Virus record (IMG/VR): IMGVR_UViG_3300023055_000005
Source: a virus
Lineage: Duplodnaviria; Caudoviricetes
Length of the DNA stretch: 64,000 bases
Reading direction: 5' to 3' (one strand)
The position numbers and the translations under genes are program-made. Under the pieces are notes generated by a model. It did not search any database. It was not told the origin of the DNA and saw only the letters and a list, made by a program, of their open reading frames with translations. This document shows, in pieces, positions 1 through 64,000 of this stretch (position 1 is its first letter; every line of letters begins with the position of its first letter).

Positions 1-2
1 TG

Positions 3-980
3 GATACCTCCGATGCCATCGGTCGCGACGGCATTGGTCTGGTCGTCTCCAATGCGTACAACATGGCAACCGCTGCAGCTGGCACGTACAACAAGACCAA
101 CCTGCTTCAGTACGCTACCTACGTGGCGCACCTGATGAAGAAGTACCCGAACATGACGTTGATCGTTGAGCGCAAGGGCTCGGGTCAGTCGGTACTGGAC
201 ATGCTGTTGATGCTCCTGCCGAAGATGGGGATGGATCCCTTCAAGCGTCTGTTCAACCGGGTGGTCGATGAAGCTGCTGAGAAGCGTGATCGCTTCGAGG
301 AAGTCTGGCGTACTCCGGAGACCCACCGCAGCGTGGAGTTCTACTCTCGCTACAAGGAACTGTTCGGCTTCGTCACGACCAAGGAAACCCGTGACCTGCT
401 GTACGGGGACGTGTTGCAGGAAGCGGCGCGTGGTTGCTGTGATGGCGTCATCGACAAAACGCTGTCCAATGAAATCCGTGGGCTGGTCATCAAGAACGGT
501 CGACTGGATCACAAGGCCGGTGGGCACGATGACATGGTCATCTCCTGGCTGCTCAACCACTGGCTGGCTCAGTACGGTCGGAACCTGGAGCACTACGGTA
601 TCCCGACCAAGCTGCTGCGTCGTGCTGTCTCCAACGCGGGGCGTGCTCTGCGTCATGAGGAGGTCCGTCAGCAGGAACAGCAATCCAGCCTCCAGCAGGA
701 GATCGACGCGCTCGCTGACAAGCTCAAGAGCGTACGTGACCCGATGCTGGAAGCCAAGCTGTCTCACCGCCTGAAGGTTCTCCAGAGCCGTGTGGTGGTC
801 TCCGATGCTGACGCTACCAGTGTGGATGAACTGCTGCGTAGTAGCGAGGACTCGCGTGAGGTTAGCATGAAGTCCGATGCTGTGGCTCGCCGTCGTCCGA
901 TCGATTCCGATTCCCTGCGCAATGGTCTGCGAGGTCGTCGTTCCGATCCTCTGCGTGAACTGGCAGTGTGGCGAAGCTGA
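3..980 (+). CDS. terL: Terminase large subunit, C-terminal nuclease domain (5'-truncated by window edge)
   Basis: Frame is open from position 3 (DTSDAIGRDG). Contains IVERKGSG and GGHDDMVISWLL, RNase H-fold nuclease motifs typical of phiKZ-like terminases. Confidence 0.88.
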   Translation, partial: DTSDAIGRDGIGLVVSNAYNMATAAAGTYNKTNLLQYATYVAHLMKKYPNMTLIVERKGSGQSVLDMLLMLLPKMGMDPFKRLFNRVVDEAAEKRDRFEEVWRTPETHRSVEFYSRYKELFGFVTTKETRDLLYGDVLQEAARGCCDGVIDKTLSNEIRGLVIKNGRLDHKAGGHDDMVISWLLNHWLAQYGRNLEHYGIPTKLLRRAVSNAGRALRHEEVRQQEQQSSLQQEIDALADKLKSVRDPMLEAKLSHRLKVLQSRVVVSDADATSVDELLRSSEDSREVSMKSDAVARRRPIDSDSLRNGLRGRRSDPLRELAVWRS

Positions 981-1020
981 TCTGTATGAACCCTTCACTG
1001 GGTAATACGAAACGGGAGAG

Positions 1021-1854
1021 TTGATAATGGATCGCTGGGCACAAGTACTGAAGAAGCCAACCTCGGTATTGTCACTGATATTCTGGCCACTGGTAACGGT
1101 GGCTCGATTGTTCGTGGCCATCATGCGGGGCTTCGGTTGGGGCTTTGCTCGGGAGAAGGGAAGCGTGTGGGTTGGTTTCGGCTGGCCCACACAGCGCAAC
1201 ACCGGACAGGAGTTCTCGATGTTCTGGAACTTCTTCAAGGTGGGTAGCCGTCTTGGTATCAATTTGACCATACGGCGGGAGATCGAAGATGCGTACACAC
1301 TGCACATCTCCATCCCCTATCTCTTCTCTCTCCAGATATCCCTCGACGTTGGCTTGTCAAAGTTCCGTGAGGTCTTCTTACGGGGTGCGAACAGCTATTG
1401 CTGGAAGATCGTCTATTACACCTCTGGCTTCTTTGAGGTGAAGGCGAACTACCGCAAGTTCGATGGGGAACGGAAAGGTACTGGCTTCAATTATCAGCGA
1501 GAGGAACCGGGCAGGCACGAGTACCACATCGAGAAAGTGCAGCTGGTTCGCGGCTACGGTCACATTGCACCGACCGAGCACATGCCGCCTGAGAAGGTCA
1601 ATGTCGAGGTGTCTGTCGAGGACGTGTTCCCGATCAATCACCTGGGCTTGGTCAAACTTCATGATCGCACCCGACGCTACACCTGCCGACTGGTCAATCC
1701 CATCGGTGTCGTAGAGCATGACCCCACCGGGATTAAGTTCCCGCGTACTGTCACGCTGGCCGTTGAGGACTCCACCTTCCAGACCACTGCTGTCACCAGT
1801 GTTGGTCAGGCGGTTTCCCAGTACGGCGATTACCTCGCCCAGCTCAGGGCATAG
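1021..1854 (+). CDS. Hypothetical protein with N-terminal hydrophobic segment
   Basis: 277-aa ORF with GGGAG SD upstream and a terminator hairpin just after the stop. Hydrophobic stretch SVLSLIFWPLVTVARLFVAIM. Confidence 0.7.
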   Translation: MIMDRWAQVLKKPTSVLSLIFWPLVTVARLFVAIMRGFGWGFAREKGSVWVGFGWPTQRNTGQEFSMFWNFFKVGSRLGINLTIRREIEDAYTLHISIPYLFSLQISLDVGLSKFREVFLRGANSYCWKIVYYTSGFFEVKANYRKFDGERKGTGFNYQREEPGRHEYHIEKVQLVRGYGHIAPTEHMPPEKVNVEVSVEDVFPINHLGLVKLHDRTRRYTCRLVNPIGVVEHDPTGIKFPRTVTLAVEDSTFQTTAVTSVGQAVSQYGDYLAQLRA

Positions 1855-1856
1855 AA

Positions 1857-1890
1857 GCATAGAGGCAGGGCTCGCGCCCTGCCTCTATGC
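1857..1890. terminator. Bidirectional terminator hairpin between convergent genes
   Basis: Perfect 15-bp inverted repeat GCATAGAGGCAGGGC-tcgc-GCCCTGCCTCTATGC. Confidence 0.85.
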
Positions 1891-1893
1891 CGT

Positions 1894-2316
1894 TTACATC
1901 GCCACTATCTCTCGAATCTCACCGTCGAGATTGTCCCGACGCAATCGCCGGATCACACGGTCGAGGTAGGCGTTGATCGCCAGGTAGTGCGGATACTCGC
2001 TCCATTTCAGGAACCAGTTGCTCATCATTGGGTAAGTGACGGGCTCCAAACACTGTGGGTCGACGCGGTCGGATTGACTCCCGGAAACCGCACCAGTAAC
2101 CACGAACACACTCTTGCGAGAAGATGGAATCCACCACCGCTCGTAGGTTGTGCGATAGACGATACGCTTGCACACGACCGTCAGCTCCAAGACTCCCTCG
2201 GTGCCGATCGAGAACTTCTTTGTGGAAGCCTCATTGGATCGTTGGTACGTTTGCGTATGGGATCTGCCTGTTACGTGGTGGCACAACACACCCAAGTAGA
2301 AGAGGAAAAACTTCAT
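1894..2316 (-). CDS. Hypothetical protein
   Basis: 140-aa ORF co-oriented with the upstream minus-strand gene and ending at the bidirectional hairpin. Start codon uncertain. Confidence 0.45.
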   Translation of the reverse strand: MKFFLFYLGVLCHHVTGRSHTQTYQRSNEASTKKFSIGTEGVLELTVVCKRIVYRTTYERWWIPSSRKSVFVVTGAVSGSQSDRVDPQCLEPVTYPMMSNWFLKWSEYPHYLAINAYLDRVIRRLRRDNLDGEIREIVAM

Positions 2317-2346
2317 TGAAACCTGCCTTGGGGTTGGTACTGCCTA

Positions 2347-3567
2347 CTACGAGTAATGTTCCTTGGCAAATGCTCGCAGGACGAGGTACAGCATGACCGA
2401 CGTCCTTACCGAAGAGATGACGCTCTCGTTTCGCGTTTTCACTGCCTGGCGGACGACCTTGTCCGAAAGGGCCTTCATTTTCAGAAGGGATGGATCAACC
2501 ATCCGTGACGCCATGTAGAGCGCTCTCAGCCGAGCGATAAGTGGAACAAGAATCGAGCCGCTGTTGGCGAGGGACTTGTCGTTCAGCACGACGCTGTACG
2601 CGTGAACGAGAGTTTCGTCAACCAGTTGCTCGACTTCGGGCACACCGGGAACTCGATGGTTATCGGAGATCCAAGTGAGCGCCTCTTCAAGCAGCTTCTG
2701 CGGGGTAGTGCGCATCGACGAGATGATCACCTGCACCAACTCCGTACGGATGAAGGTGGGGCGGTCACCGATTACGTCGTGGAGGTAACGGGTGTAGGTC
2801 GTGTAGGTACGCTGCTTGTCCTTCACGATAACCTGGCCGTTCAACTCAACCGTGGAGGAAGTGGACCGCAAGGTGTTGCCACTGGCACGCACCTCGTAGA
2901 ACAGCTCCGTCAGGTTCTTCACGTACTCACGCAGACGCTGCTGGATATCGGTGATCATGTAGCCCACAGCGGCGTCGGGGCCGTGGTCCACGATGGTCTT
3001 GTGATGCACCGACGTTTTGGACAGAATGTCATCGGTCCGGAAATCGATCAGGGCGCCCCAGCTACCCACGATCTTCAGCAGGAACTTGCGGGTCATGGCA
3101 GCAGCAGTTGCTTGCGCTACGGCCAAGTCGCTGGGGAACTTGAAGTTGTGCGCCATGATGGAGCTGAGGAACTTGTACTGCAGGATCGTCAGCACGTCCT
3201 TCATGCCGGTCTCTTTCTGGGAGGTCGGCAACTTGGAGTGATAGATGGCGCTGACCAGCCAGCAGCACGTTTGGTTCATGGCATCGGTGATGCGCACGAA
3301 GTCTTCGTTGATCGTCGGCAATGCAACGATACGACTACGCAGTTCATCCTCGTCGATGTTCAGGATGTCATCGAAGAACTCAGCGCGCTGCTCGTCCCGG
3401 AAGCGGAACGGGTAATGCCCGAGCAGGTTCGAGCCCAGGAACTTGACGTGGTCAGGGTTCTTGGTGGCGAACTCGATGCGGAATCGGTGAAGACGCTTCA
3501 TCAGCGCCAGATCGATTTTGACGTCCTTGCAAACATCGGCAAAGACAGACTTCAGGGACTCGGCCAT
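2347..3567 (-). CDS. Conserved phiKZ-like protein, probable virion structural protein
   Basis: 406-aa ORF with LGSNLLG, LQYKFLSSIMAHNFKF and RTSVMLYLVLRAF segments, recalled as a conserved phiKZ-family gene near terminase. Confidence 0.6.
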   Translation of the reverse strand: MAESLKSVFADVCKDVKIDLALMKRLHRFRIEFATKNPDHVKFLGSNLLGHYPFRFRDEQRAEFFDDILNIDEDELRSRIVALPTINEDFVRITDAMNQTCCWLVSAIYHSKLPTSQKETGMKDVLTILQYKFLSSIMAHNFKFPSDLAVAQATAAAMTRKFLLKIVGSWGALIDFRTDDILSKTSVHHKTIVDHGPDAAVGYMITDIQQRLREYVKNLTELFYEVRASGNTLRSTSSTVELNGQVIVKDKQRTYTTYTRYLHDVIGDRPTFIRTELVQVIISSMRTTPQKLLEEALTWISDNHRVPGVPEVEQLVDETLVHAYSVVLNDKSLANSGSILVPLIARLRALYMASRMVDPSLLKMKALSDKVVRQAVKTRNESVISSVRTSVMLYLVLRAFAKEHYS

Positions 3568-3614
3568 GTTCGCCTACCATAGATTCTAAAGGGGGGTGCA
3601 TAAAATGGGATCGG

Positions 3615-3637
3615 AAAACTTTTGAACTCTATATTAC
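3615..3637 (+). promoter_or_regulatory. Early (virion-RNAP) promoter
   Basis: AAAACTTTTGAACTC-TATATTAC. TATATTAC (3630-3637) is the published phiKZ early-promoter core. Confidence 0.75.
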
Positions 3638-3713
3638 CCTAGTGAGCACTTGCCTTAAACGAGGCTCTCGCTCGAAATCCTTCTTCGAAGTTCAACCAAC
3701 TGAGTAATCCATA

Positions 3714-3875
3714 ATGTTCAAATCCCTCCTGGCTGTTGCCGGCGTCGTTGCTGTTGGCGCTGTCGCTTACACCCTGTTCAACGATGCTCAGGGAAGCGCC
3801 GACCATCCGGTCGTCGACGGGGAGCCCCAGGCTCCGGACATCAGCGGCGACACGACCGCAGCTCCGGCGATCTGA
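3714..3875 (+). CDS. Small single-pass membrane protein (53 aa, not in ORF track)
   Basis: MFKSLLAVAGVVAVGAVAYTLFNDAQG...APAI*. First ORF after the TATATTAC promoter, with phage-like codon usage. Confidence 0.7.
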   Translation: MFKSLLAVAGVVAVGAVAYTLFNDAQGSADHPVVDGEPQAPDISGDTTAAPAI

Positions 3876-4082
3876 GCAATCAGCAGTAAAGCCTTACACC
3901 CATAAGCTATCCTCTGGGTGTAAATACTTAGTGGCATCCCAACGTCCTGTAGTGCCCCTCACAGGGCTTTGACTCTAAGACGGATGGACGTTCACGCGTC
4001 TACCTTCGCAAGTCCTACAGGGCGTCTGAGGGCGCCCTACCCCGCAGTACCATGTCCCATCAACAAGAGCACAAAAAGCACA

Positions 4083-5333
4083 ATGAGCATCGAAACCAAG
4101 AACAACGAATCGACCCCGGATCAGACCGCCCTGGTTCAGCTGGCCACGGCCTTCCTCTCCAACCCGTCCAAGGAAACCCACGACGCCTTCCTGAAGGAAG
4201 ACCTCAAGGACGTGACCGAAGGCGGTGACGTGATCACCTACAGCGAAGGCTTCTTCGGCGAGCAGCTGGTCAAGGACATCTCCGCTCGCTTCCCGGAAGC
4301 TGCTGCCTTCGCCGGCGTGCCGGGCTACGCCCTGCAGGCAAGCAACGAAGCTGGCCAGACCGACAAGGCCGATGCCGAATTCGCTGCTGACGCCGATGGC
4401 ACCACCGCGCAGGCTGGCGAAGTCAACCCGCTGGTGCGTGAAGCCGTGCTGCAGTTCCTGGCCCACCCGAACGAAGAAACCTACAACGGTTACTTCATCG
4501 CCCTGTCCCAGACCGGCGGCGCCGGCCTGCCGGCAGAGTACTCGCAGAACGAGCAGGAGAAGCTGGCTGCCCACCTGACCGAGTTCTACCCGGAACTGGC
4601 TGAAGAAGCCGACCAGTCGCTGATCTCGGACGACCAGGAGACCACCCTGGAAAAGATCGAGGCCATCATCATCGACACCACGGTGGAAACCGAAGTGCGT
4701 CTGGAGCAGCTGGCTTCCGAGCTGATCGCTTCCGACGAGATGGTCCGCGGCGCCTACTGCCAGGCCCTGGGCATCAGCCCGAACGACTACGACAGCGAAG
4801 ACGCGCTGGTGAAGGCGCTGGCTGAAGGCCTGATCGCCCTGGAAGGTCCGACCATCGCCGAAGTGCGCCTGGCCGCCACCCAGAGCCTGCAGAACAACGT
4901 CCGCATCCGCAAGGAAATGGAAGCGCGTCAGGCCGTGAGCGATCACGTCGAAGGTCGTCTGGATCCCCGCGTGCGCGGCAAGATCTCCTCGATCATGACC
5001 AACCGCTACAACTTCCAGTCCCAGTTCGGCGTGCTGCACACCCCCGGCGCCTGGTCCGCTTCCAACAAGCTGGCCAAGGCCATCTCCGAGCACTTCGAAG
5101 TCCTGCAGGGCAACGATGAAGTGACCGAAGAAGCCGTGGTTGAACTGCTGGCCACCCTGGAAGAAGCCGGCAAGGAACTGACCGCCGAATTCGAAGCGGC
5201 CATGACCGGCACCGCTGCGATCTCCTACCTGGATCGTTTCGCCTCCTTCCGCGCTCGTCCGCGTCCGGCCTCGGTGCCGGCTGCTGAAGCTGCGCAGGCT
5301 GTGGGTGAAGGCGACGAAGGTCCGGCTGCGTAA
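4083..5333 (+). CDS. Acidic hypothetical protein with an internal repeat, probably highly expressed
   Basis: ATG at 4083 after an A-rich leader. Very strong C/G-ending codon bias. Followed by a UUCG terminator. Confidence 0.8.
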   Translation: MSIETKNNESTPDQTALVQLATAFLSNPSKETHDAFLKEDLKDVTEGGDVITYSEGFFGEQLVKDISARFPEAAAFAGVPGYALQASNEAGQTDKADAEFAADADGTTAQAGEVNPLVREAVLQFLAHPNEETYNGYFIALSQTGGAGLPAEYSQNEQEKLAAHLTEFYPELAEEADQSLISDDQETTLEKIEAIIIDTTVETEVRLEQLASELIASDEMVRGAYCQALGISPNDYDSEDALVKALAEGLIALEGPTIAEVRLAATQSLQNNVRIRKEMEARQAVSDHVEGRLDPRVRGKISSIMTNRYNFQSQFGVLHTPGAWSASNKLAKAISEHFEVLQGNDEVTEEAVVELLATLEEAGKELTAEFEAAMTGTAAISYLDRFASFRARPRPASVPAAEAAQAVGEGDEGPAA

Positions 5334-5351
5334 TCGTTTCAACGCGTGCTT

Positions 5352-5402
5352 CCACTGGGGAGGAGGGGACTTCGGTCCTCTCCTTCCTGGTGGTTTTATG
5401 TC
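5352..5402 (+). terminator. Terminator hairpin (UUCG loop) followed by TTTTATGTC
   Basis: CCACTGGGGAGGAGGGGAC-ttcg-GTCCTCTCCTTCCTGGTGG directly after the stop at 5333. Confidence 0.8.
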
Positions 5403-5623
5403 TGTAGTAAAAAATTACTCACGACCCCTTTCATCTGAATGGAACTTTCCTCTCGGGGGAAACCATTTAAAGGAAGGGGGTATGCGAGAAACTTTAGTGA
5501 AGCTGTTGAGGAGGCGTAGCGTAGCTACTAGCCTCCGAGAATGCTTTCTATGCCCTGTGGAAAGCGTATAGCGCCCACGTTGAGTATTAACTGATAGGGG
5601 ATGGGGATAGTACGATCCTGTTA

Positions 5624-5974
5624 GTGGATGCCCATGAGTACCTAGTCGTGTCAAGTAAAGCACAAGCCTTTGAGCAGTTGAAACCAGCTGCCCTGAAGAA
5701 GAACCTCAAACTCCCTTACTTCAACAATCAGCGTGGGGATGACGCTGAGTACAAAACCGGGATGAAGGCATACAACACTGCCAACCGGAAGATCTACCAA
5801 CTCTTGAAAGAAGCACCTGAGTTTAGTGATGAGCGTAGGTTCTTGAACCATGCTTACGAACGACTGCTCGACTGCATGCCCCAGCCCACGGTCTCACGCA
5901 GAGCTACGAGCCTGCAAGTGTACCTGGATCAACTGGAGGCTTTGACTGTAGTGTGTGAGCAAGCTGCCAGCTAA
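5624..5974 (+). CDS. Hypothetical protein
   Basis: 116-aa ORF on the locally coding strand. No recognisable motif. Confidence 0.55.
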   Translation: MDAHEYLVVSSKAQAFEQLKPAALKKNLKLPYFNNQRGDDAEYKTGMKAYNTANRKIYQLLKEAPEFSDERRFLNHAYERLLDCMPQPTVSRRATSLQVYLDQLEALTVVCEQAAS

Positions 5975-6014
5975 TCCTGTGTAGCCATACTCACCCACCC
6001 CTTTGGAGATTTCC

Positions 6015-6488
6015 ATGCGTGACCTTTCCTCCCTGCTCGACCCCAGCGCCGATGCCTCCAGCCGTGTGGACATCCATGCGGTACAGAACGAAGATAGCCA
6101 GTGGCAGCAGTACCTTGCACAGAACCTGCGTATGAGCAAGGTGTACGTGCTGGACGCTGCAGTGTCTGCCGAGAGCATCTCGATGGAGACCCAGCAGTTG
6201 GAGCAGGCCGCACTGGCTGAAGCCTCCGACGAACAACCGGTCTATCCCATCCAGCTGTACGTGCTGGACAATGGGCAGGACTACACCGAGATCCATCGCG
6301 TGCTGAACAAGGCACATGGTGATCCGGACCACACGGTGATCGTGCTGCTTGCCCCGCAGGCAACCGACTCCGAAGTCAAGGGCGATGCAGCGCAGCTGCT
6401 GTCGGTCCATGACCAGCTGGCCAACAGTGGCGCCAAGGTCTACACGACCATCGAAGACGCCACCGAATACCTGAACTCCCTGGTCTAA
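6015..6488 (+). CDS. Divergent nucleoside 2-deoxyribosyltransferase-like (Rossmann/TIR-like) protein
   Basis: GGAG SD then ATG 6015. Pattern W..YL...L / LYVL / P.HTVIVLL / SGAKVYTTIEDATEYLN parallels the phage Nuc_deoxyri_tr2 family (LYVITP, P.KT..vL, NGa..f.sL...a.YLN). Confidence 0.5.
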   Translation: MRDLSSLLDPSADASSRVDIHAVQNEDSQWQQYLAQNLRMSKVYVLDAAVSAESISMETQQLEQAALAEASDEQPVYPIQLYVLDNGQDYTEIHRVLNKAHGDPDHTVIVLLAPQATDSEVKGDAAQLLSVHDQLANSGAKVYTTIEDATEYLNSLV

Positions 6489-6496
6489 GGCCAGTA

Positions 6497-6532
6497 GTGC
6501 TGGGCAGGCCTTCGGGTCTGCTCAGTATGCCC
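6497..6532 (+). terminator. Terminator hairpin (UUCG) + TATGCCC
   Basis: GTGCTGGGCAGGCC-ttcg-GGTCTGCTCAGTAT. Confidence 0.75.
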
Positions 6533-6590
6533 TGTAGTAAATCCCGATACACCCTCTCTTAGCTATGAACAACCAAAGGAGTAGTACCCC

Positions 6591-7181
6591 ATGAAGCGCA
6601 GCCACTATCCGCTGAACCCGCTCTGCCACCTGGCCGCTATCGGCTATTGCTTCCCCGACGATGCCTTCCTCACCCGTGAAGGTGCGCCGAACCTGTTCGA
6701 GCCGACCATGGCTCGTCCGATGGCTACCCACCTGCTCCACTGGCTGGCCCAGCAGGAGAAGTTCCTCAAGCACCTGCCGGACGATCGCAAGGATCTGTTC
6801 TTCAAGGCCGTGGTGATCGATCAGGAACTGCGGGTGAATGTCTACCACGCCTTCGGGCCGGAAGACGTCAACGAATGTCAAGTTGACACCCAGCCGATCT
6901 TCTCCTCGGACTGGATCAACGAAGGCGAGTTCCGTTGGCTGGTCACCCCGATCCTGCACAACTTCACCGGCAAGCGCGGCGGGCTGTTCTCGGCCAAGCC
7001 CAAGCGGACCATCGAAGCGCAGTTCATCAACATGCCCTGCACCGCCAAGCGCTATCGTCCGACCGAGCCCTACAGCTCGTTCAAGATGCGCCTGAACGAT
7101 GTGCAGCTGGGCATGGTGCGTGCTCGTATGGATGCCAAGCAGATCATCAACGGCGATGTGTACGCCGAGTCGGCAGCATAA
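6591..7181 (+). CDS. Hypothetical protein
   Basis: 196-aa ORF with AAAGGAG SD, followed by a UUCG hairpin and T-tract. Confidence 0.75.
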   Translation: MKRSHYPLNPLCHLAAIGYCFPDDAFLTREGAPNLFEPTMARPMATHLLHWLAQQEKFLKHLPDDRKDLFFKAVVIDQELRVNVYHAFGPEDVNECQVDTQPIFSSDWINEGEFRWLVTPILHNFTGKRGGLFSAKPKRTIEAQFINMPCTAKRYRPTEPYSSFKMRLNDVQLGMVRARMDAKQIINGDVYAESAA

Positions 7182-7188
7182 TGGTTAT

Positions 7189-7231
7189 GGGGGAGCCTTC
7201 GGGCTCCCCCTAGTCCTATCCCTTTTTTTTT
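7189..7231 (+). terminator. Intrinsic terminator
   Basis: GGGGAGCC-ttcg-GGCTCCCC, then a T-run to 7231. Confidence 0.75.
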
Positions 7232-7297
7232 GGTCACGACATGATCTACGAGTACAATGTCAAAATGCTGACCGGCTTCCCCAAGGAGGAACCCCAC

Positions 7298-7618
7298 ATG
7301 ACGGACAACGTCGTGAACCTGGGTATCGGGATCATCCAACGTGATATTGGAAAGGTCATCGATGCCATGTGCCGTGAGTTTGAGATCAAAGATCTTCGCA
7401 TTACGGTACAGATCACCAAGGATGACTTCGTGGATGTGGATATCCATGAGATCACCTGTGCCTTGCCACCCAATGACTTCCAGGGTCGACTGATGCGTGC
7501 AGTGCGCAGCATGCTGCCCAAGCTGAAGAAGCAGGACGTCAAGACGATCACGATCCGTGCTCGTATCAACTACGCCGACAAACGCGTGATCACTGTCCTG
7601 GCTCACCAGACAGCATAA
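7298..7618 (+). CDS. Hypothetical protein
   Basis: AAGGAGG SD before ATG 7298 (MTDNVVNL...). Confidence 0.7.
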   Translation: MTDNVVNLGIGIIQRDIGKVIDAMCREFEIKDLRITVQITKDDFVDVDIHEITCALPPNDFQGRLMRAVRSMLPKLKKQDVKTITIRARINYADKRVITVLAHQTA

Positions 7619-7648
7619 GAGGAGGGGCGAGAGCCCCTCCCCTATGTC
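7613..7648. terminator. Bidirectional terminator hairpin
   Basis: GCATAAGAGGAGGGGC-gaga-GCCCCTCCCCTATGTC between convergent genes. Confidence 0.8.
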
Positions 7649-7649
7649 C

Positions 7650-8453
7650 TTAACGACCAGAGGCCATCAAGTGCTTGAGACTGCGCTTCTTCTGTTCGTA
7701 GTCGCCCAGTACCGAGGAGACCTTCCATTCCTTCTGCAGGAACTCCTGGTACATCTCTTCGGCATCAGCGTAACGTTCCACGACGTTCTTGAACGAACCG
7801 ATGCTGAAGCCGCCCCGGATCTCACCTTCGTCGATGAGGATTTCCAGGTGGTTGTAGATGTAGGCCTTGGTGGCCAACTTGGCGCCCTTGGTGAAACGGT
7901 GCCAGGTGCGCGGGTTGAGCGAGGTGAACTCTGCATCGTAGGCCACGATAGCGCGCAGGAAGATGTTGCGCGGCAGGGCCATGTTGTCTTCCACGCAGAT
8001 CACGTTGCGGCCCACCAGACGCACGTAGGCGGTGGACACCAGCGGGATGGGCATGTGCGAGGAGAGCACACCGGAGGCAGCATCGAGCATGGGCGAGTGG
8101 CCACGCATACCCATGTTGGTGGTGCCCATGATCGTGCCTTCGCCGAAGGTCACATTCAGAGGCTGGATGATGTCACGGTTGTTGGTGAGCTTGTCGGGGA
8201 TCTCGTAGATCACCCGGAACTCATCGGCGTATTCCGGACGCAGGCCAACCAGAGGAATGGTGACCTCATGACCACCGGTCAGGTTGTAGTCTTCGATCAA
8301 ACGACCGTAGATCACCTTCTCTCGCAGGCCGGTCTCGTAGTTGATCGGCGCACGGTAACCATCGAACCGCGATGGCGGGTTGAATGCTTCGTTGAGGATC
8401 TGCACCGGAATCGTCGCCGCGATTTCGCGCAATGCTTTGTTGATGACGGACAT
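7650..8453 (-). CDS. Conserved phiKZ-like virion structural protein
   Basis: 267 aa. MSVINKAL..I...IP..IL N-terminus, YEIPDKLTNNRDI and Y..A..MY.EFL..W segments typical of this conserved family (recalled). Confidence 0.6.
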   Translation of the reverse strand: MSVINKALREIAATIPVQILNEAFNPPSRFDGYRAPINYETGLREKVIYGRLIEDYNLTGGHEVTIPLVGLRPEYADEFRVIYEIPDKLTNNRDIIQPLNVTFGEGTIMGTTNMGMRGHSPMLDAASGVLSSHMPIPLVSTAYVRLVGRNVICVEDNMALPRNIFLRAIVAYDAEFTSLNPRTWHRFTKGAKLATKAYIYNHLEILIDEGEIRGGFSIGSFKNVVERYADAEEMYQEFLQKEWKVSSVLGDYEQKKRSLKHLMASGR

Positions 8454-8533
8454 GGCGCCTCCTGGTTTCAATTTCTACACCCCAGACGATGCTATGAACC
8501 GTAGGGTGAACTCATAAGAAAGGAGCCGCTTCA

Positions 8534-8932
8534 ATGAACTTGGAAGAATACCTGTTCAACCGTCTGGGAGAGGAGGCAGCCGAGGTTGTACAAGGCGCCA
8601 CGAAGATCCTCTCCTTCGGGTCAGAGCATCGTGTCCCGTCCAACCGCATGGCCGCCAACGATTACCTGGTCGCTGAAATCAACGATATCCTGGGCGTTGC
8701 TGACTTCCTGAAGGAATGCGGCATCGAGCTGTTTGGTATCGGCAAGCCGCAGGCCCGCGAGGCAAAGATCCAGAAGATCATCACTTACATGCAGGTCTCC
8801 ATCGATGCTGGTCGCCTGACCCTGAGCGATGAAGAACTGACCATGATCAACAACCGCAACGACGGCAAGCCTCTGCACCATCGCATCGGCGATACGGTGG
8901 CGGCTACCTTCGAGCAAAAGGAATCGGCATGA
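8534..8932 (+). CDS. MazG-like NTP pyrophosphohydrolase
   Basis: LGEEAAEVVQGATK and EINDIL form the EExxE...ExxD metal-binding signature of MazG-type all-alpha NTP-PPases. Confidence 0.7.
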   Translation: MNLEEYLFNRLGEEAAEVVQGATKILSFGSEHRVPSNRMAANDYLVAEINDILGVADFLKECGIELFGIGKPQAREAKIQKIITYMQVSIDAGRLTLSDEELTMINNRNDGKPLHHRIGDTVAATFEQKESA

Positions 8933-9129
8933 CCACGCTCTTTGTCTGCGACAAGTGCAATTCGGTTGACACCACGATCGAAGCCTACCCGTCCCGCAAC
9001 TTCGTCCTGAGCAACATGCAGTGCACCAAGTGCCAGACCGGGCAGTGGCACCGTGCATTCCCGCAGTTGCAGTACAAGCCTGAGAAGGACCACGTCATGA
9101 ACCGTGCCAGTGGGATCGGCTTGGGATGA
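8929..9129 (+). CDS. Small Zn-finger protein
   Basis: CDKC...CTKC..GQWH. ATGA overlap with the upstream stop. Confidence 0.7.
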   Translation: MTTLFVCDKCNSVDTTIEAYPSRNFVLSNMQCTKCQTGQWHRAFPQLQYKPEKDHVMNRASGIGLG

Positions 9130-9512
9130 CCAAGTTCATTGTCGATTACGATTCCAAGACCAACACCCCTGAATCGGTGAAGGACTTCGAACGACTCGCC
9201 AATCGAGGTAACCCCGGACTGTACCGACTGGACTACATGTGGGTACTGAAGTTCGCAGTGAAGATGCTGGGCGAGGTGGCACTGACTCGTGATCGTGACG
9301 ATGTGGCCATGGTGATCCAGGAGCTGTACAGCAACTTACACTTGCTGGTGGATTACCCGGATATGGCCGAACCGATGGCAGAAGACATTGTCCGCGAGGT
9401 CAATCGACTGGCCACCTTCTTACCCGACGATCTGGTACTCAGTGATGATCGTCCGAGACGGTGTGAGATCATCGACCATCGACATGGCGCACTGTTGATT
9501 GAGATCCTGTAA
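9126..9512 (+). CDS. Hypothetical protein
   Basis: 128-aa ORF with ATGA overlap, followed by a hairpin + TTTATGCCC. Confidence 0.7.
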   Translation: MTKFIVDYDSKTNTPESVKDFERLANRGNPGLYRLDYMWVLKFAVKMLGEVALTRDRDDVAMVIQELYSNLHLLVDYPDMAEPMAEDIVREVNRLATFLPDDLVLSDDRPRRCEIIDHRHGALLIEIL

Positions 9513-9637
9513 CTGGCCGGGGTTCGCCCCGGCCTTTATGCCCCAACGCTCTGTAAAGCTCTCTAAGGAGCGTCCAGCGTAAATAAGTACTCCCATAGCC
9601 TTTTCTATGTAGAAGAGCCCTAGAGGCCATTCTAACG

Positions 9638-9658
9638 AGTTTCAGACCTACACTATCT
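9638..9658 (+). promoter_or_regulatory. Early-type promoter (identical 21-mer also at 21409-21429)
   Basis: AGTTTCAGACCTACACTATCT. Core TACACTAT aligns with TATATTAC and lies just upstream of an operon start. Confidence 0.65.
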
Positions 9659-9686
9659 CAGTGTAGTGTACCAGTGGAGTTTCACA

Positions 9687-10067
9687 ATGCGTCGGGCAAT
9701 ACTCATCTACGACATCACAGCCGAACATCGGGATGTCCGCAGAATAGTGCGCGACGCCTTACATCGTCGCGAGGAGCTAGTCGTCATCGACAGCTTCAGA
9801 GAGGGAAAGTTCGCAGCTGCCGTGAGAGAGTGGTTCGTCTACTTTCTTCTGGAGTACGCCTACCTCGGCGTGCCACCCACCTTCGGCTTCCGTCCTGATC
9901 CTCGTCTCGAAGATTTCTTCGAGCGCAAAACTTCGCCTCAGTTGATCACTCTTGCTCGAAAGCTCCGGATTCCATGGGAGCTCTCTGAAGAGACTCCCGT
10001 CATTGATATCCGGGAGCGCGATCTAGTGCTGACCTATAACAACGTAGATACATCGAGATGGACGTGA
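9687..10067 (+). CDS. Tandem-array protein 1 (hypothetical)
   Basis: GGAG SD. N-terminal AILIYD strand and C-terminal VIDIRERDLVL hairpin. Confidence 0.7.
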   Translation: MRRAILIYDITAEHRDVRRIVRDALHRREELVVIDSFREGKFAAAVREWFVYFLLEYAYLGVPPTFGFRPDPRLEDFFERKTSPQLITLARKLRIPWELSEETPVIDIRERDLVLTYNNVDTSRWT

Positions 10068-10068
10068 C

Positions 10069-10542
10069 ATGAGACACACCGCGCGGATTTACGACCTCGG
10101 CAATCTTGCCCGCAGGATGGTTCGAAACATCGAGGACTTCCTGGAGCTGTACGGCGACAAGAAGACCCCCCGTCCGAACATCACCGAATGTGGTCAGATG
10201 TTGGTCACCATCCTCACCAATGAAATCGACCGGCGCGCCAAGTGGGCCAGTCCGATCGGCCACGAAGAGCTGTTCGCGCAGCTGCTGCCGTGGACCTTGA
10301 ACATCGAGAAGGGACCGGTTTACGAAGACTTCTACACCCAGGTGATCGACCGTGCTGTCGTGGCGATCAACCGCTGGCTGGAAGCCTTCATGGAACGGGA
10401 TACATGGATGATCTGGGAGGTTGAGAAAATCACCCCCCTGACGATCTCCCTCGTACCCAAGCAGGACTATCGAATCGAAGAGTGGACCCGCTTGAAAGAG
10501 AATGGCTTCCTGGACAAGTTCCGGGACGGGCGCCACAACTGA
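10069..10542 (+). CDS. Tandem-array protein 2 (conserved hypothetical)
   Basis: ARIYD N-terminal strand, WMIWEV...DYRIEEW C-terminus. Confidence 0.75.
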   Translation: MRHTARIYDLGNLARRMVRNIEDFLELYGDKKTPRPNITECGQMLVTILTNEIDRRAKWASPIGHEELFAQLLPWTLNIEKGPVYEDFYTQVIDRAVVAINRWLEAFMERDTWMIWEVEKITPLTISLVPKQDYRIEEWTRLKENGFLDKFRDGRHN

Positions 10543-10551
10543 GGCATTACA

Positions 10552-11001
10552 ATGTCAAGCACTGTGCTAGGCGACATTCAGGGTCTGCTGAGATCCTTCG
10601 TTCAAGACCTTCAGTACGCCTGCGATTACGACGAACCCAAGCATCTCCACATTGATGCCCTGTCGGTCGCAGAGGTCATCCTTGATGAATACTTCTCGGA
10701 TATTTCGCTACTGCTGCGTGAACCGGTTGACTTCCTCCGTCGCTATGAGATCTCTCATGAGCGGAAGAAAGAGATCATCAACAATTTCAAAGCTGCACTC
10801 GAAGACTACATCCACCGCATCTGCCGCATCCACCCCCGCTTCCATTACAGCTATCGGCTGGACGGCAGTGGGACGCTGGAGATCGTGCAGATGGACATGG
10901 ACCCCCAAGGGCCGCGCCTCAAGTTCCACTGCGAGCGCAGTGACGAGGATGACCCAGAGGGCATGGGGACTTACGTTCCCGAACGCCAGAGACGACGATA
11001 A
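10552..11001 (+). CDS. Tandem-array protein 3 (hypothetical)
   Basis: 149-aa ORF tightly packed with its neighbours. Confidence 0.7.
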   Translation: MSSTVLGDIQGLLRSFVQDLQYACDYDEPKHLHIDALSVAEVILDEYFSDISLLLREPVDFLRRYEISHERKKEIINNFKAALEDYIHRICRIHPRFHYSYRLDGSGTLEIVQMDMDPQGPRLKFHCERSDEDDPEGMGTYVPERQRRR

Positions 11002-11567
11002 TGGAACAGACGCTTGTCATCATTGATGCAAGCAGACTGCTCAAGGAGATGGCCCCCTACCTCGAACACCTCCGGGTGTTCGGGGTGGATGAGCCTTCTA
11101 TGCTCGCACATCTGTTTGCGGTTATGCGACACCCCAATCAAAACCAGTACGTCCAGAGGATGTCGCGCGATCTTATACTGGAGCTTGACGAGAACTTCTA
11201 CTCCAGCAAATTCCCACCTAATAGTAGCGGCGATGTAAAATACGATCGTGTTGCACATGCAATGATCGACGCGCTCGGTGACGGCCTCCAAGTCCTGATC
11301 CCAACGCTCGAAACGATCCTAGGAGACTATCGGCACTCCGCAACGCTGCATGGTTTTGTGGGCCGAGACATAGTGGTGGCCGTAACGGTCCCCGAGAAGA
11401 CTGCCGATGAAGACAAAGAAAATGCTGCTACTGCTTCCGATGCGGGAGGCGGAGAAACGACTGACGGAAGTGGAACGGGATCTGGACCAGCTACCCCTGG
11501 CCTACCCGTTCAGCCAACTCGTCGCCCTTACGTTCAGACTCTGGATGATGATCACGAGTCTGGATGA
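11001..11567 (+). CDS. Tandem-array protein 4 (hypothetical)
   Basis: TAATG coupling. LVIID N-terminal strand and LHGFVGRDIVV motif. Confidence 0.72.
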   Translation: MEQTLVIIDASRLLKEMAPYLEHLRVFGVDEPSMLAHLFAVMRHPNQNQYVQRMSRDLILELDENFYSSKFPPNSSGDVKYDRVAHAMIDALGDGLQVLIPTLETILGDYRHSATLHGFVGRDIVVAVTVPEKTADEDKENAATASDAGGGETTDGSGTGSGPATPGLPVQPTRRPYVQTLDDDHESG

Positions 11568-11874
11568 TGACGAGGACAAGACCGGCGCAGACCTCATCTA
11601 CGACGACGAAGCCTTCAAGCATGTACTGGAGAAGCTCGTCGCCGAAGATGCGGATCTGTCCGAGTTCGAGTACGACGAATTTGTCAAGGCGCTAGCCACG
11701 TTCGAAAAGGGCGTCGGCAGGCTGTACGCCGAACTGGCTCCGTACCTGAAGCCGTTCGAGAAGTACATCAATCGCAACAGTGAAAGTCCCATCAATTTCC
11801 AGGGCTGGCTTGCCAGTGATCTGGTGGTGGAACTAGAGACCAACGAATCATGCCAAAACCCGTCGGCGGAATAA
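11407..11874 (+). CDS. Tandem-array protein 5 (hypothetical)
   Basis: MLLLLP N-terminal strand and FQGWLASDLVV motif. Overlaps the previous ORF by 161 nt. Confidence 0.68.
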   Translation: MKTKKMLLLLPMREAEKRLTEVERDLDQLPLAYPFSQLVALTFRLWMMITSLDDDEDKTGADLIYDDEAFKHVLEKLVAEDADLSEFEYDEFVKALATFEKGVGRLYAELAPYLKPFEKYINRNSESPINFQGWLASDLVVELETNESCQNPSAE

Positions 11875-12269
11875 GCCTGATCCTACCGACCAGAGATATC
11901 ATCCGCGGCCATCGGTTCAATGAGTCTACGTTCCAACTCATGGGGCAGAGTGCCAAGATGCTGGGGAGGTTTACTCTCCAGCAGTGGATTCAGAATCAAC
12001 TGGATCGGCGCAGGTATTACACGGGTTACGTCAGTCAAGCTGAACTCCTGGAAGATGCGGTGCTCACCTACATCGTTGAACCCAGGACAGACCTCGAAGA
12101 GGACGTGCTACGGAAGGCAACCCATCGCATGATGGATATCGTGATGGATTATCACGAGACGATTAACCCTCTACTGGGCGGTTTCTGCGAACACGCAGTT
12201 GACGTTACCCAAATTCGTTTTGATGACTGGCTCGGCACTGACATGATTGTTGCTGTCGACCGGTTCTAA
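11850..12269 (+). CDS. Tandem-array protein 6 (hypothetical)
   Basis: ISLILP strand and FDDWLGTDMIV motif. Confidence 0.75.
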   Translation: MPKPVGGISLILPTRDIIRGHRFNESTFQLMGQSAKMLGRFTLQQWIQNQLDRRRYYTGYVSQAELLEDAVLTYIVEPRTDLEEDVLRKATHRMMDIVMDYHETINPLLGGFCEHAVDVTQIRFDDWLGTDMIVAVDRF

Positions 12270-12853
12270 TGGAGCTAGAGATGGAAGCAAAGAAAGAAAG
12301 CCCCGCCAAGATCGTCCTGCAACACGACCCCGTTCCAGAGATCCCCTCCTACCGTCCAGCCCATACGAACAATGAGCAGGGGGTTATCGACGATGCGTCG
12401 GCAATAGCCAGCTACAAGGCCAACCCGGAAAAGCACGAGGCTGTCGCCAAGGTCATGATCGAGCAGATCACCAAGATCGCTCACCGGGAACACTCCAAGC
12501 GCGGACAGGACGTCGTCCACAAGGGCTCGGTGATCTTGACCACCAAGCGAGCCTTCGAGGACTTCGAGCAGACCGCAGCGATGATGTCCAACGTCAACTA
12601 CGACGAGGATGAGATCGGAGCGGCCATCCTGAACTCGATGCGCACAGGGCAACCGGTGCTGGCTGCGAACATGCCCAATGACGAAGATGCCCAGATCCTG
12701 CTGCGAGCCACTGAAAAGCTCAGGCAGGGTGTCGTCAATGCCGTGAACACCGCCCAGATCGATCACAGCGAACTTGACAAGACGTTGGTCTTCGATGGCT
12801 GGTGCTGCGGCGACATGGTGCTGGAGCACATCGAGATCAAAGAAGATCACTGA
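12269..12853 (+). CDS. Tandem-array protein 7 (hypothetical)
   Basis: TAATG coupling. FDGWCCGDMVL motif. Confidence 0.72.
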   Translation: MELEMEAKKESPAKIVLQHDPVPEIPSYRPAHTNNEQGVIDDASAIASYKANPEKHEAVAKVMIEQITKIAHREHSKRGQDVVHKGSVILTTKRAFEDFEQTAAMMSNVNYDEDEIGAAILNSMRTGQPVLAANMPNDEDAQILLRATEKLRQGVVNAVNTAQIDHSELDKTLVFDGWCCGDMVLEHIEIKEDH

Positions 12854-12884
12854 TCTTATGACACCAAGTTGACATAGGCCCACC

Positions 12885-13295
12885 ATGACCCCGCTTTCGA
12901 AGCTGCCCCTGAACTCCACCGTGTCTTTCGACCTGTACCCGTCGTACATCATCGGGACCGGTTACAACTTCGCCAAAGTGCTTGCACACCTGGATGCTGA
13001 CACGGCGCGGGCGCTCGGCGTGGACACCCAGGCCAAGCACAACAACGTTTACCCGACCCTGCCCTCGGACGTTCCCAATCGTCCCAGTGCGTACCCGTGG
13101 GTCAAGCTGCGCCTGCAGAATGGCGAAACCGTCATCATCGGCGTGGCGTGGATCAAGGAACAAACGATCAAAGTGCTCAACGCCAAGCGCGTGCGCTGGC
13201 AAACCAACATCACCAGTGACGACGATGCAGCACTGATCGTTCGCGTACTGGCGGCCAATGGTTTCCAGGCGTTGGACATGGAAGTGATCGAATAA
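12885..13295 (+). CDS. Conserved phiKZ-like core protein upstream of DNA polymerase (small beta-rich fold)
   Basis: VSFDLYP..IIG, H.NVYPTLP...P..P..Y and NG...IIG..WI pattern, recalled as conserved in this position. Confidence 0.7.
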   Translation: MTPLSKLPLNSTVSFDLYPSYIIGTGYNFAKVLAHLDADTARALGVDTQAKHNNVYPTLPSDVPNRPSAYPWVKLRLQNGETVIIGVAWIKEQTIKVLNAKRVRWQTNITSDDDAALIVRVLAANGFQALDMEVIE

Positions 13296-13373
13296 AGACA
13301 GCCGGGTAGGCTATTATATACAGAAGCCTGGGTCGTTTCTGTCGTGCTTGTACTGGCTTACCCGCACTCTTTA

Positions 13374-13405
13374 GCCAGGCCTTCGGGCCTGGCCTTTTTA
13401 TGCCC
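13374..13405 (+). terminator. Terminator hairpin (UUCG) + TTTTTATGCCC
   Basis: GCCAGGCC-ttcg-GGCCTGGC. Confidence 0.8.
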
Positions 13406-13461
13406 TTATTTTCTTTTTCTACATACCGGGGCTATCTAGTGTACCTTAGGCGGAGCAGTAC

Positions 13462-15807
13462 ATGAAACACTTCATCATGGCGAAAGACGATTACAAACGG
13501 GACGTGAATATGGTCCCGGCGTACGTTCGAGATTGCGCCACGTATCTTCAACTTGACACCGGTATCGACTTCGACGAATGCGTTGACTACGTCCGCACTC
13601 AGGTCGGTCCGGGCGGCGCCCTGGAAATCAAAGCCCCGGAAGTGATGTGTCTGAGCAAGGACACTCCGGGCAATCGTGTCCAACGGACCATGTCCCTGGA
13701 TCAGTACATCGGCGAAGCAGTACAGGCCGGTGACATCATCAGTCCCACGATGGCAGTCTACGCAAATCCACTGCGTCATGAATCCATCCTGGGCAAGTAC
13801 GTTGCTGGTAACCTGACCAAGCGACAGGTGGCAAAGCATGAGATGTTCACGGCTCAGTCTGAAGCCGACATCTTCAAGCTCAATGGGGACATGGAGTCCT
13901 ACAAGCGCTACTCGGCGCTGGCCGGTCAGAAGGACGCAGAGCAGTCCTCGACGAAGGTCAAGAACAACTCGCTGTCCGGTGCACACGCCGCACAGCACAC
14001 CCCGCTGTACAACAAGTCTTCTCACAGTACCCTGACCAGCTCGTGCCGCTCGGCTACCTCGTATGGCAACGCCAGTAACGAGAAGTTCCTGTACGGCAAT
14101 CGTCACTACTGGTCGGCGGAGTTGGTCAAGGCCAACATCATCTCGATCATCAACACTGCGGACCTGCCCAAGATCACCGCAGCAATGTCCAAGTACAACC
14201 TGGTCTATCCGACGCTGGAACAGACCATGGCCTGCATTACCCGCTCCAGTGACCTGTACTGGCGCGATGCAATGGAAGGTGAATCCATCCGTGCACTGGT
14301 TACTCGTCTGAGCCCGGTGCAGCGCGCTGCCGTGGTTTACGTGGGTGATTTCTACCATCTGGCCGAGTACAACCACGACTTCTGCCACAAGTTCCTGGAC
14401 CTGCTGTCGAGCAAGGCAACGGTTCCGCTGGGCGTGGAAGAAGCAGCTGCTCAGATCGGCGCAATGGATGATGACCTGAAGGCCTTCGTCTCGATGCTGT
14501 GCGAGCAGGAACTGTACGGCACCAGCATGAAGAAGCTGAAGGTGGAGAACCCGGAAGGCTACGGCATCCTGGGCGCTACCGCCAAGGCGATCCCGGAAGT
14601 GCTGGACTACTACGCCGACATGATCCAGGCGCTGTGGGTCACCAACTGCATGCCCGCATCCATTGCTGCATTGCCGACCATCATCCGACGTTGCGCCATT
14701 GCCTCGGATACTGACTCGACGATCTTCACCACCCAGCACTGGACCAACTGGTTCGTGGGCAAGATGGACTTCTCCCCGAAGTCGCGTGCTATCTCCAGCA
14801 CCATGGTCTATCTGGCATCGCAGGCTATCCGTCACATCCTGGCAAAGCTGTCGGTCAACATGGGTGTCACCCGTGAGAACCTGCACAAGCTGGCCATGAA
14901 GAACGAGTACGCCTTCCCGGTGTTCGCACTGACCGGCCGTGCCAAGCACTACTACGCCAGCATGTCGGCCCGAGAGGGTAACGTGTACGTGGAGTTCAAG
15001 AAGGAGATCAAGGGCGTTGCGCTGCGTAACTCCAACGTGCCCAAGCATGTCAATGACAAGGCGCACGGGTTGATCGATGAGATCATGGATACGGTCTACA
15101 AGGGCGAGAAGCTTTCGCTCACCAAGATCACCAAGACCATCAGCAACATGGAAGACAGCATCCGCAACTCGATCTTGAATGGTAAGTACGACTACATGAC
15201 GCGGTTGCAGATCCGTGACGTGACGTCCTACACCAAGCCTGATTCCTCAGTGTTCGTTTACTACGACCTGTGGGAGACGGTGTTCGCTCCGAAGTACGGT
15301 CATGCAGAAGCGCCGCCGTACGGTGCGATCAAGATCGCGATGAATACCGAGAAGCCTGCCAAGTTGAAGGCATGGTTGGCTGGGATTGAAGATCGGGCAC
15401 TGGCTGAACGTCTGATCAAGTGGTTGGAGGCACGCGGCAAGAAGCACATCACCGCGCTGTACCTGCCGGAAGCAATCCTCTCCACGACCGGTATCCCCAA
15501 GGAAGTCATCTCGGGTGTCAACATCCGTAAGCTGATCTTCGCCACGATGGAACCGTTCTACCTGATCCTGGAGTCGCTGAACATCCACATGAAGAACAAG
15601 TGGCTGACGCGACTGGTCTCTGACAAGGTTGAGCTGATCATGGCTACGCCTACTCTGGACACCACGGTTCTTGAAATCGAACCTGATGAAGCCAACGAAG
15701 ATCCATTTGCGGGTGCATACGCAAACCTGGATGTCGATGGTTCCAGTGAACTGGACTGGTTCGACGAGGAAGCTGAGGAAGAGGACGAAGAGGAAGAAGA
15801 CGCGTAA
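13462..15807 (+). CDS. Family B DNA polymerase, polymerase-domain subunit (phiKZ gp50-like)
   Basis: KVKNNSLSG (motif B region), ASDTDST catalytic motif, KHYY and EIKGVALRNS. Lies two genes upstream of chimallin. Confidence 0.9.
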   Translation: MKHFIMAKDDYKRDVNMVPAYVRDCATYLQLDTGIDFDECVDYVRTQVGPGGALEIKAPEVMCLSKDTPGNRVQRTMSLDQYIGEAVQAGDIISPTMAVYANPLRHESILGKYVAGNLTKRQVAKHEMFTAQSEADIFKLNGDMESYKRYSALAGQKDAEQSSTKVKNNSLSGAHAAQHTPLYNKSSHSTLTSSCRSATSYGNASNEKFLYGNRHYWSAELVKANIISIINTADLPKITAAMSKYNLVYPTLEQTMACITRSSDLYWRDAMEGESIRALVTRLSPVQRAAVVYVGDFYHLAEYNHDFCHKFLDLLSSKATVPLGVEEAAAQIGAMDDDLKAFVSMLCEQELYGTSMKKLKVENPEGYGILGATAKAIPEVLDYYADMIQALWVTNCMPASIAALPTIIRRCAIASDTDSTIFTTQHWTNWFVGKMDFSPKSRAISSTMVYLASQAIRHILAKLSVNMGVTRENLHKLAMKNEYAFPVFALTGRAKHYYASMSAREGNVYVEFKKEIKGVALRNSNVPKHVNDKAHGLIDEIMDTVYKGEKLSLTKITKTISNMEDSIRNSILNGKYDYMTRLQIRDVTSYTKPDSSVFVYYDLWETVFAPKYGHAEAPPYGAIKIAMNTEKPAKLKAWLAGIEDRALAERLIKWLEARGKKHITALYLPEAILSTTGIPKEVISGVNIRKLIFATMEPFYLILESLNIHMKNKWLTRLVSDKVELIMATPTLDTTVLEIEPDEANEDPFAGAYANLDVDGSSELDWFDEEAEEEDEEEEDA

Positions 15808-15808
15808 G

Positions 15809-15852
15809 GGCATAGAGGCAGGGGCTTGCGCCCCTGCCTCTGCTTTATGTCC
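15809..15852. terminator. Bidirectional terminator hairpin
   Basis: AGAGGCAGGGGC-ttgc-GCCCCTGCCTCT flanked by GGCATA and TTTATGTCCC. Confidence 0.8.
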
Positions 15853-16939
15853 CTGGTACGTTGAGGAACCGGGAGATGTTGGTGTTGATCTCATCCATCG
15901 ACTTGTCAAACGCCGTGTCATCCAGACCACCCCGCATCGAACGATCGCTCTCCATGATCTTCAGACCAATGGCAATCTCGTTGAGGTAGCGCTGATTGAC
16001 CTCACCATACAGCCCGCTGTTAGCCTGGACCAGATAGGAGATCACCGGGATGTGAGCCAACGTGATAGCCCAGTTCACATAACGGTTACGCAACGGCAGC
16101 TTGAAGTCCATGACCTCGCGAACGTTGTTCTTGGTGATAGCAGGCAGGCCCGCAATCATCGCAGGGAAGTCAGCACGGCGCGTCTTGGAGACATGCACGT
16201 ACTGCTCCAGAACCTCGTTGACAAGGTCGTGGTAGTCGTTCAGAGCGAAGCTGTTGGTGTTACGCGTCTTGGGAATAGCAATCCCCATCAGCTGATACAG
16301 CATGCGGTTGAACAGCGCCACATCCAGCTGAGAGCGCATCATGTTGGCCAACGGCACCTGAGCCAGGAACTGGACGATGGCCATGTTGCGATCGGGGAAT
16401 GCGCCCTGAGCATCGGACCACATCTTGAACTGCGCACCGAGCATGGGCAGGTTGACCAGAATCACGCTGATCCCATCGAAGCTGTTACGCCCGTTGGGGA
16501 AAGGCATGTTCAGATCAGTGGAAGGATGACGCAGTACGCGCACCGATTCCAGATCCTGCCAGGTGTCCTCGATACCAGTAACATCGAAGTCAGTGATGTC
16601 AGCAATCACCACCTCATTGCTACCCTTGCCGTAGAACGAACCATTGCGCGTCATCTCACCCTTGGAGAGAATCGACGTCATCTGGTAGGACATTGACCGG
16701 TTCAACGCCATGTCAGCGAAGCGGTCTTTGTAAGTTCTTACGTCCAAGGACAATGGTACGGAGGTGGATGCCAGGAAGCGTGAAAGAATGTGCGTTGTGG
16801 CTACGGACTGCGGATTTTGGCGATGCCAGTTGATCGCCGTGGACAGGTTCTGTTGGAGCTGCCGACGGACGTATTCAAACCGACCTATCACAACCTGACC
16901 GCGACTCCACGTCGCTGAGGGGTTGAAGATGTCGAGCAT
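15845..16939 (-). CDS. Conserved phiKZ-like protein between DNA polymerase and chimallin (gp52-like)
   Basis: 364 aa with VRVLRHPSTDL, QFLAQVPLANM and SQLDVALFNR. Syntenic position. Confidence 0.7.
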   Translation of the reverse strand: MLDIFNPSATWSRGQVVIGRFEYVRRQLQQNLSTAINWHRQNPQSVATTHILSRFLASTSVPLSLDVRTYKDRFADMALNRSMSYQMTSILSKGEMTRNGSFYGKGSNEVVIADITDFDVTGIEDTWQDLESVRVLRHPSTDLNMPFPNGRNSFDGISVILVNLPMLGAQFKMWSDAQGAFPDRNMAIVQFLAQVPLANMMRSQLDVALFNRMLYQLMGIAIPKTRNTNSFALNDYHDLVNEVLEQYVHVSKTRRADFPAMIAGLPAITKNNVREVMDFKLPLRNRYVNWAITLAHIPVISYLVQANSGLYGEVNQRYLNEIAIGLKIMESDRSMRGGLDDTAFDKSMDEINTNISRFLNVPGT

Positions 16940-17103
16940 TGAGTGCTCCAGAATAAGTGGTAAGCTACACAGTATTTGCAGGACTAGCTGCAGGGAGTGC
17001 GTGTAAAAAATTACGCATTCTCACCCTATGCTATAGGGAAACAACCCTTCGGCAGCTTCGGCTGCTGAGATATGCGGGGAGCGTACGTTCCGAACAATTC
17101 GAT

Positions 17104-17129
17104 TCAAACGCTTTTTAAGCATATATCAT
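17104..17129 (+). promoter_or_regulatory. Early-type promoter upstream of chimallin
   Basis: TCAAACGCTTTTTAAGCATATATCAT aligns with the other AAA..TTT..A...TAYAYYAY elements. Confidence 0.6.
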
Positions 17130-17193
17130 CCAATTGACGTATCCCAAAGATGCGTTGCGCGCAATCCATCAAAACCAGAAGAAGGTAGAAACA

Positions 17194-19173
17194 ATGAGTG
17201 TGAACACCGAAGAAAACGGCGCCCAGGCCAACTCCCGTGATCGTGCACGTGAATCCGTGCCGAGCAACAGCGAGCGCCGCGAAGACCGCAGCGACCGTCA
17301 GGCCGAAGGCCGTGCCAACCGCGAAACGCGCGCCAACCGCCGTGCCAGCGTCTCCAGCATCGAAGCCGATCTGGCGCGCCCGATGTCCATCGAAGGCAAC
17401 GGCGAACTGCTGACCGTCGTCAAGAACAAGATCCAGGACATCCTGAAGGACAACCTGAAGTCGACCTACGACGGCAGCTTCGGCGTGCTGGCCCTGGATC
17501 GCAACCAGATCAAGACCGGCTTCTCGGTCCTGGTGATCTACTTCAATGAGCGTTCGGGCAACAGCCAGTACACCGGCGCGTTCAAGCTGATCCTGGAAGG
17601 CACCGGCAGCGGCGCCCGCCTGACCCGTCCGGTCAACATCGGTTCGAGCAGCTACACCCGCCAGCTGGTTGCCGGCGACCTGGAAGGCCCGGCCCTGACC
17701 GACAAGATCAGCCGTGCGCTGGCCGAACTGAGCGGCGCCAGCGTCGAGCTGTACGACGCCGGCACGATGGTGATCCACAACACCGTGGACCCGGAGAAGC
17801 ACGAAGGCAAGCTGAAGCAGTGCGTGCAGATCGCCACCCAGGCCTGCTTCACCGTCCTGGACCGCGCCACCGGCCAGCAGGAAACCCCCTTCTCGCCGCA
17901 GCTGCTGGGCAAGAAGACCGTCCTGTCCGTGAACATCGACAGCAACCCGACCCCGCTGGTCTCCGCCGGTGGTCTGCCGATCCGTACCGACTTCTCCATC
18001 GAACTGTCCGCCAGCGAAAACCGCAGCCGCGATGATCGTGACCGTGACGATGCCACCGACGAAGAAGTGCTGCACAGCACCGACGTTGGCCTGACCCGCC
18101 TCGACGGCTACATGGACCTGGTGTACATCCCGCAGGGCCGCGACAACGACCGCCGTCGTGACCGTCGCAACCGTCGCGACTACGTCGATCCGCTCTACCA
18201 GCCGGCGCTGGTCATCACCCGTGCGGCCAACCGCATCTCGGCGCTGACCATGGAGCTGTTCCTGCTCGCCATCGCGACCTCCACCATCATGGATCGTCGC
18301 CAGGAGTGGGTGAACCAGTTCCTGCGCCACGACGACGCCCGTGCTCACCTGCGTGACATCGGCGCCATCGGCTACGAGCTGGCCCCGCACCTGGAGCCGG
18401 GCGCCAAGGGCGAGCTGATCGACACCACCCGTGCCGACTTCGATCGTCGCGCTCTGAACGAGCTGATCGAAGATGCCATGTCCCCGGACCTCGTCGTGCG
18501 CATGCACATCGAAGAATCCGGCGACCAGTCCTGGCTGTCGCTGGCGCTGCTGGCTGCGGCTGAAGGTGGCAAGGGTAGCGGTGACGTGGCCGACATGATC
18601 TACAAGGCTGCCGACAACCTGACCGACGGCAACTTCGGTGATCGCTTCAAGGAACTGGGCGGCAGCAAGATCGCGATCGACCTGAGCGACCGCATCATCC
18701 TGGGCACGTACAAGGACAAGCACGGCGAAACGCGCGACCCGCGTGAAGTCGATGACTACCTGGCCTCGCTGAACCTGTTCGGCAAGAACGACATGGACAT
18801 CGTCGAAGACCTGTCGATGACCCATGACGACGTCGATGCGCCGCTGGCGGTCCGCCTGCACAAGCGTACCGAGATCCTCCGTCACGCCACCAACGAGACG
18901 CTGGAAATCAAGGCCTACGCCCGCGCCATCGAGTTCACCTCCGAGTTCATCGAAGCGCTGGTGCTCGGCCTGCAGGACGCCGACATGGACATGCGTTCCA
19001 ACAGCCTGAACATGGACTACCGCCAGGGCACCAGCCGTGGTCGTGCCGACGCCACCCGCAACGCCATCCGTTCGGACCGCGTGTCGAGCCTGTACCGCGA
19101 CGGCGGCCGCGAGCGCGATACCGGTGGCCGTGGTTCGGCCTTCGGCCGTGGTCGTTACGCCAACCGCTGGTAA
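17194..19173 (+). CDS. chmA: Chimallin, major phage nuclear shell protein
   Basis: 659 aa with extreme codon bias. Segments P.RTDFSIEL, GYMDLVY, YQPALVIT and LELFLLAI. Lies directly upstream of the nvRNAP beta' N gene, as in phiKZ gp54-gp55. Confidence 0.88.
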   Translation: MSVNTEENGAQANSRDRARESVPSNSERREDRSDRQAEGRANRETRANRRASVSSIEADLARPMSIEGNGELLTVVKNKIQDILKDNLKSTYDGSFGVLALDRNQIKTGFSVLVIYFNERSGNSQYTGAFKLILEGTGSGARLTRPVNIGSSSYTRQLVAGDLEGPALTDKISRALAELSGASVELYDAGTMVIHNTVDPEKHEGKLKQCVQIATQACFTVLDRATGQQETPFSPQLLGKKTVLSVNIDSNPTPLVSAGGLPIRTDFSIELSASENRSRDDRDRDDATDEEVLHSTDVGLTRLDGYMDLVYIPQGRDNDRRRDRRNRRDYVDPLYQPALVITRAANRISALTMELFLLAIATSTIMDRRQEWVNQFLRHDDARAHLRDIGAIGYELAPHLEPGAKGELIDTTRADFDRRALNELIEDAMSPDLVVRMHIEESGDQSWLSLALLAAAEGGKGSGDVADMIYKAADNLTDGNFGDRFKELGGSKIAIDLSDRIILGTYKDKHGETRDPREVDDYLASLNLFGKNDMDIVEDLSMTHDDVDAPLAVRLHKRTEILRHATNETLEIKAYARAIEFTSEFIEALVLGLQDADMDMRSNSLNMDYRQGTSRGRADATRNAIRSDRVSSLYRDGGRERDTGGRGSAFGRGRYANRW

Positions 19174-19213
19174 GCAACAAGCGCACTGCGCAAGTAGTGT
19201 GTTGATGTAGATG

Positions 19214-19250
19214 AGAGGCCGGGGGGTAAAACCCCCGGTCTTTCTTTTTT
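19214..19250 (+). terminator. Intrinsic terminator after chmA
   Basis: AGGCCGGGGG-gtaaaa-CCCCCGGTCT followed by a T-tract. Confidence 0.8.
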
Positions 19251-19277
19251 GTCTCTATGCCCTAGCGGAGATTTTCC

Positions 19278-20696
19278 TTGTCAATCATGTTTGAGATCGT
19301 GGACCATAACAAGCTGTTCCAGAGCTTGTCCGTGGATCCGCTTTTCATCAACGATTTCGATTTGAAAACGGAAGAGGACCGTAAGCGGCTCGACTCACGA
19401 CTGTTCACACGTTACGAGGGCGACTCGCCTTTGGACGTATTGCCGCGCTGCCAGTGCGGTCACCTGACAGGCGGACGCTTCACCGGGATGATCTGTCCCG
19501 AGTGCGGCTACCAATGTCTGGTGGTCAGTGAGCGCAACATCGAATCGGACATGTGGATGGCGCCACCGGAAGGTGTGCGTGCTTTCATCAATCCACTGAT
19601 CTGGGTCATCTTCAGCAAGTACATGACCCACTCCGGTTTCAACGTTCTGGAATACCTGGTCAACCCGTATTACAAGGCCAACCGCTATCCCGAGCAAATC
19701 ATGGAGCGCCTGCGTCGTGCAGACATTCCACGGGGTATCAACTTCTTCCATGACAATTTCGACAAGATCTTCGAGATTCTCATGAAGGAGCGCCTGCTGA
19801 ACATCCGCAAGGATGAGAAGGCTGACCTGATCCAGTTCGTCAACGAGAACCGCCCCGCAATCTTCTCCAAGTACCTGCCGATCCCCAACAAGATGTCTTT
19901 CGTGGCAGAAGACACCAGCGTTGGGTTCTTCATGGACACGCAAATGGCCACCCCGGCCTTTGCTGCATTCCGGACGATCTCCGGTGCTGTGAACTCGGTA
20001 AGGCCGCTCTCGCTGGATGTCCTCCAGTCACGAGCAGTGAAAGCCAACGTGCTGATGACTCAGTACTACATGGCCTTCCATGGCAAACCCTTCGGTGCAC
20101 GTGAAGGGTGGTCGCGTAAACACATCTTCGGCTCGCGTCTGTTCTTCAGCGCACGAGCAGTGATCTCCTCGCTCAGCGAGAACCATCACTACGAAGAAGC
20201 GCACCTGCCGTGGTCCCTGGCCGTGGTCGGTTACAAGCTCCACATCCAGAACAAGCTCAAGCGGCTGGGCATGACGCCCAAGGAGGCCGCGCGATACATC
20301 AACGATCACACCCTGCGTTACGATCCGTTGATCGACAGCATCTTCAAGGAACTGATCGAAGAGTCGCCCCACGGCGGCCTGCCGATTATCCTGCAACGCA
20401 ATCCTACCCTTGACCGCCTGAGTGCTCAGCGGTTCTTGGTGACGAAGATCAAGACCAACGTACGTGACGTTACCATCTCCATGTCGGTGCTGACTCTGGT
20501 CGGCCCCAACGCAGATTACGATGGCGACGCCCTGAACGTTATCCTGATTCTCGACAAGGATATGTATGACAAGCTTCAACGCCTGTCACCCCACCTCGGG
20601 GTGCTGGACTTGATGGCCCCGCGAACCATCTCCAATAACGTGAAGCTGCCGGGTCCGGTAGTCTCGACGATTGCAGACTGGCTCTCAAGAGCATAG
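19278..20696 (+). CDS. rpoC: Non-virion RNA polymerase beta' N-terminal/catalytic subunit (gp55-56.1-like)
   Basis: Zn ribbon CQC..CPEC, FSARAVIS, LQRNPTL and catalytic NADYDGD. Confidence 0.93.
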   Translation: MSIMFEIVDHNKLFQSLSVDPLFINDFDLKTEEDRKRLDSRLFTRYEGDSPLDVLPRCQCGHLTGGRFTGMICPECGYQCLVVSERNIESDMWMAPPEGVRAFINPLIWVIFSKYMTHSGFNVLEYLVNPYYKANRYPEQIMERLRRADIPRGINFFHDNFDKIFEILMKERLLNIRKDEKADLIQFVNENRPAIFSKYLPIPNKMSFVAEDTSVGFFMDTQMATPAFAAFRTISGAVNSVRPLSLDVLQSRAVKANVLMTQYYMAFHGKPFGAREGWSRKHIFGSRLFFSARAVISSLSENHHYEEAHLPWSLAVVGYKLHIQNKLKRLGMTPKEAARYINDHTLRYDPLIDSIFKELIEESPHGGLPIILQRNPTLDRLSAQRFLVTKIKTNVRDVTISMSVLTLVGPNADYDGDALNVILILDKDMYDKLQRLSPHLGVLDLMAPRTISNNVKLPGPVVSTIADWLSRA

Positions 20697-20770
20697 CGGG
20701 GATACGCGCGGCATACGGGAGGGGCGCAAGCCCCTCCCGCTATGTTGTTTCTCAACTTGGATGATCCCCC

Positions 20771-21304
20771 ATGGACACCATAGACCCACAAGGTGATGAT
20801 AACCGTCATGAGCTGAATACTCTACTCCATCAAACTCTCCGGTCCTTCTCTCGCAGACACTACCGCATTCCTGCCCACTTCGGCGGAAAGCAGTTCTTGT
20901 GCAATGCAGAGAATGACTTCAAGGTCTGCTTGAATAAGCGGAACGTAGAGATCGTAGGATTCTCTCACGACGGCGAAAAGAAGCGTAACCTGCGGGTCTC
21001 TGAAGTACACGAGACGGTGAATAACCAAGCCCGTATGGAATACGTTGAACGTTTGCTGGAGTTGTACAAGAGGACGATCGACAAGGACCGTAGCGGGATC
21101 TACTACGTTTTGGAACATCCTTACCGCGAAGGCGCCATCAGGAATCGCTTGCTGTCCTTCGCCTCCACAGTGCTAAACGACAAGTTGCATCTGGGAGTTG
21201 AATATAGCTGTGCGTCTAACCTGATGCTTGTTACGATCAACAGTCACAAAGGCGATCGTCGATTGATGATGATGCCGATCACCCCCGTTCCAAGAATACT
21301 CTGA
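20771..21304 (+). CDS. Hypothetical protein
   Basis: 177-aa ORF. No motif recognised. Confidence 0.6.
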   Translation: MDTIDPQGDDNRHELNTLLHQTLRSFSRRHYRIPAHFGGKQFLCNAENDFKVCLNKRNVEIVGFSHDGEKKRNLRVSEVHETVNNQARMEYVERLLELYKRTIDKDRSGIYYVLEHPYREGAIRNRLLSFASTVLNDKLHLGVEYSCASNLMLVTINSHKGDRRLMMMPITPVPRIL

Positions 21305-21408
21305 TCCAGTCCCCGTTAAGGGATCGCTGGGATTGCTGTACAATCGATGGCCTGTAATAGTTGGAAGAAGAAAAGAGTTCCCCCGCTCTTTTCTTTTGTC
21401 GTCAAAAC

Positions 21409-21429
21409 AGTTTCAGACCTACACTATCT
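21409..21429 (+). promoter_or_regulatory. Early-type promoter (identical to 9638-9658)
   Basis: AGTTTCAGACCTACACTATCT preceded by AAAAC. Confidence 0.65.
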
Positions 21430-21491
21430 AAAAGAATACGGATGAAGGGATATGGTGTGATGTATCCCTATTCCACCTAACGAGTCCAGAA

Positions 21492-22001
21492 ATGAAACAG
21501 GGGACAATTACCAAGGTGGCAATGGCGCTGTTTGAGGCCCTCGCGCCTGACTACTCAGAGGAAGAGAAGGTCAGATACGCGAAGCATTGCCACATGGTGA
21601 CCGAGCACACCAATCCACGACGGATTCGGTATCGGGCAGGAGAAGTGTCGCTGTCGGGGCGAGCCAAGAGTGTTGAACTCCAGGCCACGTACCACGGAAA
21701 GACTACCTACGCGTTTCATCCGCCGCTTCAGAACCTTGAAGCGGAGATCATCTTCGCCATCCTTGACTGCTACAAGAACGGTACTGGCATCAGCCACATC
21801 GTCTTGGAGGAGATCAACAAAGATGGCACGCAGCTCGCGGTTCGTGAGGTGTCGATCAAGGAACTGATGCGTATCATCGTACCCGAAGCCATTTTGCTGA
21901 AAGACAGCAATGCACGGGTCACGTTGGAGTTCGAAGACAAGTATCTACAATTAGGCGGCACAGGCGACGTTGCAGCGCGACGCGTCTACTTCCGCGAATA
22001 A
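21492..22001 (+). CDS. Hypothetical protein
   Basis: 169-aa ORF between an early promoter and a UACG hairpin + ATGCCC (22005-22034). Confidence 0.7.
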   Translation: MKQGTITKVAMALFEALAPDYSEEEKVRYAKHCHMVTEHTNPRRIRYRAGEVSLSGRAKSVELQATYHGKTTYAFHPPLQNLEAEIIFAILDCYKNGTGISHIVLEEINKDGTQLAVREVSIKELMRIIVPEAILLKDSNARVTLEFEDKYLQLGGTGDVAARRVYFRE

Positions 22002-22113
22002 ACCAGAGGAGGGCTACGGCCCTCCTCTATGCCCTAATCCCATAGATTCTATTGAAAATGGACTAAAAAACTACATAGAGAACCTACCATATGCAATCAT
22101 TAGAGGAGCAGTA

Positions 22114-22734
22114 ATGGCCAGATTTTTCGAAGGGGATGAAGAGTCCTTTGACTACATGTTCTACGGGGAGCAAGACCGTAGGATGGAGTCGTTCATCTCT
22201 GACAGACTGGAACGTGCATCCTCAGGACTTCAGCGAGCAAGCTCGGAGTTCTTGGACCGTGCCAGAGGGATGTACGATCGTTTCTACAATTCGGATGCTG
22301 TCCGCTATGCTCGCGCTGCGGCGCGTGTGGTGGAAAGCGTTTGGATCAGTGATGAGGTTCGTCGCCTCACCAGCCTGAAGGCCCTGCAGACCGCCAAGCC
22401 GCGCATGCAGCGCTGGTTGATGGCTGAGCCCACCTACCGCAAGCTGTTCAATGAAGGCAAGGCTGCGGGCTATGGTGAGAGCTACGAGAACTTGGACCCC
22501 GGCAAGCTGGGTGAAGAGCACTACGACTATCGCCGCGTCATGTCTGGCATGATGATCGATGGTGAGGGTGACGAAGACTGGGTGGCAACGACCTACGACG
22601 AAGACCTGTACGACGAAAACGATCGTCTGTCGGTTGACGAGCAGGTGGACATCACCGAGTCCTGGCACCTGATGGCGCACTACGCCAAACTGGGCAAGAA
22701 TGACCCCGGCAGTCGTTTCGACGACGAGCTGTAA
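22114..22734 (+). CDS. Conserved phiKZ-like protein (gp59-like, candidate import factor)
   Basis: GAGGAG SD, ATG 22114. MQRWLMAEP and GYGESY..LDPG..GE.HYDYRRVM.G motifs. Syntenic position. Confidence 0.68.
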   Translation: MARFFEGDEESFDYMFYGEQDRRMESFISDRLERASSGLQRASSEFLDRARGMYDRFYNSDAVRYARAAARVVESVWISDEVRRLTSLKALQTAKPRMQRWLMAEPTYRKLFNEGKAAGYGESYENLDPGKLGEEHYDYRRVMSGMMIDGEGDEDWVATTYDEDLYDENDRLSVDEQVDITESWHLMAHYAKLGKNDPGSRFDDEL

Positions 22735-22788
22735 GAAATGGTATAGGCCGCCTCCATTTGGGGGCGGCACATTTCAACGGAGCTCGCA

Positions 22789-23184
22789 ATGCCTGGTATC
22801 TTCACGTTGTCTTCCAAAGGGCCTGCACGAAGCATTCAGGAGACCGCCGATACGGCAGTTGCGCACTTCCTGATTGCTGAGTATTCGCAGAGCACCATGT
22901 TCGCCGATAACGTCCAGTCGTTCCCCTGGATCATTCAGGCATTCTCCAGTGATGAGTCTGCCCTGAAGCGTCAGATCGAGGATCGACTGCAGCAACACCT
23001 GTCACATTACTTCGATGGTTCGCAGGTCGAAGTAAGCACCAGTGAGAAAGTGGTGGGCGATGAGAATCGACTGCATGTGGTTATCACCGCAACCGTGACT
23101 CGCGATGGCTATGCCTACTGCGTTGGGCACGAAATCAGTACCTACCAAGGTGCAGTGCTGCGCATCATGAAGCTCAGCAACTGA
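22789..23184 (+). CDS. Conserved small protein, T4 gp25-like baseplate-wedge fold candidate
   Basis: LSSKG...ETAD...FLIAEYSQS.MF pattern and a C-terminal beta-sheet. Confidence 0.55.
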   Translation: MPGIFTLSSKGPARSIQETADTAVAHFLIAEYSQSTMFADNVQSFPWIIQAFSSDESALKRQIEDRLQQHLSHYFDGSQVEVSTSEKVVGDENRLHVVITATVTRDGYAYCVGHEISTYQGAVLRIMKLSN

Positions 23185-23221
23185 CCTTATTTTTTTCTTT
23201 CAAAAACAGGCTCTATTAGAA

Positions 23222-24292
23222 ATGACCCAGACCGCAATGTTGCCGAAGAACGACCCGCGCGTTGGTGCTGAACTGGACAAGTTGATCCAGGCACTGAGCG
23301 ATTTCGAAGCCGATGAAACCGGTGACCTCGGTAAGGCGACCAGCCAGCTGATCACCATCCTGCAGAACCCCGAAGCGGCACTGGCCATCGGCGCCTTCCG
23401 CGATGACCTGGTGCAGCTGCTGAACCTGACCCAGCCGGCCAGCGAACAGCAGATCGCCGATGAACTGCTGATGCACAACCCCGGCACCCTGCGCACCCTG
23501 GGCGACATGTCCGGCATCCCGTACGGCGACCGCGCCGGCCGCTTCGAAGGTCATGAAGCTGCCATGGAACTGGACACCCTGCAGGAACTGCCGGCCTTCG
23601 ACGCAGGTGCCGAAGACATCGTCGGCGGCGCCACCAGCCCCGAGTACGACGAAACCGTGCGCAACGACTTCGTCCTCGCCGTCGGCCAGGTCGCCGATCC
23701 GGCCACGGCCGATCTGCTGACCCGCCTGTACGACCAGGTCCAGCAGGCCAACCGCAAGGTACAGCACCTGGAACAGCAGAACCGCCAGATGGCTGCCCGC
23801 CTGGCCGAGCCGCTGCGCCAGATCGTCGACGGCACTGCCCGCCAGATCGCCGAACTGCGCCAGGGTCTGGCTGACCTGCGCGATGACGCCGGCTACCTGT
23901 CCTTCGGCGCCTTCCACGACCTGCTGACCACCGCGTCCAAGAACGTGGACCGCACCATGCAGGCCCGCCACAACCATCGCATCAACAAAGCCCGCACCTC
24001 GGTGGAGTTCTCCGAGCAGAAGATCGACGACCGCTCGGTCCTGGTCACCCTGTCCCCGCCGAACGATCCGGTCACTCCGAACAAGTTCGAGGTGAAGAAC
24101 CGCATCGACGGCCAGTGGGTGGACGTCTCCAAGGAGATCCCGTCCTACGCGCTGGAAATGGTCTGCGAGCAGCTGCAGGTCCGCGGCCTGAACGACGGCA
24201 AGCGCCGCTGGGCGAACATCGCCATCCAGCAGGACGAACCGGCCGCCGCCGAAGGCGAGCAGCACGACCACGACCACGATCACCAGCACTGA
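23222..24292 (+). CDS. Highly expressed coiled-coil protein with His-rich tail
   Basis: 356 aa with strong codon bias, a central heptad region and C-terminal QHDHDHDHQH. Confidence 0.78.
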   Translation: MTQTAMLPKNDPRVGAELDKLIQALSDFEADETGDLGKATSQLITILQNPEAALAIGAFRDDLVQLLNLTQPASEQQIADELLMHNPGTLRTLGDMSGIPYGDRAGRFEGHEAAMELDTLQELPAFDAGAEDIVGGATSPEYDETVRNDFVLAVGQVADPATADLLTRLYDQVQQANRKVQHLEQQNRQMAARLAEPLRQIVDGTARQIAELRQGLADLRDDAGYLSFGAFHDLLTTASKNVDRTMQARHNHRINKARTSVEFSEQKIDDRSVLVTLSPPNDPVTPNKFEVKNRIDGQWVDVSKEIPSYALEMVCEQLQVRGLNDGKRRWANIAIQQDEPAAAEGEQHDHDHDHQH

Positions 24293-24350
24293 TCGTGAAG
24301 TAACCACTGACCCGGTGAATTAAGTAGCCGGGTCTTTCAAGGCGAAGAAC

Positions 24351-24950
24351 ATGTCCGACAAAGACAACGGGTCTGTCGATCCCCGATCGATTGATCAAAT
24401 CCTGACCGAGCGTCAGGCTGCTCCGTTCGTGAAGGCACTGAAGCACATTCTCGATATGAATGCCGCTGACGTGCCGACCATCACCGAGCACGCCTTCAAG
24501 GCAACCATCCTGCCGTTGCTGACCTCCACGGAAGAAGAAATCAACCTGGAGCCGTGGGTACACGTTGCCGGTAGCCCGAACCGTCCGATCAACGTGGTCG
24601 ACCACACCGGGCAGTTGCTGTTCCAGTTGCCGGCCCTGATGTCCATGCGGGCCACGCATTACGCCATCACCAATGAAGCCTCCTTCTTGGAGATCTTCCG
24701 GCGCACTGAAGCCATCCGCATCAAGAGCCCTTACGCCGCGCGCCGCGCAGCTGAAGAGCTGTTGGCTCAGCGCGTGTTCGACCCCGGCGTGAACTACGAC
24801 ACCGCGGTCATCATGGATGGTATCTTCCGTCGTTACGGCGTGAAGCCGTTGTTCGAAGACGACGGCGACGATGGCACGTCAGCGCCCACTGCTACCACGG
24901 GCGGTGGCAAGACCAATATCAGGCCTCCCGATGCGTTCGAAGAGTTCTAA
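24351..24950 (+). CDS. Conserved hypothetical protein upstream of SbcD
   Basis: ITEHAFKATILPLL and W..VAG.P..P..V.D..G..LF..PAL segments. Confidence 0.72.
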   Translation: MSDKDNGSVDPRSIDQILTERQAAPFVKALKHILDMNAADVPTITEHAFKATILPLLTSTEEEINLEPWVHVAGSPNRPINVVDHTGQLLFQLPALMSMRATHYAITNEASFLEIFRRTEAIRIKSPYAARRAAEELLAQRVFDPGVNYDTAVIMDGIFRRYGVKPLFEDDGDDGTSAPTATTGGGKTNIRPPDAFEEF

Positions 24951-26079
24951 GTATCTGAAGACGATGCAGGTCGGTGATATCCACACCGGCCATGGCAGAA
25001 CCCCGACCACCCACATCCTCAACAATCTGCGTGAGAAGTTCAATCACGAGACCTTGGCGGATGTGGATCTGCTCTGCATCAACGGTGACCTGTTTGACAA
25101 GATCCTCTACTTCCCTAACCCGGTAGTGATTGAGATCCAGTTGTGGGCTGACTATCTGCTGCGCGTCTGTGCCGACTGCAATGTCGTGCTGCGCGTACTG
25201 GAAGGAACTGACTCCCACGATGCCAAGCAGAACACCATGTTCACCACGCTGCTGGAGTCCAACCGTCTGACGTTGGATTTCAAGTACCAGAACACGGTGT
25301 GTATCGAGTACATCGAGAAGCTGGACATCAACGTGTTGTTCATCCCGGACAACTGGCCTTCGGGCATTGATGGGACGTGGCTGGAGGTGCAGAGCCTGCT
25401 GAGGGAGCACGGCTTGGATAAGGTGGACTTTGCCTGCATGCATGGTGCGTTCACGCATCAGCTGCCGGAAGTCGTTGCGATCCATGGTGAGGGCGGGATG
25501 CACAACCCCGACCGGTACTCGGAGATCGTGGAGAAGTACGTCTTCATCAACCATGTGCACAAGCAATCGCGCTACAAGAACATCATCGCACCTGGCTCCT
25601 TTGATCGCCTTGCCCACGGCGAAGAAGAGGACAAGGGGTTTGTTGTTGCCGAGATTGGGTACGACGGAAACGATAAGATCACCTTCGTCACCAACCACAA
25701 GGCAATGATATACAAGACGGTGGATTGCTCAAACCTGACAGCGTCGGAAGTGTTCGAGAAGATCAATGCGTTGGTCGATCTTGGAATGCTGCCCAATGGC
25801 TCCTACCTCAGGGTGCAAGGTAATCGCCACGATCCGGCCGTGATCGGTCTGAAAGAGATCCGTCGTGAGTTCCCCCTGCTCATCTTCGATGACCCCAAGG
25901 TCAACAAAGAGAAAGTCGTTGAAAGTACTCTCTTCACTGATACACGCAATCGTTTTGAAGAAATCACTGTCACACCTGACAATCTAAAACAACTACTCAT
26001 GCCTCGCATCGAGGCTCGACTGGGCGAAGGTGCCCAGTTAACAGGTGTATGCAGTTCCATCATTGATGAGCTTCTCTAA
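24931..26079 (+). CDS. sbcD: SbcD/Mre11-like metallophosphoesterase nuclease
   Basis: GDIH, GDLFD, EGTDSHD, HGAF, NHVH and PGSFDRLAHGEEEDKG motifs. Confidence 0.9.
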   Translation: MRSKSSKYLKTMQVGDIHTGHGRTPTTHILNNLREKFNHETLADVDLLCINGDLFDKILYFPNPVVIEIQLWADYLLRVCADCNVVLRVLEGTDSHDAKQNTMFTTLLESNRLTLDFKYQNTVCIEYIEKLDINVLFIPDNWPSGIDGTWLEVQSLLREHGLDKVDFACMHGAFTHQLPEVVAIHGEGGMHNPDRYSEIVEKYVFINHVHKQSRYKNIIAPGSFDRLAHGEEEDKGFVVAEIGYDGNDKITFVTNHKAMIYKTVDCSNLTASEVFEKINALVDLGMLPNGSYLRVQGNRHDPAVIGLKEIRREFPLLIFDDPKVNKEKVVESTLFTDTRNRFEEITVTPDNLKQLLMPRIEARLGEGAQLTGVCSSIIDELL

Positions 26080-26090
26080 AGGAGAGTTCT

Positions 26091-27218
26091 GTGAGCAAGT
26101 TTGAGAGTGCTGTAAGTGTCGCATTGAACCAAATCAGCGCCCAGTTTGAGCAGCTGGCCCAAGCTGTCAGGACCGCTTTGCCCCATGCTCCGATCCCCAC
26201 CGGTTATGGGGCTCCAGGGCTGCATTCGCTCATCAGCAACCTGAAGTTGGCCGGTGAGTGCGAGATGGCCGATACCGTCAAGATGCTGCGCGACACTGGG
26301 GCGATTATCCCCAACATGCCGATCGTGGTGAACTACCTCAACGATCGCGATACCGCGTGGGACGGTAGGCTCACCCTTAACCTGAAGCGATTCATCGGCA
26401 GCAATGTCACGGTTGCGTCCGATTTCCTGCATCAGGTGGATGCGCCGATCGTTGTCCGTGATCCGGATGGTCGTTGGACCTTCACCATCAAGGCCAAGGA
26501 CAAGAACACCGGCTTCTATCGGGCAACTGACAAGAGTATTGAGATGACCCTGGAGTTTGTCGACGACAACACCTCGGCCAAGCTCAACCTCTCCCCCATG
26601 GGCAACATGGTCAGTCTCGATGCCAAGACCTTCGTGAAGCACCGCAACGAAGACGTGATGCACGGCAACCCGGCGGTGTTCTCGAAGGACTGGATCAAGA
26701 AGGCTGTCGAAGATCCTCTGGAAGTAGCGCTGATGGATCTGGCAGCCGCCAAGCTCGGCGAGCCGATCATGATCGACGAACTGGGTCAGTGGTTCGCTAG
26801 CCATGCTGATCTGGTGCGGGCCAATCCGAAGCCGGCCGAGTACCATGAGCGCAGCGTCATGTTCGAGCGGTCCATGAAGGACGGCACTTACTACACGGCG
26901 ACCACCCCCAGTCACCACAGCCTGGAGTCGGAGGAGTGCACGATCTTCTTCACCTTCGAGCATCAGGATCAGAACCAGCGCCTCAAGGCACATCTCCAAA
27001 TGAAGTCCGTCGAGGGCGAGTACGTCCACGAAGGGTTCCAGCTGATGTACGAGACGGCCGACGGTCATAACCAGGGTAGCCGGTACTGGAAGAACAGCAT
27101 GGTCGACAAGGCCGAGCTGCTGCGTCTGCAGCGCATCTACGCACCGGTGTTTGAAAAGCTCCGGACAGAGAAAGAAGAACAGGAGGCGGCGCAGTCAGCT
27201 GACACTCCTGTCCACTAG
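26091..27218 (+). CDS. Hypothetical protein
   Basis: 375-aa ORF, GTG start with AAGGAG SD. Confidence 0.72.
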   Translation: MSKFESAVSVALNQISAQFEQLAQAVRTALPHAPIPTGYGAPGLHSLISNLKLAGECEMADTVKMLRDTGAIIPNMPIVVNYLNDRDTAWDGRLTLNLKRFIGSNVTVASDFLHQVDAPIVVRDPDGRWTFTIKAKDKNTGFYRATDKSIEMTLEFVDDNTSAKLNLSPMGNMVSLDAKTFVKHRNEDVMHGNPAVFSKDWIKKAVEDPLEVALMDLAAAKLGEPIMIDELGQWFASHADLVRANPKPAEYHERSVMFERSMKDGTYYTATTPSHHSLESEECTIFFTFEHQDQNQRLKAHLQMKSVEGEYVHEGFQLMYETADGHNQGSRYWKNSMVDKAELLRLQRIYAPVFEKLRTEKEEQEAAQSADTPVH

Positions 27219-27228
27219 GCCCAGGTGA

Positions 27229-28071
27229 ATGAACATCATCCAAAGAAAGTTGGAAGAGCGTGAGCTGGGGCAGATTCCGGTTTCGATCGGAACCTCCCTT
27301 GCACTGGAGGGCGCCTTCGGGATCTACCCGGAAAACCCCGTCAGTCCTCCGCCGATCCACTCGGTGAGGCGTGTGTACATCAACGTGCGCACGCTGATCC
27401 GCAATGTGATCAATGGGCTGGATGCAGATGGCAAGGATCTGGTGACAGCCTCACCGATCTTTGACATCGTGGCTGAGGAGATGGAAATCATCTCAGCTGC
27501 AATCTCGCGTCAAGGCAATGCCAACAACAGCGTGGTCTTCTACGCGCCGTCGTACATCAGCCTGGCACGGAAGTTCAGGTTCGCCAAACTCTGGGAACCC
27601 AAGACCCCTCGACAGATTGCGCTGTTTGCAATTGAAGAGGCAGTCACCAAGCAGATTGCCAAGGAAGTGCGTACGGTCTCCATCTTGCACATGGACACCG
27701 ACTTCCCCAACAACCTGCCGGAGAGCTTCCTGCTCACCCATTACCCGGTGGACCTGCTCTCCCGGTACAGTTTCAAACGTGTTGATCTGCTGGAGTCTCA
27801 CACCGGTAAGATCAAGCCGTTCTCGCAGTGGTTCACCAAGCTCGGCGGAAGTAAGGAGTTCACCAACATCCCCTTCAACCGGCTGACACTGCAAGTGTTC
27901 GGCGATGGCAGCAATCACTTCCTCTCGGGTCCGAACCCGTGGAAGAAAGCGGTCTTGGAGTTGGCGGCAGACCGTAACTGGACACCTGTCACCACTCCCG
28001 AACTGGTGGTCGATTCCATCAGGCGGTACAAAGATCCGCTCATCAAAGGTCAGCTACTTTCCCTTCTGTAA
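27229..28071 (+). CDS. 5'-3' exonuclease / RNase H (PIN/FEN-like) protein
   Basis: GQIPVSIGTSLALEG, INVRTLIRN, LLTHYPVDLL, LLESHTG and LQVFGD. Conserved gene preceding chmC. Confidence 0.72.
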   Translation: MNIIQRKLEERELGQIPVSIGTSLALEGAFGIYPENPVSPPPIHSVRRVYINVRTLIRNVINGLDADGKDLVTASPIFDIVAEEMEIISAAISRQGNANNSVVFYAPSYISLARKFRFAKLWEPKTPRQIALFAIEEAVTKQIAKEVRTVSILHMDTDFPNNLPESFLLTHYPVDLLSRYSFKRVDLLESHTGKIKPFSQWFTKLGGSKEFTNIPFNRLTLQVFGDGSNHFLSGPNPWKKAVLELAADRNWTPVTTPELVVDSIRRYKDPLIKGQLLSLL

Positions 28072-28129
28072 TAACTGACGGGAGTAGCAGATAAAATGTA
28101 CAACGCACTGCACGGGAAATAAGACCAAA

Positions 28130-28897
28130 ATGGCTTACGGAAACAACAACCAGAGCAACCAGCCGAAGGTGGCGCCGAACATCCTGAACGACTGGGATCT
28201 TCGCATGATCGGCGACCCGCAGCAGGGTGCCAAGAAGCCGCCGGCTCTGAACTGGCGTCTGAGCAACACCAAGTCCGGCACCAAGGCCGTCATGCAGGTC
28301 CGCACCAATGTACCCGGTGCCAAGGACGACGGCCTGATCTCGGCGCAGTTCAACACCCGTGACTTCTTCGGCGGTTTCCTGGGCATGTTCAAGCGCCTGG
28401 AGAAGCTGGAAGCCGGCAAGCAGCTGGTGATGGGCAACAACCGCTTCTTCAACGGCAAGCAGAACACCGTCTCCAAGACCATCCTGGGCAAGGAAGCGGA
28501 CGGCGCCTGCTACATCGGCCTGGTGGCCCGTGATCAGGCCAACGTGAAGTTCTACTTCGGCCCGAGCGAGAACCACTTCCTGACCTACGCCGACGGCACT
28601 CCGCTGTCGAAGGAAGAAGTCAGCCTGATGTACGCCGGCCAGTACGCCGAAATGCTGCTGCACTTCCTGGGCAACCTGCTGACCTCGGCCTACGTTCCGC
28701 CGCCGCCGCGTGATGGTGGCTTCCAGGGCGGTGGCGGTGGCGGTGGTGGTTACGGCGGTGGCAACCGCGGTGGCCAGGGTGGCGGTGGTGGTGGCGGCTA
28801 CGGTGGTGGCGGTGGGGCTGGCTTCCAGTCCAACGGCGGCTCCGGTGGTGGCTTCGACGCAGGCTTCGGTGGCGACGACCTGCCGGAAAACTTCTAA
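28130..28897 (+). CDS. chmC: ChmC-like nucleus-associated RNA-binding protein with Gly-rich tail
   Basis: Directly upstream of the gp68-like and PicA genes. About 190-aa beta-rich core, PPPP linker, GGG/RGG disordered tail ending FGGDDLPENF. Strong codon bias. Confidence 0.75.
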   Translation: MAYGNNNQSNQPKVAPNILNDWDLRMIGDPQQGAKKPPALNWRLSNTKSGTKAVMQVRTNVPGAKDDGLISAQFNTRDFFGGFLGMFKRLEKLEAGKQLVMGNNRFFNGKQNTVSKTILGKEADGACYIGLVARDQANVKFYFGPSENHFLTYADGTPLSKEEVSLMYAGQYAEMLLHFLGNLLTSAYVPPPPRDGGFQGGGGGGGGYGGGNRGGQGGGGGGGYGGGGGAGFQSNGGSGGGFDAGFGGDDLPENF

Positions 28898-28927
28898 GCG
28901 GCCGGATGCCGTAGACATACCGACATA

Positions 28928-28957
28928 TGGACACGGGAGCATCTGCTCCCGTGTCCA
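28928..28957 (+). terminator. Hairpin after chmC
   Basis: Perfect 13-bp stem TGGACACGGGAGC-atct-GCTCCCGTGTCCA. Confidence 0.75.
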
Positions 28958-28975
28958 GTCTACCCCTGTCAACTG

Positions 28976-28999
28976 AAAAAAAGTTCAGCCATACATTAC
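28976..28999 (+). promoter_or_regulatory. Early-type promoter candidate upstream of the gp68-like gene
   Basis: AAAAAAAGTTCAGCCATACATTAC with core TACATTAC. Confidence 0.55.
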
Positions 29000-29036
29000 C
29001 CATATGGCGCCCTACAAATAAGACAGGAACGCAGCA

Positions 29037-30578
29037 ATGAAAATTGAAATCTCCAGAGAGTCGGGAAGTGGTGGCGTGATCGAGGTTACTCTCAGTCACG
29101 GCAACTACGAGCCGACCACCTGGAACACGAGCATGCACGACCGGACCAAGATCAAGGACCGACCGGCACTGTTCAAACATCTCAACGCGTACTGGGCACA
29201 TTTGCCCGAAGAAAAGCAGGAACAGATCTGGCACATCTACGAGACCATGCGGATGACCTTCGCCAAGGTCTTCGACGACAGCCTGCTGCCCCTGCTGCTG
29301 AAACAGATCCGCGAGCTGTTCGACGTCATGACTCCGGAAGATCTCTCCAAGTGGATGAGTCTGCGAGGCAACGCTGGTATCCCCAGTGCCATCTCCGACG
29401 CCTACACCGAGGAAGGTCGCTATGGGAGCATCAAGCGCTTCCATGACCGGACCTGCCTGCGTCCTGACTACCGCAACTTCATCTACACCGCTTTGGCATT
29501 GCGTTCGCTGATGCCGGTGTTCGGTGAATACATCTCCCGTACCGAGAAGATCAATGGCGCGGTCTTCAAGGAGATGATGGCACTGCCGCTGATCAGCGGA
29601 AGCCAGTTGTGGGACATGCCGGGCGTGCAGTGGTTGATCAAGTACGTCGATGCAACGCTGGAGCAGGAGAAGCCTTCTGACTCGGCAATCATCGGCGGTA
29701 TCGGTCCATCGGAACGACCGGACTGGCTGCTGGCCAAGATCTTGATCCGTCGCCTCACCACCGAAGAGTTCCCGGTGAATGGCGATGACAACAACATCAT
29801 GATCAACATCTACCACGTCGTACGCAACTCGTTGAAGAACGAGCACAAGAGCTTGATGGGTCCGATCACCAGCAAGTTCCGCAACGACAGCGACATGGGC
29901 GATGATCAAGAGCGCATCTCCCGGTACGAGCAGTACAAGGAACGCACTAATCTCTCCCAAGGTGACATGGCGCCCAATCGCATCTGGATCGAAGACTACG
30001 TCGCAGCCGCTCAGCGACTGGACCCGACGATCGACCAGGCGATGGTGGAGACCTGCGTCAGCTACGCACGCAAGCAGGATATCACGGTGATCTCCGAGCA
30101 CACCATGGTCCTGATCAAGTACGTGCTGGATCCGGCCGTATCCTCCAAGAGCATTGATCCGCTCTTGCTGCCCACTACTCTGGTAGCGGCAGGCGTTACC
30201 CAAGCACTGCTGTGGCATTGGGGCTTCTTCGATCTGGCCGGCATCGTTACCGCCCGTCGTTTCGAGGTTCCCGAAGATGCAATGGCTTCTGGTCCTGAGC
30301 AACGTAACCGAGTCCCCAAGGACTTGGCCGAGGACTTGACTCGACTGTATCCCCACTATGTAACCCCGAAGGGTGGGCGACCGCAGACCGAGCGAAAGAA
30401 GAACATGGCATACATCGCCATCGATCTCATGGCAAACCTGATGTTCGGCGCAGAATGGACTCTGACCTGTCCGCCGGCGTTGGCCAAACAGACCAACCGT
30501 ATCACCAATGACAGGATGGTCGCACCAGCGGACCTGAGAGAACAGCTGGCAAGACTCATCATCGAACGTATCGCGTAA
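29037..30578 (+). CDS. Non-virion RNAP promoter-specificity subunit (phiKZ gp68-like)
   Basis: 513 aa. LFKHLNAYW, TCLRPDY..FI..ALALR...PVFGEYI and S.GD motifs. Position between chmC and picA. Confidence 0.8.
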   Translation: MKIEISRESGSGGVIEVTLSHGNYEPTTWNTSMHDRTKIKDRPALFKHLNAYWAHLPEEKQEQIWHIYETMRMTFAKVFDDSLLPLLLKQIRELFDVMTPEDLSKWMSLRGNAGIPSAISDAYTEEGRYGSIKRFHDRTCLRPDYRNFIYTALALRSLMPVFGEYISRTEKINGAVFKEMMALPLISGSQLWDMPGVQWLIKYVDATLEQEKPSDSAIIGGIGPSERPDWLLAKILIRRLTTEEFPVNGDDNNIMINIYHVVRNSLKNEHKSLMGPITSKFRNDSDMGDDQERISRYEQYKERTNLSQGDMAPNRIWIEDYVAAAQRLDPTIDQAMVETCVSYARKQDITVISEHTMVLIKYVLDPAVSSKSIDPLLLPTTLVAAGVTQALLWHWGFFDLAGIVTARRFEVPEDAMASGPEQRNRVPKDLAEDLTRLYPHYVTPKGGRPQTERKKNMAYIAIDLMANLMFGAEWTLTCPPALAKQTNRITNDRMVAPADLREQLARLIIERIA

Positions 30579-30596
30579 CGGAGTAAAGACAAGAGC

Positions 30597-32177
30597 ATGG
30601 CACGCAAAACTCGCATCATCCAACTTCTGTTCCGGGAGACTGGAACCTACCAGACGATGCAGGCACGTCCCTACGTCGCCGAGATTGACGGACACGACCT
30701 GATCAGTTTCGCTGAACGCACCGATGACGGTTCGAACTTCAGCCGCGAAGCATTGGCCGGACTGGCTGGTAGCATCCTCTCACCGCAGGCCCACAGCGCT
30801 GGCGAAGTTGACATCGCCGGTGGTTACGGCAACAAGCGCTACCGCTTCATCATGGAAGTCAGCCATGAAGATCGCTTCGGCGGTGGACACCGTCAGGTGT
30901 TCTCGGGTTACACCGACTACATGGGTGCCGACTCCCGCACCCGCCGTGGCGATCAGGTTTCCATCGACCGGAACATGAAGCTGTACCTCAACAGCGTCAT
31001 GACCATCCGCGACGTGGTGGACCACAGCAGCAATCGTCGCGACACCATGTCCACGGTGTTCGAGAACTCCCACATCCTGTCGGGCCTTTACAAGCCGAGC
31101 CTGCGACAGGACGAAGGTTCCATGGACGTGCGCATGCGGCCGGAAGACGTCTTCGCTTCGATGACGTTCAGTTCGTTCAAGTCCTCCCGCCGTTCCACCA
31201 ACGACGTGGTGCACGACACGCGAACCTCCTTCGCCGACGGCATCTGCAAGTCGCGCCGTTCCAACTCGACCGCTGCCAACTACCTGAGTGACCTGTTGAC
31301 CACCTACAGTCGCACGACGGACAACATGCAGTACGAGAACACCGATCGTTACAAGAAGCTGGAATCGGCTCGCGGCGCCATCGCCGAGAACTACATCACG
31401 GATGACCTGTTCCTGGGTCCGCTGTACCGTGAGACCAGCCTGAAGACCGGCAACTGGATCACCTTCCAGGAACTGATCGACATCGATCCGGACGTGGAGC
31501 GCGATGAAGTCACCCAGGTTCACCACAGCAAGGTGATCCATCGTGACAGCACCCGCCTGCGTGATCGCAACGACGACCAGGATGACTGGGCCGACGTCAA
31601 CAACGAGACCGTGGCAGCAACCATGCTGTCGCACGCGGTCCCGGCGATCATGATGGACCTCACGCTGACCCAGGTGGCGTTCATTGCTACCAACCGTACC
31701 CGTGACAACCGTCCCGAAGTGCACCCGACCGGCGGCCGCATGTTCAGCAAGCATGTGGACAAGGTTCCCGAGAAGGTCATGAACGTCTTCCTGAACCGCC
31801 TGGAAGATGAAGTGCTGCGCGACATCTCCAACCGTGGTCGTATCGACTACGACATGGAAGTGCGCGTGAACGTGTTCGGCGACTCGATCATCAAGATCTC
31901 CCTGCTGGGCGGTCGACATCACGAGTTCGTTGTACCGTCCTTCAGCGATGCCGGCTTCGTGCCGGTGCTGGCCCGTAGCAGCAGTGCTCTGGCCAGCCTC
32001 GCCCAGGAACTGACGGAGCTTACCTCCACCGTCGATGCCAATGCAGCGGCACGTAACAACTTCAGGTCGAACTTCATGGGCACCCGTGATGACGACACCA
32101 TCGACGATCGACCCACCAATAGCGGCCGTAGCCGCTGGACCGAGAATGACCGCAATGACGCTGATTCCGTTCTATAG
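30597..32177 (+). CDS. picA: PicA/Imp1 nuclear protein-import factor (phiKZ gp69-like)
   Basis: N-terminal I.QLLF.ETGTYQ.M..RPY, GGY...RYRF.MEV, MRPEDVF and KSRRSN.....YLS. Located immediately after the gp68-like gene. Confidence 0.82.
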   Translation: MARKTRIIQLLFRETGTYQTMQARPYVAEIDGHDLISFAERTDDGSNFSREALAGLAGSILSPQAHSAGEVDIAGGYGNKRYRFIMEVSHEDRFGGGHRQVFSGYTDYMGADSRTRRGDQVSIDRNMKLYLNSVMTIRDVVDHSSNRRDTMSTVFENSHILSGLYKPSLRQDEGSMDVRMRPEDVFASMTFSSFKSSRRSTNDVVHDTRTSFADGICKSRRSNSTAANYLSDLLTTYSRTTDNMQYENTDRYKKLESARGAIAENYITDDLFLGPLYRETSLKTGNWITFQELIDIDPDVERDEVTQVHHSKVIHRDSTRLRDRNDDQDDWADVNNETVAATMLSHAVPAIMMDLTLTQVAFIATNRTRDNRPEVHPTGGRMFSKHVDKVPEKVMNVFLNRLEDEVLRDISNRGRIDYDMEVRVNVFGDSIIKISLLGGRHHEFVVPSFSDAGFVPVLARSSSALASLAQELTELTSTVDANAAARNNFRSNFMGTRDDDTIDDRPTNSGRSRWTENDRNDADSVL

Positions 32178-33573
32178 TTCCTTGCTCGATTCGCTCAACG
32201 TTGTACAGAGCGATGATGGCAAGCTTTCCCTGCTCGTCGGCAACGAAGAGCGCCCGCTGCTGATCAGCGGCAAACGTGCGGCCATGCCGATCGCTGAAGT
32301 GCTGCGTGGCGGCATCGATGATGGCGTCGTGGTATTCCATCCGCTGTCGGAGAAGATCTTCCGCGGCGAATCGGAAGTCCTGAAGAAGCTGAAGGAGCTG
32401 GTGACCCTGCGACTGGGCACCGCTCTGACGCTGACGATGGCGCACATCCTGGACATCGCCGCAGAACCCGAGCAGCACAAGAAGCTGCCGCCGCAGGCCA
32501 TCAAGCTGCTGCGCAACCTGCCCGACGCTGACGACAAGTTGGTCAAGACCTTCGAGAAGATCACCGAGACCTTCGCCGAGCACAAGGAGCACCGGCCGTT
32601 CAAGCTGTTCCTGCGCAAGAGCGGCGTGATCGGTGATACCACCTACAGCCGTGTGGCCAAGGTGGACTTCCCGTACATCGACCAGATCGATCTGGAAAAG
32701 ACCGACCTGTTCGGCTTGAAGGTCCGCAAGCGTGATCCGAAGGCGCTGTTCAACCTGATGGATATCGTGGTGCCTGGCTGCGCGGTGCCCAACACCTACA
32801 GCTACGGCAGCAACGCGCTGATCGCTCCCAACTTCGATGCCCTGATGCGTGCCTACCACAAGGTGGCCAAGCAGATCAACGAAGTCAGCGAGCTGTTCCG
32901 CGACAAGAACGAGGAAGTCAATGAGCTGTACATCGACCTGAGCTGGTTCGATGGCATGGACGACCTCGACAACCTTGCCGTGCAGGTGCCCTCGATGTCG
33001 GGCAACGAAGGCAACGTGGCCATCGAAGAACGTGCACCGGGTGATGACAAGGAACGCGAGAAGCCGGTCGAACCGGAACGCGTGCCGGAAACCCGCCGCA
33101 ACGAAGAACGCGACGATCGTGATGATCGACGTGATCCGCTGCGTGACAACCGTGGTGACCGCGAGTTCTCCGAATCGCGCGATCGCTACCGTCGTGAACG
33201 TGATGAAAGCCGTGGCCGTGATCGTGACCGTCGTGATGACGAACGCGAACCGGCCCGTAGCAGTCTCACCGACCGCTACACCGGCAAGGCGGATAGCGCC
33301 CCTTTCCGCGACTCGTCGTCGTCCAGGGATCGCGACGATTCGAGGTACGGAAGCCGGCGCGATGGCTCCTCCGAGCGCGCTGGATATCATCAGAGGCCTC
33401 GGAATGGCTGGCGTTCTGATGATCGCGACGATCGTGGTCGTGATCGTGACTACCACTACCGCGGTGAGCGCGATCGCGATGATCGTGATGACCGTCGTAG
33501 CAGTCGGCGTGACCGTGATGACCGTTACGACCGCGATGACCGCGGCCGTGGACGTCGTGACCGTCGCTACTGA
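32155..33573 (+). CDS. Conserved gp70-like protein with a ~170-aa Arg/Asp-rich tail
   Basis: MTLIPFYSSLLDSL start overlapping the picA stop, FHPLSE...GES.VLKKL, YSYGS....P.F.ALM and NEGN. Low-complexity RD tail. Confidence 0.8.
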   Translation: MTLIPFYSSLLDSLNVVQSDDGKLSLLVGNEERPLLISGKRAAMPIAEVLRGGIDDGVVVFHPLSEKIFRGESEVLKKLKELVTLRLGTALTLTMAHILDIAAEPEQHKKLPPQAIKLLRNLPDADDKLVKTFEKITETFAEHKEHRPFKLFLRKSGVIGDTTYSRVAKVDFPYIDQIDLEKTDLFGLKVRKRDPKALFNLMDIVVPGCAVPNTYSYGSNALIAPNFDALMRAYHKVAKQINEVSELFRDKNEEVNELYIDLSWFDGMDDLDNLAVQVPSMSGNEGNVAIEERAPGDDKEREKPVEPERVPETRRNEERDDRDDRRDPLRDNRGDREFSESRDRYRRERDESRGRDRDRRDDEREPARSSLTDRYTGKADSAPFRDSSSSRDRDDSRYGSRRDGSSERAGYHQRPRNGWRSDDRDDRGRDRDYHYRGERDRDDRDDRRSSRRDRDDRYDRDDRGRGRRDRRY

Positions 33574-33626
33574 GTAACGGCATAGGCGGGGGGATAAACC
33601 CCCCCGCTTATTTTTTTGCCTTCGAC

Positions 33627-33986
33627 TCACTGGCCAGAGGTCATCAGAGTGCGCTTCTCGGTGATGTAGCGAGACCGCAGCTTCTCGATAACTTGAGAAG
33701 ACGGAACCCGCAGAACCGTTTCGGTCCCAAGGAAGTCTTCATTGCTGCGCATGTTGTTGACGCGCATGACAATGTGGTGCATGAAGCGTGGCACATCCAT
33801 GGCGGTGAGCAAGCCTGCCAGATCGCCTTCATTCTTCCACCCGTGACGTTCAGGCACAGGCATCAACGTCGTCGAGGCGTCCCGACGCAACAGCCCCAGG
33901 TGAGACTCAATCATCCGGATGAAGTCAGGGTCGTAGTAGATATCGAGCCCGTCGTCTCGTTTCGTTCTGCGTAGACTCGATTGCAT
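33627..33986 (-). CDS. Conserved small protein (LysM/baseplate gp53-like pattern)
   Basis: F...IESHL.LLR, EGDL.GLL....VP..MHHIVMRVN. Opposite strand between the gp70-like gene and RNAP beta, as in related phages. Confidence 0.65.
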   Translation of the reverse strand: MQSSLRRTKRDDGLDIYYDPDFIRMIESHLGLLRRDASTTLMPVPERHGWKNEGDLAGLLTAMDVPRFMHHIVMRVNNMRSNEDFLGTETVLRVPSSQVIEKLRSRYITEKRTLMTSGQ

Positions 33987-34000
33987 GACCGCTCCAAAAG

Positions 34001-34024
34001 AAAAAAGTACAAACCTATATCATT
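34001..34024 (+). promoter_or_regulatory. Early-type promoter candidate upstream of nvRNAP beta
   Basis: AAAAAAGTACAAACCTATATCAT aligns with the promoter set. Confidence 0.55.
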
Positions 34025-34078
34025 CATTAGCAGAAGAGATTTGAAGTCTGCATTCGCTAGGTTAACGGAGCACCAAGA

Positions 34079-36190
34079 ATGTCCGAGCATTCGCACGACT
34101 TTCACAACCCCAAAGGTCGTGAACAGTTGTCCCCGCAATTGCTGGGGTTGAGTTCGCTCAACAGCTTTCCCGCAGAAACATCATCCTCACGTGCGCAGAT
34201 GTGGACATCGCACATGGGGCAGACCCAGGTAGTAAAGGGAGCATGTCCGCCTGTAATTGCCACTGGCACGGAGTGGGATTACGGTCAGTACACCTTCAAC
34301 ATCAAGATGCCGTGCAATGCGATCATTCGCAAAGTCATTCCCAAATACAACACGCGCACGGTCGGTTACGAGTCCATCCGCGAGAACCCATCCACGCTGG
34401 TGATCTTCGAAGATGCCGACAGCCGCGCTGGCCGCATCGACTGCATCGAGATCCCCCGCCACTGCATCCACCATCAGCACTTCGGGTTCATCTATGTTCC
34501 CACGGCCGCTGAGAAGATGCTCTACGAAGGTGCAGCCATCGAGGAAGGCACGATCCTCGCAGACTCGCCCAACGTAGATGAGAACGGCGACTACAACTTC
34601 GGCATTGAGGCGCAGGTAGCCCTGATGTCGTTGCCGGGCGTCATCGAGGACGGCATCATCGTCAGCGAAGACTTCCTGGAGTCGATCACCTCAGTTGGCA
34701 TCGAGACCCGTACCTTCAGCTTCGGCAAGAAGCGTTTCCCGCTGAACATGTACGGCCGTGACTCCGGTGACTACCGTCCGTTCCCCGAGATCGGTCAGGC
34801 GGTTGCTGAAGATGGCATCGTGTGCGCACTGCGTGAGTACGATCCGATCCTTGCCCCGATCCACATGTCTCCCCAGGCACTGCGGACTCCGGATGCTCCC
34901 CACGATGACGTGATCTACGCACCGCCCGGTGCTATCGTGCGTGACATCCAGGTGTGGCATGACAACCGTCGTTCCTCGGCACCGCCGACTCCGGTGGGTA
35001 TGGAAGTACAGCCGGCACGCTATCACTCGGCGGCATCGCGCTATTACAAGGCGATCATCGACACCGTGGAAGGCGTGGAACGTGAGCGCAAGCGCGCAGG
35101 TCGTCCGTTCCAGTTGGGCGAGCGGCTGGAGGAAGTGATGGTCAAGGCCATCGCTGATGATCCCAGCAACGGCGGCGATCAGAAGATCACCTACACCTAC
35201 CGCAACGAACCGCTGGATGACTGGCGTGTCGAGATCACTCTGGAATATCCGGTGATCCCCGACATCGGTTCCAAGGCGACCGGGCAGGATGGTGACAAGG
35301 GCGTCTTCGTGGAAGTGCGCAAGCGTGAAGAAATGCCGGTGGACATGCACGGCAATCGCGCTGACATCGTCATGGATGCTGAGTCTGGCATCAAGCGCAT
35401 GAACATGGGCCGTCTGTACCGTCAGTACTTCGCATCGTCCTGCCTGTACCACACCGGCGTGGTGCGTGACATGTACGACAAGAAGGTGCCGATCGAAGAG
35501 ATCTGGGACTTCATGCTGGGCTACTACGCCATCTGCTCCCCGATCAAGCACCAGCTCCTGACCAGCGCAAGCTACCAGGGCACGCCCGAAGAGCACATCC
35601 GTTCCATCGTCAAGGATCAGATCCGTCTGACCATCCCGTGTGACAACCCGGCACGTTCCATCGACATGGTGCGTGAGCTGGAGAAAGCCTACCCGACGCC
35701 GTATGGTCCGGTGAGCTTCATCGGCAAGCGGGGCAACAAGATCACCACCAAGAACAAGGTGCGGATCGGCGGGCTGTATATCCTGGTGCTGGAAAAGACG
35801 GGTAACGACTGGGCAGCAGTATCGTCCGGCAAGACCAGCCACTTCGGGTTCCCGGCCAAGCGTACGCAGCGTGACCGCTACAGTGAACCGGGTCGTACCG
35901 GCTCCACTCGCGTGGGCGGTGAGGCGGAAGTCCGTCTGGGTGAAGCAATTGCCCAAGGTACGTTCGCTGAACTGATCGAGCAGTCCAACAGCCCGGTAAC
36001 GCACGGCAACATCGTGTTCAACATTCTGACCCACCCAACGCCGAGCAACATGGATACGGCAGTGGATCGGAACATTGCACCGCGCGGCCAAGGGCGCAAC
36101 CTGCGATTCCCGAAGCACATCTTCGGATGCTTCGGCTTCAGGATGATTCAGGTTGATCCCGAAACGGGTGAAACCCTCCAGCGTCTGTGA
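34079..36190 (+). CDS. rpoB: Non-virion RNA polymerase beta C-terminal subunit (gp71-73-like), uninterrupted
   Basis: SSRAQMWTSHMGQ, PGVIEDG, GSKATGQDGDKG, RMNMGRLY, LEKTG and RVGGEAE motifs. Confidence 0.92.
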   Translation: MSEHSHDFHNPKGREQLSPQLLGLSSLNSFPAETSSSRAQMWTSHMGQTQVVKGACPPVIATGTEWDYGQYTFNIKMPCNAIIRKVIPKYNTRTVGYESIRENPSTLVIFEDADSRAGRIDCIEIPRHCIHHQHFGFIYVPTAAEKMLYEGAAIEEGTILADSPNVDENGDYNFGIEAQVALMSLPGVIEDGIIVSEDFLESITSVGIETRTFSFGKKRFPLNMYGRDSGDYRPFPEIGQAVAEDGIVCALREYDPILAPIHMSPQALRTPDAPHDDVIYAPPGAIVRDIQVWHDNRRSSAPPTPVGMEVQPARYHSAASRYYKAIIDTVEGVERERKRAGRPFQLGERLEEVMVKAIADDPSNGGDQKITYTYRNEPLDDWRVEITLEYPVIPDIGSKATGQDGDKGVFVEVRKREEMPVDMHGNRADIVMDAESGIKRMNMGRLYRQYFASSCLYHTGVVRDMYDKKVPIEEIWDFMLGYYAICSPIKHQLLTSASYQGTPEEHIRSIVKDQIRLTIPCDNPARSIDMVRELEKAYPTPYGPVSFIGKRGNKITTKNKVRIGGLYILVLEKTGNDWAAVSSGKTSHFGFPAKRTQRDRYSEPGRTGSTRVGGEAEVRLGEAIAQGTFAELIEQSNSPVTHGNIVFNILTHPTPSNMDTAVDRNIAPRGQGRNLRFPKHIFGCFGFRMIQVDPETGETLQRL

Positions 36191-36195
36191 GGACT

Positions 36196-38148
36196 ATGAG
36201 CAAGTATTACAAGGCAAGGGACGTCGCAGCGATGTCCCACGACGAACTCTGGGATATTCCCGATGGCCTGCACGAGGTCGAGTTCGACGACGGAACTGTG
36301 GAGGTCAAGGGTCGCTACCTGATCCTGTCCTCCTACATCTGGCGATTCGTCAACGAGTGGCCTGACGCACCGCTGCTGAAGGAGCACTTGTACTCGGAGA
36401 AGGAGTTCTCCAACAAGGCCTTCCTGAAGCTGCTGGGCACCATGCTGTTCAACGTGTTTGACACGTACGACATGCGGCGTGACCCGGCTAACATCGAGGA
36501 TCTGTGCAAGTACTTGTACGAGATCGTCAATGCGGTGTTCAACAACTTCACGCTGAACTGTGAAGAGAACGCAACCTCCCTCGATATCCTGGACTTGATC
36601 GAGGTGGTGGACTACCCGGAGATCGCAGCAGCCAAGGCTGCGGCACTGCCCACCCAGCGCGGCATCAAGAAGGCCCACGCGGCTATCAAGGATTCCCTGC
36701 TGGATGCGGAAGATCTCAGCCACAACGCCACGGCGAAGATTGCCCGGCGTCTGCTGGTTTCGATCGACCAGATCATCCAGTGTATCGGCCCCCGCGGCTT
36801 CATTACCGATATCGCATCGGTGACGTTCCGCGAGCCGGTGATGTCCGGCTACATCGAAGGTCTGAACACGCTGTACGAGTTCATGATCGAGGCGCAGTCG
36901 GCTTCCAAGTCGCTGCTGTTCAACAAGGATCCGTTGGCTGACTCGGAGTACCACAACCGTAAGCAGCAGCTGTCTGCTAACGTGGTGCGCCGTGTGGAAC
37001 GTGGTGATTGCGGTACGCCGTACTACACCACCTTCAACATCAAGGCCAGCGACCTTCGTGCATTTGCGGGCAAGTACTACTACGGCGATGACGGCAAGCT
37101 GTTGACGCTGAAGGAAACCGACCGCCACCTGCACGGTGCCAAGATCAAGATGCGCTCGGTGCCGCATTGCCAGCACAAGGATCACGGTACGGTCTGCTCG
37201 ACGTGCTTTGGTGAGTTGTGGATCTCCATCCCCGACGAAACCAACCTGGGCCATGTGGCAGCAACGGTCTTCTGTAAGCTGATCTCTCAGCTGATCCTGT
37301 CCACCAAGCATTTGGATAGCAATGCCTCGGTGGATGAGATCAACATCAGCGACATGGACAAGATGTACATCCAGGTTGCCGATGACCCCAACCAGATCCA
37401 GTTCACGGAAATGATGGGGAAGCAGAAGTTCAAGATGGTGATCCATGCATCGGAAGCCAAGTACCTGTCCGACGTCAACTTCGTGTCGGAAGTGGATCAG
37501 CTGCCGATCTCCCGCATGAGCGAAATGACGGCTGTAAAGTTGGTCATCGGAGAAGGATCTAATGTACAGGTTATGGTCGTCCCGGTTGAGATGAATGGTC
37601 GCAAGGCCTACTTGACCTACGACATCCTGGACTACATCAAGCGCAAGAGCTGGACGATCAACCACGAAGGCAACATCGTGATCGACATGTCCGAGTTCGA
37701 TGTGAACAAGGCTGCTTTCGAGCTGCCCCAGCGTCACATCAACATGGTCGACTACATGCGCTGGATGGAAGCGTTCCTGCGATCCTCCGGTCGTTCCGAG
37801 CGTAAGAAGATGGGTATCGAGAAGCGCCGCGTGCTGAGTGACTTCAACAGCATTGACGCTGCGTTGGCCGAACTGTATGAGATGGCCAGCTCCAAGCTGA
37901 CCGTCCCGATCGCATACCTGGAAGTGCTGATGTACTCCACCATGGTGCGTGATCCGGCCAATCGCGACCATCGACTGCCCAAGGGCGGTGACCCGATTCA
38001 CTTCGGTACGTTCGGCGACAACATGACCCGTCGTTCCTTGACTGGTCCGCTGGCGTATCAGGATCAGATCGGCGTCATCACCGACGTGGAGTCCTACATC
38101 CTGCGGCATCGTCCGCCGCATGTGCTGGATGAGATGGTTATCGGCTAA
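36196..38148 (+). CDS. rpoC: Non-virion RNA polymerase beta' C-terminal subunit (gp74-like)
   Basis: QCIGPRGF.TD, SEYHNRK.QL bridge helix, DCG, C.H......VC..CFG Zn site and trigger-loop SQLILSTKH. Confidence 0.92.
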   Translation: MSKYYKARDVAAMSHDELWDIPDGLHEVEFDDGTVEVKGRYLILSSYIWRFVNEWPDAPLLKEHLYSEKEFSNKAFLKLLGTMLFNVFDTYDMRRDPANIEDLCKYLYEIVNAVFNNFTLNCEENATSLDILDLIEVVDYPEIAAAKAAALPTQRGIKKAHAAIKDSLLDAEDLSHNATAKIARRLLVSIDQIIQCIGPRGFITDIASVTFREPVMSGYIEGLNTLYEFMIEAQSASKSLLFNKDPLADSEYHNRKQQLSANVVRRVERGDCGTPYYTTFNIKASDLRAFAGKYYYGDDGKLLTLKETDRHLHGAKIKMRSVPHCQHKDHGTVCSTCFGELWISIPDETNLGHVAATVFCKLISQLILSTKHLDSNASVDEINISDMDKMYIQVADDPNQIQFTEMMGKQKFKMVIHASEAKYLSDVNFVSEVDQLPISRMSEMTAVKLVIGEGSNVQVMVVPVEMNGRKAYLTYDILDYIKRKSWTINHEGNIVIDMSEFDVNKAAFELPQRHINMVDYMRWMEAFLRSSGRSERKKMGIEKRRVLSDFNSIDAALAELYEMASSKLTVPIAYLEVLMYSTMVRDPANRDHRLPKGGDPIHFGTFGDNMTRRSLTGPLAYQDQIGVITDVESYILRHRPPHVLDEMVIG

Positions 38149-38258
38149 GTGTAAGGAGGGCTGGGCAACTAGCCCTCCATGTAACAGGCGGCACCTCTGG
38201 ACGGGGGACTTCGGTCCCCCACGTTCACGGGTACAGGTTTTTTCTTTTGGAGATATCC

Positions 38259-39791
38259 GTGGATCAGCTCAATTACGCGATGCGCATTGATGTCTACACG
38301 CATTACGTGAAAGCAACCAAGTTTGACACCATGGGCAAGACGGCGCTCTTTGAGTTCGCCATCGCCCAAGGTATCCGCGGATGGAAGCCCATCGGTCGCG
38401 GTAAGTCAGTCCAGTGCATTACGTCGATCTTCGCTGCGGCGACCAAGGATCGATCAGAGTTCCGTTTCCACATCAACCATTTCGAAGCGCTGAAGCGCCA
38501 CCTGATTGCTCACGACATCGGTCCGAACAAGATCGAATTCGTCCAGCATGGGGAATACATCCCGGCGATCGCGAACTTCGTCAAGATTTCGGATAAGAGC
38601 CTGTTTGATTATCAGGTTCCTCTCCATGAGTATTTCATCGCCCCAGGTAAGACAAAGGTCGTCACCCTCCAGACTGGTAAGGGTAAGACGATGCTGTTCC
38701 TGGAGTCGGTGTACAAGATCCAGAAGCGGGTGATCTTAATCATCCGTCCCAAGTTCATCGACAAGTGGATCCTTGACTTCCGTGAGATGTTCAAGGAGAC
38801 CGACACGTCGCTGGCTGTTATCCGGGGCGGTGGGCCGCTGTCTAACATGCTGCAGGCCTGCGTTGACGGCACCTTCGACGTCGACTTCACGATCATCTCC
38901 AACAAGACCTATCAGCTCTGGCTGAAGGACTACGAACACACGCGTGGTCAGTCCGGGGAGTATCCGCTCAACCCTGACATGCTGTGCGAGGCAACCAAGG
39001 CTGGCGTCATAGCCGTGGACGAGGTGCATCTGGACTTCCATCTGAACTACAAGATGGACCTGTACACCCACGGCGCCAAGTCGATGAACATGTCGGCTAC
39101 GTTGGTCAGCGGCAACCCGAAGATCACCGAGATGTATCAGGTCAAGTTCCCGAAGTTGGAACGATCACCTGAGATCGAATACGACAAGTACATCGCAGTG
39201 TCCGCTCTGTCCTACACCCTGCTCTCACAGAAGGGGATGCGCTACAAGCGCAGCATGGGCTACTCGCACACCGCGTACGAAGAATCGATCATGAAGGACA
39301 AGGAGCGCTTGCGCAACTACCTCTCCATGATCGCAGGTATCACCAAGACGACTTACGTCAATCGCATGGTGACTGGCCAGAAGATGCTGATCTTCGCATC
39401 CACCGTTGAGATGTGCACACTGATCACCAAGTTCATCGAACCGATGTTCCCCGATCAGAAGGTGAATCGCTACGTGGGTGAGGACGACTACAGCGATCTG
39501 CACACCGCAGATATCGTGGTCAGTACCATCCAGTCGGCAGGTACAGCGGTTGACGTTGACGGACTGTGGATTGTGTTGATGACTGACTCGATTGACTCGA
39601 TCCAGTCCAACCTGCAGGTTCTCGGTCGTCTGCGCAAGATGAAGGGTAAGTTCCTCGGCATCACGCCGGAGTTCTACTACCTGTTCTGTAATCAAGTCGA
39701 AAAGCAAGTCCAGTATCACATGAACAAGTTGGAGCATTTCTCCGGCCGCGTAATTGGACACAGAACCTTGCTTACCTCCTACAAGGTGTAA
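38259..39791 (+). CDS. SF2 helicase (gp75-like)
   Basis: Walker A LQTGKGKT, DEVH, SAT, STIQSAGT.VD and QVLGRLR. GTG start after GGAG. Confidence 0.9.
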   Translation: MDQLNYAMRIDVYTHYVKATKFDTMGKTALFEFAIAQGIRGWKPIGRGKSVQCITSIFAAATKDRSEFRFHINHFEALKRHLIAHDIGPNKIEFVQHGEYIPAIANFVKISDKSLFDYQVPLHEYFIAPGKTKVVTLQTGKGKTMLFLESVYKIQKRVILIIRPKFIDKWILDFREMFKETDTSLAVIRGGGPLSNMLQACVDGTFDVDFTIISNKTYQLWLKDYEHTRGQSGEYPLNPDMLCEATKAGVIAVDEVHLDFHLNYKMDLYTHGAKSMNMSATLVSGNPKITEMYQVKFPKLERSPEIEYDKYIAVSALSYTLLSQKGMRYKRSMGYSHTAYEESIMKDKERLRNYLSMIAGITKTTYVNRMVTGQKMLIFASTVEMCTLITKFIEPMFPDQKVNRYVGEDDYSDLHTADIVVSTIQSAGTAVDVDGLWIVLMTDSIDSIQSNLQVLGRLRKMKGKFLGITPEFYYLFCNQVEKQVQYHMNKLEHFSGRVIGHRTLLTSYKV

Positions 39792-39792
39792 C

Positions 39793-40428
39793 ATGGAATC
39801 GAACGAAGAGCGTGTCTTAGTGTACGCTGACCAGATCCGGGGTGGCGTCAACCACCCCGGCGTAGCTGCCCACACTCCGGCAGAGAAAGACTGGCGCTAC
39901 TACATGGACGAATGTCAGGATACCGAGAAGGCCTGGCTGACCATCCATGCAAAGCACTACCAGCCCCGCTGGATGGCTATCCTGATCCACAAGCCGCGTC
40001 TGTCAACGATCGCCACCGTCTGGAGTGAAGACCGGATGGTGAAAGAAGAGTGGCGTCAGGGCAACCGTGCCCAGGATCTGCTGACTGGCATCAAGCGTGC
40101 ACTGACTGGCATGTGCTACATGCTTGGTCCGGACACCACGATGAAGATGATGAACATCAACGGTCGCGCCTTCATCACTGCCGCTCTGGCTTCGTTGGAC
40201 ATGGAAGCATCTCCGCATGAGAACCCGGCGCTGAACATGCTGGCGGCAATCATGGCAGACGCTTCGTGCGAGCTGTATCCGACCGACCCGCGTTGTGGCT
40301 ACATCCACCTGTGCGGTCAGGTAGGCGTCCCGTTCCGCTTCCTCAGCGCTATCATGCCCATCGTTGATGAGTACTTCGAAGCGCGCGATGAAGCTGTGGC
40401 CGAAGGCTACCAAGAACTTAGTTCGTAA
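39793..40428 (+). CDS. Hypothetical protein
   Basis: ATG two bases after the helicase stop. Confidence 0.7.
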   Translation: MESNEERVLVYADQIRGGVNHPGVAAHTPAEKDWRYYMDECQDTEKAWLTIHAKHYQPRWMAILIHKPRLSTIATVWSEDRMVKEEWRQGNRAQDLLTGIKRALTGMCYMLGPDTTMKMMNINGRAFITAALASLDMEASPHENPALNMLAAIMADASCELYPTDPRCGYIHLCGQVGVPFRFLSAIMPIVDEYFEARDEAVAEGYQELSS

Positions 40429-40495
40429 GAACATAAAGCCCCTCCCGTCTTGGGAGGGGCGATATGCTGTTAATCAACCAAGGAGCAACACAAAG

Positions 40496-41668
40496 ATGTC
40501 GATGTCACATGAAGCAATTGCCCTGCGTGGTAGCTTGATCCGCTTGCAGGCGATCGTTGGTATCATTCTCGAAGCCGGTGCACAGATCAACGAAGAGCAC
40601 GTGCAGGAGCTGTCCAAGTACATCGGTGAGCTCGGGTTTGTCAACGAGAGCTTCCAATACGAGCGCGTCATCTCGCTGATCAACACGGGCAATTACGAAA
40701 GCTACGCTCGCCCGCCGAATGAACTGATTGATGCAATGGCTGCTCGCGTGAGCAACTCCAACGTCGCCGGCGTTCTCTCGGCCGCGCAGTCCCTGAAGAA
40801 GATCACCACGCCCAAGGAGTACAAGAAGGTTGATTTTGCCGAGGTCATTGCAAGGCAGAAAGCTTCTTCCGCAGAACAGGTCTACGAGCGTACCCGTGAC
40901 CTGATGCTGTACTTCCGCGATGATGCCCAGAAGAGCCACCCTGCCAATCCGGCGCTGGCTTTGCGTCACGCCGTCCAACTGACGGAGAACGAACTGCGCA
41001 AGGAGTTCGATGGAATCTGCAAAGTCATGCTTCGCGTTACGGACGGTACGGCAACGGTTATCATCAACCTGGATGAGCCGGGGGTCGGTCAACACCCGCC
41101 GCGTGAAGTGAACTACGACTACACCTACGCTGAAGGCAGTGTCATCAGCCAGATCGTCAAGGAGGCCAAGCATCTTCTTGCTACTGGGTTTGTTCAGGGC
41201 TGCAGGCAGTGGCCTGATAACCGGCTCTTGGCTGCGCACATGACTGTCAATGGGACCAGCGGTGTGCTCAACCTGCGCGGCGAGCGTCACTATGTCTACC
41301 GCATCAATCTGGTGGAGGACACCGGTGAGGTGCTACTGAAGGTTACCGATCGAGCGGGCAACGTCATTGGTGAACAGATCGTCGGTGACCTGCTCAACAA
41401 GAAGTACGCTCACCTCGAAGCTCCAGTTCGACAAATGGCGGAGCAGCTCATCAACAGCACCGAGCTCCCTACGTACGAGGAGTGCGTCGCTATCGAGCAT
41501 GACCTGCGCGCCATGTACCTCAATTTCATTCACCCGAAGTTGCGCGACATCTCCGAGGTCGAGATCAAGACGTTCAAGTACGCGGCAAATGGGCGCCCGT
41601 TCTTCATGGTGGCCATCGATTCCACCGACCTGGAACATGAGATCGTATTCCCGGTCTACATGGAGTAA
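40496..41668 (+). CDS. Hypothetical protein
   Basis: AAGGAG SD, ATG 40496. Ends at a bidirectional hairpin (41673-41710). Confidence 0.72.
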   Translation: MSMSHEAIALRGSLIRLQAIVGIILEAGAQINEEHVQELSKYIGELGFVNESFQYERVISLINTGNYESYARPPNELIDAMAARVSNSNVAGVLSAAQSLKKITTPKEYKKVDFAEVIARQKASSAEQVYERTRDLMLYFRDDAQKSHPANPALALRHAVQLTENELRKEFDGICKVMLRVTDGTATVIINLDEPGVGQHPPREVNYDYTYAEGSVISQIVKEAKHLLATGFVQGCRQWPDNRLLAAHMTVNGTSGVLNLRGERHYVYRINLVEDTGEVLLKVTDRAGNVIGEQIVGDLLNKKYAHLEAPVRQMAEQLINSTELPTYEECVAIEHDLRAMYLNFIHPKLRDISEVEIKTFKYAANGRPFFMVAIDSTDLEHEIVFPVYME

Positions 41669-41709
41669 GCGGACATACTCCCCCTCCCGGTTGGGAGGGG
41701 GAGCTATGC

Positions 41710-42171
41710 CTATCTCTTTTTCTTTGTCCCGATTACGATATCGGTTTCGAAGGGTAACGGATCAAGGTAGTGATACATCAAAGGACGGATCATGTCCTCG
41801 TAGTTCAAGTGCCCATTACCGCAACCCAAGGGGACCATGGCCATGTCACTGATCCCCATCTGTTCATGCTTGTCTCTCAAGCGGATCAAGTTAGCCTCGA
41901 TCCAGTCGTAGCGTGACGGGCTACCCCACCATTGCTTGGTGGGAAAGAGCAAGACTTGTCGACCTTCCCCGAAGGGATACAGATACATCTTGTCAATGGA
42001 CAAGGCCTTAGCCTTGAACAACTTCATGTAGAACTCGTAGAGACCTGGGATAGACTCACGCAGACTCAGCGCAACTCCAGCCCCCATAGCACCTGTGGTA
42101 TTGATGGTACACACGAGCGTTTGACGCGGGGACGCCGAAACGTCCCCTACCAGTTCCTGTACGATCGGCAT
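41710..42171 (-). CDS. Macrodomain ADP-ribosylhydrolase (DarG/Poa1-like)
   Basis: GDV, NTTGAMGAGVA, LFPTK.WW..PS and PLGCGNG.L macrodomain motifs. Confidence 0.88.
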   Translation of the reverse strand: MPIVQELVGDVSASPRQTLVCTINTTGAMGAGVALSLRESIPGLYEFYMKLFKAKALSIDKMYLYPFGEGRQVLLFPTKQWWGSPSRYDWIEANLIRLRDKHEQMGISDMAMVPLGCGNGHLNYEDMIRPLMYHYLDPLPFETDIVIGTKKKR

Positions 42172-42704
42172 TATCGACCACTCTTCCCGTCGGTGGCTTC
42201 ACGTGCTGCAGCTTCGGCAGCAGCCTGCAGCTTAGCTTGTCGCTCCAACCAATCCGCGTTGCTCTTGAACATGATCTCCGTTTCCCGCCGACTGAGTAAG
42301 ACGAACTCGCTCCACGACACCCCATACCGGTCCTTGATCCCGTTGATCATGTACCGATACATCTTGTGCTCAAGCGGGCCGTAAGACCCGTATTGCTCTT
42401 TGGGGTGCATGGCAACAGCAGCCATGGGGCGAAGATCTACATCCCCCGTCTCTTCAGTGTAGCGAGAGTCGTGGTAGAAGATCCCGTAGTAGTCGTCGTA
42501 CTCCTCCATGCACATCAACTGCACTGACATGGAGTCAACTTCCGAACTGACCGTAGCCAGCAGGTTGTTGTGCGGACCTAGATCGTTGACCTTATCCAAC
42601 CCGAAACGATCAAAGACTACATGACCGTTCGGGTCTTCTTGTTCAAGGTCTACATCACAGAGGCGGAAATCGCCTTCGCTGTGCGCTGGCCGAGGAGCGT
42701 GAAA
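42171..42704 (-). CDS. -1 frame extension of the 42650-44356 gene (gpGT/T-like tail chaperone segment)
   Basis: Frame is stop-free from the T-TTT-TTC site (42707-42701) to TAA at 42171. No SD at the TTG 42599 start. C-terminal YGVSWSEFVLLSRRETEIMF resembles gpT/gpE' chaperone extensions. Confidence 0.65.
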   Translation of the reverse strand, partial: FHAPRPAHSEGDFRLCDVDLEQEDPNGHVVFDRFGLDKVNDLGPHNNLLATVSSEVDSMSVQLMCMEEYDDYYGIFYHDSRYTEETGDVDLRPMAAVAMHPKEQYGSYGPLEHKMYRYMINGIKDRYGVSWSEFVLLSRRETEIMFKSNADWLERQAKLQAAAEAAAREATDGKSGR

Positions 42705-44356
42705 AAAAGTCGTGTCACGTCGAGCGGCAGCAGGCGCGGATGCTTGGAGCCTTCCACGGTCTGCGGGGCGGAACAGACACGGCAGTTGTAGCGCGGGATC
42801 GCCACCATTGCCACGGTCACCGAGTCGATGAACTTCTGCACGCCTTCGGTGAAGCGCTCCACCACGTCCTGGCGGCTGGAGATTTCGCCGAGCAGTTCGA
42901 CGAACGATTCACGCACGTCATCCTGGTCATCTTCTTCCGGGTTGAAGGTGAGCACACCTGCAACTTCTTCTTCCTTGTTCTTGAAGATGATGCGCTTGAC
43001 CCAGTGGCTGTACTGACGAGCGGTGGCCATGCGGGACTGCGCCATGATGTACTGGTCGCGTTCCTGCCCTTCCAGGGCGGTGCCGAAGGCCGCGTCCACG
43101 CGCTCTTCGATGGAGTTGATCCATTCGAAGGAGGACTTCTCGTACAGCTCCACCGTGGGGACGGCGAACTCGACGTAGATGTCATCGCTGATGGCGCACA
43201 GCGCGGTTTCGGCGTAGGAGTGGCTGTTGACGTACTCGGTCAGCTCTGCGTCGTTGCTCTTCTGCGTACGACGGGCCATCAGCTTGCGCTGGCTCTGGCT
43301 CAGTGCACGACGGTCCACGAAGAGCAGGCGCGAGAGGTTCAGCACTTCTTCTTCGATGTGCTGGCACTGGCCGGTGTGGTTGGTGCACGGACGGGCCAGC
43401 GGGTAGCCGTTGGGGTTGTTGATCAGACCCAGCTGCAGCATGAGCAGCGGGATATCGGTGATCAGCATCTTCTGCTTGATCGATGCCGGGGAGATGTCCT
43501 TCAGCGTGCTGTCGTACATCTTGCTGATGGCGAAGTTCGTCACCGTCAGCTGATGGTAGACGTTGTTGGCCGAGAAGGCCAAGCCGCCGGAGACACGACC
43601 CAGGGAGATCTTGCTGTTGCCCAGCTGCTGTTCCAGTTCCAGCATCTCGCCTTCACCCGGCGCCTGCAGCGACACCCAGAAGCCGGAGTGCCACATCGGT
43701 GCCTGTGCCAGCGAACCCACGCCCAGACGCGCCTTCAGGCGGCTCTTGGCTTCTTCGCCGGAGACACGGCCGTTGGTGGTGGAGTTGCCGCCGGTGGCGA
43801 TCGGACGGCCGATGGCCAGCTCTTCGCCGTTGTGGTCAACAGTCTGCTGCCAGTCCGAGCCTTCGCGACTCAGGGCACGGCTGCCGTACTGACCGGTGGG
43901 CATCAGGCGCGAACCACGAGCAGCACCTTCCAGCCAGCGGATGATTTCCGGCGTCGGGGTGAGGTTGAGGTTGCCCATGCTTTCACCGACCGGAGCGAAC
44001 TCCTCGGCGGTCTGGTTCAGGGACCACAGGTGGAAGCCCTTCTCCATGTCCTGCGCTTCGGCTTCGGTGGCCAGCGGACGGGTGACCGGACGGGTGAGGG
44101 TCACGGTCTTGCTCGGCGGCACGGCTTCCGAGCGCTTGGGCTGAACGCGACGCGCGGCGTCGGCGGCGAGCACACGTTCCTGCTTGCCGATCGGGGTCTC
44201 GACATTGGTCGCCGGGTCTTCGACGGAAGGCGGGTCAGCCGGGGTACGATCATGGTTCACGAACGTGCGCGGGTCGTCAACCGGGATCGCTGCCGCCTCG
44301 ACGGGCGTTTCCACGGGTGGCTGGTCGTCGATGTTCTCGTTGGGATCCTGCGTCAC
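42650..44356 (-). CDS. Baseplate-hub/tail assembly chaperone-like protein (phiKZ gp77-like)
   Basis: P.WHSGFWV.L, ITDIP.L...L....P.GYP..RPC and a C-terminal CRVC Zn knuckle then LDVTRLFFTLL. Pro/acidic N-terminal extension. Confidence 0.72.
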   Translation of the reverse strand: MTQDPNENIDDQPPVETPVEAAAIPVDDPRTFVNHDRTPADPPSVEDPATNVETPIGKQERVLAADAARRVQPKRSEAVPPSKTVTLTRPVTRPLATEAEAQDMEKGFHLWSLNQTAEEFAPVGESMGNLNLTPTPEIIRWLEGAARGSRLMPTGQYGSRALSREGSDWQQTVDHNGEELAIGRPIATGGNSTTNGRVSGEEAKSRLKARLGVGSLAQAPMWHSGFWVSLQAPGEGEMLELEQQLGNSKISLGRVSGGLAFSANNVYHQLTVTNFAISKMYDSTLKDISPASIKQKMLITDIPLLMLQLGLINNPNGYPLARPCTNHTGQCQHIEEEVLNLSRLLFVDRRALSQSQRKLMARRTQKSNDAELTEYVNSHSYAETALCAISDDIYVEFAVPTVELYEKSSFEWINSIEERVDAAFGTALEGQERDQYIMAQSRMATARQYSHWVKRIIFKNKEEEVAGVLTFNPEEDDQDDVRESFVELLGEISSRQDVVERFTEGVQKFIDSVTVAMVAIPRYNCRVCSAPQTVEGSKHPRLLPLDVTRLFFTLLGQRTAKAISASVM

Positions 44357-44892
44357 TGCTCGTTCTCCTGTTGCGGGGTTTCGGCTGCTTCGGTGGCCGC
44401 TGCACTGGCCTTCAGCTCGTCACGGGTTTCCTGGTCGTAGTAGCCCAGCGTGTGCACGATGTTGGGCATCACGATGCGCGTGTGGCGACCTTGCCAGTCG
44501 GCGTACTTCTCGCCGATGTCGATGACCTGGATGGTTTCGTCACCGGTCATGCGCGGACGGCTGGTGGCACGCACGCGCTTGGTGACGGTGTTGCTGAACT
44601 CCACGTGTTCCTTGCGGATCGAGTCCAGCTCGTTGCGGAAGGTGCGGCTGTCCTGGCTGACGACCTGAGCCACCTTGACCAGAGCGGGGCGATCTTCGAC
44701 CGGCACCTGACGCAGGGCGTCCTTGTTGCGCAGGATCTGCGAGATCGGCAACACCTGTGCCAGCTGTTCTTCGCAGCCGGAGTAGACTTCATCCAGCTCG
44801 CGCAGGGACTGTGCAGTCACGTCACGATCACGGCCAGCCTTGTAGGGGCGACGGGCGCCAGTGTTCTTGCGGTTCTTGTTGCTTACGGGCAT
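44353..44892 (-). CDS. Conserved hypothetical helical protein
   Basis: ATG 44892 with GGAG SD and basic N-terminus. GTGA/ATGA coupling to the next gene. Confidence 0.72.
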   Translation of the reverse strand: MPVSNKNRKNTGARRPYKAGRDRDVTAQSLRELDEVYSGCEEQLAQVLPISQILRNKDALRQVPVEDRPALVKVAQVVSQDSRTFRNELDSIRKEHVEFSNTVTKRVRATSRPRMTGDETIQVIDIGEKYADWQGRHTRIVMPNIVHTLGYYDQETRDELKASAAATEAAETPQQENEQ

Positions 44893-44990
44893 GTCTTTAT
44901 CCACTCCGGGGATATGTATGTCAAAAACGAATTGCAGCCTTTTCATATAAAGGCTGGTGTGTGTACTATTTAACCGAAAAGGAGATTTGC

Positions 44991-45818
44991 ATGTCTGGTC
45001 TACTGACTGGCATTGCTCAGCTGGGTTGCTCCCCTGAGCGGGTGTTGTTGCTGGAACGCGTCCAAGACGTGCTGGCTGCTGTGGGCTTCACGGATATCGA
45101 AACTGAAGTGGAGAATGTCTACTTCAGCGGACAGGAAGTGGAGACGCATGTGTTGATCGAACTGATCGACAATCTCTTCCACGGTTACCTCGACAGTTCC
45201 ATCAAACAGCAGGGCGTGTTCACTCGCGACGACGCCAGCATGGAACAGAAGGTGATCCTGCTGGAAGACCTGCAACGCTTCGCCAACTTCGACAGCCCGC
45301 AGTTCTTCATCGAGCAGATGGACCTGGACGCCTCCGATACCGAGCGCCTGTGCGCTGGTCTGGATATCGTTGGCCAGTGGACTGCAGACCAGTATCTGGA
45401 GTTCATCGTCCACGTCAACAAGGGCTTGATCGATCGCATCCGTTCGTTCACCTCCGAAGTGGTCTCCACCGAGTCCGACGACAGTGCTGAGCTTGCTCGC
45501 GGTCGTCTGCGTATCCGTGGGTTCACCGAGACCTTCGGTAGCAACATGGTCGCAGAGCTGATCCGTGAGGGCTACAGCTGCGGTAACGACTACACCCTGT
45601 ACTTGCACCAGCTGCGCGAACTGCTGCCTCAGCTGAGCGATCAGGATCTTTCCAAGAACATGGTGGCAGTAATGCTGGCCAGCTCCTTGCCGAAGGAACT
45701 GGTGCTCTCCACCGCGCTGGAAGAAATCGAACATCTTGATCTGCCGCTGTTGCGCGTGAGTGCAATCAACGGTCTGGTCGCAAAGACCTACGGGGATTTC
45801 ATCAATGCTCAAGCGTGA
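44991..45818 (+). CDS. Conserved protein upstream of vRNAP beta' (gp79-like)
   Basis: AAAGGAG SD, ATG 44991, overlapping the RNAP start. Confidence 0.75.
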   Translation: MSGLLTGIAQLGCSPERVLLLERVQDVLAAVGFTDIETEVENVYFSGQEVETHVLIELIDNLFHGYLDSSIKQQGVFTRDDASMEQKVILLEDLQRFANFDSPQFFIEQMDLDASDTERLCAGLDIVGQWTADQYLEFIVHVNKGLIDRIRSFTSEVVSTESDDSAELARGRLRIRGFTETFGSNMVAELIREGYSCGNDYTLYLHQLRELLPQLSDQDLSKNMVAVMLASSLPKELVLSTALEEIEHLDLPLLRVSAINGLVAKTYGDFINAQA

Positions 45819-47139
45819 CTATTTCCTCCTCGCCATGAACAGCGGGGCATACCGCTGGAAGGCGTGGACGATCGAAGCGTTCGCTGTCACCAACCTTGCC
45901 GCCAAGGATCAGAACCGCAAGGCTGACCCGTGGACCGACCCGGAAGGTGCAAAGCAGCCTGGTGGCTATCCGTGTTCGCTGTTCTGCGAAGGCGATGTGG
46001 TGTGGTTCCATCATCCGGAAAGCGGCGAGCGCATTGTCATCGAAGACATCAAGCCGATGACCCAGCCGTTCAACTTCATGGACGAACTGGAGATCACCCC
46101 GGATGAAGTACCGAACCTGGACAAGGCAACCGTCACCACCTACGGCAACCTGCTGTTCAACTTCAACGTGTTCGTCTACGCATTCGGCGATGTGATGCCT
46201 TACATCAACGGGCCGGTCAAGGTTCGTAAGCTGGAGGCAGAACTGGAACGCCGGATGTACGATGACGGTGAGACTCCGCCTGAAGGTGGTGTCACCATCG
46301 CGCAGTATAAGAAGTTCGCTGAAGCCATGCTCTCGCTGGCTGGCCTGACGCAGCTGTGCGTACCGGCAGCTACTCCCAAGACGCTCGTGGTCAACCCGGC
46401 CATTATCAAGCGTCGTGACGAACTGCTGGCAGAGAACAAGGATCGTCTCCATGACCCGGCGGTGATTGCCGACATCGAGAACGAGCTGATCGCCATGGAT
46501 CGTGCGGACTTGGCTGGCGATGAGAGCATGGGCTTCTTCATCGACAACAAGTCCTTCGACATCGTCCGTAAGAAGACGCTGATCATGCACGGTGCCGAGT
46601 CTGCGTTCCAGGACGGCAACCATGTCCAGCTGATCCCGACCTCTCTGGATGAAGGCCTCGATCCGGACTACATGACCGAGTACGCCAACTCGCTGCGTGA
46701 GGGTTCCTACGCCCGTGGCACGTTGACGGCACTGGGTGGTTCGAAGGTGAAGGAAACCTATCGAGTCTCACAGAACGTGAGCGTCCAGCCGGAAGACTGC
46801 GGCGTGAAGTTCGGCATCCCCACCCTGATTCCGAAGGGGAAGGAAAAGTTCTACATCGGCAACTACTACTTCGAGAATGGCAAACAAGGCCAGGTCACCG
46901 AAGAGAACGTGTCCGATCTGCAGACCCGTGCGATCGAAGTAAGGTCGCCCATCTATTGCCATGCGGAAGGCTCGAACTACTGCCGCTTCTGCGTAGGCGA
47001 TGCGCTGGCCTCGGCTCCCGAAGCAATCCCCACCCTGCTGGCTGACGTCGGCTCGGACATGATGGGTCGCTTCATGGCACTGATGCACGGCAAGAAACTC
47101 TCCACGGCCAAGTACGATTTCAAAACGGCCATTTCGTAG
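45805..47139 (+). CDS. rpoC: Virion RNA polymerase beta' C-terminal subunit (gp80-like)
   Basis: SL.EG, NSLREGSYARG..TA.GG..VK bridge helix, EDCG, RSP.YC......YC..C.G and trigger-loop GS.MM..FM..MHG. Confidence 0.9.
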   Translation: MLKRDYFLLAMNSGAYRWKAWTIEAFAVTNLAAKDQNRKADPWTDPEGAKQPGGYPCSLFCEGDVVWFHHPESGERIVIEDIKPMTQPFNFMDELEITPDEVPNLDKATVTTYGNLLFNFNVFVYAFGDVMPYINGPVKVRKLEAELERRMYDDGETPPEGGVTIAQYKKFAEAMLSLAGLTQLCVPAATPKTLVVNPAIIKRRDELLAENKDRLHDPAVIADIENELIAMDRADLAGDESMGFFIDNKSFDIVRKKTLIMHGAESAFQDGNHVQLIPTSLDEGLDPDYMTEYANSLREGSYARGTLTALGGSKVKETYRVSQNVSVQPEDCGVKFGIPTLIPKGKEKFYIGNYYFENGKQGQVTEENVSDLQTRAIEVRSPIYCHAEGSNYCRFCVGDALASAPEAIPTLLADVGSDMMGRFMALMHGKKLSTAKYDFKTAIS

Positions 47140-47196
47140 CATGGTATGCAGAATGCCAATGCTGCCCAACAACTTCATTGACCCAGAGGTATAAAC

Positions 47197-48072
47197 ATGT
47201 CGTATCAGCAGAAGAAGCTCAAGGACTGGACCGATGCCGATTTCAAGGCCTGGTCGCAGGCCGGCGCCGAGAATGTCAACGGCACCAAGAACACCGTCAT
47301 CTTCAACCGTGCCCGCGGCCGCTTCGAAGGCGCAGCTGATCTGGATGATGCCGCACTGATCGGCCTGCTGAGCCAGCTGGAAATCGAAGGCGAGGCTCCG
47401 GTTGCCGAAGTCGCCTCGGCCAGCGAAGAAGACGCCGGCCCGTCCGAAACCGTCGAAGGCGTCGTGCTCGACGAAGCTCCGACTGCCGAAGAAACCGAAG
47501 CTGCCGAGCGTGTCGACAGCGTCGTGGAAACCCCGGTCAACACCCGCGCTGAACTGGACGCCGTGCCCGACGACATCGCCGGCCCGAACACCCCGACCCC
47601 GCGCGTTGCCACGGTGAAGGAAAACGTGTTCACCCCGATGGGCAAGCTGACCACCGACGTGCTGGTGCGCAGCGAGCTGGAGACCTACCTGAAGGAAATG
47701 GCTCCGGGCAAGGCCGTCAGCGCTGACCGCGTGGTCGAACTGCAGCTGCGCCTGTGGCGCGTCATCAAGCGCGTGCTGAGCTCCAACGGTAGCGACTTCA
47801 GCGCCAGCTTCGGCTACATGCTGCAGGTCTTCGCCGAGAACGACACCAAGCACTTCCACGTCGACCGCATCATGCGTGGCTTCAACCGCATCGGCGCCCG
47901 CCTGCCGGCCCGCGAGTTCAACGCGTTCCGCAACATGCTGGACACGATGAAGCTGCTGGGCAATCCGGCCACCCGCAAGATCACCCTGACGCAGACCGAT
48001 CTGCCGTACGCTCTGCGCCATCTGGGCGATGAAGAGCAGGGCAAGGTCCGCGCGTACTTCGAAGGCCTGTAA
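47197..48072 (+). CDS. Conserved highly expressed hypothetical protein
   Basis: 291 aa with an acidic low-complexity middle and helical C-terminal domain. Strong codon bias. Terminator at 48085-48133. Confidence 0.8.
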   Translation: MSYQQKKLKDWTDADFKAWSQAGAENVNGTKNTVIFNRARGRFEGAADLDDAALIGLLSQLEIEGEAPVAEVASASEEDAGPSETVEGVVLDEAPTAEETEAAERVDSVVETPVNTRAELDAVPDDIAGPNTPTPRVATVKENVFTPMGKLTTDVLVRSELETYLKEMAPGKAVSADRVVELQLRLWRVIKRVLSSNGSDFSASFGYMLQVFAENDTKHFHVDRIMRGFNRIGARLPAREFNAFRNMLDTMKLLGNPATRKITLTQTDLPYALRHLGDEEQGKVRAYFEGL

Positions 48073-48084
48073 CGGGCCATGTAG

Positions 48085-48133
48085 CCTGCCTAGGAGGACT
48101 TCGGTTCTCCTAGGCAGCTATGCCCTTTATGCC
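48085..48133 (+). terminator. Terminator hairpin (UUCG) + TATGCCC-TTTATGCC
   Basis: TAGCCTGCCTAGGAGGAC-ttcg-GTTCTCCTAGGCAGCTA. Confidence 0.8.
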
Positions 48134-48270
48134 GTCAAAATAATTTCAACCATACAACACCTACGTGAGGTCTCAACAAAACGCAGGCCTTACTAAGCGG
48201 CATAAAGCCCAGGGCGCGGGAACGCCCTGGGCCGTACTGCCTTACTTCTACTTCAATGCGGAGAAAGCGC

Positions 48271-48399
48271 ATGTCAAACAAACGTCCTCGACCCCCAAAG
48301 ATTGAGTACGTCAAACCAACTAAACATCCACTGGGCCAAAAGCCCGGTAGGATCTTGAAGCAGCTCTTTCGAGCGAATGGAGGTGAGGTAGCAGCCTAA
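48271..48399 (+). CDS. Small basic protein (42 aa, not in ORF track)
   Basis: GGAG SD. MSNKRPRPPKIEYVKPTKHPLGQKPGRILKQLFRANGGEVAA*. Followed by a GAAA hairpin. Confidence 0.5.
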   Translation: MSNKRPRPPKIEYVKPTKHPLGQKPGRILKQLFRANGGEVAA

Positions 48400-48456
48400 C
48401 CGCCATTCATAGTATCGGCTAGGGGGTAAGAAATTACCTCCTAGACTACCCCTTAA

Positions 48457-48500
48457 AAGTCGATTCCAATAACTTTCACCTCTATATAACTCAGGTGAAG
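48457..48500 (+). promoter_or_regulatory. Early promoter, copy 1 of a 44-bp element
   Basis: AAGTCGATTC...TCTATATAACTCAGGTGAAG, 37/44 identical to 51393-51436. Confidence 0.8.
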
Positions 48501-48554
48501 AGCCACATCAATCAAAGTAATTCCCTTCCGTTAGACTCACCAAGGAGTAACATC

Positions 48555-48734
48555 ATGGACATCAGTGATAACGCAGTGAAGCTGATCGTAGCAGGTGCTG
48601 TCGTAACTGCTGCTGGTTTGGGTTATGTGACCTACAAGAAGGGTCGCAAAGATGGCGTCCGTCTGGGCGCTGCCATCCAGCTCGGGCTGTACGACGACAA
48701 GCTGCGCAAGAACAAATCCCCCAAGGCCAAGTAA
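48555..48734 (+). CDS. Small membrane protein with basic tail (59 aa)
   Basis: AAGGAG SD. LIVAGAVVTAAGLGYV helix and KLRKNKSPKAK tail. Confidence 0.75.
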   Translation: MDISDNAVKLIVAGAVVTAAGLGYVTYKKGRKDGVRLGAAIQLGLYDDKLRKNKSPKAK

Positions 48735-48744
48735 GGACACTATC

Positions 48745-48948
48745 ATGATCATCGCAAAAGAAGACGCAATCGTTGCTGGCATCTCTCTGGCTGTTGGCGT
48801 CGCTGCAGTTGGCGCTGCCATGTACTTCGAAGGCAAGGCCCGTGGCCTGCGCTCCACCGGCGCTATCCAAGCAATGGCTGCTGGCGTTCGTGCCACGGCG
48901 GAGGCTGAAGCTGCCGCCAAGAAGCCGGCCAAGAAGACCCGTCGCTAA
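48745..48948 (+). CDS. Small membrane protein with Lys/Ala tail (67 aa)
   Basis: AIVAGISLAVGVAAVGAAMY helix and AAAKKPAKKTRR tail. Confidence 0.78.
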   Translation: MIIAKEDAIVAGISLAVGVAAVGAAMYFEGKARGLRSTGAIQAMAAGVRATAEAEAAAKKPAKKTRR

Positions 48949-49017
48949 ACGCACCAAGCTGTAAACTGCAATACGAACACCCAACCCCTTCCGCAGTACC
49001 CCTAAAGGAGCATCACC

Positions 49018-49245
49018 ATGAACTTCAAGCACACCGCTATCTTCGCCCTGCTGGTTTCCTTCTTCGGAATCATCGGCTATGGCATCGCTGACAAGGCACT
49101 GGCCTATGAGGTCTCTGTCTGCGGCACCGGCATCACCCTCGCATCCCAGCTGATGCGCGACAACACTCCCCACTGCAGCGTGACCTCGATCGGTTTCTTC
49201 AGTGGCCACCAGTCTTCCCGGATCGTTTTCCAGGAGCAGCAGTAA
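49018..49245 (+). CDS. Small membrane/secreted protein
   Basis: AAAGGAG SD, N-terminal hydrophobic helix, two Cys. Confidence 0.72.
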   Translation: MNFKHTAIFALLVSFFGIIGYGIADKALAYEVSVCGTGITLASQLMRDNTPHCSVTSIGFFSGHQSSRIVFQEQQ

Positions 49246-49586
49246 TGACCGGTATCAAAGGAACCTACAAAGACGACAAGGGCGTCGTCCGTGATATCCG
49301 CCAGATGCCCAACGTGGCTGAGGAAGTAATCAAGATGGAAGCTGAGGCCGCTGAGATCGACGAGGCTGAAACTTTCCTCGAAGACCTGGTCAACGTCAAG
49401 AAAGAAGACGTGCTCCTCACGATCGACGTACCCGAAGCCAGCGGTTGGTTCCGTAAGAAGCTGTTCTTGTCCGATGCCTTCATGACCGAACTTGAACGCC
49501 AGCTCTACGGGGAAGGACGTGACCGCATTCGTGCTCGCCGCCGCCGTGCTCGTCAAGCTTCCAATCGCCGCCGCCGCAAGAAGTAA
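49245..49586 (+). CDS. Acidic protein with C-terminal Arg-rich motif
   Basis: TAATG coupling. Ends RDRIRARRRRARQASNRRRRKK. Confidence 0.78.
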   Translation: MTGIKGTYKDDKGVVRDIRQMPNVAEEVIKMEAEAAEIDEAETFLEDLVNVKKEDVLLTIDVPEASGWFRKKLFLSDAFMTELERQLYGEGRDRIRARRRRARQASNRRRRKK

Positions 49587-49680
49587 CCCGCCAGTACTGG
49601 GAGTCTCCGTAAGGAGGCTCTCGGTGCTATGTCCACCCAAAGGCTTTTCTTTTAGCCAGGAGCAATGAGGAACTACAGCC

Positions 49681-50082
49681 ATGATCGACACGGCTACGCT
49701 TAACCAAGTGCACATGGAACAAGTCGCCCAGTGCGGCAAGAAGTTCCACCATGCAGCAGAAGTTATCGGCTGTGACGTCATGCGTCGTATCGCTTCCCTG
49801 CTCCTCGACCGGGACAAGCTGTACAACTACTACCGCCGCCCCGGTTACACTGCCAGCCTGAATCAGCCCAAGCCGGAGATCGAAATCAAACTCCCGCTCT
49901 TCCTGGGCTATGACCTGCTGAACTCCATCGACAACTCGATCCAGCTTACGCTCCAGAGCGAACTGGAACGAGCCCTAGACGAAGTCGCCGAAACCGTCCG
50001 CCTGCAAATTGGCAAGCGTACCTACAGCGGCGAAGATCGTTCCGACAAACTCACCATCGTCCTCAAGGGCGAACTGATCTAA
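49681..50082 (+). CDS. Hypothetical early protein
   Basis: 133-aa ORF with GAGGA SD. Confidence 0.72.
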   Translation: MIDTATLNQVHMEQVAQCGKKFHHAAEVIGCDVMRRIASLLLDRDKLYNYYRRPGYTASLNQPKPEIEIKLPLFLGYDLLNSIDNSIQLTLQSELERALDEVAETVRLQIGKRTYSGEDRSDKLTIVLKGELI

Positions 50083-50110
50083 TTCCCTCAACTACCAAAG
50101 GTATACGAAA

Positions 50111-50479
50111 ATGATCCAAGTCAACACCAACAAGCTGCGCGGCGAACTGACCGAAAACCAGCAGGTGATCGTCAAGACCGCCATCGCCGCCATCGCCACT
50201 GCTCTCACCGACGGTGAGCTGGTTCTCTCCAGCTCGGAAACCATCAAGGACATGCTCATCATCAAGCTGCCGTTGGCCGAGGCCTTCAGCCGCGAACTGC
50301 ACCAGTCCATCGACTTCGCCACCAAGTACGAGATCCAGCGTCGTCTGGCGGCGGAGATTGTCGAAGCCCGCAACGTGATCTTCAACATCGATATCGGCGA
50401 TCGCTACGAGTCCGATGAGCAGTACGAGAAGAAGTGCCTGGACACCCTGAACTTCACCATCCCGGCGCCCACGGTCTAA
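50111..50479 (+). CDS. Hypothetical early protein
   Basis: 122-aa ORF with AAAGGT SD and biased codons. Confidence 0.75.
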   Translation: MIQVNTNKLRGELTENQQVIVKTAIAAIATALTDGELVLSSSETIKDMLIIKLPLAEAFSRELHQSIDFATKYEIQRRLAAEIVEARNVIFNIDIGDRYESDEQYEKKCLDTLNFTIPAPTV

Positions 50480-50543
50480 TCGACCTGGGCTCCACCCTTT
50501 CCCCCGCAACAAACCTTCCGTTTACTAGCAAAGGAGTTTCACC

Positions 50544-50960
50544 ATGAAGAACCCGCTCAATGTCGTCGCCGCTTACAACGAAGCCAACCTGGTCAGCTTC
50601 CACAAGACCGGCCTGCGCAACATCGCAACCGAACGTTCCGAGACGCTGGTAACCCTCGGCAATGCCCTGACCGAGATCATGGGCAACCCGAACGAGATCC
50701 GCAAAGCCTACGAACCCGCTGAAGGCGTGGTGCGCTTCTCCGTCCGCGTCAAGTACTGGGACAAGTTCGTCACCGGCATGATGCGTCCGGCCCTCGACGA
50801 CGCTGGCCTGAACGGCACCGAGATCACCTGCAACACCGACGTCGAAGTCATCGGTTACGATTTCGCCGACGTCCTCATGGTCACCTTCACCGTACCGCTG
50901 GTCGACCCGGCCATCCTGGAAGCGGCCGCTCTGTCCGAGCTGGAACCGGCGGGGGAGTAA
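50544..50960 (+). CDS. Hypothetical early protein
   Basis: AAAGGAGTTTCACCATG leader. Confidence 0.78.
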   Translation: MKNPLNVVAAYNEANLVSFHKTGLRNIATERSETLVTLGNALTEIMGNPNEIRKAYEPAEGVVRFSVRVKYWDKFVTGMMRPALDDAGLNGTEITCNTDVEVIGYDFADVLMVTFTVPLVDPAILEAAALSELEPAGE

Positions 50961-51023
50961 TCCCCCGTAACACCCCCCTCCCCCAAGTCATCCACCATCC
51001 CTTAGTCTTTGGAGTACCTAGTC

Positions 51024-51143
51024 ATGATCAAGAACATTCTCGCAGTCGTCGGTGCCGCTGTCGTCCTGAAGCACGCTGTCAAGATCGGTGTCAAGTTGTC
51101 CAAGGACTACGCCGAGCTGGAAGGCTACCGTCGCGTCAAGTAA
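51024..51143 (+). CDS. Small membrane-associated peptide (39 aa, not in ORF track)
   Basis: GGAG SD. MIKNILAVVGAAVVLKHAVKIGVKLSKDYAELEGYRRVK*. Confidence 0.7.
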   Translation: MIKNILAVVGAAVVLKHAVKIGVKLSKDYAELEGYRRVK

Positions 51144-51183
51144 GTCTGCAGTACAACTCCCTCCGCTACCAAAGGTAATCGCA

Positions 51184-51393
51184 ATGTCCATGTTCTCCCG
51201 CAATGACCTGATCGCACTGGGCGCCACTGCTGTTGTCGCCATCGGTGTCACCTACGTCAACCACCGCATCTCCAAGAACGTGATCGCCGCACTGACCTCT
51301 CCGGAGTCGCGTGCCAAGATCGCCGGTGCCAAGAACAAGCCGGCTCCCAAGAAGAAGCTGAAGAAGGTTGCCACCCGCGCCGCCGCTGCTTGA
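51184..51393 (+). CDS. Small membrane protein with Lys/Ala tail (69 aa)
   Basis: AAAGGT SD. LIALGATAVVAIGVTYV helix and KNKPAPKKKLKKVATRAAAA tail. Confidence 0.78.
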   Translation: MSMFSRNDLIALGATAVVAIGVTYVNHRISKNVIAALTSPESRAKIAGAKNKPAPKKKLKKVATRAAAA

Positions 51394-51436
51394 AGTCGAT
51401 TCAAACAAACTTGAGTTCTATATAACTCAGGTGAAG
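51393..51436 (+). promoter_or_regulatory. Early promoter, copy 2 of the 44-bp element
   Basis: AAGTCGATTC...TCTATATAACTCAGGTGAAG. Confidence 0.8.
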
Positions 51437-51497
51437 TAGTACCCGCAATACCTGCAACACCCACCCTTATTTCCAAAACAAGCAAAGGAGTTTCACC

Positions 51498-51947
51498 ATG
51501 TCCGCAGTCCTCAAGAATTCCGCCACCACCGTCATCACCGCTGAAGTGCTGCGCCAGATCGCAGCCAAGCTGCCGCAGATCGAATACAACCCCGATTGGG
51601 CCAACGGCACCGGTTACTTCAACGGCGCCTGTGAGTTCAAGCTGGAGCACACCGCCGCCTTCACCGATGACATCGGCCGTGTCGGCATCATCCACCCGGT
51701 TGACCTGCCGCAGGGCCGTACCGGCAACATCGTCCTGTTCCAGCGTGACAGCAGCAGCCGTGTCTGCGCCAACGTCCCGCTGGGCTACAACAACGATGAC
51801 GAAGAAAACGCCAACATCGGCAAGACCTACCAGGGCAAGATGGTCACCAACGGCTTCACCCTCAGCGCCCATGGTCGCTGGTACGACTACGAAGATCTGT
51901 CCAACCGCATGATCTTCGACCTGGACACCCTGCTCGCCCTCGCATAA
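51498..51947 (+). CDS. Hypothetical early protein (WANGTGYF motif)
   Basis: AAAGGAGTTTCACCATG leader. First gene after promoter copy 2. Confidence 0.8.
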   Translation: MSAVLKNSATTVITAEVLRQIAAKLPQIEYNPDWANGTGYFNGACEFKLEHTAAFTDDIGRVGIIHPVDLPQGRTGNIVLFQRDSSSRVCANVPLGYNNDDEENANIGKTYQGKMVTNGFTLSAHGRWYDYEDLSNRMIFDLDTLLALA

Positions 51948-51975
51948 ACCAACCCAAGTAAAAGGATTCCCGCTC

Positions 51976-52158
51976 ATGTCCCTGGACGAACGCATTGAAC
52001 GTAGTCGTCGCGAACTCCTGGCCCACATTGGCGGGAAGTCCGATTACCAGATCCGCGACGAAGCACGCCGCTTCAACGCAGCACATCAGTACAAGAACAA
52101 CAACTCCTCCGCACAGGTCAAGCGCCTGTGCAACTCCTCCTACAAGTTCGACGCCTAA
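51976..52158 (+). CDS. Small hypothetical protein
   Basis: AAAGGA SD, 60 aa. Confidence 0.7.
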   Translation: MSLDERIERSRRELLAHIGGKSDYQIRDEARRFNAAHQYKNNNSSAQVKRLCNSSYKFDA

Positions 52159-52173
52159 GAAAGGAATCTCCAA

Positions 52174-52455
52174 ATGTTCATGCACTCCTCCGAACGTACC
52201 GCCCTGTTCGCAACCGCCGCCATCGCTGCAGTCATCGTCGGCGCCGCCGTTGTCCACCAGCGCAAGCAGAAGAAGGCGATGACCGAGTTCGAAGAATCCA
52301 TCGCCAACCTCGGCAAGATCAACCTGAGCCCGGCTGCCACCTTCGCCGCTCACGGCGGCGTGGTTGAACTGTCCAAGTTCCGCGCAGCCAAGGGCAAGAA
52401 GGCCGCAGCCAAGAAGACCCCCACCAAGAAGCCGGCCGTTCGTAAGGTCCGCTAA
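52174..52455 (+). CDS. Small membrane protein with long Lys/Ala tail (93 aa)
   Basis: ALFATAAIAAVIVGAAVV helix and AAKGKKAAAKKTPTKKPAVRKVR tail. Confidence 0.8.
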   Translation: MFMHSSERTALFATAAIAAVIVGAAVVHQRKQKKAMTEFEESIANLGKINLSPAATFAAHGGVVELSKFRAAKGKKAAAKKTPTKKPAVRKVR

Positions 52456-52456
52456 C

Positions 52457-52552
52457 ATGGGCAGCCTGATCTGGCGCGTCTCCTCCCGCGCTGTCGTGGC
52501 TGCGGGCATCATCTACCTCCTCAACTTCCACCCGATGAACAAGTACGAATAA
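52457..52552 (+). CDS. Small hydrophobic peptide (31 aa)
   Basis: ATG two bases after the previous stop. MGSLIWRVSSRAVVAAGIIYLLNFHPMNKYE*. Confidence 0.55.
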   Translation: MGSLIWRVSSRAVVAAGIIYLLNFHPMNKYE

Positions 52553-52601
52553 TCGTACCTCATCAATCCCTTCTCGCAATACCAATCCAAGGAGTTTCAC
52601 C

Positions 52602-53039
52602 ATGACTTTCGCAAACATCGTCTTCGTCGCCATGACCGTCGCCTGCCTGTTCGGTGCATACCAGCTGTACTGCATGCACACCGGCAAGCTGACCAAGCGC
52701 ATCCTGCGCAACGTACACCGCCTGACCGATTCCCTGTTGGCCATGAACCGCCGCACCAGTTCCGAGCGTCAGGACTGGGTGGGTCAGATGAACCTGTGGT
52801 ACGGCGTCATCACCGTGGTCTTCTGCCTGGTGGCCGTGTACTTCGGTGCCATCCACGTCTGCATCCCGCTGATCGCCGCCTTCGGTATCACCCGCGAAAG
52901 CAACGCCATGTACCTGCGACTGGTGGAAGCTGACGTGGCCAACCTCGAAGAGAGCGCCAACACCATCAAGCGTGACATCATGGAAGGTTGCCGTAATCTG
53001 GACCTGAGCAACATCAGCGCCAACGTCGACCGTCTGTAA
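52602..53039 (+). CDS. Multi-pass membrane protein
   Basis: AAGGAGTTTCACCATG leader. Hydrophobic helices at the N-terminus and mid-protein. Confidence 0.78.
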   Translation: MTFANIVFVAMTVACLFGAYQLYCMHTGKLTKRILRNVHRLTDSLLAMNRRTSSERQDWVGQMNLWYGVITVVFCLVAVYFGAIHVCIPLIAAFGITRESNAMYLRLVEADVANLEESANTIKRDIMEGCRNLDLSNISANVDRL

Positions 53040-53042
53040 GCG

Positions 53043-53098
53043 GCATAGCTGGGCTCCCCGCGAGGGGAGCCCAGTATCCAGTCCTCTTTTTTTTTGCT
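53043..53098. terminator. Bidirectional terminator
   Basis: CTGGGCTCCCC-gcga-GGGGAGCCCAG with a downstream T-tract and upstream GGCATAG. Confidence 0.8.
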
Positions 53099-54844
53099 TT
53101 ACGCGTGCTCTGCCTGACGCGCACGTTCACCGATGCGGTGGATGTTGTCCAACACGTCCGGGTTCTGAACCAGTCCGCGGTCACGACGGAAGTTCTGCAG
53201 GAGCGTATCCATGCTCGGGGCGTTGTACAGGGTACGCACGATCTCCACGGCATTGGTAGTGCCGCCGGTGATGTTGATGCCCTGTGCACGCTGCACCTCT
53301 TCGGGAATGTCGCGCATCATGCACAGCTCGCGCAACGTGGTTTCCTTGGAGATGTTCATCACCACTTCCAACGTCGGGTAAGTACCAACGGCGTCGCAGT
53401 CTGCCACGTGAGTGAAGATTGCGGTGGGATGGTTCGGCAGCTCTTCGATCAGACAGACACCATCGTCGACCAGGTACGAAGGCAGCGTCACGATCCAGTC
53501 GTTCATACCGAGCACGAACTTGTCGTTCTCATCCACCATGTCACGACCGGTGGAACCCATGATCTTGCCTTCGTTCTGCACGAAGAAATGCAAGTCATCG
53601 CAGGTGCGCTTGGGCTGAGACGGGAACTTGCTGTACTCGGAGTGTTCGACCAGAACCGAGATCACGCGCTTCAGATCGTTGGTCTCATCATCGAGCATCT
53701 CCATACCAACGCAGTCGAACACGTTGTAGATGCAGTACTCGATCGGGTACTTGCTCTGCATGAACTTGTGCCAGTCCAGACCCTTCAAATGGTCAGCGAC
53801 GTCGAAGTTCAGCTTGCGCACACCCAGGTTCTTGTTGAGGATGTGATCCAGTCGGTAACTGGTTTCATTACCCTTGGTGACACGCAGCTTCTTGTAGACG
53901 CACATGGCGTCAAGGAAGACGAAGGCGGACGGACATTCCATCGTGTGCCAACGATCGGCAGGGTGGATGGGTTTCAGTGCGCCAGTTGCGGTCTGCTGCT
54001 TCGAACGTCCTTCCTTGTATCGGACAAAGCGGAATGCCGGCGGAACACTCGGATCGGAGAACACGTCAGCGGAGTTGATGCGTTCACGTTCCAGTGCAGC
54101 CAGGATCTTGGGTAAGTCGAAGTTGATGTTCCAGATCGCGATGATGTCAGGCGAGATCTCGTGAGCACGTTCGAAGATCTTCCTGATCAGCTCACCCGGC
54201 GTCTTACCAAAGTGAACCTGCAAGTTGATCCCTCGTGCCTTCTTGACTTCGCCGAGGTAGGTTTCCATCGCATTGTGCAGAGCCTTCTCAGGCTCAGGGA
54301 TGTGCTTGACGAACGAGTCCTTGACGCAGAGGATGACATCCTGCTTGCAGGCCAAGGTGATCGAGACGATCTCCTCAGTACCATGAACAACGTCCGTTTC
54401 AATGTCGAGCGTGGCCACCAAGTTATCGCTGATGTGCTGCGGGAACTTGTGACGGTAACTGTGCTTCAGCAGAACCGGGGTGGTGATGTCCGAACCGTAG
54501 AGGTACGGAGACATGCCTGCCATCGGCATGCCGCCCTGGATCATGCCGCGGCCGAGCGCCTTGGATACACTGGCCAACAGCTTGTGCTGAGGCGTGGTGT
54601 ACTTCTGCAGCTTGTCAACGTCCTCCCACTCCTTCTTATCGGTGTGGTTGCGGAAGTTCGGCTTGGTGACGTAGAAGTCACGGGGGTAATCCTTGAAGCG
54701 ACGGATGCGGGGGACACAGCGACCATCCTTCAGATAGACCTTCTCCTTCACGACCAAAAGGTCGAAAGGTGCGTCTTTCGGATGGCAGTAAACGGCGTGT
54801 TTACACTCCAATCCGACAATGTCTTCCTGTTTAATTTGGGTCAT
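53099..54844 (-). CDS. Family B DNA polymerase, 3'-5' exonuclease-containing subunit (gp82-like)
   Basis: ExoI LDIETD, ExoII WNINFD, ExoIII YNVFD and motif A HVADCDAVGTYP. Confidence 0.88.
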   Translation of the reverse strand: MTQIKQEDIVGLECKHAVYCHPKDAPFDLLVVKEKVYLKDGRCVPRIRRFKDYPRDFYVTKPNFRNHTDKKEWEDVDKLQKYTTPQHKLLASVSKALGRGMIQGGMPMAGMSPYLYGSDITTPVLLKHSYRHKFPQHISDNLVATLDIETDVVHGTEEIVSITLACKQDVILCVKDSFVKHIPEPEKALHNAMETYLGEVKKARGINLQVHFGKTPGELIRKIFERAHEISPDIIAIWNINFDLPKILAALERERINSADVFSDPSVPPAFRFVRYKEGRSKQQTATGALKPIHPADRWHTMECPSAFVFLDAMCVYKKLRVTKGNETSYRLDHILNKNLGVRKLNFDVADHLKGLDWHKFMQSKYPIEYCIYNVFDCVGMEMLDDETNDLKRVISVLVEHSEYSKFPSQPKRTCDDLHFFVQNEGKIMGSTGRDMVDENDKFVLGMNDWIVTLPSYLVDDGVCLIEELPNHPTAIFTHVADCDAVGTYPTLEVVMNISKETTLRELCMMRDIPEEVQRAQGINITGGTTNAVEIVRTLYNAPSMDTLLQNFRRDRGLVQNPDVLDNIHRIGERARQAEHA

Positions 54845-54929
54845 TAAGAGCTCCGCTGAGTACCGCTATTCCTGAGACTATACTATCACTATGAGCAGTA
54901 AATAATCACAGAGATCCAAAGGAACCCCT

Positions 54930-56237
54930 ATGGCCGCCCTCGGCGACTGGTTGCTCAGTCAAGAAGCAATCGATTTCCAGAACAACCCGCGAGCACTCGA
55001 AGCGCTGGCTGAAGCCTTCACCAAAGCGATGGAAGTGCCGGTGCGTGACGGCCGTCAGCTCGATGAAGCTGGACTGGCCAAACTCGTCTTTGACCTGACG
55101 GGAATGAAGGTCCGCTTCTTCGTCTTTGAGAGCCAGAGCATCGACGCTTTCGTTCTCATCCCGGCAATGCGCAACGGCCACTCCTGGTTCCCTTCCCCCA
55201 CCCCGCAGAAGTGGGCTTCATGGGAAGCGCTGAAGAAACTGGAAGAAGTCGGCAACATGATCGAAGGCGAGGTCAATCTCAAAACGGGCCGCGTCTCCGG
55301 CGTGTTCTCCGAGATCGACATCGACGTCTTCTTCGCCACCGGCTGGTTCAAGCTCAACCTCACTCCGATGGAGCGCGTGGCCATCCTCCTGCATGAGCTG
55401 GGTCACCCGTTCACGTACTTGGAGTATCTGAACGAGACCACGCGTACCAACTACGCAATGGCCGCCATCAAGGAAGGGTTCGCCCAGTCCGAAGATCGCA
55501 CCAACCGCTACAAGTTGGTCGCCCAGCTGGAGAAGACCCTCAACGTCACGCTGGCAGATCACAACGGCCTGGTCACCGCTACCGATCCGGGTGTGGTCGA
55601 AGTCATCGTAGTTACCTCCGTGGTTGACCGGGTTCGCTCTGAAATGGGCAACAGCACCTACGACAACTTCGCCATGGAGTCGCTGGCTGATCAGTACGCC
55701 TCCCGCATGGGTGCTGGCGCTGAGCTGGCATCGGCACTGGTCAAGATCAGCAAGGCAGGCTTCGCTCGTTCGACCGCCTCGTCCGCTCTGCTGTTTGGCT
55801 ATGAGTACTTCGCCACGATGTATCAGGTTCTGCCGCGCATGTTGGTTACCATGCTCGCATTCAGCCTCAGCGGCCCTCTGGCAGTAGCCACGGCATTGGG
55901 GTCACTGCTCTACGGCAAGAACGACCTCGGCAAGTACGAAGACCTCCCAGCTCGTCTGGCGGCAATCGAGCGGGACATGATCGGTCGTCTGCGGAAGGGG
56001 AACCTGCCCAAATCCAAGGTCGAGCAGTTGGTTCGCGATCTGCGTGCAACCCGCCAGATCATCGACTCCACCAAGACCGAAGAAACGGTGGTCTCTCGCA
56101 TCGTGACGTTCTTCTCTCTGCGTGCACGTAGTCAGCGCAATGCCGTCTCTGCCCAGCGTGAGCTGGAGAAGCTGGGTCGCTCGCGTCTGTTCGTCACCGC
56201 AGCCGAAATCAATCTCAATCTGAAGGTGAACAACTGA
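54930..56237 (+). CDS. Virion/head protein with M48-like zinc metallopeptidase domain
   Basis: ILLHELGH and ESLADQYASRMG.G.ELASAL.K, with a hydrophobic segment after the catalytic domain. Confidence 0.72.
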   Translation: MAALGDWLLSQEAIDFQNNPRALEALAEAFTKAMEVPVRDGRQLDEAGLAKLVFDLTGMKVRFFVFESQSIDAFVLIPAMRNGHSWFPSPTPQKWASWEALKKLEEVGNMIEGEVNLKTGRVSGVFSEIDIDVFFATGWFKLNLTPMERVAILLHELGHPFTYLEYLNETTRTNYAMAAIKEGFAQSEDRTNRYKLVAQLEKTLNVTLADHNGLVTATDPGVVEVIVVTSVVDRVRSEMGNSTYDNFAMESLADQYASRMGAGAELASALVKISKAGFARSTASSALLFGYEYFATMYQVLPRMLVTMLAFSLSGPLAVATALGSLLYGKNDLGKYEDLPARLAAIERDMIGRLRKGNLPKSKVEQLVRDLRATRQIIDSTKTEETVVSRIVTFFSLRARSQRNAVSAQRELEKLGRSRLFVTAAEINLNLKVNN

Positions 56238-56695
56238 TGGACGGCATTCCTGATTCTGTGACCATGGCGCTGGACTGCGACGGCCTCATGGGCAAGGAGC
56301 GTCTGGAGGTGGTCACCAGTGCACTGGCGCTTGCAATGGCCTACGCACTTCCCCTGCCCTCTGGCGCAGTGGAGAACGTGGAGCTCTACTTCTCGCAGAA
56401 CTTCCGCGAAGAAACCAACCGCATCATCTCCAAGGTCAACGAACGTGAGCCGCTGAACATCCCGGCCATCCAGTCGTTGACGGCGAGTCTGTGGAAGACC
56501 CGCTACCGCATGGTGTTCGAACCCAGCCACCCCTCGGCGATCATCGCCCTGGAACAAGCGCTGGCCTCCGGCACCCTCGGCGAGATCAACTTCGATCTCG
56601 TCTCCTCCCTCCGTGACGAAAAGCGCCAGCGTCAGATTCGCTTCCTGACCCGGCGCTTTGAAGAGCACACCACCAAACAAGGCGAGAAGTTCTGA
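56237..56695 (+). CDS. Hypothetical protein (virion gene block)
   Basis: TGATG coupling on both ends. Confidence 0.72.
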   Translation: MDGIPDSVTMALDCDGLMGKERLEVVTSALALAMAYALPLPSGAVENVELYFSQNFREETNRIISKVNEREPLNIPAIQSLTASLWKTRYRMVFEPSHPSAIIALEQALASGTLGEINFDLVSSLRDEKRQRQIRFLTRRFEEHTTKQGEKF

Positions 56696-57945
56696 TGGAC
56701 GTTACCGATCTCGATGAAACCACCCTGCTTCCGGAAGACTTCGGTAGCGAAGAGCTGTCCAAGATGGAAGACGTGGAGACCTCCATGGAGGCGCTGCTCG
56801 GACACATCGAACGTATCGCTGAAGTCGGCGGTATCTCGATGGAGCAGGCCGAACAGCTGGTGGTCGAACACGCCATCGAACTTGGCCGCATCCCGGTCAA
56901 GAGCTTCACCAAGGAACCTTCCACCACCAACCTGAAGGTGGCGCAGGAAGCAATCACCGTGGGTCAGGCTGTCCTGATCGGCGCTCTGGTCGGCGTGGCA
57001 GCAGCCCTGCTCATCAAGCTGACGGTGTGGATGGTGGAGTACTTCCGCAGCAACCGCACCAAGGAAGCCAAGACCTCCGTGGTGGTCAACAACGTCATGG
57101 CGCTGAACGAAGCCATGGACGAAGTCGAGCCGCTGTTCCAGGGCACCGCATTGCAGGAGATCCGCAAGCGCCTGGGCAACGACCGTGAAATGGTGTCGCA
57201 GCTGCGCGCCATCCATGAAGACCTGCTGACCAGCGGTCCGTTCTCCACGTTCCTGGGCACCTGCTGGGAGAAGCTGGATCAGTGGGAGGAGAAGCTCAGC
57301 GAGAAGATCTCCAACTACATCCGTCTCTCCGGCCAGACCGTGCGCGAAGGCGACCAGCGCTCCAACGACGTGCTGGTGGAAATGCTCGATGAGATCGCAC
57401 GTCCCATTCCGATGTTCTCCTTCCCCAGCGAAGTGACCGCCGGTGTGTTCGTGTCCGAATCCATCCACTCGGACATCCTGCCGGTGGCCAACGCCATCTA
57501 CCAGTCGGTGACCAAGCTGGATCAGCAGCCGGTGGCAGTGGACGATATCGACCGCCTGGTCAAGCGTGTGGTCGATGGTGCCTTCGTGACCCGTTCGGTC
57601 TACGGTCCGATGGAAAGCTCCCTGCGTGGCGCCGTTCGTCTGAACGCAGCCGCCCGGAAGCTCAAGTCCGTGGAGAAGACCACCTCCAACGATCCGCGCG
57701 TGGCCTCCACCTACAGCAAGGCGCTGAAGAACATCACCGAAGAGACCCGTGCTCTGGTGGTCATGTGGAACTCAGTGGAAGTGATGGCAGCGGCCCGTCG
57801 TCGCCTGCTCACGCTTTCGCTGAACCGCATGCTGGCCTTCTTCTCCGAGTTGAACAAGGTGGCCATGGCATCCGAAGACGCTGAACTGCGTGGTCGTATC
57901 GCCAAGATCACCGCCGAACTGAAGCGCCGCATGCGTCGTTTCTGA
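56695..57945 (+). CDS. Probable head (ejection) protein
   Basis: Acidic propeptide with TSME, ISME and VAQE (S/A/G-x-E prohead protease sites), followed by a hydrophobic helix. Confidence 0.68.
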   Translation: MDVTDLDETTLLPEDFGSEELSKMEDVETSMEALLGHIERIAEVGGISMEQAEQLVVEHAIELGRIPVKSFTKEPSTTNLKVAQEAITVGQAVLIGALVGVAAALLIKLTVWMVEYFRSNRTKEAKTSVVVNNVMALNEAMDEVEPLFQGTALQEIRKRLGNDREMVSQLRAIHEDLLTSGPFSTFLGTCWEKLDQWEEKLSEKISNYIRLSGQTVREGDQRSNDVLVEMLDEIARPIPMFSFPSEVTAGVFVSESIHSDILPVANAIYQSVTKLDQQPVAVDDIDRLVKRVVDGAFVTRSVYGPMESSLRGAVRLNAAARKLKSVEKTTSNDPRVASTYSKALKNITEETRALVVMWNSVEVMAAARRRLLTLSLNRMLAFFSELNKVAMASEDAELRGRIAKITAELKRRMRRF

Positions 57946-57949
57946 ACAA

Positions 57950-57986
57950 CATAGAGGGAGGGGCGAAAGCCCCTCCCCTTATGCCT
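57950..57986. terminator. Bidirectional terminator
   Basis: CATAGAGGGAGGGGC-gaaa-GCCCCTCCCCTTATGCC between convergent genes. Confidence 0.8.
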
Positions 57987-57987
57987 T

Positions 57988-60897
57988 TTACTTGGCTTTG
58001 GCGTGACGCAGCGGATCGATCTGCACGTCGTCTTCAACCGCCAGGGTGTCATCGCTCTTGGCGACAAGACGCTTGCGGACGGAGCAACGCAGAGTATCAT
58101 CCAGTGTCGTGATGACGGGGAAGTTGTTGGCTCCACCCAGACCAGACACACTGAATGCGATCGCTTCATTGCCGATCTCTTCGCGCAGCTTATCGGTGAT
58201 GTCATCGATGCTCACCACCGACTGGATCAGACGATCAGCGATGACCAGCTTGATCGAACGAGTCAGCGACTCACGCAGACGTGCATCAGCGTATTCCGCA
58301 CGGCCCAGGTACAGACCCACACGCAGACCCTGTTCAGCCGGGATGGTGGAGATCAGACCTTCTTCAACCATGACCTGCACGTTGCCCAGCGTGGTCTGCG
58401 GAGCGAAGTACAGTTCGGTGCCTTCCAGCAACTTGGCCCGGATTGCAGCGATGTCAGTGCTGAGCCAACGCACCACCGTACGCGCCGTGGTGTCACGGTA
58501 GTCGATGGAGGTCGGGTTGGTGGAGAACCAGTACTTGCCGTCCAGGAAGAACAGGTCGATCTGACGCTGCATCTTCCGGGTGGACTCCACGATCGGATTG
58601 CCTTCGGCATCACGCATGACGTCACCCTTCGGGAAACGAATCATCGGTTTGCCTTCGTCGTCCAGACGGACCTCGCCCTTGGCATGGAGCATCCGGTACT
58701 TGATCTCGCCATCGACGATATCGTACAGGATCGTGCCAGTCTTGGGATCGCGTTCGAACTCGGGTTCCTCGTAGACCCACGGCACGTCAGCGGCGTACTT
58801 CTTGAAGTCCTCATCGGACACCACCGAACGAGACGCCGTCCACAGTCCGTCCAACGAACTGCCCAGGTTGCTATTGAACTTCTCATGGGTCAAGGCGATG
58901 GCGTCTTCCGGCAGCATCTCCTTGGCAATGATCAGGTCGATATCGGTGGTCAGCGTATCGGCTGGGCGGTAGTCGCTCAGCACGTAGACCAGATCGAAGC
59001 TCTCGGTCAGCGATGCCGGCACCGGACGGGTGCTTCCACCAAACATCTGGAAGTTGGTCAGGTACAGGTCGTGGTTGGAGTTGATGTCCAGGTTGGACTC
59101 CAGCTCGAACACGAAGGCGCGCTCACCGGTTTCCATCTTGACTTCCAGCACGCCATTGAGGTAAGCACGACCGCTCTCACCAGTGGGCTGGAAGCTCAGC
59201 TGAGCATGGACGCTCGAATCGGGCAGCGCCAGTGCTTCTTCGCTCGATGCGGTAACGACGGTGATGCGATAACCCTTGTCGGTACGCTCGATGTCGAAGC
59301 TGTCCGTGGAGATGGTCATCCCCAGCGTGTCGTTCTCGGCGATGAAGTTGCGGCTGTCGATGGACGGATCGTCCAGGTAATAGCCACGGGCCTCGAAGAC
59401 ATTGCCGGTGATATCCAGCACGTAGTGGTACGGGCTGTACAGATAGCGCTCTGCATTGATCAGGCGCGCCTGCGTCTCCAGGATCGTGCTGCGGATCATG
59501 TCCAGCTCGTCTTGCTCCACGATCTTCGTCAGACCGTTGTCGAGCTTGTACAGGATCTCCGGCGTCAGCGTGACGCGCTCACCGTTGTCCCTGACACCCT
59601 TGTAGCCCTTCAGGCCGTCCAGGGACTGCTGGAAGGTCATGATGCCAGCGCCGATGGGGCTGAGCACCGAACCATCTTCAGGCAGCGGCAACGGACGGGA
59701 GGTCTTGTAGATGCGGCGGGTCAGGTTGTCCACGGTCTTGACCGAGGAGTAGCCTTCGTTGGTCAGCGTGGAGATGATCTGCCACGGGGTGATCGGCTGG
59801 TTGGATGCGCCGTGGGCATTCATCATGACCTGCTCGCGCAGTTCTTCGAAGCCCTTGGCACCGCTACCACCAGTCACGACTTCATCGGAGAAGATGAGCA
59901 TCGTGCTGAGGTTCTCCAGCGCAGCCCAGTACAACCCGTTGTCGTCGTTGTCGAAGTCCTGCCAACGGTAGCCGAACGCGTCGGACTCGTAGTTGGACAG
60001 GATCATGGACAGGTCACCCTCGGTGGAGTACACGTCCAGACGCAGCTGACGCTTGATCGTACCTGCCGTGGCGTACACTTCCGGGACCGAGTACAGCACG
60101 CGGTCGGAGAACACCTGCAGCGCAACCGTGGGTTGTGCCGGATCGAAGACCTGCTTGGTCTCGGTGGTGAGGATCTCTTCCCACGGGCCATCGCCGGAAC
60201 GGTGGTAGGCACGGGTGGCGTAGTAGCTACCAGCAAAGCTGATGGCGCCACTGGTCGGCGAAGCACGGCTGACGGTGAAGTTGCTGGTGCTAACCTTCAT
60301 CTGCATCACCGGGATTTCGATGAACAACATCTCGATCCCACCCTGGGCGGTACTCTTCCAGGTCTTCAGCAGGTTGGTGGACAACGGCATCAGCGGAGAC
60401 GGACGGGAGACGTCGTAGACAACGCGCTCGGTGCCAGCACTGTTGATGCGGATCTCGATCGGGTACTGCATCGAGAAGGTGATGCCTGCGACAGTGAACT
60501 CGGTATTGCGCGGGATCACCATCTTCTGCACGCCATTCACGCCGGTCGGCACAGCACGAGCCAGCACTTCTTCCAGTGCCATCGCCACGGTGATCGTGGT
60601 ACGCGCCGGAGTTGCCCAGCGGCCGATGTAGTCCTTGTCGGACATGTGCAGGTACAGTTCCTCTTCGTCCAGTGCCATGCGGGCGAACTGGCGACGGGTG
60701 TTGGCGGCACTTTCATGCATGGCCGAGGCGGCCAGCGTGGCTGCCATTTCGATCAGCTGCACAGCAGGCTGGCTGGCGTCGACGAAGATGAGATCTCCGT
60801 TGTTGGCCTGCTCCAGCATGTTGATGCCAACTTCGAACATGGCGCCGGGGTTGTAGCGTGCCTTGTCCAACAGCACCATTACTTCGTTCGAGTTCAC
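57988..60897 (-). CDS. Large virion structural protein, baseplate-wedge-like (gp87-like)
   Basis: 969 aa. ASQPAV.L.E, LY.HMSD.DY..R.ATP, FSMQYPIEIR and GG...ESF-type baseplate motif region. GTG start overlaps the upstream stop. Confidence 0.72.
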   Translation of the reverse strand: MNSNEVMVLLDKARYNPGAMFEVGINMLEQANNGDLIFVDASQPAVQLIEMAATLAASAMHESAANTRRQFARMALDEEELYLHMSDKDYIGRWATPARTTITVAMALEEVLARAVPTGVNGVQKMVIPRNTEFTVAGITFSMQYPIEIRINSAGTERVVYDVSRPSPLMPLSTNLLKTWKSTAQGGIEMLFIEIPVMQMKVSTSNFTVSRASPTSGAISFAGSYYATRAYHRSGDGPWEEILTTETKQVFDPAQPTVALQVFSDRVLYSVPEVYATAGTIKRQLRLDVYSTEGDLSMILSNYESDAFGYRWQDFDNDDNGLYWAALENLSTMLIFSDEVVTGGSGAKGFEELREQVMMNAHGASNQPITPWQIISTLTNEGYSSVKTVDNLTRRIYKTSRPLPLPEDGSVLSPIGAGIMTFQQSLDGLKGYKGVRDNGERVTLTPEILYKLDNGLTKIVEQDELDMIRSTILETQARLINAERYLYSPYHYVLDITGNVFEARGYYLDDPSIDSRNFIAENDTLGMTISTDSFDIERTDKGYRITVVTASSEEALALPDSSVHAQLSFQPTGESGRAYLNGVLEVKMETGERAFVFELESNLDINSNHDLYLTNFQMFGGSTRPVPASLTESFDLVYVLSDYRPADTLTTDIDLIIAKEMLPEDAIALTHEKFNSNLGSSLDGLWTASRSVVSDEDFKKYAADVPWVYEEPEFERDPKTGTILYDIVDGEIKYRMLHAKGEVRLDDEGKPMIRFPKGDVMRDAEGNPIVESTRKMQRQIDLFFLDGKYWFSTNPTSIDYRDTTARTVVRWLSTDIAAIRAKLLEGTELYFAPQTTLGNVQVMVEEGLISTIPAEQGLRVGLYLGRAEYADARLRESLTRSIKLVIADRLIQSVVSIDDITDKLREEIGNEAIAFSVSGLGGANNFPVITTLDDTLRCSVRKRLVAKSDDTLAVEDDVQIDPLRHAKAK

Positions 60898-61928
60898 GAC
60901 AGCAGCCTCCTCTTGGCATCTTCGTAATCGACCTTGGTAACCCACCATTCAAGACGGCTGGATCGGGGGTCGATTCGAGGGTAGCCTCGGTAGTTGAAAA
61001 AGGTCAGTTCGGCTTTGGTCAGGCGCTGCATCTTTTCTTCGCGAGTACCATCAAACATGTCGCTATTGAAGAAGCAGACCGTGGAGTTGAACTCCACCAA
61101 CAGGATCGGATCGTAGGGCTCGTAACCAAGGCACTGGAAACGAACACTGATCTCCTTACTGTCCTGACTCATTGCCTGATCGGCATTGAAGTTGAACACC
61201 GCGCCCAACGGATTTGCCGTGGGGAATGCGCCGGCACAGGCCGTGATACGCTGGACGTACTGGCGGGTCGGATCAAGCACGAGGCGATAGATTCGCGTCA
61301 TGTAGTCGATCTCGTTTTCCAGCACCATCAGCGGATACGGCAGCATCGTGCCCTGCGTCACTTCTGCGATGTACTTCATCCACACGTAATACAGCAATGT
61401 TATAGGGTCGCCTGTCACATTGCGGTAAGTTGCGTTAAGCGGGAAGGCTGAGAAGTCACGCGAGATGCCATCGGCCATCGTGTAAACTTCTCGGTGTGCA
61501 CCCGGCTTCGAGGTGAACGTATCGAGCTCTTGATCAGGCCACCCCGTCAAACTGAGGAGGTGGTTGGTCAATGGCGTTATGAACGCTTGCTTCGGATCGA
61601 CCAGCGGAGTGTTTACTGCCTTTCGAGCGCCGGGGTCTTCAGGATAGTGACCCCACGGATCGAGCAAGCAGCGAATAGCCCGCTGGTAGCTGTATTCCTC
61701 CGGTGTCAACAGAGGAGTCAGCTGGCGACACGACGCTACATTGTCGTACGCAAGATTCAACAAAGGCCTGGTGAAAAAGATCAGACCCTGATTGTCGGTA
61801 TTCAGGGGAATCGGATTACCCAAGCCGCGATGGTTGATGCCGAACATCGCATCACTTGATGCCCGGCTGAAGGAACCAAGGCCTGATCCCTGAGCGATCA
61901 GGTTGATATCCTCTTGATATGTACTCAT
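60894..61928 (-). CDS. Virion structural protein (gp88-like)
   Basis: G..FFTRP.LNL.YDN, N.L.SL.GWPD, RN..GDPI, IDY.TRIYRL.LD and FP motifs. Confidence 0.75.
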   Translation of the reverse strand: MSTYQEDINLIAQGSGLGSFSRASSDAMFGINHRGLGNPIPLNTDNQGLIFFTRPLLNLAYDNVASCRQLTPLLTPEEYSYQRAIRCLLDPWGHYPEDPGARKAVNTPLVDPKQAFITPLTNHLLSLTGWPDQELDTFTSKPGAHREVYTMADGISRDFSAFPLNATYRNVTGDPITLLYYVWMKYIAEVTQGTMLPYPLMVLENEIDYMTRIYRLVLDPTRQYVQRITACAGAFPTANPLGAVFNFNADQAMSQDSKEISVRFQCLGYEPYDPILLVEFNSTVCFFNSDMFDGTREEKMQRLTKAELTFFNYRGYPRIDPRSSRLEWWVTKVDYEDAKRRLLS

Positions 61929-61963
61929 TTCTGTTTCAACCTCCGATAAAAGGGCTTTCCAAA

Positions 61964-63373
61964 ATGATTCTCAAATCGGTGCTGGCGAATACCGCGCTGA
62001 AGTTCGTGACCCAGTCGCTGCCATTCTTGATGGCAAAGAACAACAAGTCACTGATCGACGTCTCTGCTCCCACTCGCGTGGAGCCGGTCGTCCTGGTCGA
62101 TTCGCGTCTGCAGTCTCAGCCCTACATGGGCGATGTCATGCAGTCGCTCACCTCGCTCTTCGCAGCGTACTACATGATGGCGGTAAGCCTGCGTGTCAAC
62201 GTCGGACGTGTCGACGTGGTGCGCCTGTTGGAACCCCTGAATCCCAAGCGTGCTGGTCTTGGCACCAGCGCTGACATGCAGCGCGCCTCGGCGTACCTGA
62301 TGTCGTCCATGGAATCCTACCGCTTCGGCCTGCCCTCGCCGAACCTGCCGGTTCCGGGTCTGGAAAGCTACGGCCTGGAAGCCGACGACTACCAGAGCCA
62401 GCGCATGAAGCTGGACGAACGTCGCCTGGCCCTGGACACCCGTCGCTTCAACGCCGAACAGCAGCGTCAGCGTGAACAGCGCGCCGGCGAGCAGGACAAG
62501 GAATTCCAGAACCGTCTGCGTGATCAGAGTCGTGCTGACGCTGAAGCCCGCAAGCAGGAGCTGGAAGAATCCCGCTTCGCCGACCAGCGCACGCGCGCTG
62601 ATCGACGTGAGAAGCAGGACGCGCTTCGCCAGGCGGCGGAGGATGAACGTCGTGCAGCCGAAGAAGAGCAGCGTGATTTCGAACGCTCTCAGCCCGGTGC
62701 GGAATTCTCCAACGTTGATGTGTTGAAGGACACCGCCAACCTGAGCGTCGGCAAGATGCTGGAAGTGTCGGTCACCGACAACGGTCAGACCGCTCGCTTC
62801 CCCATCCAGCTGCGTCTGATCGCCTCGCTGATCGCGCCCCGGAACCTGGTTCATATATTGGGCGACCTGTCCAAGAACATGACCATCAAAGAGCGCTACC
62901 ACATGTGGCGTTCGGGTCAGCTGGAGTTCGTCAAGGACATCGTCTTCTGCACCGACCTGATCGACAACCACCGTCGTACGCTGGCGCAGGATGGCACCCG
63001 GACCTACCGGAACATCCTGAAGACCCGCAACAACAACGGTCTGGCTGCGATCTTCCGTGGTAGCCCGTCGCTGGCCACCGCTTCGAACATGTGCGTGATG
63101 TCCGGCGACACCGTCAAGGAACTGGAGCGTGAGGCACGTGGCCGTCTGAGTGACAGCCGCTTCCGCCAGCGCATCTTCGAAGGTTCCTACCTGATGGTGC
63201 TGGTCGTGGTCGACGAGAAGTGGGAGAGCGTCACCTTCTACCATCGCGGCATCGACCTGCCGACGGAACTGAACCTGCGCGACATCAAGGGCGCTTCCAA
63301 GGGTGGCAGCAGCACTGCTGACATCATGGAAATCTTCAAGGCCCTCAACAGCCAGAACGCCCCCTCCTTCTGA
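61964..63373 (+). CDS. Inner head protein (gp89-like) with coiled-coil insertion
   Basis: SLID....TRVEP...VD, SMES/GLES/GLEA cleavage sites, NL.VGK.LEV, ER.H.WR.G.L.F.KD and ASN..V.S motifs. Confidence 0.78.
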   Translation: MILKSVLANTALKFVTQSLPFLMAKNNKSLIDVSAPTRVEPVVLVDSRLQSQPYMGDVMQSLTSLFAAYYMMAVSLRVNVGRVDVVRLLEPLNPKRAGLGTSADMQRASAYLMSSMESYRFGLPSPNLPVPGLESYGLEADDYQSQRMKLDERRLALDTRRFNAEQQRQREQRAGEQDKEFQNRLRDQSRADAEARKQELEESRFADQRTRADRREKQDALRQAAEDERRAAEEEQRDFERSQPGAEFSNVDVLKDTANLSVGKMLEVSVTDNGQTARFPIQLRLIASLIAPRNLVHILGDLSKNMTIKERYHMWRSGQLEFVKDIVFCTDLIDNHRRTLAQDGTRTYRNILKTRNNNGLAAIFRGSPSLATASNMCVMSGDTVKELEREARGRLSDSRFRQRIFEGSYLMVLVVVDEKWESVTFYHRGIDLPTELNLRDIKGASKGGSSTADIMEIFKALNSQNAPSF

Positions 63374-63391
63374 TCCAAGGAACATCGGAAA

Positions 63392-64000
63392 ATGAAAGCC
63401 CTCGAATTTGTCCGGAGTCTCGGTGAGACCCTGCGACGCGATCAGATCACCGCCGCGCTGGCCGCGTTGGACAACGAAGTCAACGAGGTGACCATCACCC
63501 CGTTCCAGCATGGCGTCAAAGTGCTGGAGGGCCGCGGCGGCTTCCGTAGCCGCGCGGTCCAAGAGGTCAGCAAGACCTTCCTGAATGCCAATCGCGCCTG
63601 GGGTGAAAACTACCCCGTGCTGATGCTGCGCTTGATGGAGGAGATGCCCATGAAGGTGGACATGATCCTGCATTACACCAAGAGCAGCTTCAACAAGGAC
63701 GTGACGCCGGAAGAGATGGATTACCGTCGTGCCGCGGTGCTTCAGTACCTCGGTGCGCTGGACTTCTTCGTCACCTACTCCCGCCATCTGTTGCTGTGGA
63801 CCATCGACTGCGAAACCGCAGCGGCCCAGGGCAACGTGAATGAGCGTGGAGCATCGACGATGCCGCAGGCTGAACTGGAGATGCTCCAGAAGGGCCTGCC
63901 GGGCTTCATCGCGGTGTGCAAGCTGCTGGAGATCCCGGTCGCTGAAGTGGACCGTGCACTGAAGTCGATCCCGGACGCCGCCGTGCGTTCTGAGAACGAT
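63392..64000 (+). CDS. Inner-body/head protein (gp90-like), 3'-truncated by window edge
   Basis: MKALEFVRSLGETLRRDQI... is open to the window end. RAAVLQYL..LDFFV.YSR.LL motif. Follows the gp89-like gene. Confidence 0.7.
   Translation, partial: MKALEFVRSLGETLRRDQITAALAALDNEVNEVTITPFQHGVKVLEGRGGFRSRAVQEVSKTFLNANRAWGENYPVLMLRLMEEMPMKVDMILHYTKSSFNKDVTPEEMDYRRAAVLQYLGALDFFVTYSRHLLLWTIDCETAAAQGNVNERGASTMPQAELEMLQKGLPGFIAVCKLLEIPVAEVDRALKSIPDAAVRSEND

Follow-up and report, generated by a model that had tools for sequence, protein, structure and literature searches.

The window analysed here, 64,000 nucleotides of viral DNA (IMG/VR virus record IMGVR_UViG_3300023055_000005), originates from a Xoo-sp14-like chimallivirus, i.e., a giant nucleus-forming Xanthomonas phage, and encodes next to PicA a gp70-like protein with a long arginine/aspartate tail. 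What this tail does, and whether its chemistry matters, is the question raised by the locus, and it bears on how non-chimallin proteins locate and arrange themselves on the phage nuclear shell. In the literature searched, no published function was found for the core Chimalliviridae protein gp70/gp64, the tail of the gp70 family and its variation were not described, and the function of gp124, another core protein of these phages, was likewise not described beyond brief mentions.

The gp70-like gene (32155..33573, + strand) was identified by its match to phrog_3520 (E 1.4e-82) and by BLASTP to PhiKZ gp70 (7e-34), and it is the ortholog of PhiPA3 gp64 and Goslar gp173. An alternative ATG on the same strand, at 32146, would yield a product of 475 aa; sequence comparison showed that relatives keep the ATG at 32155, and that the relative L003 has GTG at the position of 32146. 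The protein is 90% identical to gp225 of Xoo-sp14, and its N-terminal domain is matched by 236 phage records and 1688 representatives. The ortholog of picA/imp1 (PhiKZ gp69; 30597..32177, + strand; phrog_3141, E 6.3e-87; BLASTP to PhiKZ gp69, 3e-51) has a TAG stop codon (32175-32177) that already lies within the first codons of the gp70-like gene; the two genes overlap by 23 nt if the latter starts at 32155, and by 32 nt if it starts at 32146. A preceding sequence-only reading of this DNA had proposed the + strand translation ending at 33573, its start overlapping the picA stop, and the gp70-like identity of this neighbour of PicA, all of which agreed with the sequence and the BLASTP matches. 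The picA-gp70 overlap is also present in PhiPA3, 201phi2-1, and RTH11, whereas PhiKZ and Goslar, unlike the window phage, carry the gp70-family gene without it. The same reading had PicA ending in an RD-rich tail, which stands insofar as the last ~30 residues are D/R-rich, albeit only modestly so; its description of the gp70-like protein as coupled to PicA is not supported, as it derives from gene arrangement only, and in PhiKZ neither gp70 nor Imp1/PicA brought down the other on purification. An open reading frame of 518 aa on the opposite strand (32074-33630) was rejected as a shadow frame of the GC-rich repeat, the synonymous and non-synonymous patterns fitting the + frame.

The surrounding block matches the gene order of PhiKZ 067-074. 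It starts with a ChmC ortholog (28130..28897, + strand), which has a Gly/Tyr-rich tail with an acidic D-D-L-P-x-x-F tip at its end, followed by the gp68-like sigma-factor subunit of the non-virion RNA polymerase (29037..30578, + strand; phrog_3209, E 3e-100). Directly downstream of picA, the gp70-like gene precedes the gene for the non-virion RNA polymerase beta subunit (34079..36190, + strand; phrog_3295, E 1.3e-201; Pfam RNA_pol_Rpb2_6), an order shared with 13 other phages. Between these two genes lies a conserved small gene (33627..33986, - strand; phrog_3455, E 5.4e-23), of which counterparts with the same size and place occur in Goslar, 201phi2-1, RSF1, SPN3US, and others. Apart from RNA_pol_Rpb2_6 in the beta subunit, the Pfam search returned nothing for the gp70-like protein or its neighbours.

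The protein consists of a folded N-terminal alpha/beta domain of ~292 aa (32155..33030, + strand) and the tail. An AlphaFold2 model of the domain reached a pLDDT of 93 and a pTM of 0.91. A Foldseek search with this model against the PDB gave no match below E 0.49, and the best match in VIA-align, a de novo helical design at Z 6.2, does not rise above background; dsRBD- and HPF-like folds were considered and rejected, as their Z scores of 3.5-4.5 are also at background level. As modelled, the domain has no recognisable known fold, and neither a fold nor an activity was assigned to it because the fold searches gave no credible match.

The tail (33052..33570, + strand) comprises 173 aa, which are residues 303-475 when counted from the ATG at 32146, and is composed of 32% Arg, 22% Asp, 10% Ser, 9% Glu, and 7% Gly; I, L, V, M, F, W, and C together account for only 7 of the 173, and aromatic residues (Tyr/Phe/Trp) make up ~6%. 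Charged residues make up a fraction of 0.64 at a net charge per residue of +0.02, and the positive charge derives from Arg rather than Lys (55 versus 2), as is required of an Arg-enriched mixed-charge domain. The alternation of charges is far beyond chance: kappa is 0.041, compared with 0.122 ± 0.031 in shuffled sequences (none of 1000 shuffles was as low), and opposite-charge neighbours are enriched (z = +4.2). A hydropathy of 0.195 against a boundary of 0.42, and a pLDDT of 35-45 without secondary structure in the structure prediction, lead to the prediction that the tail is intrinsically disordered. Greig et al. (bioRxiv 10.1101/771592) define such domains by 60-aa windows with a charged fraction of at least 0.7 and a positive:negative ratio of 1 ± 0.3. 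The tail contains 27 qualifying windows (maximum 0.75), and the gp70-like protein is the sole product in the 64-kb window that contains any; by the definition of that paper, the tail is thus a true arginine-rich mixed-charge domain.

Other domain classes did not fit. The Ser plus Arg fraction per 60-aa window peaks at 0.47, below the 0.6 of an RS domain; RGG is absent and RG occurs six times, with RGRGRR present only terminally; FG does not occur; the tail ends in RRDRRY, and an acidic-hydrophobic tip of the SSB type (DDDIPF-like) is missing from the tail, whereas ChmC of the same phage ends in DDLPENF. Even spacing of the aromatic residues (gap CV of 0.57 versus 0.84 at random, p about 0.08) and adjacency of Arg to aromatic residues (p about 0.15) were both not significant in the tail.

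Comparison with Xoo-sp14 and two metagenomic relatives showed that the tail is retained and that all indels are in frame. The dN/dS ratios were 0.075-0.135 for the tail and 0.16-0.20 for the folded domain, so that purifying selection acts on the tail no less strongly than on the domain. Composition, shuffling, and conservation in relatives all agree with the ~170-aa RD/RE mixed-charge tail that had been reported at the outset. The tail-coding DNA contains short repeats of 6 and 9 nt, and the indels were observed to fall at RDD/RG units.

A low-complexity tail is a constant feature of the family, and it had been suggested that its absence from most relatives would count against a role; among the best 150 of the 1688 representatives, a tail of 105-292 aa follows the ~290-aa folded domain in 150 of 150. 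In this sample the tails are near neutral (net charge per residue from -0.05 to +0.06), their aromatic fraction is mostly 0.05-0.12, and they are usually rich in P/Q/A/G, with charged residues making up less than 15% in most orthologs; the Arg/Asp type is found in a minority. Besides the window phage, Ralstonia phage RSF1, Erwinia phage PhiEaH1, and several lineages from metagenomes carry it, and at least four changes of the RD state are forced on a tree of 155 sequences. For the metagenomic relatives with charged tails P0006, P0040, P0048, and P0076, two IMG/VR scans for genomic context gave no match. A single clade of the cultured RD phages was marginally rejected by the AU test on the ChmA core (p 0.02) and was not rejected on the gp70 domain (p 0.14); the three cultured RD lineages are likely independent.

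The composition, or flavour, of the tail is shared with specific partners. Chimallin (ChmA; 17194..19173, + strand), of which the translation matches solved chimallins at E 1e-18, is R/D-rich in its N-terminus (aa ~14-50) and in loops at aa ~274-293 and ~314-334, and R/G/D-rich in its C-terminus. The second of these loops corresponds in the alignment to residues 272-291 of PhiPA3 chimallin, its "large flexible loop", from which the Loop interface with its loop-loop, inter-tetramer lattice contacts is formed. In all three cultured RD lineages, the RD flavour is found in the gp70 tail, in disordered parts of ChmA (in PhiEaH1 only the loop, not the N-terminus), and in a disordered region inside the gp124 ortholog, in line with the connection to the RD segments of ChmA that had been drawn from the window. 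Across phages, the gp70 tail correlated with the disordered segments of ChmA of the matched phage with r 0.56, compared with 0.02 ± 0.14 after permutation (1 of 20000 permutations as high), and with the disordered region of gp124 with r 0.69 (20 of 20000). When the three RD phages were left out, the signal with ChmA fell to r 0.25 (655 of 20000 permutations). Controls against folded regions gave r 0.13-0.24, a background genome-wide composition signal, and the control against the ChmC tail, taken from the orthologs of ten panel phages, gave r 0.07. The proposed link to an RGG tail of ChmC was not supported by this comparison, the ChmC tail being Gly/Tyr-rich with one RGG and an acidic tip. Genome-wide scans of Xoo-sp14 (as stand-in for the window phage), RSF1, and PhiEaH1 placed long R/D segments in gp70, gp124, and ChmA, the other disordered regions being otherwise flavoured; the notion that all disordered regions of such a phage are RD was thereby discarded.

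Published data place orthologs at or in the phage nucleus, as had been supposed: PhiPA3 gp64 was found at the nuclear shell, among proximity-labelled proteins, and came down with ChmB; PhiKZ gp70 was described as nuclear and not shell-bound; and an N-terminal piece of Goslar gp173 serves as a nuclear-targeting tag. PhiKZ 070 is not among the 56 hits of an antisense screen in PhiKZ, and knock-down of PhiKZ gp124 strongly disturbs phage transcription.

The reading that we favour from these sequence comparisons, to which we give about an even chance, is that the tail may tether the protein to the chimallin lattice in a multivalent, composition-matched manner. Many weak, low-affinity Arg-Asp and Arg-aromatic contacts with the like-flavoured segments of chimallin, including the loop of inter-tetramer contacts, and of gp124 would anchor the folded domain to the shell lattice, perhaps in a gel-like layer, and in other lineages P/Q/G/M-aromatic tails would do the same job, with the partners changing flavour together. 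In favour of this reading are the co-variation with ChmA and gp124 but not with ChmC, the selection on the tail, the localisation of PhiPA3 gp64 to the shell, the lattice contacts of the chimallin loop, and the condensation of pure RD repeats. Several points speak against it: co-variation of composition is indirect evidence of interaction; a genome-wide composition background exists, and the ChmA signal shrinks once the three RD phages are left out; the independence of these three lineages is no more than likely; polymer theory predicts that a well-mixed polyampholyte (kappa 0.04) is swollen and dissolves readily instead of sticking; PhiKZ gp70 is described as nuclear and is missing from the antisense hits; and the N-terminus of PhiEaH1 chimallin is not RD. 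More tentatively, the flavour of disordered segments could serve as a recognition code for the shell protein layer of chimalliviruses, in which the gp70 tail, the gp124 region, and both the loop and the termini of ChmA must match; under such a code it is conceivable, with the same reserve, that the whole set switched together more than once between the P/Q/G-aromatic and the Arg/Asp mixed-charge state.

A more doubtful explanation is that the tail is a passive spacer or solubility element, working as an entropic bristle or flexible linker regardless of its exact chemistry, and, with equal doubt, that its likeness to ChmA and gp124 stems from shared lineage-specific mutational and compositional pressure on low-complexity DNA. 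Such a spacer would suit a family in which flavour varies enormously while length and neutrality are kept, the kappa value of a well-mixed polyampholyte, the background composition signal seen even against folded regions, and the lack of PhiKZ 070 from the antisense hits; the 6- and 9-nt repeats and the RDD/RG-unit indels point to replication slippage. It fits poorly with residue-level purifying selection that matches that of the folded domain, with charge alternation far beyond that of shuffled sequences, with an RD flavour that is limited to three proteins and occurs neither in ChmC nor in further disordered regions of these genomes, and with the switching of the same three proteins in three lineages.

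It is unlikely that the tail binds phage transcripts or DNA and, together with ChmC, forms a condensate at the shell that serves mRNA export or gating, even though its Arg content and terminal RGRGRR, the position of the gene within the non-virion RNA polymerase block, the formation of RNA condensates by ChmC, the transcriptional effect of depleting the co-varying gp124, and the entry of eukaryotic Arg-rich mixed-charge domains into speckles with effects on mRNA export all favour it. Nearly every Arg has Asp or Glu beside it, leaving a net charge of about zero, RGG boxes are lacking, and the ChmC tail neither shares nor follows the RD flavour; moreover, as the tails of most orthologs are of the uncharged P/Q type (less than 15% charged), neither RNA/DNA binding nor RD chemistry can be the conserved role of the tail. 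Highly improbable is a nuclear import or targeting signal read by PicA, the product of the overlapping upstream gene. The overlap in the window phage, PhiPA3, 201phi2-1, and RTH11 and the D/R-rich C-terminus of PicA would agree with such a signal, but it is opposed by the failure of PhiKZ gp70 and Imp1/PicA to co-purify, by the N-terminal location of the targeting tag in Goslar gp173, and by the known import determinants, which are surface patches on folded cargo.

The family-wide gp70 tail can be rebuilt in wholly different chemistry while under selection. If matching of flavour is real, these phages offer a natural repeated experiment in the co-evolving condensate, or low-complexity, "grammar" of a viral organelle, and gp124 would be an unrecognised partner in the shell network and its candidate third member; if it is only compositional drift, the tail would be unusual but an ordinary low-complexity tail.

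Within its own family (phrog_3520, "Taileboi"), the protein shares the folded domain, the ChmC-gp68-PicA-gp70-RNAP position, and the folded-plus-tail layout with PhiKZ gp70, PhiPA3 gp64, and Goslar gp173, of which the tails are rich in Q/M/P/A/G whereas that of the window phage is Arg/Asp mixed-charge. The eukaryotic speckle proteins of Greig et al. (bioRxiv 10.1101/771592) resemble it in the use of R rather than K, in alternating RD/DR dipeptides, and in predicted disorder; pure RD repeats condense depending on length and arginine, with ~30-40 RD units needed, and the tail is longer than that. However, it is encoded by a phage, sits on an unrelated folded domain without an RRM, and departs from a pure repeat by its Ser (10%), its Gly (7%), and Tyr/Phe/Trp at fairly regular intervals. 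The RD domain of SPA-5 from fungal septal pores makes a hydrogel plug at cell-to-cell channels (same source), which would be an attractive analogy for a shell-associated layer of the tail protein; the likeness to these mixed-charge domains is certainly convergent. The common P/Q/G/aromatic tails of the family resemble, in composition only, prion-like or sticker-and-spacer domains of the FUS type and FG nucleoporins, whereas in the RD tail the spacers are charged and FG repeats are lacking, with ~6% aromatics kept. A comparison within the block is offered by ChmC (PhiPA3 gp61, PhiKZ gp67), a shell-associated Whirly-fold RNA binder that likewise combines a folded domain with a disordered tail; its C-terminal tail drives condensation and shell localisation, and since that tail is needed for shell binding, it provides a precedent for such tails targeting the shell. 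ChmC differs in its unrelated fold and in the flavour of its tail (G/N-rich with an acidic tip), which is constant across phages, whereas that of the gp70 tail switches.

The window derives from an Xoo-sp14-like jumbo phage of Xanthomonas (85% DNA identity to MT939492 across 6 kb), has a G+C content of 57%, and places the gp70-like gene in a block that follows the gene order of PhiKZ 067-074, with PHROG matches at E values of 5e-23 to 1e-201. The block comprises the ChmC ortholog (28130-28897, +; from its translation), a gp68-like sigma subunit (29037-30578), the PicA/Imp1 ortholog (30597-32177; PhiKZ gp69 ortholog, BLASTP 3e-51), the gp70-like gene (32155-33573, +; PhiKZ gp70 ortholog, BLASTP 7e-34), a small conserved minus-strand gene (phrog_3455, 33627-33986), and, beyond it, the genes for the beta and beta' subunits of the non-virion RNA polymerase; sigma subunit, PicA, gp70-like protein, and polymerase were assigned by PHROG match. 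The phrog_3455 gene is kept at the same place in most phages examined, and its label 'baseplate wedge protein' in one record (RTH11) looks doubtful. As the sequence-only reading had noticed, the gp70-like gene begins before the picA stop, giving an overlap of 23 nt from ATG 32155, which of the two candidate starts is the one conserved among relatives, or of 32 nt from ATG 32146. A similar overlap is present in PhiPA3, 201phi2-1, and RTH11, and absent in PhiKZ, Goslar, and RSF1. The link to PicA proposed in that reading was not borne out, since PhiKZ gp70 and Imp1/PicA did not co-purify in either direction.

The Arg/Asp mixed-charge tail claimed at the C-terminus of the gp70-like protein was confirmed (residues 303-475, nt 33052-33570; R 32%, D 22%, S 10%, E 9%, G 6%, Y 5%). 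Its charged fraction is 0.64 at a net charge per residue of +0.02, the positive charge stems from 55 Arg vs 2 Lys, and charges are mixed far beyond chance, as indicated by a kappa of 0.041 (0.122 +/- 0.031 when shuffled; 0/1000 shuffles that low) and by opposite-charge neighbours (z +4.2). The mean hydropathy of 0.195 lies below the disorder boundary of 0.42, and AlphaFold2 modelling predicts a confident fold for residues 1-290 and no secondary structure in the tail (pLDDT 35-45). The mixed-charge domain rule of Greig et al. (bioRxiv 10.1101/771592), i.e., a fraction of charged residues of at least 0.7 with positive and negative charges in a ratio of 1 +/- 0.3 within 60 aa, is satisfied in 27 windows of the tail and in no other ORF of the 64,000-nt stretch, and the tail is neither an RS domain, an RGG box, nor an FG domain (each checked). 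A 484-aa ORF (61919-63373, +; Xoo-sp14 counterpart at 8880-10292) contains a 60-aa R/E/Q/A/D-rich charged stretch at residues ~200-259, which resembles a single charged helix or a coiled coil more than an RD domain.

The survey of tail length and charge in relatives that had been proposed was performed by exhaustive HMMER search with the N-domain, the ~290-aa folded part, as query, which yielded 1688 representative proteins; in all of the best 150 of these the domain precedes a 105-292-aa tail that is always near neutral (net charge per residue -0.05 to +0.06). The aromatic fraction of the tails is mostly 0.05-0.12, and the commonest flavour is P/Q/A/G plus Y, W, F or M, the PhiKZ gp70 tail being Q/M/A/N/P-rich. 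Only a minority of the sampled family has strongly charged tails, and the rule of Greig et al. is passed only by the window's clade among 156 scanned proteins (155 family members and ChmA of the window's phage). In four other lineages the tails are rich in R, D, E, and Y, contain recurrent DRY-type motifs, and carry a terminal GRGR; on a tree of 155 sequences, well-supported branches force a minimum of four changes of the charged state. In the cultured-phage panel, Arg/Asp tails are also found in Ralstonia phage RSF1 (238 aa; R 32%, D 17%, E 15%) and Erwinia phage PhiEaH1 (152 aa; R 30%, D 20%, G 15%). The gp70-like protein belongs to a known family in which a tail is universal, and Arg/Asp is one of several flavours that this tail has taken recurrently. 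The N-domain was modelled with confidence (pLDDT 93, pTM 0.91) and has no convincing PDB match. Residues ~71-256 of this model (N-domain, 32155-33030) bear a weak likeness to dsRBD and ribosome-hibernation-factor alpha-beta-beta-beta-alpha folds, at a background-level Z of 3.5-4.5.

The tail is ~90% identical in three relatives (Xoo-sp14 and two IMG/VR contigs), among which indels are in-frame only and located at RDD, RD, and RG units. Nei-Gojobori comparison of the window's gene with each relative (dS 0.32-0.47) gave a dN/dS of 0.075-0.135 for the tail and 0.16-0.19 for the folded domain; the tail is therefore subject to purifying selection at the residue level, and short repeats of 6 and 9 nt show that slippage also shapes its evolution.

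The proposed link to chimallin is supported. ChmA of the window's phage is R/D-rich at its N-terminus and in two loops, and R/G/D-rich at its C-terminus. The second of these loops corresponds in alignment to the 'large flexible loop' (272-291) of PhiPA3 chimallin, through which loop-loop contacts form at one lattice interface and whose deletion was one of those reported to compromise self-assembly or integration into the shell. In a comparison of 12 phages, this loop has a charged fraction of 0.33-0.42 in the three Arg/Asp-tail lineages vs 0.03-0.18 in the nine others. RSF1 shares a DRY-type motif between chimallin C-terminus and gp70 tail, and in PhiEaH1 chimallin the loop alone, not the N-terminus, is R/D-rich. 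Neutral flavours look matched too, with Q/M in Simmy50 and G/Q/W in FLC9 appearing in gp70 tail and ChmA alike.

Scanning of the whole Xoo-sp14, RSF1, and PhiEaH1 genomes showed that Arg-rich mixed-charge segments are longest in the gp70 tail and a second protein, and shorter at the chimallin disordered segments. This second protein (~700 aa) is the ortholog of PhiKZ gp124 and 201phi2-1 gp204 (phrog_15010/36323), and its gene adjoins that of RNA polymerase (nvRNAP) subunit gp123 (Xoo-sp14, MT939492 91903-94119, +, i.e., L057:11903-14119; RSF1, L035:16546-18627, -; PhiEaH1, L051:852-3014, -; L handles denote retrieved genome pieces). Its internal disordered region (residues ~150-280) opens with a near-identical GRGRDRDDRD in all three phages, and in PhiKZ is G/P/Q/M-rich, resembling the gp70 tail of that phage. 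The remaining disordered regions of the three genomes have other flavours, so the Arg/Asp flavour is no genome-wide habit. In Xoo-sp14, the only further sizeable Arg-rich low-complexity segments lie in a 2428-aa protein (149178-156464, -) with several disordered stretches, one R/G/A/D-rich (aa 1272-1336) and one G/D-rich. The PhiPA3 gp124 ortholog (HQ630627 125935-128041, L072) is split into two frames (267 + 519 aa), annotated as gene 140 and opposite-strand gene 141, likely reflecting a frameshift, intron, or mis-annotation at a low-complexity region.

Composition vectors, centred on the panel mean, were compared between matched phages and 20000 permuted pairings, which treat phages as independent. 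The gp70 tail co-varied with the ChmA disordered segments (n=12, r 0.56; 1/20000 as high, permuted 0.02 +/- 0.14) and with the gp124 disordered region (n=8, r 0.69; 20/20000), as did the latter two with each other (n=8, r 0.51; 90/20000). A rival explanation is that the tail is a passive spacer and the likeness of flavours results from shared compositional drift. The background set by overall amino-acid usage was gauged by folded-region controls: gp70 tail vs ChmA folded core (n=12, r 0.20; 433/20000), gp70 tail vs gp70 N-domain (n=12, r 0.13; 456/20000), and ChmA disordered segments vs ChmA core (n=12, r 0.24; 52/20000). Upon removal of the three Arg/Asp phages, the gp70 tail-ChmA signal (n=9, r 0.25; 655/20000) was no better than this background, and the case thus rests mainly on the Arg/Asp lineages and a few striking neutral ones. 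These three cultured lineages sit apart on small trees, the best of which have three changes; strong branches force no more than one change, and an AU test of a single Arg/Asp clade gave p values of 0.14 with the gp70 domain and 0.02 with the ChmA core.

In each of the phages examined, the ChmC tail, included as a control, is rich in G, N, and Q and has an acidic tip, and with this constant flavour (n=9, r 0.07 with the gp70 tail; 5727/20000) the ChmC link that the sequence-only reading had drawn fell away. An acidic-hydrophobic tip (DDLPENF, DEDMPSF, DDEIPNF, SDDDIPM, SEDLPF, SDDIPW, DSDIPF) ends this tail in 9/10 panel phages with a recovered tail, in the window as the last ~10 codons of 28130-28897 (+). 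It resembles the bacterial SSB C-terminal tip, DDDIPF. In ChmC it comes after a Gly-rich linker attached to a nucleic-acid-binding fold of the Whirly type, and it may be a partner-docking tip.

Published data place orthologs of the gp70-like protein at the nucleus. PhiPA3 gp64, expressed early and abundantly, belongs to a set of six proteins observed at the nuclear shell and to the proximity-labelling finds with ChmA or RecA baits, and came down with ChmB; PhiKZ gp70 is catalogued as nuclear. A deletion construct of the ortholog Goslar gp173 (Goslar_00173, 'Taileboi') is used as a nuclear-targeting tag in a 2026 preprint, where its nuclear localisation is described as previously shown. Less probable readings are that the tail might be an import signal or part of an RNA-handling condensate, and the gate and mRNA-handling roles put forward in the sequence-only reading are conjectural. 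Knock-down of PhiKZ 124 strongly altered phage transcription. In the antisense screen of 75 PhiKZ genes, 067, 068, and 069 are among the 56 hits and 070 is not, its inclusion among those tested being unstated.

The co-variation of composition suggests that the tail would act as a multivalent tether of low affinity. Its chemistry would have to fit that of the chimallin flexible segments and gp124, and it would hold the folded domain on the shell lattice, perhaps forming a layer with gel-like properties. Against a tether count the possible dispensability of PhiKZ gp70 in the laboratory and theory, by which a kappa of 0.04 corresponds to an expanded, soluble chain. The gp70 family tail is not discussed in any paper found in a limited literature search, and the match in flavour between ChmA, gp70, and gp124, recognised here by sequence comparison, appears undescribed as far as could be searched; it is directly testable. 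Precedents for such a tether are pure RD repeats, whose condensation depends on length and arginine, fungal SPA-5, whose RD domain forms a hydrogel plug at septal pores, and ChmC, which requires its disordered tail for binding to the shell.

Follow-up and report, generated by a model that had tools for sequence, protein, structure and literature searches.

A gene of the phiKZ gp77 family is probably decoded in two ways, with a −1 slip of the ribosome on a run of U near its end giving a hub or tail assembly factor in two forms. The gene was studied in a stretch of 64,000 nucleotides from a tailed phage (IMG/VR record IMGVR_UViG_3300023055_000005), here called the window, and was then compared with its homologs in the Chimalliviridae. 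The features on which the argument turns are all on the minus strand:

42650–44356, minus strand: zero-frame gene for the short product, 568 aa, a homolog of phiKZ gp77, 201phi2-1 gp136 and PhiPA3 gp074 (assigned from homologs and synteny)
42701–42708, minus strand: putative slip site, comprising a T7 run (42708–42702) and a heptamer (42707–42701), at the invariant FF (F551–F552)
42650–42700, minus strand: dual-coding overlap, which gives the tail of the short form, TLLGQRTAKAISASVM and a stop, in the zero frame and the start of the extension in the −1 frame
42600–42649, minus strand: linker, formerly "intergenic", with the motif G-H-[VI]-x4-F-G in the −1 frame, upstream of any usable start codon
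42171–42701, minus strand: predicted −1 frame extension, 176 codons plus stop, the first new codon being CAC at 42701–42699
42528–42530, minus strand: internal ATG (MSVQLMC...) with a weak Shine–Dalgarno sequence, a possible additional start that would give a 119-aa protein without the GH..FG part
42656–42683, minus strand: hairpin CACAG..AGGCG/CGCCT..CTGTG, which begins 17 nt after the heptamer and is probably not a stimulator

Layout of the Locus and the Proposed Mechanism

An earlier note, made from the letters of the window, had claimed an in-phase heptamer at the end of the 568-aa ORF, an open −1 frame continuous with the ORF at 42171–42599, and a TTG start without a Shine–Dalgarno sequence for the latter; all three claims were borne out. 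The zero-frame ORF (44356..42650, minus strand) ends in DVTRLFFTLLGQRTAKAISASVM followed by the stop. Its codons CTT TTT TTC at 42709–42701 place the heptamer T TTT TTC (42707–42701) in the zero-frame phase. The −1 frame is free of stops from 42908 down to the TAA at 42173–42171, reads FFHAPRPAHSEGDFRLCDVDLE and runs on into the listed 142-aa ORF (42599..42171, minus strand), the TTG of which has a Shine–Dalgarno duplex energy of +0.6 kcal/mol. The transframe fusion predicted from this arrangement would have 552 + 176 = 728 aa, the length that had been calculated in the note. The partner that the note had named, a gp76-like gene, has to be replaced, since the ORF downstream of gp77 in phiKZ is PHIKZ076.4. 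A homolog of the extension, in the form of a small ORF, comes after the gp77 homologs in all the phages examined (phrog_12109; phiKZ PHIKZ076.4). In the model of the extension, the confident part is limited to C-terminal helices (residues ~110–178 of the extension).

In the mechanism that we propose, most ribosomes would stay in the zero frame as far as the stop at 42652–42650, which would give the 568-aa short form. A fraction of the ribosomes would move one base back on the U run, with tRNA-Phe re-pairing on the UUU/UUC codons of F551–F552; this slip would be tandem on U UUU UUC and would occur in the P site on U UUY in those relatives where the run is shorter. The slipped ribosomes would then cross the linker and the small ORF behind it in the −1 frame to make the 728-aa long form (about 80 kDa), in which the last 16 residues of the short form would be replaced by the 176-aa extension, and the junction peptide of which, in the phage of the window, would be LFFHAPRPAHSEGDFR. 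The two forms would be present in a fixed ratio and would share the chaperone body, with an extra adaptor domain on the long form. This would be the logic of lambda G/GT in an unrelated protein family.

Conservation across the Chimalliviridae

Genes of the gp77-like family are found in 220 records of phages and, in metagenomes, in 1287 cluster representatives. From across the Chimalliviridae, 35 loci were examined; these included phiKZ, 201phi2-1, PhiPA3, SPN3US, Ea35-70, RSF1, PCH45 and metagenomic relatives, and they are related by phylogeny, so that the counts given below are not those of independent trials. A run of five to eight T is found at the homologous position in 35/35 loci. An alignment of gp77-like gene pairs, the check proposed in the earlier note, showed that this run at the FF codons is accompanied in 34 of the 35 by a following ORF in the −1 frame and by a −1 frame without stops from that ORF back beyond the run. 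This stop-free stretch begins, in many loci, only 1–5 codons ahead of the run. The loci that fit include gp77-like proteins with as little as ~21% identity to that of the window (tblastn).

After the run, there are no stops in 1717 codons of the −1 frame, as compared with 7.1% per codon in the body of the gene and with 99 stops in 1706 codons of the +1 frame. Between the gp77 stop and the YD motif, substitutions number 200, 140 and 317 at codon positions 1, 2 and 3, respectively, and, as judged from such comparisons of sequence, the linker evolves in the −1 frame as protein-coding DNA does. Among four close relatives, variability is lowest in the overlap, with 1/45 variable columns at 42694–42650 and 2/45 at 42739–42695. 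Across the sampled Chimalliviridae, the alignments establish the conservation of the T-run site, of the −1 relation between the two ORFs and of a linker with coding character.

A split of one ORF into two could also be an artefact, due to a miscalled homopolymer, or the mark of a gene decayed by a recent frameshift mutation. Homopolymer errors do occur, and the sole misfit among the 35 loci, RTH11, could be of this sort: its run is T7, one T shorter than the T8 of its sister LucasX, and an odd annotation of 627 aa is the result. However, 34 of the 35 loci, from different laboratories, platforms and metagenomes, are split in this way. Moreover, four assemblies of the phage of the window, one from a DNA library and three from "RNA" soil libraries (the samples or studies of which may overlap with the source of the window), agree on T7. 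The zero-frame tail beyond the run is itself conserved (with the motif FFTL..Q(R/K)), and no in-frame fusion was found among the best 150 of the 1287 family representatives (lengths 305–645 aa). Consequently, the frame break appears to be maintained, as would be expected if both forms were needed, and the reading of the split as an artefact or a decayed gene is effectively refuted.

Starts and Annotation of the Downstream ORF

Another explanation is that there are two ordinary genes, the second with an independent start (the TTG at 42599, the ATG at 42530, a non-canonical codon or reinitiation), and that the T run does no more than encode FF. Every database record does annotate two genes; in 25/25 phage-collection records fetched for the locus, the downstream ORF has an annotation separate from that of gp77. 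An ATG with a fair Shine–Dalgarno sequence lies before the YD motif in some relatives: the duplex energy for the ATG at 42530, which is −4.1 in the window, is −7.2 in Xoo-sp14, where the equivalent ATG is the annotated start, and −10.7 in the metagenomic relative L027. In the clade of the window, this ATG could, to judge from its context, also express the distal part independently.

Against two ordinary genes is the finding that the alignment of the examined loci contains no conserved start codon for the downstream domain, the annotated starts of which are scattered along the alignment, some of them within conserved motifs. In phiKZ and Ea35-70, the stretch from the run to the conserved YD..GI motif is devoid of ATG, GTG and TTG; in Ea35-70, the downstream ORF is annotated from a CTG, and in phiKZ the annotation of PHIKZ076.4 is truncated (80 aa). 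Alignment of the −1 products reveals the GH..FG motif upstream of the annotated starts in many phages, and the codon-position pattern described above likewise lies ahead of the possible starts. The gap between the two ORFs varies by more than 200 nt (the 25 phage-collection records range from −4 to +218 nt), yet the second ORF is always in the −1 frame relative to the first. The −1 frame, which is so free of stops after the run, opens just before it. The conservation of FF at the level of the protein would suit two genes, yet in one relative (L035) a run of T6 is retained even though FF has changed to FS, and in the window the rare codon TTT is used at the slip site only. On balance, we regard two independently started genes as quite unlikely and return to a −1 slip as the source of the long form. 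No annotation of a frameshift was found in the papers searched or in the 25 phage-collection records fetched for the locus; as far as the literature was searched, this would be the first case of recoding reported in the Chimalliviridae.

The U Run, Stimulatory Elements and Possible Transcriptional Slippage

The codon usage of the gene bears on the level at which the run is selected. TTT is used once in the window gene, at the slip site, and TTC at its other 15 Phe positions; over the whole window, the usage is 68 TTT to 543 TTC. In six relatives (Xoo-sp14, L027–L030 and L010, the last being the same as L028), the TTT fraction is 0.00, every other Phe codon being TTC. This preference for TTC elsewhere, together with the persistence of T6 without FF in L035, is the basis for concluding, from nucleotide comparison, that selection acts on the nucleotides of the T run. 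The window contains few T7 runs (10 matches at 6 sites, counting both strands, versus 2.6 expected), and since the slip site also contains the only TTT codon of the gene and is conserved across the family, its presence at this locus is, by these sequence measures, more than chance.

Among the 33 loci scored, the run is T7–T8 in 27 and T5–T6 in 6, and a canonical in-phase X XXY YYZ heptamer is present in 28; the remaining 5 sites (T5/T6) are not canonical and would allow tRNA-Phe re-pairing only. No conserved downstream structure was found in the 30 loci that were folded (mean z −0.6, with 2/30 below −2), and no obvious Shine–Dalgarno-like stimulator was seen upstream. The hairpin that had attracted attention in the window is indeed present at 42683–42656, 17 nt after the heptamer, farther than the 5–9 nt downstream at which a stimulatory hairpin or pseudoknot is expected, but a role for it as a stimulator is not supported: the local fold is no better than that of shuffled sequences (z −1.44), and in the close relative L028/L010 the outer stem of the hairpin is disrupted with no compensating change. 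With no stimulator found, the efficiency of frameshifting may be low.

The same fusion protein could be made by transcriptional slippage, in which a phage or host RNA polymerase would add an extra U on the T run. This explanation would fit all the comparative evidence equally well. Indeed, the conserved element is a pure homopolymer (T7–T8 in most loci), it lacks a conserved stimulatory RNA structure, and these phages have their own non-canonical multisubunit RNA polymerases, encoded adjacent to the gene. Efficient polymerase slippage in bacterial and IS-element cases, however, takes place on runs for which T5–T6 is short, so that the six loci with such runs are difficult to accommodate. Moreover, the codon phase of X XXY YYZ, which is kept in 28/33 loci, is relevant to ribosomes and not to a polymerase. 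Contigs from RNA libraries show T7, and contigs cannot reveal minority variants. We consider transcriptional slippage unlikely and favour slippage by the ribosome.

Predicted Fold of the Protein and Probable Relation to T4 gp26 and gp51

The earlier note had taken the two products for a tail chaperone pair of the G/GT type. The frameshift part of this claim is strongly supported by comparison of sequences (34/35 loci), and the predicted short and long forms, diverging near the 3′ end, resemble G/GT in gene anatomy alone. Membership of the G/E-type chaperone family is not supported by sequence, size or gene position. No match to a tail-chaperone family was found for either part in Pfam, PHROG or NCBIfam, and the 568-aa protein is 4–5 times larger than G or E. 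Neither in the window nor in its relatives does the gene lie between the tail tube and tape-measure genes; its neighbours are the vRNAP β′ gene, the head protein gene gp79, gp78, a macro-domain gene and a helicase gene. The solved chaperones 2ob9 (HK97), 3klu (YqbN) and 3fgx give Z scores of 3.1–4.2, within the stated noise of the tool, with an rmsd of 4.3–7.6 Å over model residues ~185–323. The likeness of the C-terminal end to gpT/gpE′, also claimed in the note, was not upheld, the GpE cluster in the Atlas being at rank 97 with a score of 0.84, no better than the noise of the tool.

A role in tail assembly is partly rescued by the AlphaFold model, albeit through a different family. The AF2 model of the 568-aa protein (pLDDT 86.9, pTM 0.83) aligns over 240 residues (query 200–558) with an ESM-Atlas cluster that is 99% PF12322 (TM 0.61 by target, rmsd 4.5 Å), a comparison of one predicted model with others. 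About ten matches in BFVD (E 4e-4 to 1e-1, TM by target 0.38–0.53) carry the name baseplate hub subunit, assembly protein or chaperone, most of them being 226–284 aa long, and AFDB gives weaker matches with similar names ("Baseplate protein", "hub subunit"). T4 gp26 and gp51, which are both PF12322, are listed as hub assembly chaperones (PMC3004832, Table 2). In the gp77 family, a Cys cluster (C324, C331, C525 and C528) is near-invariant, as are F551, F552 and L554, and in gp26, F204 and F205 are near-invariant; when the gp77 C-terminus is aligned with the final 39 residues of T4 gp26, a shared C-terminal Zn-ribbon motif, CPxCG...H...FFxLL, is seen. From its predicted fold, the core of the protein (residues ~200–558) looks like a relative of the T4 hub assembly chaperones gp26 and gp51, and this fold would make a non-virion assembly factor for a T4-like hub or tail the most likely role. 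In the record of 201phi2-1, a mass-spectrometry note accompanies gp138 and gp139 but not gp136 and gp135, which is an indirect hint that the latter two are absent from the finished virion.

It is also possible, if doubtful, that the frameshift is real and that the gp26/gp51-like fold has been reused in a protein that is not a tail or hub factor, for example, in one linked to the vRNAP, the head or the helicase. The neighbouring genes, none of which is a tail gene, would be in keeping with such reuse, as would the size of the protein (more than twice that of gp26/gp51, including ~200 additional residues at the N-terminus). Similarity to PF12322 at the level of sequence is below threshold: the HMM does not match the window protein and matches 2/84 family members at E 0.014, below the cut-off, and hhalign of the gp77-family and PF12322 profiles gives a probability of 1.9% (E 0.025) over 54 C-terminal columns only. 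A Foldseek search of the PDB yielded no solved structure as a match, and the best VIA match had a Z of 4.3. On the other hand, independent structure libraries all return the same baseplate-hub family and no other fold is matched; in addition, the hub of these phages (Goslar/phiKZ) is T4-like. An assembly factor for the hub or tail is the role that we prefer.

Implications

Taken together, it seems somewhat better than an even chance that this is a family-wide, unannotated recoding event, in which a −1 slip on a bare U run, without a classical stimulator, gives rise to two forms of a giant gp77-type relative of gp26/gp51. If so, the T4-type hub chaperones would be the functional counterpart of lambda G/GT, and the logic of two isoforms would have been reached independently. 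This is relevant to the long-standing problem of what takes the place of G/GT in T4-like tails, and it would extend the rule of "a chaperone in two forms by −1 frameshifting" from the G/E type to an unrelated chaperone family. For a gene that is uncharacterised and widely conserved, the modelled fold offers a lead to function in hub assembly of the T4 gp26/gp51 kind. Being conserved and having no evident stimulator, the U-run site would also be a useful natural case for studies of the mechanism of frameshifting; phage factors, for instance the phages' own RNA polymerases or the ribosome-binding proteins reported for phiKZ, might tune the slip.

Comparison with Known Systems

In lambda G/GT, P2 E/E+E′ and Mu-type systems, the tail chaperones are reportedly made via a −1 programmed frameshift, as Xu, Hendrix and Duda are said to have described in 2004. 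As in these systems, the −1 slip in the gp77-type gene would occur a few codons before the stop and would give short and C-terminally extended forms from one mRNA; the downstream ORF is likewise without a reliable start of its own, and the arrangement is conserved where the sequence is not. Unlike in these systems, the gp77-type gene does not lie between the tube and tape-measure genes, and its product has no sequence or family relation to their chaperones; the short form is 480–720 aa rather than ~100–150. The sites differ too, with a U run read by tRNA-Phe here and G GGA AAG or similar there.

The capsid gene 10A/10B of T7 is another −1 frameshift in a late phage gene, described, it is said, by Condron, Atkins and Gesteland in 1991. 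It resembles the present case in its U-rich tRNA-Phe site (G GUU UUC in T7); the low efficiency of the T7 site and its lack of a classical adjacent pseudoknot would probably be shared as well. It differs in that its product is a capsid protein, not an assembly factor, and in that its extension is short and without a separately annotated ORF.

The closest counterparts in predicted fold (window residues ~200–558) are T4 gp26 and gp51, in comparison with which the window protein is two to three times larger, with about 200 additional residues at its N-terminus. T4 gene 26 has neither a T run (its FF is TTC TTT) nor a frameshift; the gene downstream, gene 25, overlaps it by TAATG, and the window extension is not gp25-like. 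T4 likewise makes related forms of its hub chaperone, in this case through the paralogs gp26 and gp51 and the internal-start product 26′.

The gp77 Locus

The genes considered here belong to a conserved block in which vRNAP beta' (gp80) is followed by gp79, gp78, gp77, a small ORF and, further on, the helicase gp75. The source phage, from soil, has a genome of about 234 kb and shares 87% DNA identity with Xanthomonas phage Xoo-sp14. Two features of the window concern us:

44356..42650, minus strand: homolog of phiKZ gp77, a 568-aa ORF also homologous to 201phi2-1 gp136 and PhiPA3 gp074
42599..42171, minus strand: downstream ORF of 142 aa, listed from a TTG

The earlier note read a slippery heptamer near the end of the first ORF, and its reading of the sequence is borne out. 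The codons CTT TTT TTC occupy 42709-42701 in the zero frame, with T TTT TTC as an in-phase X XXY YYZ; the -1 frame, which meets no stop between 42908 and the TAA at 42173-42171, is continuous with the downstream ORF. A slip there would join 552 residues to an extension of 176, which gives the fusion of about 728 aa that had been proposed (the long form, the zero-frame product being the short form). The TTG of the downstream ORF was also correctly described as having no Shine-Dalgarno sequence. An ATG at 42530, with a Shine-Dalgarno that is weak to fair in the window's clade, would yield the distal 119 aa, which in that clade could be expressed separately, in addition. On the coding strand, no terminator-like site was found between the two ORFs.

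A 153-aa macro-domain gene (41710-42171, minus strand; Pfam Macro, E 1.3e-4; phrog_335, 'phosphatase') comes next. Its ATG overlaps the stop of the extension (TAATG), so its translation may be coupled to that of the long or downstream product. The gene is absent here in Xoo-sp14 and lies 3' of the small ORF in the metagenomic loci L029, L030 and L034.

Four assemblies of the window phage have the run of seven T residues (T7); their samples or studies are possibly shared with the source of the window. Moreover, 21 RNA-labelled soil runs contain the stretch 41700-45000 completely; their contigs agree on T7 and are blind to a minority of U8, to the ends of transcripts and to expression. The whole genome of about 234 kb is found as single contigs (of up to 234,185 bases) in soil libraries labelled metatranscriptomic. 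Either the phage is very active in those soils or these libraries carry phage DNA.

Conservation of the T Run and of the -1 Frame

The comparison covered 35 loci: the window, 25 phages, one IMG/VR contig and eight metagenomic contigs picked from protein searches. The phages were phiKZ/KTN4, 201phi2-1, PhiPA3, Noxifer, Eowyn, LucasX, RTH11, FLC9, RsoM3USA, RSF1, RP31, Haymo, Centimanus, PCH45, SPLA10, SPN3US, Machina, EarlPhillipIV, Ea35-70, pEa48, pEa54, pVa-21, Yong XC31, JM-2012 and Xoo-sp14. Identity of the gp77-like proteins to that of the window goes down to about 21% (tblastn).

The earlier note had proposed looking across the Chimalliviridae for a conserved T run and an open -1 frame, and both are there. 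At 34 of the 35 loci, a run of T5 to T8 lies at the nearly invariant FF of a C-terminal D....FFTL motif; at 34 of the 35 (the window included), the following ORF is in the -1 frame and this frame is free of stops back as far as the run. In the 25 phage-collection records, the annotated genes are separated by anything between -4 and +218 nt, and the frame relation has therefore been retained through many indels. At many loci, the start of the open -1 frame is merely one to five codons 5' of the run, as would be expected of an entry point there. Counted from the run as far as the annotated start (or for 55 codons), the -1 frame has no stop in 1717 codons, as against 7.1% per codon in the gene body, and the +1 frame has 99 stops in 1706 codons over the same stretch; the loci are related, so that these codons are not independent trials.

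The sole exception is Xanthomonas phage RTH11 (OQ790161.1; 3819-3825), whose run is T7, against T8 in its sister LucasX. In RTH11, three different frames hold the upstream part, the conserved FFTLLGQR tail and the extension, and the annotation gives an odd ORF of 627 aa. The simplest reading of this arrangement is a homopolymer miscall, which is the probable one; the other is a genuine length variant of the run.

Selection on the Run

A canonical in-phase heptamer occurs in 28 of the 33 loci scored. The rest have T5 or T6, on which the tRNA-Phe of the second codon could still pair anew with the -1 frame UUU. In the window's gp77 gene, the only TTT is the one at the site, the remaining 15 Phe codons all being TTC (the ratio of TTT to TTC across the window is 68:543); in Xoo-sp14 and four metagenomic relatives, too, TTT is found nowhere else in the gene. 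At one metagenomic locus (L035, SRR28006986; 2730-2735), Phe-Ser replaces Phe-Phe, yet the T6 run is kept and the -1 frame opens two codons before it. Here the nucleotide run has outlasted the amino-acid motif. Judged from these sequences, the run is selected as nucleotides, beyond its coding of Phe-Phe.

Apart from the gp77 site, a single T7 run of the window falls within a long ORF. It lies at 28976-28982 (minus strand) and was rejected as a frameshift site, since its -1 frame stays open for just three codons. The ORF in question (30695..28620, minus strand) is of low complexity and is probably a spurious shadow of a plus-strand gene.

The Linker and the Extension

When the -1 products are aligned over the stretch between the run and the downstream stop, they form one homologous domain in all of the phages, with the motifs GH[VI]x4FG, [EA]YDxxYGI, HPxE and FGxSxxEFxxxPR. 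The annotated starts of the downstream ORF are dispersed along this alignment, several of them within or past conserved motifs. PHIKZ076.4 (80 aa; phiKZ/KTN4) and the ORF of pEa54 (pEa_SNUABM_54) start after the YD..GI motif, and that of Ea35-70 is annotated from a CTG; in phiKZ and Ea35-70, there is no ATG, GTG or TTG anywhere from the run to the YD motif. Between the gp77 stop and this motif, related pairs show 200, 140 and 317 differences at -1 frame codon positions 1, 2 and 3, respectively. By this pattern of substitution, the linker formerly taken as 'intergenic' is coding in the -1 frame.

The zero frame is kept too. Its tail 3' of the run reads FFTLxGQR, and in the dual-coded overlap (42694-42650) only 1 of 45 columns varies among four close relatives, the lowest figure of the locus. 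No in-frame fusion was found in the best 150 of 1287 family representatives. The conserved tail and the lack of such fusions suggest that the short and long readings are both maintained.

The structure searches say little about the extension itself: its AF2 model is poor (pLDDT 54, with confidence confined to the terminal helices), the matches of a VIA search (Z up to 5.6) were to generic helix-loop-helix or coiled-coil structures and so uninformative, and the Atlas gave no match above noise.

Mechanism

A -1 slip of the ribosome, with tRNA-Phe on U UUU UUY, is the most straightforward explanation. In the window phage, the long form would then contain the predicted junction-spanning peptide LFFHAPRPAHSEGDFR. 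The same fusion protein would result from transcriptional slippage on the homopolymer; however, the codon phase of the run is conserved and some loci have runs of only T5-T6, both of which point to the ribosome and leave the transcriptional route as the less likely one.

As for a stimulatory RNA, single-sequence folds of the 75 nt downstream at 30 loci gave no common or unusually stable structure (mean z -0.6). The hairpin that the earlier note had pointed out finds no support as a stimulator: it lies 17 nt downstream, the local fold at the window's site has a z of -1.44 and the outer stem is broken in one of the loci (L028).

The evidence for recoding and for its products is all computational, and the fusion proteins are predicted ones. 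We consider it very likely that recoding is real, in that a fusion product is made by one slippage route or the other, and likely that the route is the ribosomal one. If the frameshift is real, the CDS in the records of phiKZ, KTN4, Ea35-70 and pEa54 would have to be joined; at the gp77 locus, no joined CDS is annotated in any of the 25 phage-collection records. A full-text literature search found no paper connecting frameshifting with phiKZ-like phages or with gp77 homologs, and the mentions of 'gp77' follow the numbering of other phages rather than denoting phiKZ gp77 homologs.

Fold and Identity of gp77

Neither part of the fusion matches Pfam or NCBIfam, and in PHROGs the matches are families of unknown function only. 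No tail-chaperone family was hit in Pfam, PHROGs or NCBIfam by either part or by 84 + 30 family members. The AlphaFold model of gp77, from an 84-sequence alignment obtained by exhaustive search, has a pLDDT of 86.9 and a pTM of 0.83. Among solved structures, Foldseek found nothing in the PDB at E < 0.3, and VIA reached a Z of 4.3 at most; three tail-chaperone chains matched residues 185-323 at a VIA Z of 3.1-4.2, which is within noise.

In the predicted-structure libraries (BFVD, ESM Atlas and AFDB), one common family appears besides gp77's own. BFVD contributed some ten viral proteins, mostly 226-284 aa long (E 4e-4 to 1e-1; TM by target 0.38-0.53), which go by the names baseplate hub subunit, hub assembly protein or hub assembly chaperone. 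The ESM Atlas gave a cluster that is 99% PF12322, aligned over 240 residues (query residues 200-558) with a TM by target of 0.61 and an rmsd of 4.5 A, and AFDB gave weaker rows named 'baseplate protein' and 'hub subunit'. The sequence link is weak: PF12322 matches 2 of the 84 gp77 family members, at E 0.014, and the profile-profile alignment of the two families covers the C-terminal 54 columns only (probability 1.9%, E 0.025). In the same alignment, the zinc ribbon (CPxCG) and terminal FFxLL of T4 gp26 face the same elements in gp77.

Two gp77 homologs, that of Erwinia phage pEa_SNUABM_43 (MW384823.1) and BFVD A0A8S5P0M5, are already labelled 'putative baseplate hub assembly protein' or 'Baseplate protein', which agrees with the fold matches; neither annotation has a frameshift. 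The 201phi2-1 record carries a virion mass spectrometry note on the neighbours gp138 and gp139 and none on gp136 and gp135; this fits gp77 as a non-structural assembly factor and proves nothing. On the strength of the modelled fold, a function of gp77 as a hub chaperone is probable.

Comparison with Known Systems

gp26 and gp51 of T4 are described as hub assembly chaperones in a review of the T4 tail (PMC3004832). Both match PF12322 strongly, which makes them paralogs, and the NCBI family is named 'gp26 family baseplate hub assembly chaperone'. The Goslar virion paper found the Goslar/phiKZ hub to be closely like that of T4, so that there would be a job for T4-type hub chaperones in such phages. 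By predicted fold, gp77 appears to be like gp26 and gp51. The C-terminus of T4 gp26 (locus L031, 3803-4429, minus strand), CPECGKTHAHVIRGLKEFFELL, has the zinc ribbon and FFxLL arrangement of gp77, and the FF is nearly invariant among gp26 homologs. In T4, however, FF is encoded by TTC TTT, which does not form a slip site. Downstream of T4 gene 26 comes gene 25, the two overlapping by TAATG. Given this gene order, the extension was also considered as a gp25 homolog; this was rejected (hhalign probability 0.2%). The related forms in T4 come from gene duplication (26 and 51) and an internal start (26'), whereas a -1 slip is proposed for gp77. To our knowledge, there is no frameshift in the gp26/gp51 family.

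The slip of phage T7 gene 10 is made by tRNA-Phe on a U-rich site, and the slip proposed for gp77 is like it in both respects. Lambda G/GT and P2 E/E+E' are assembly chaperones made in a short and a C-terminally extended form through a -1 slip just before the stop. The earlier note had assigned the gp77 pair to this type; its sequence family, size and gene position do not place it there, but the two-form logic would stand, and in its inferred workings the locus would resemble lambda G/GT and P2 E/E+E', with a -1 slip near the stop and two forms of a chaperone.
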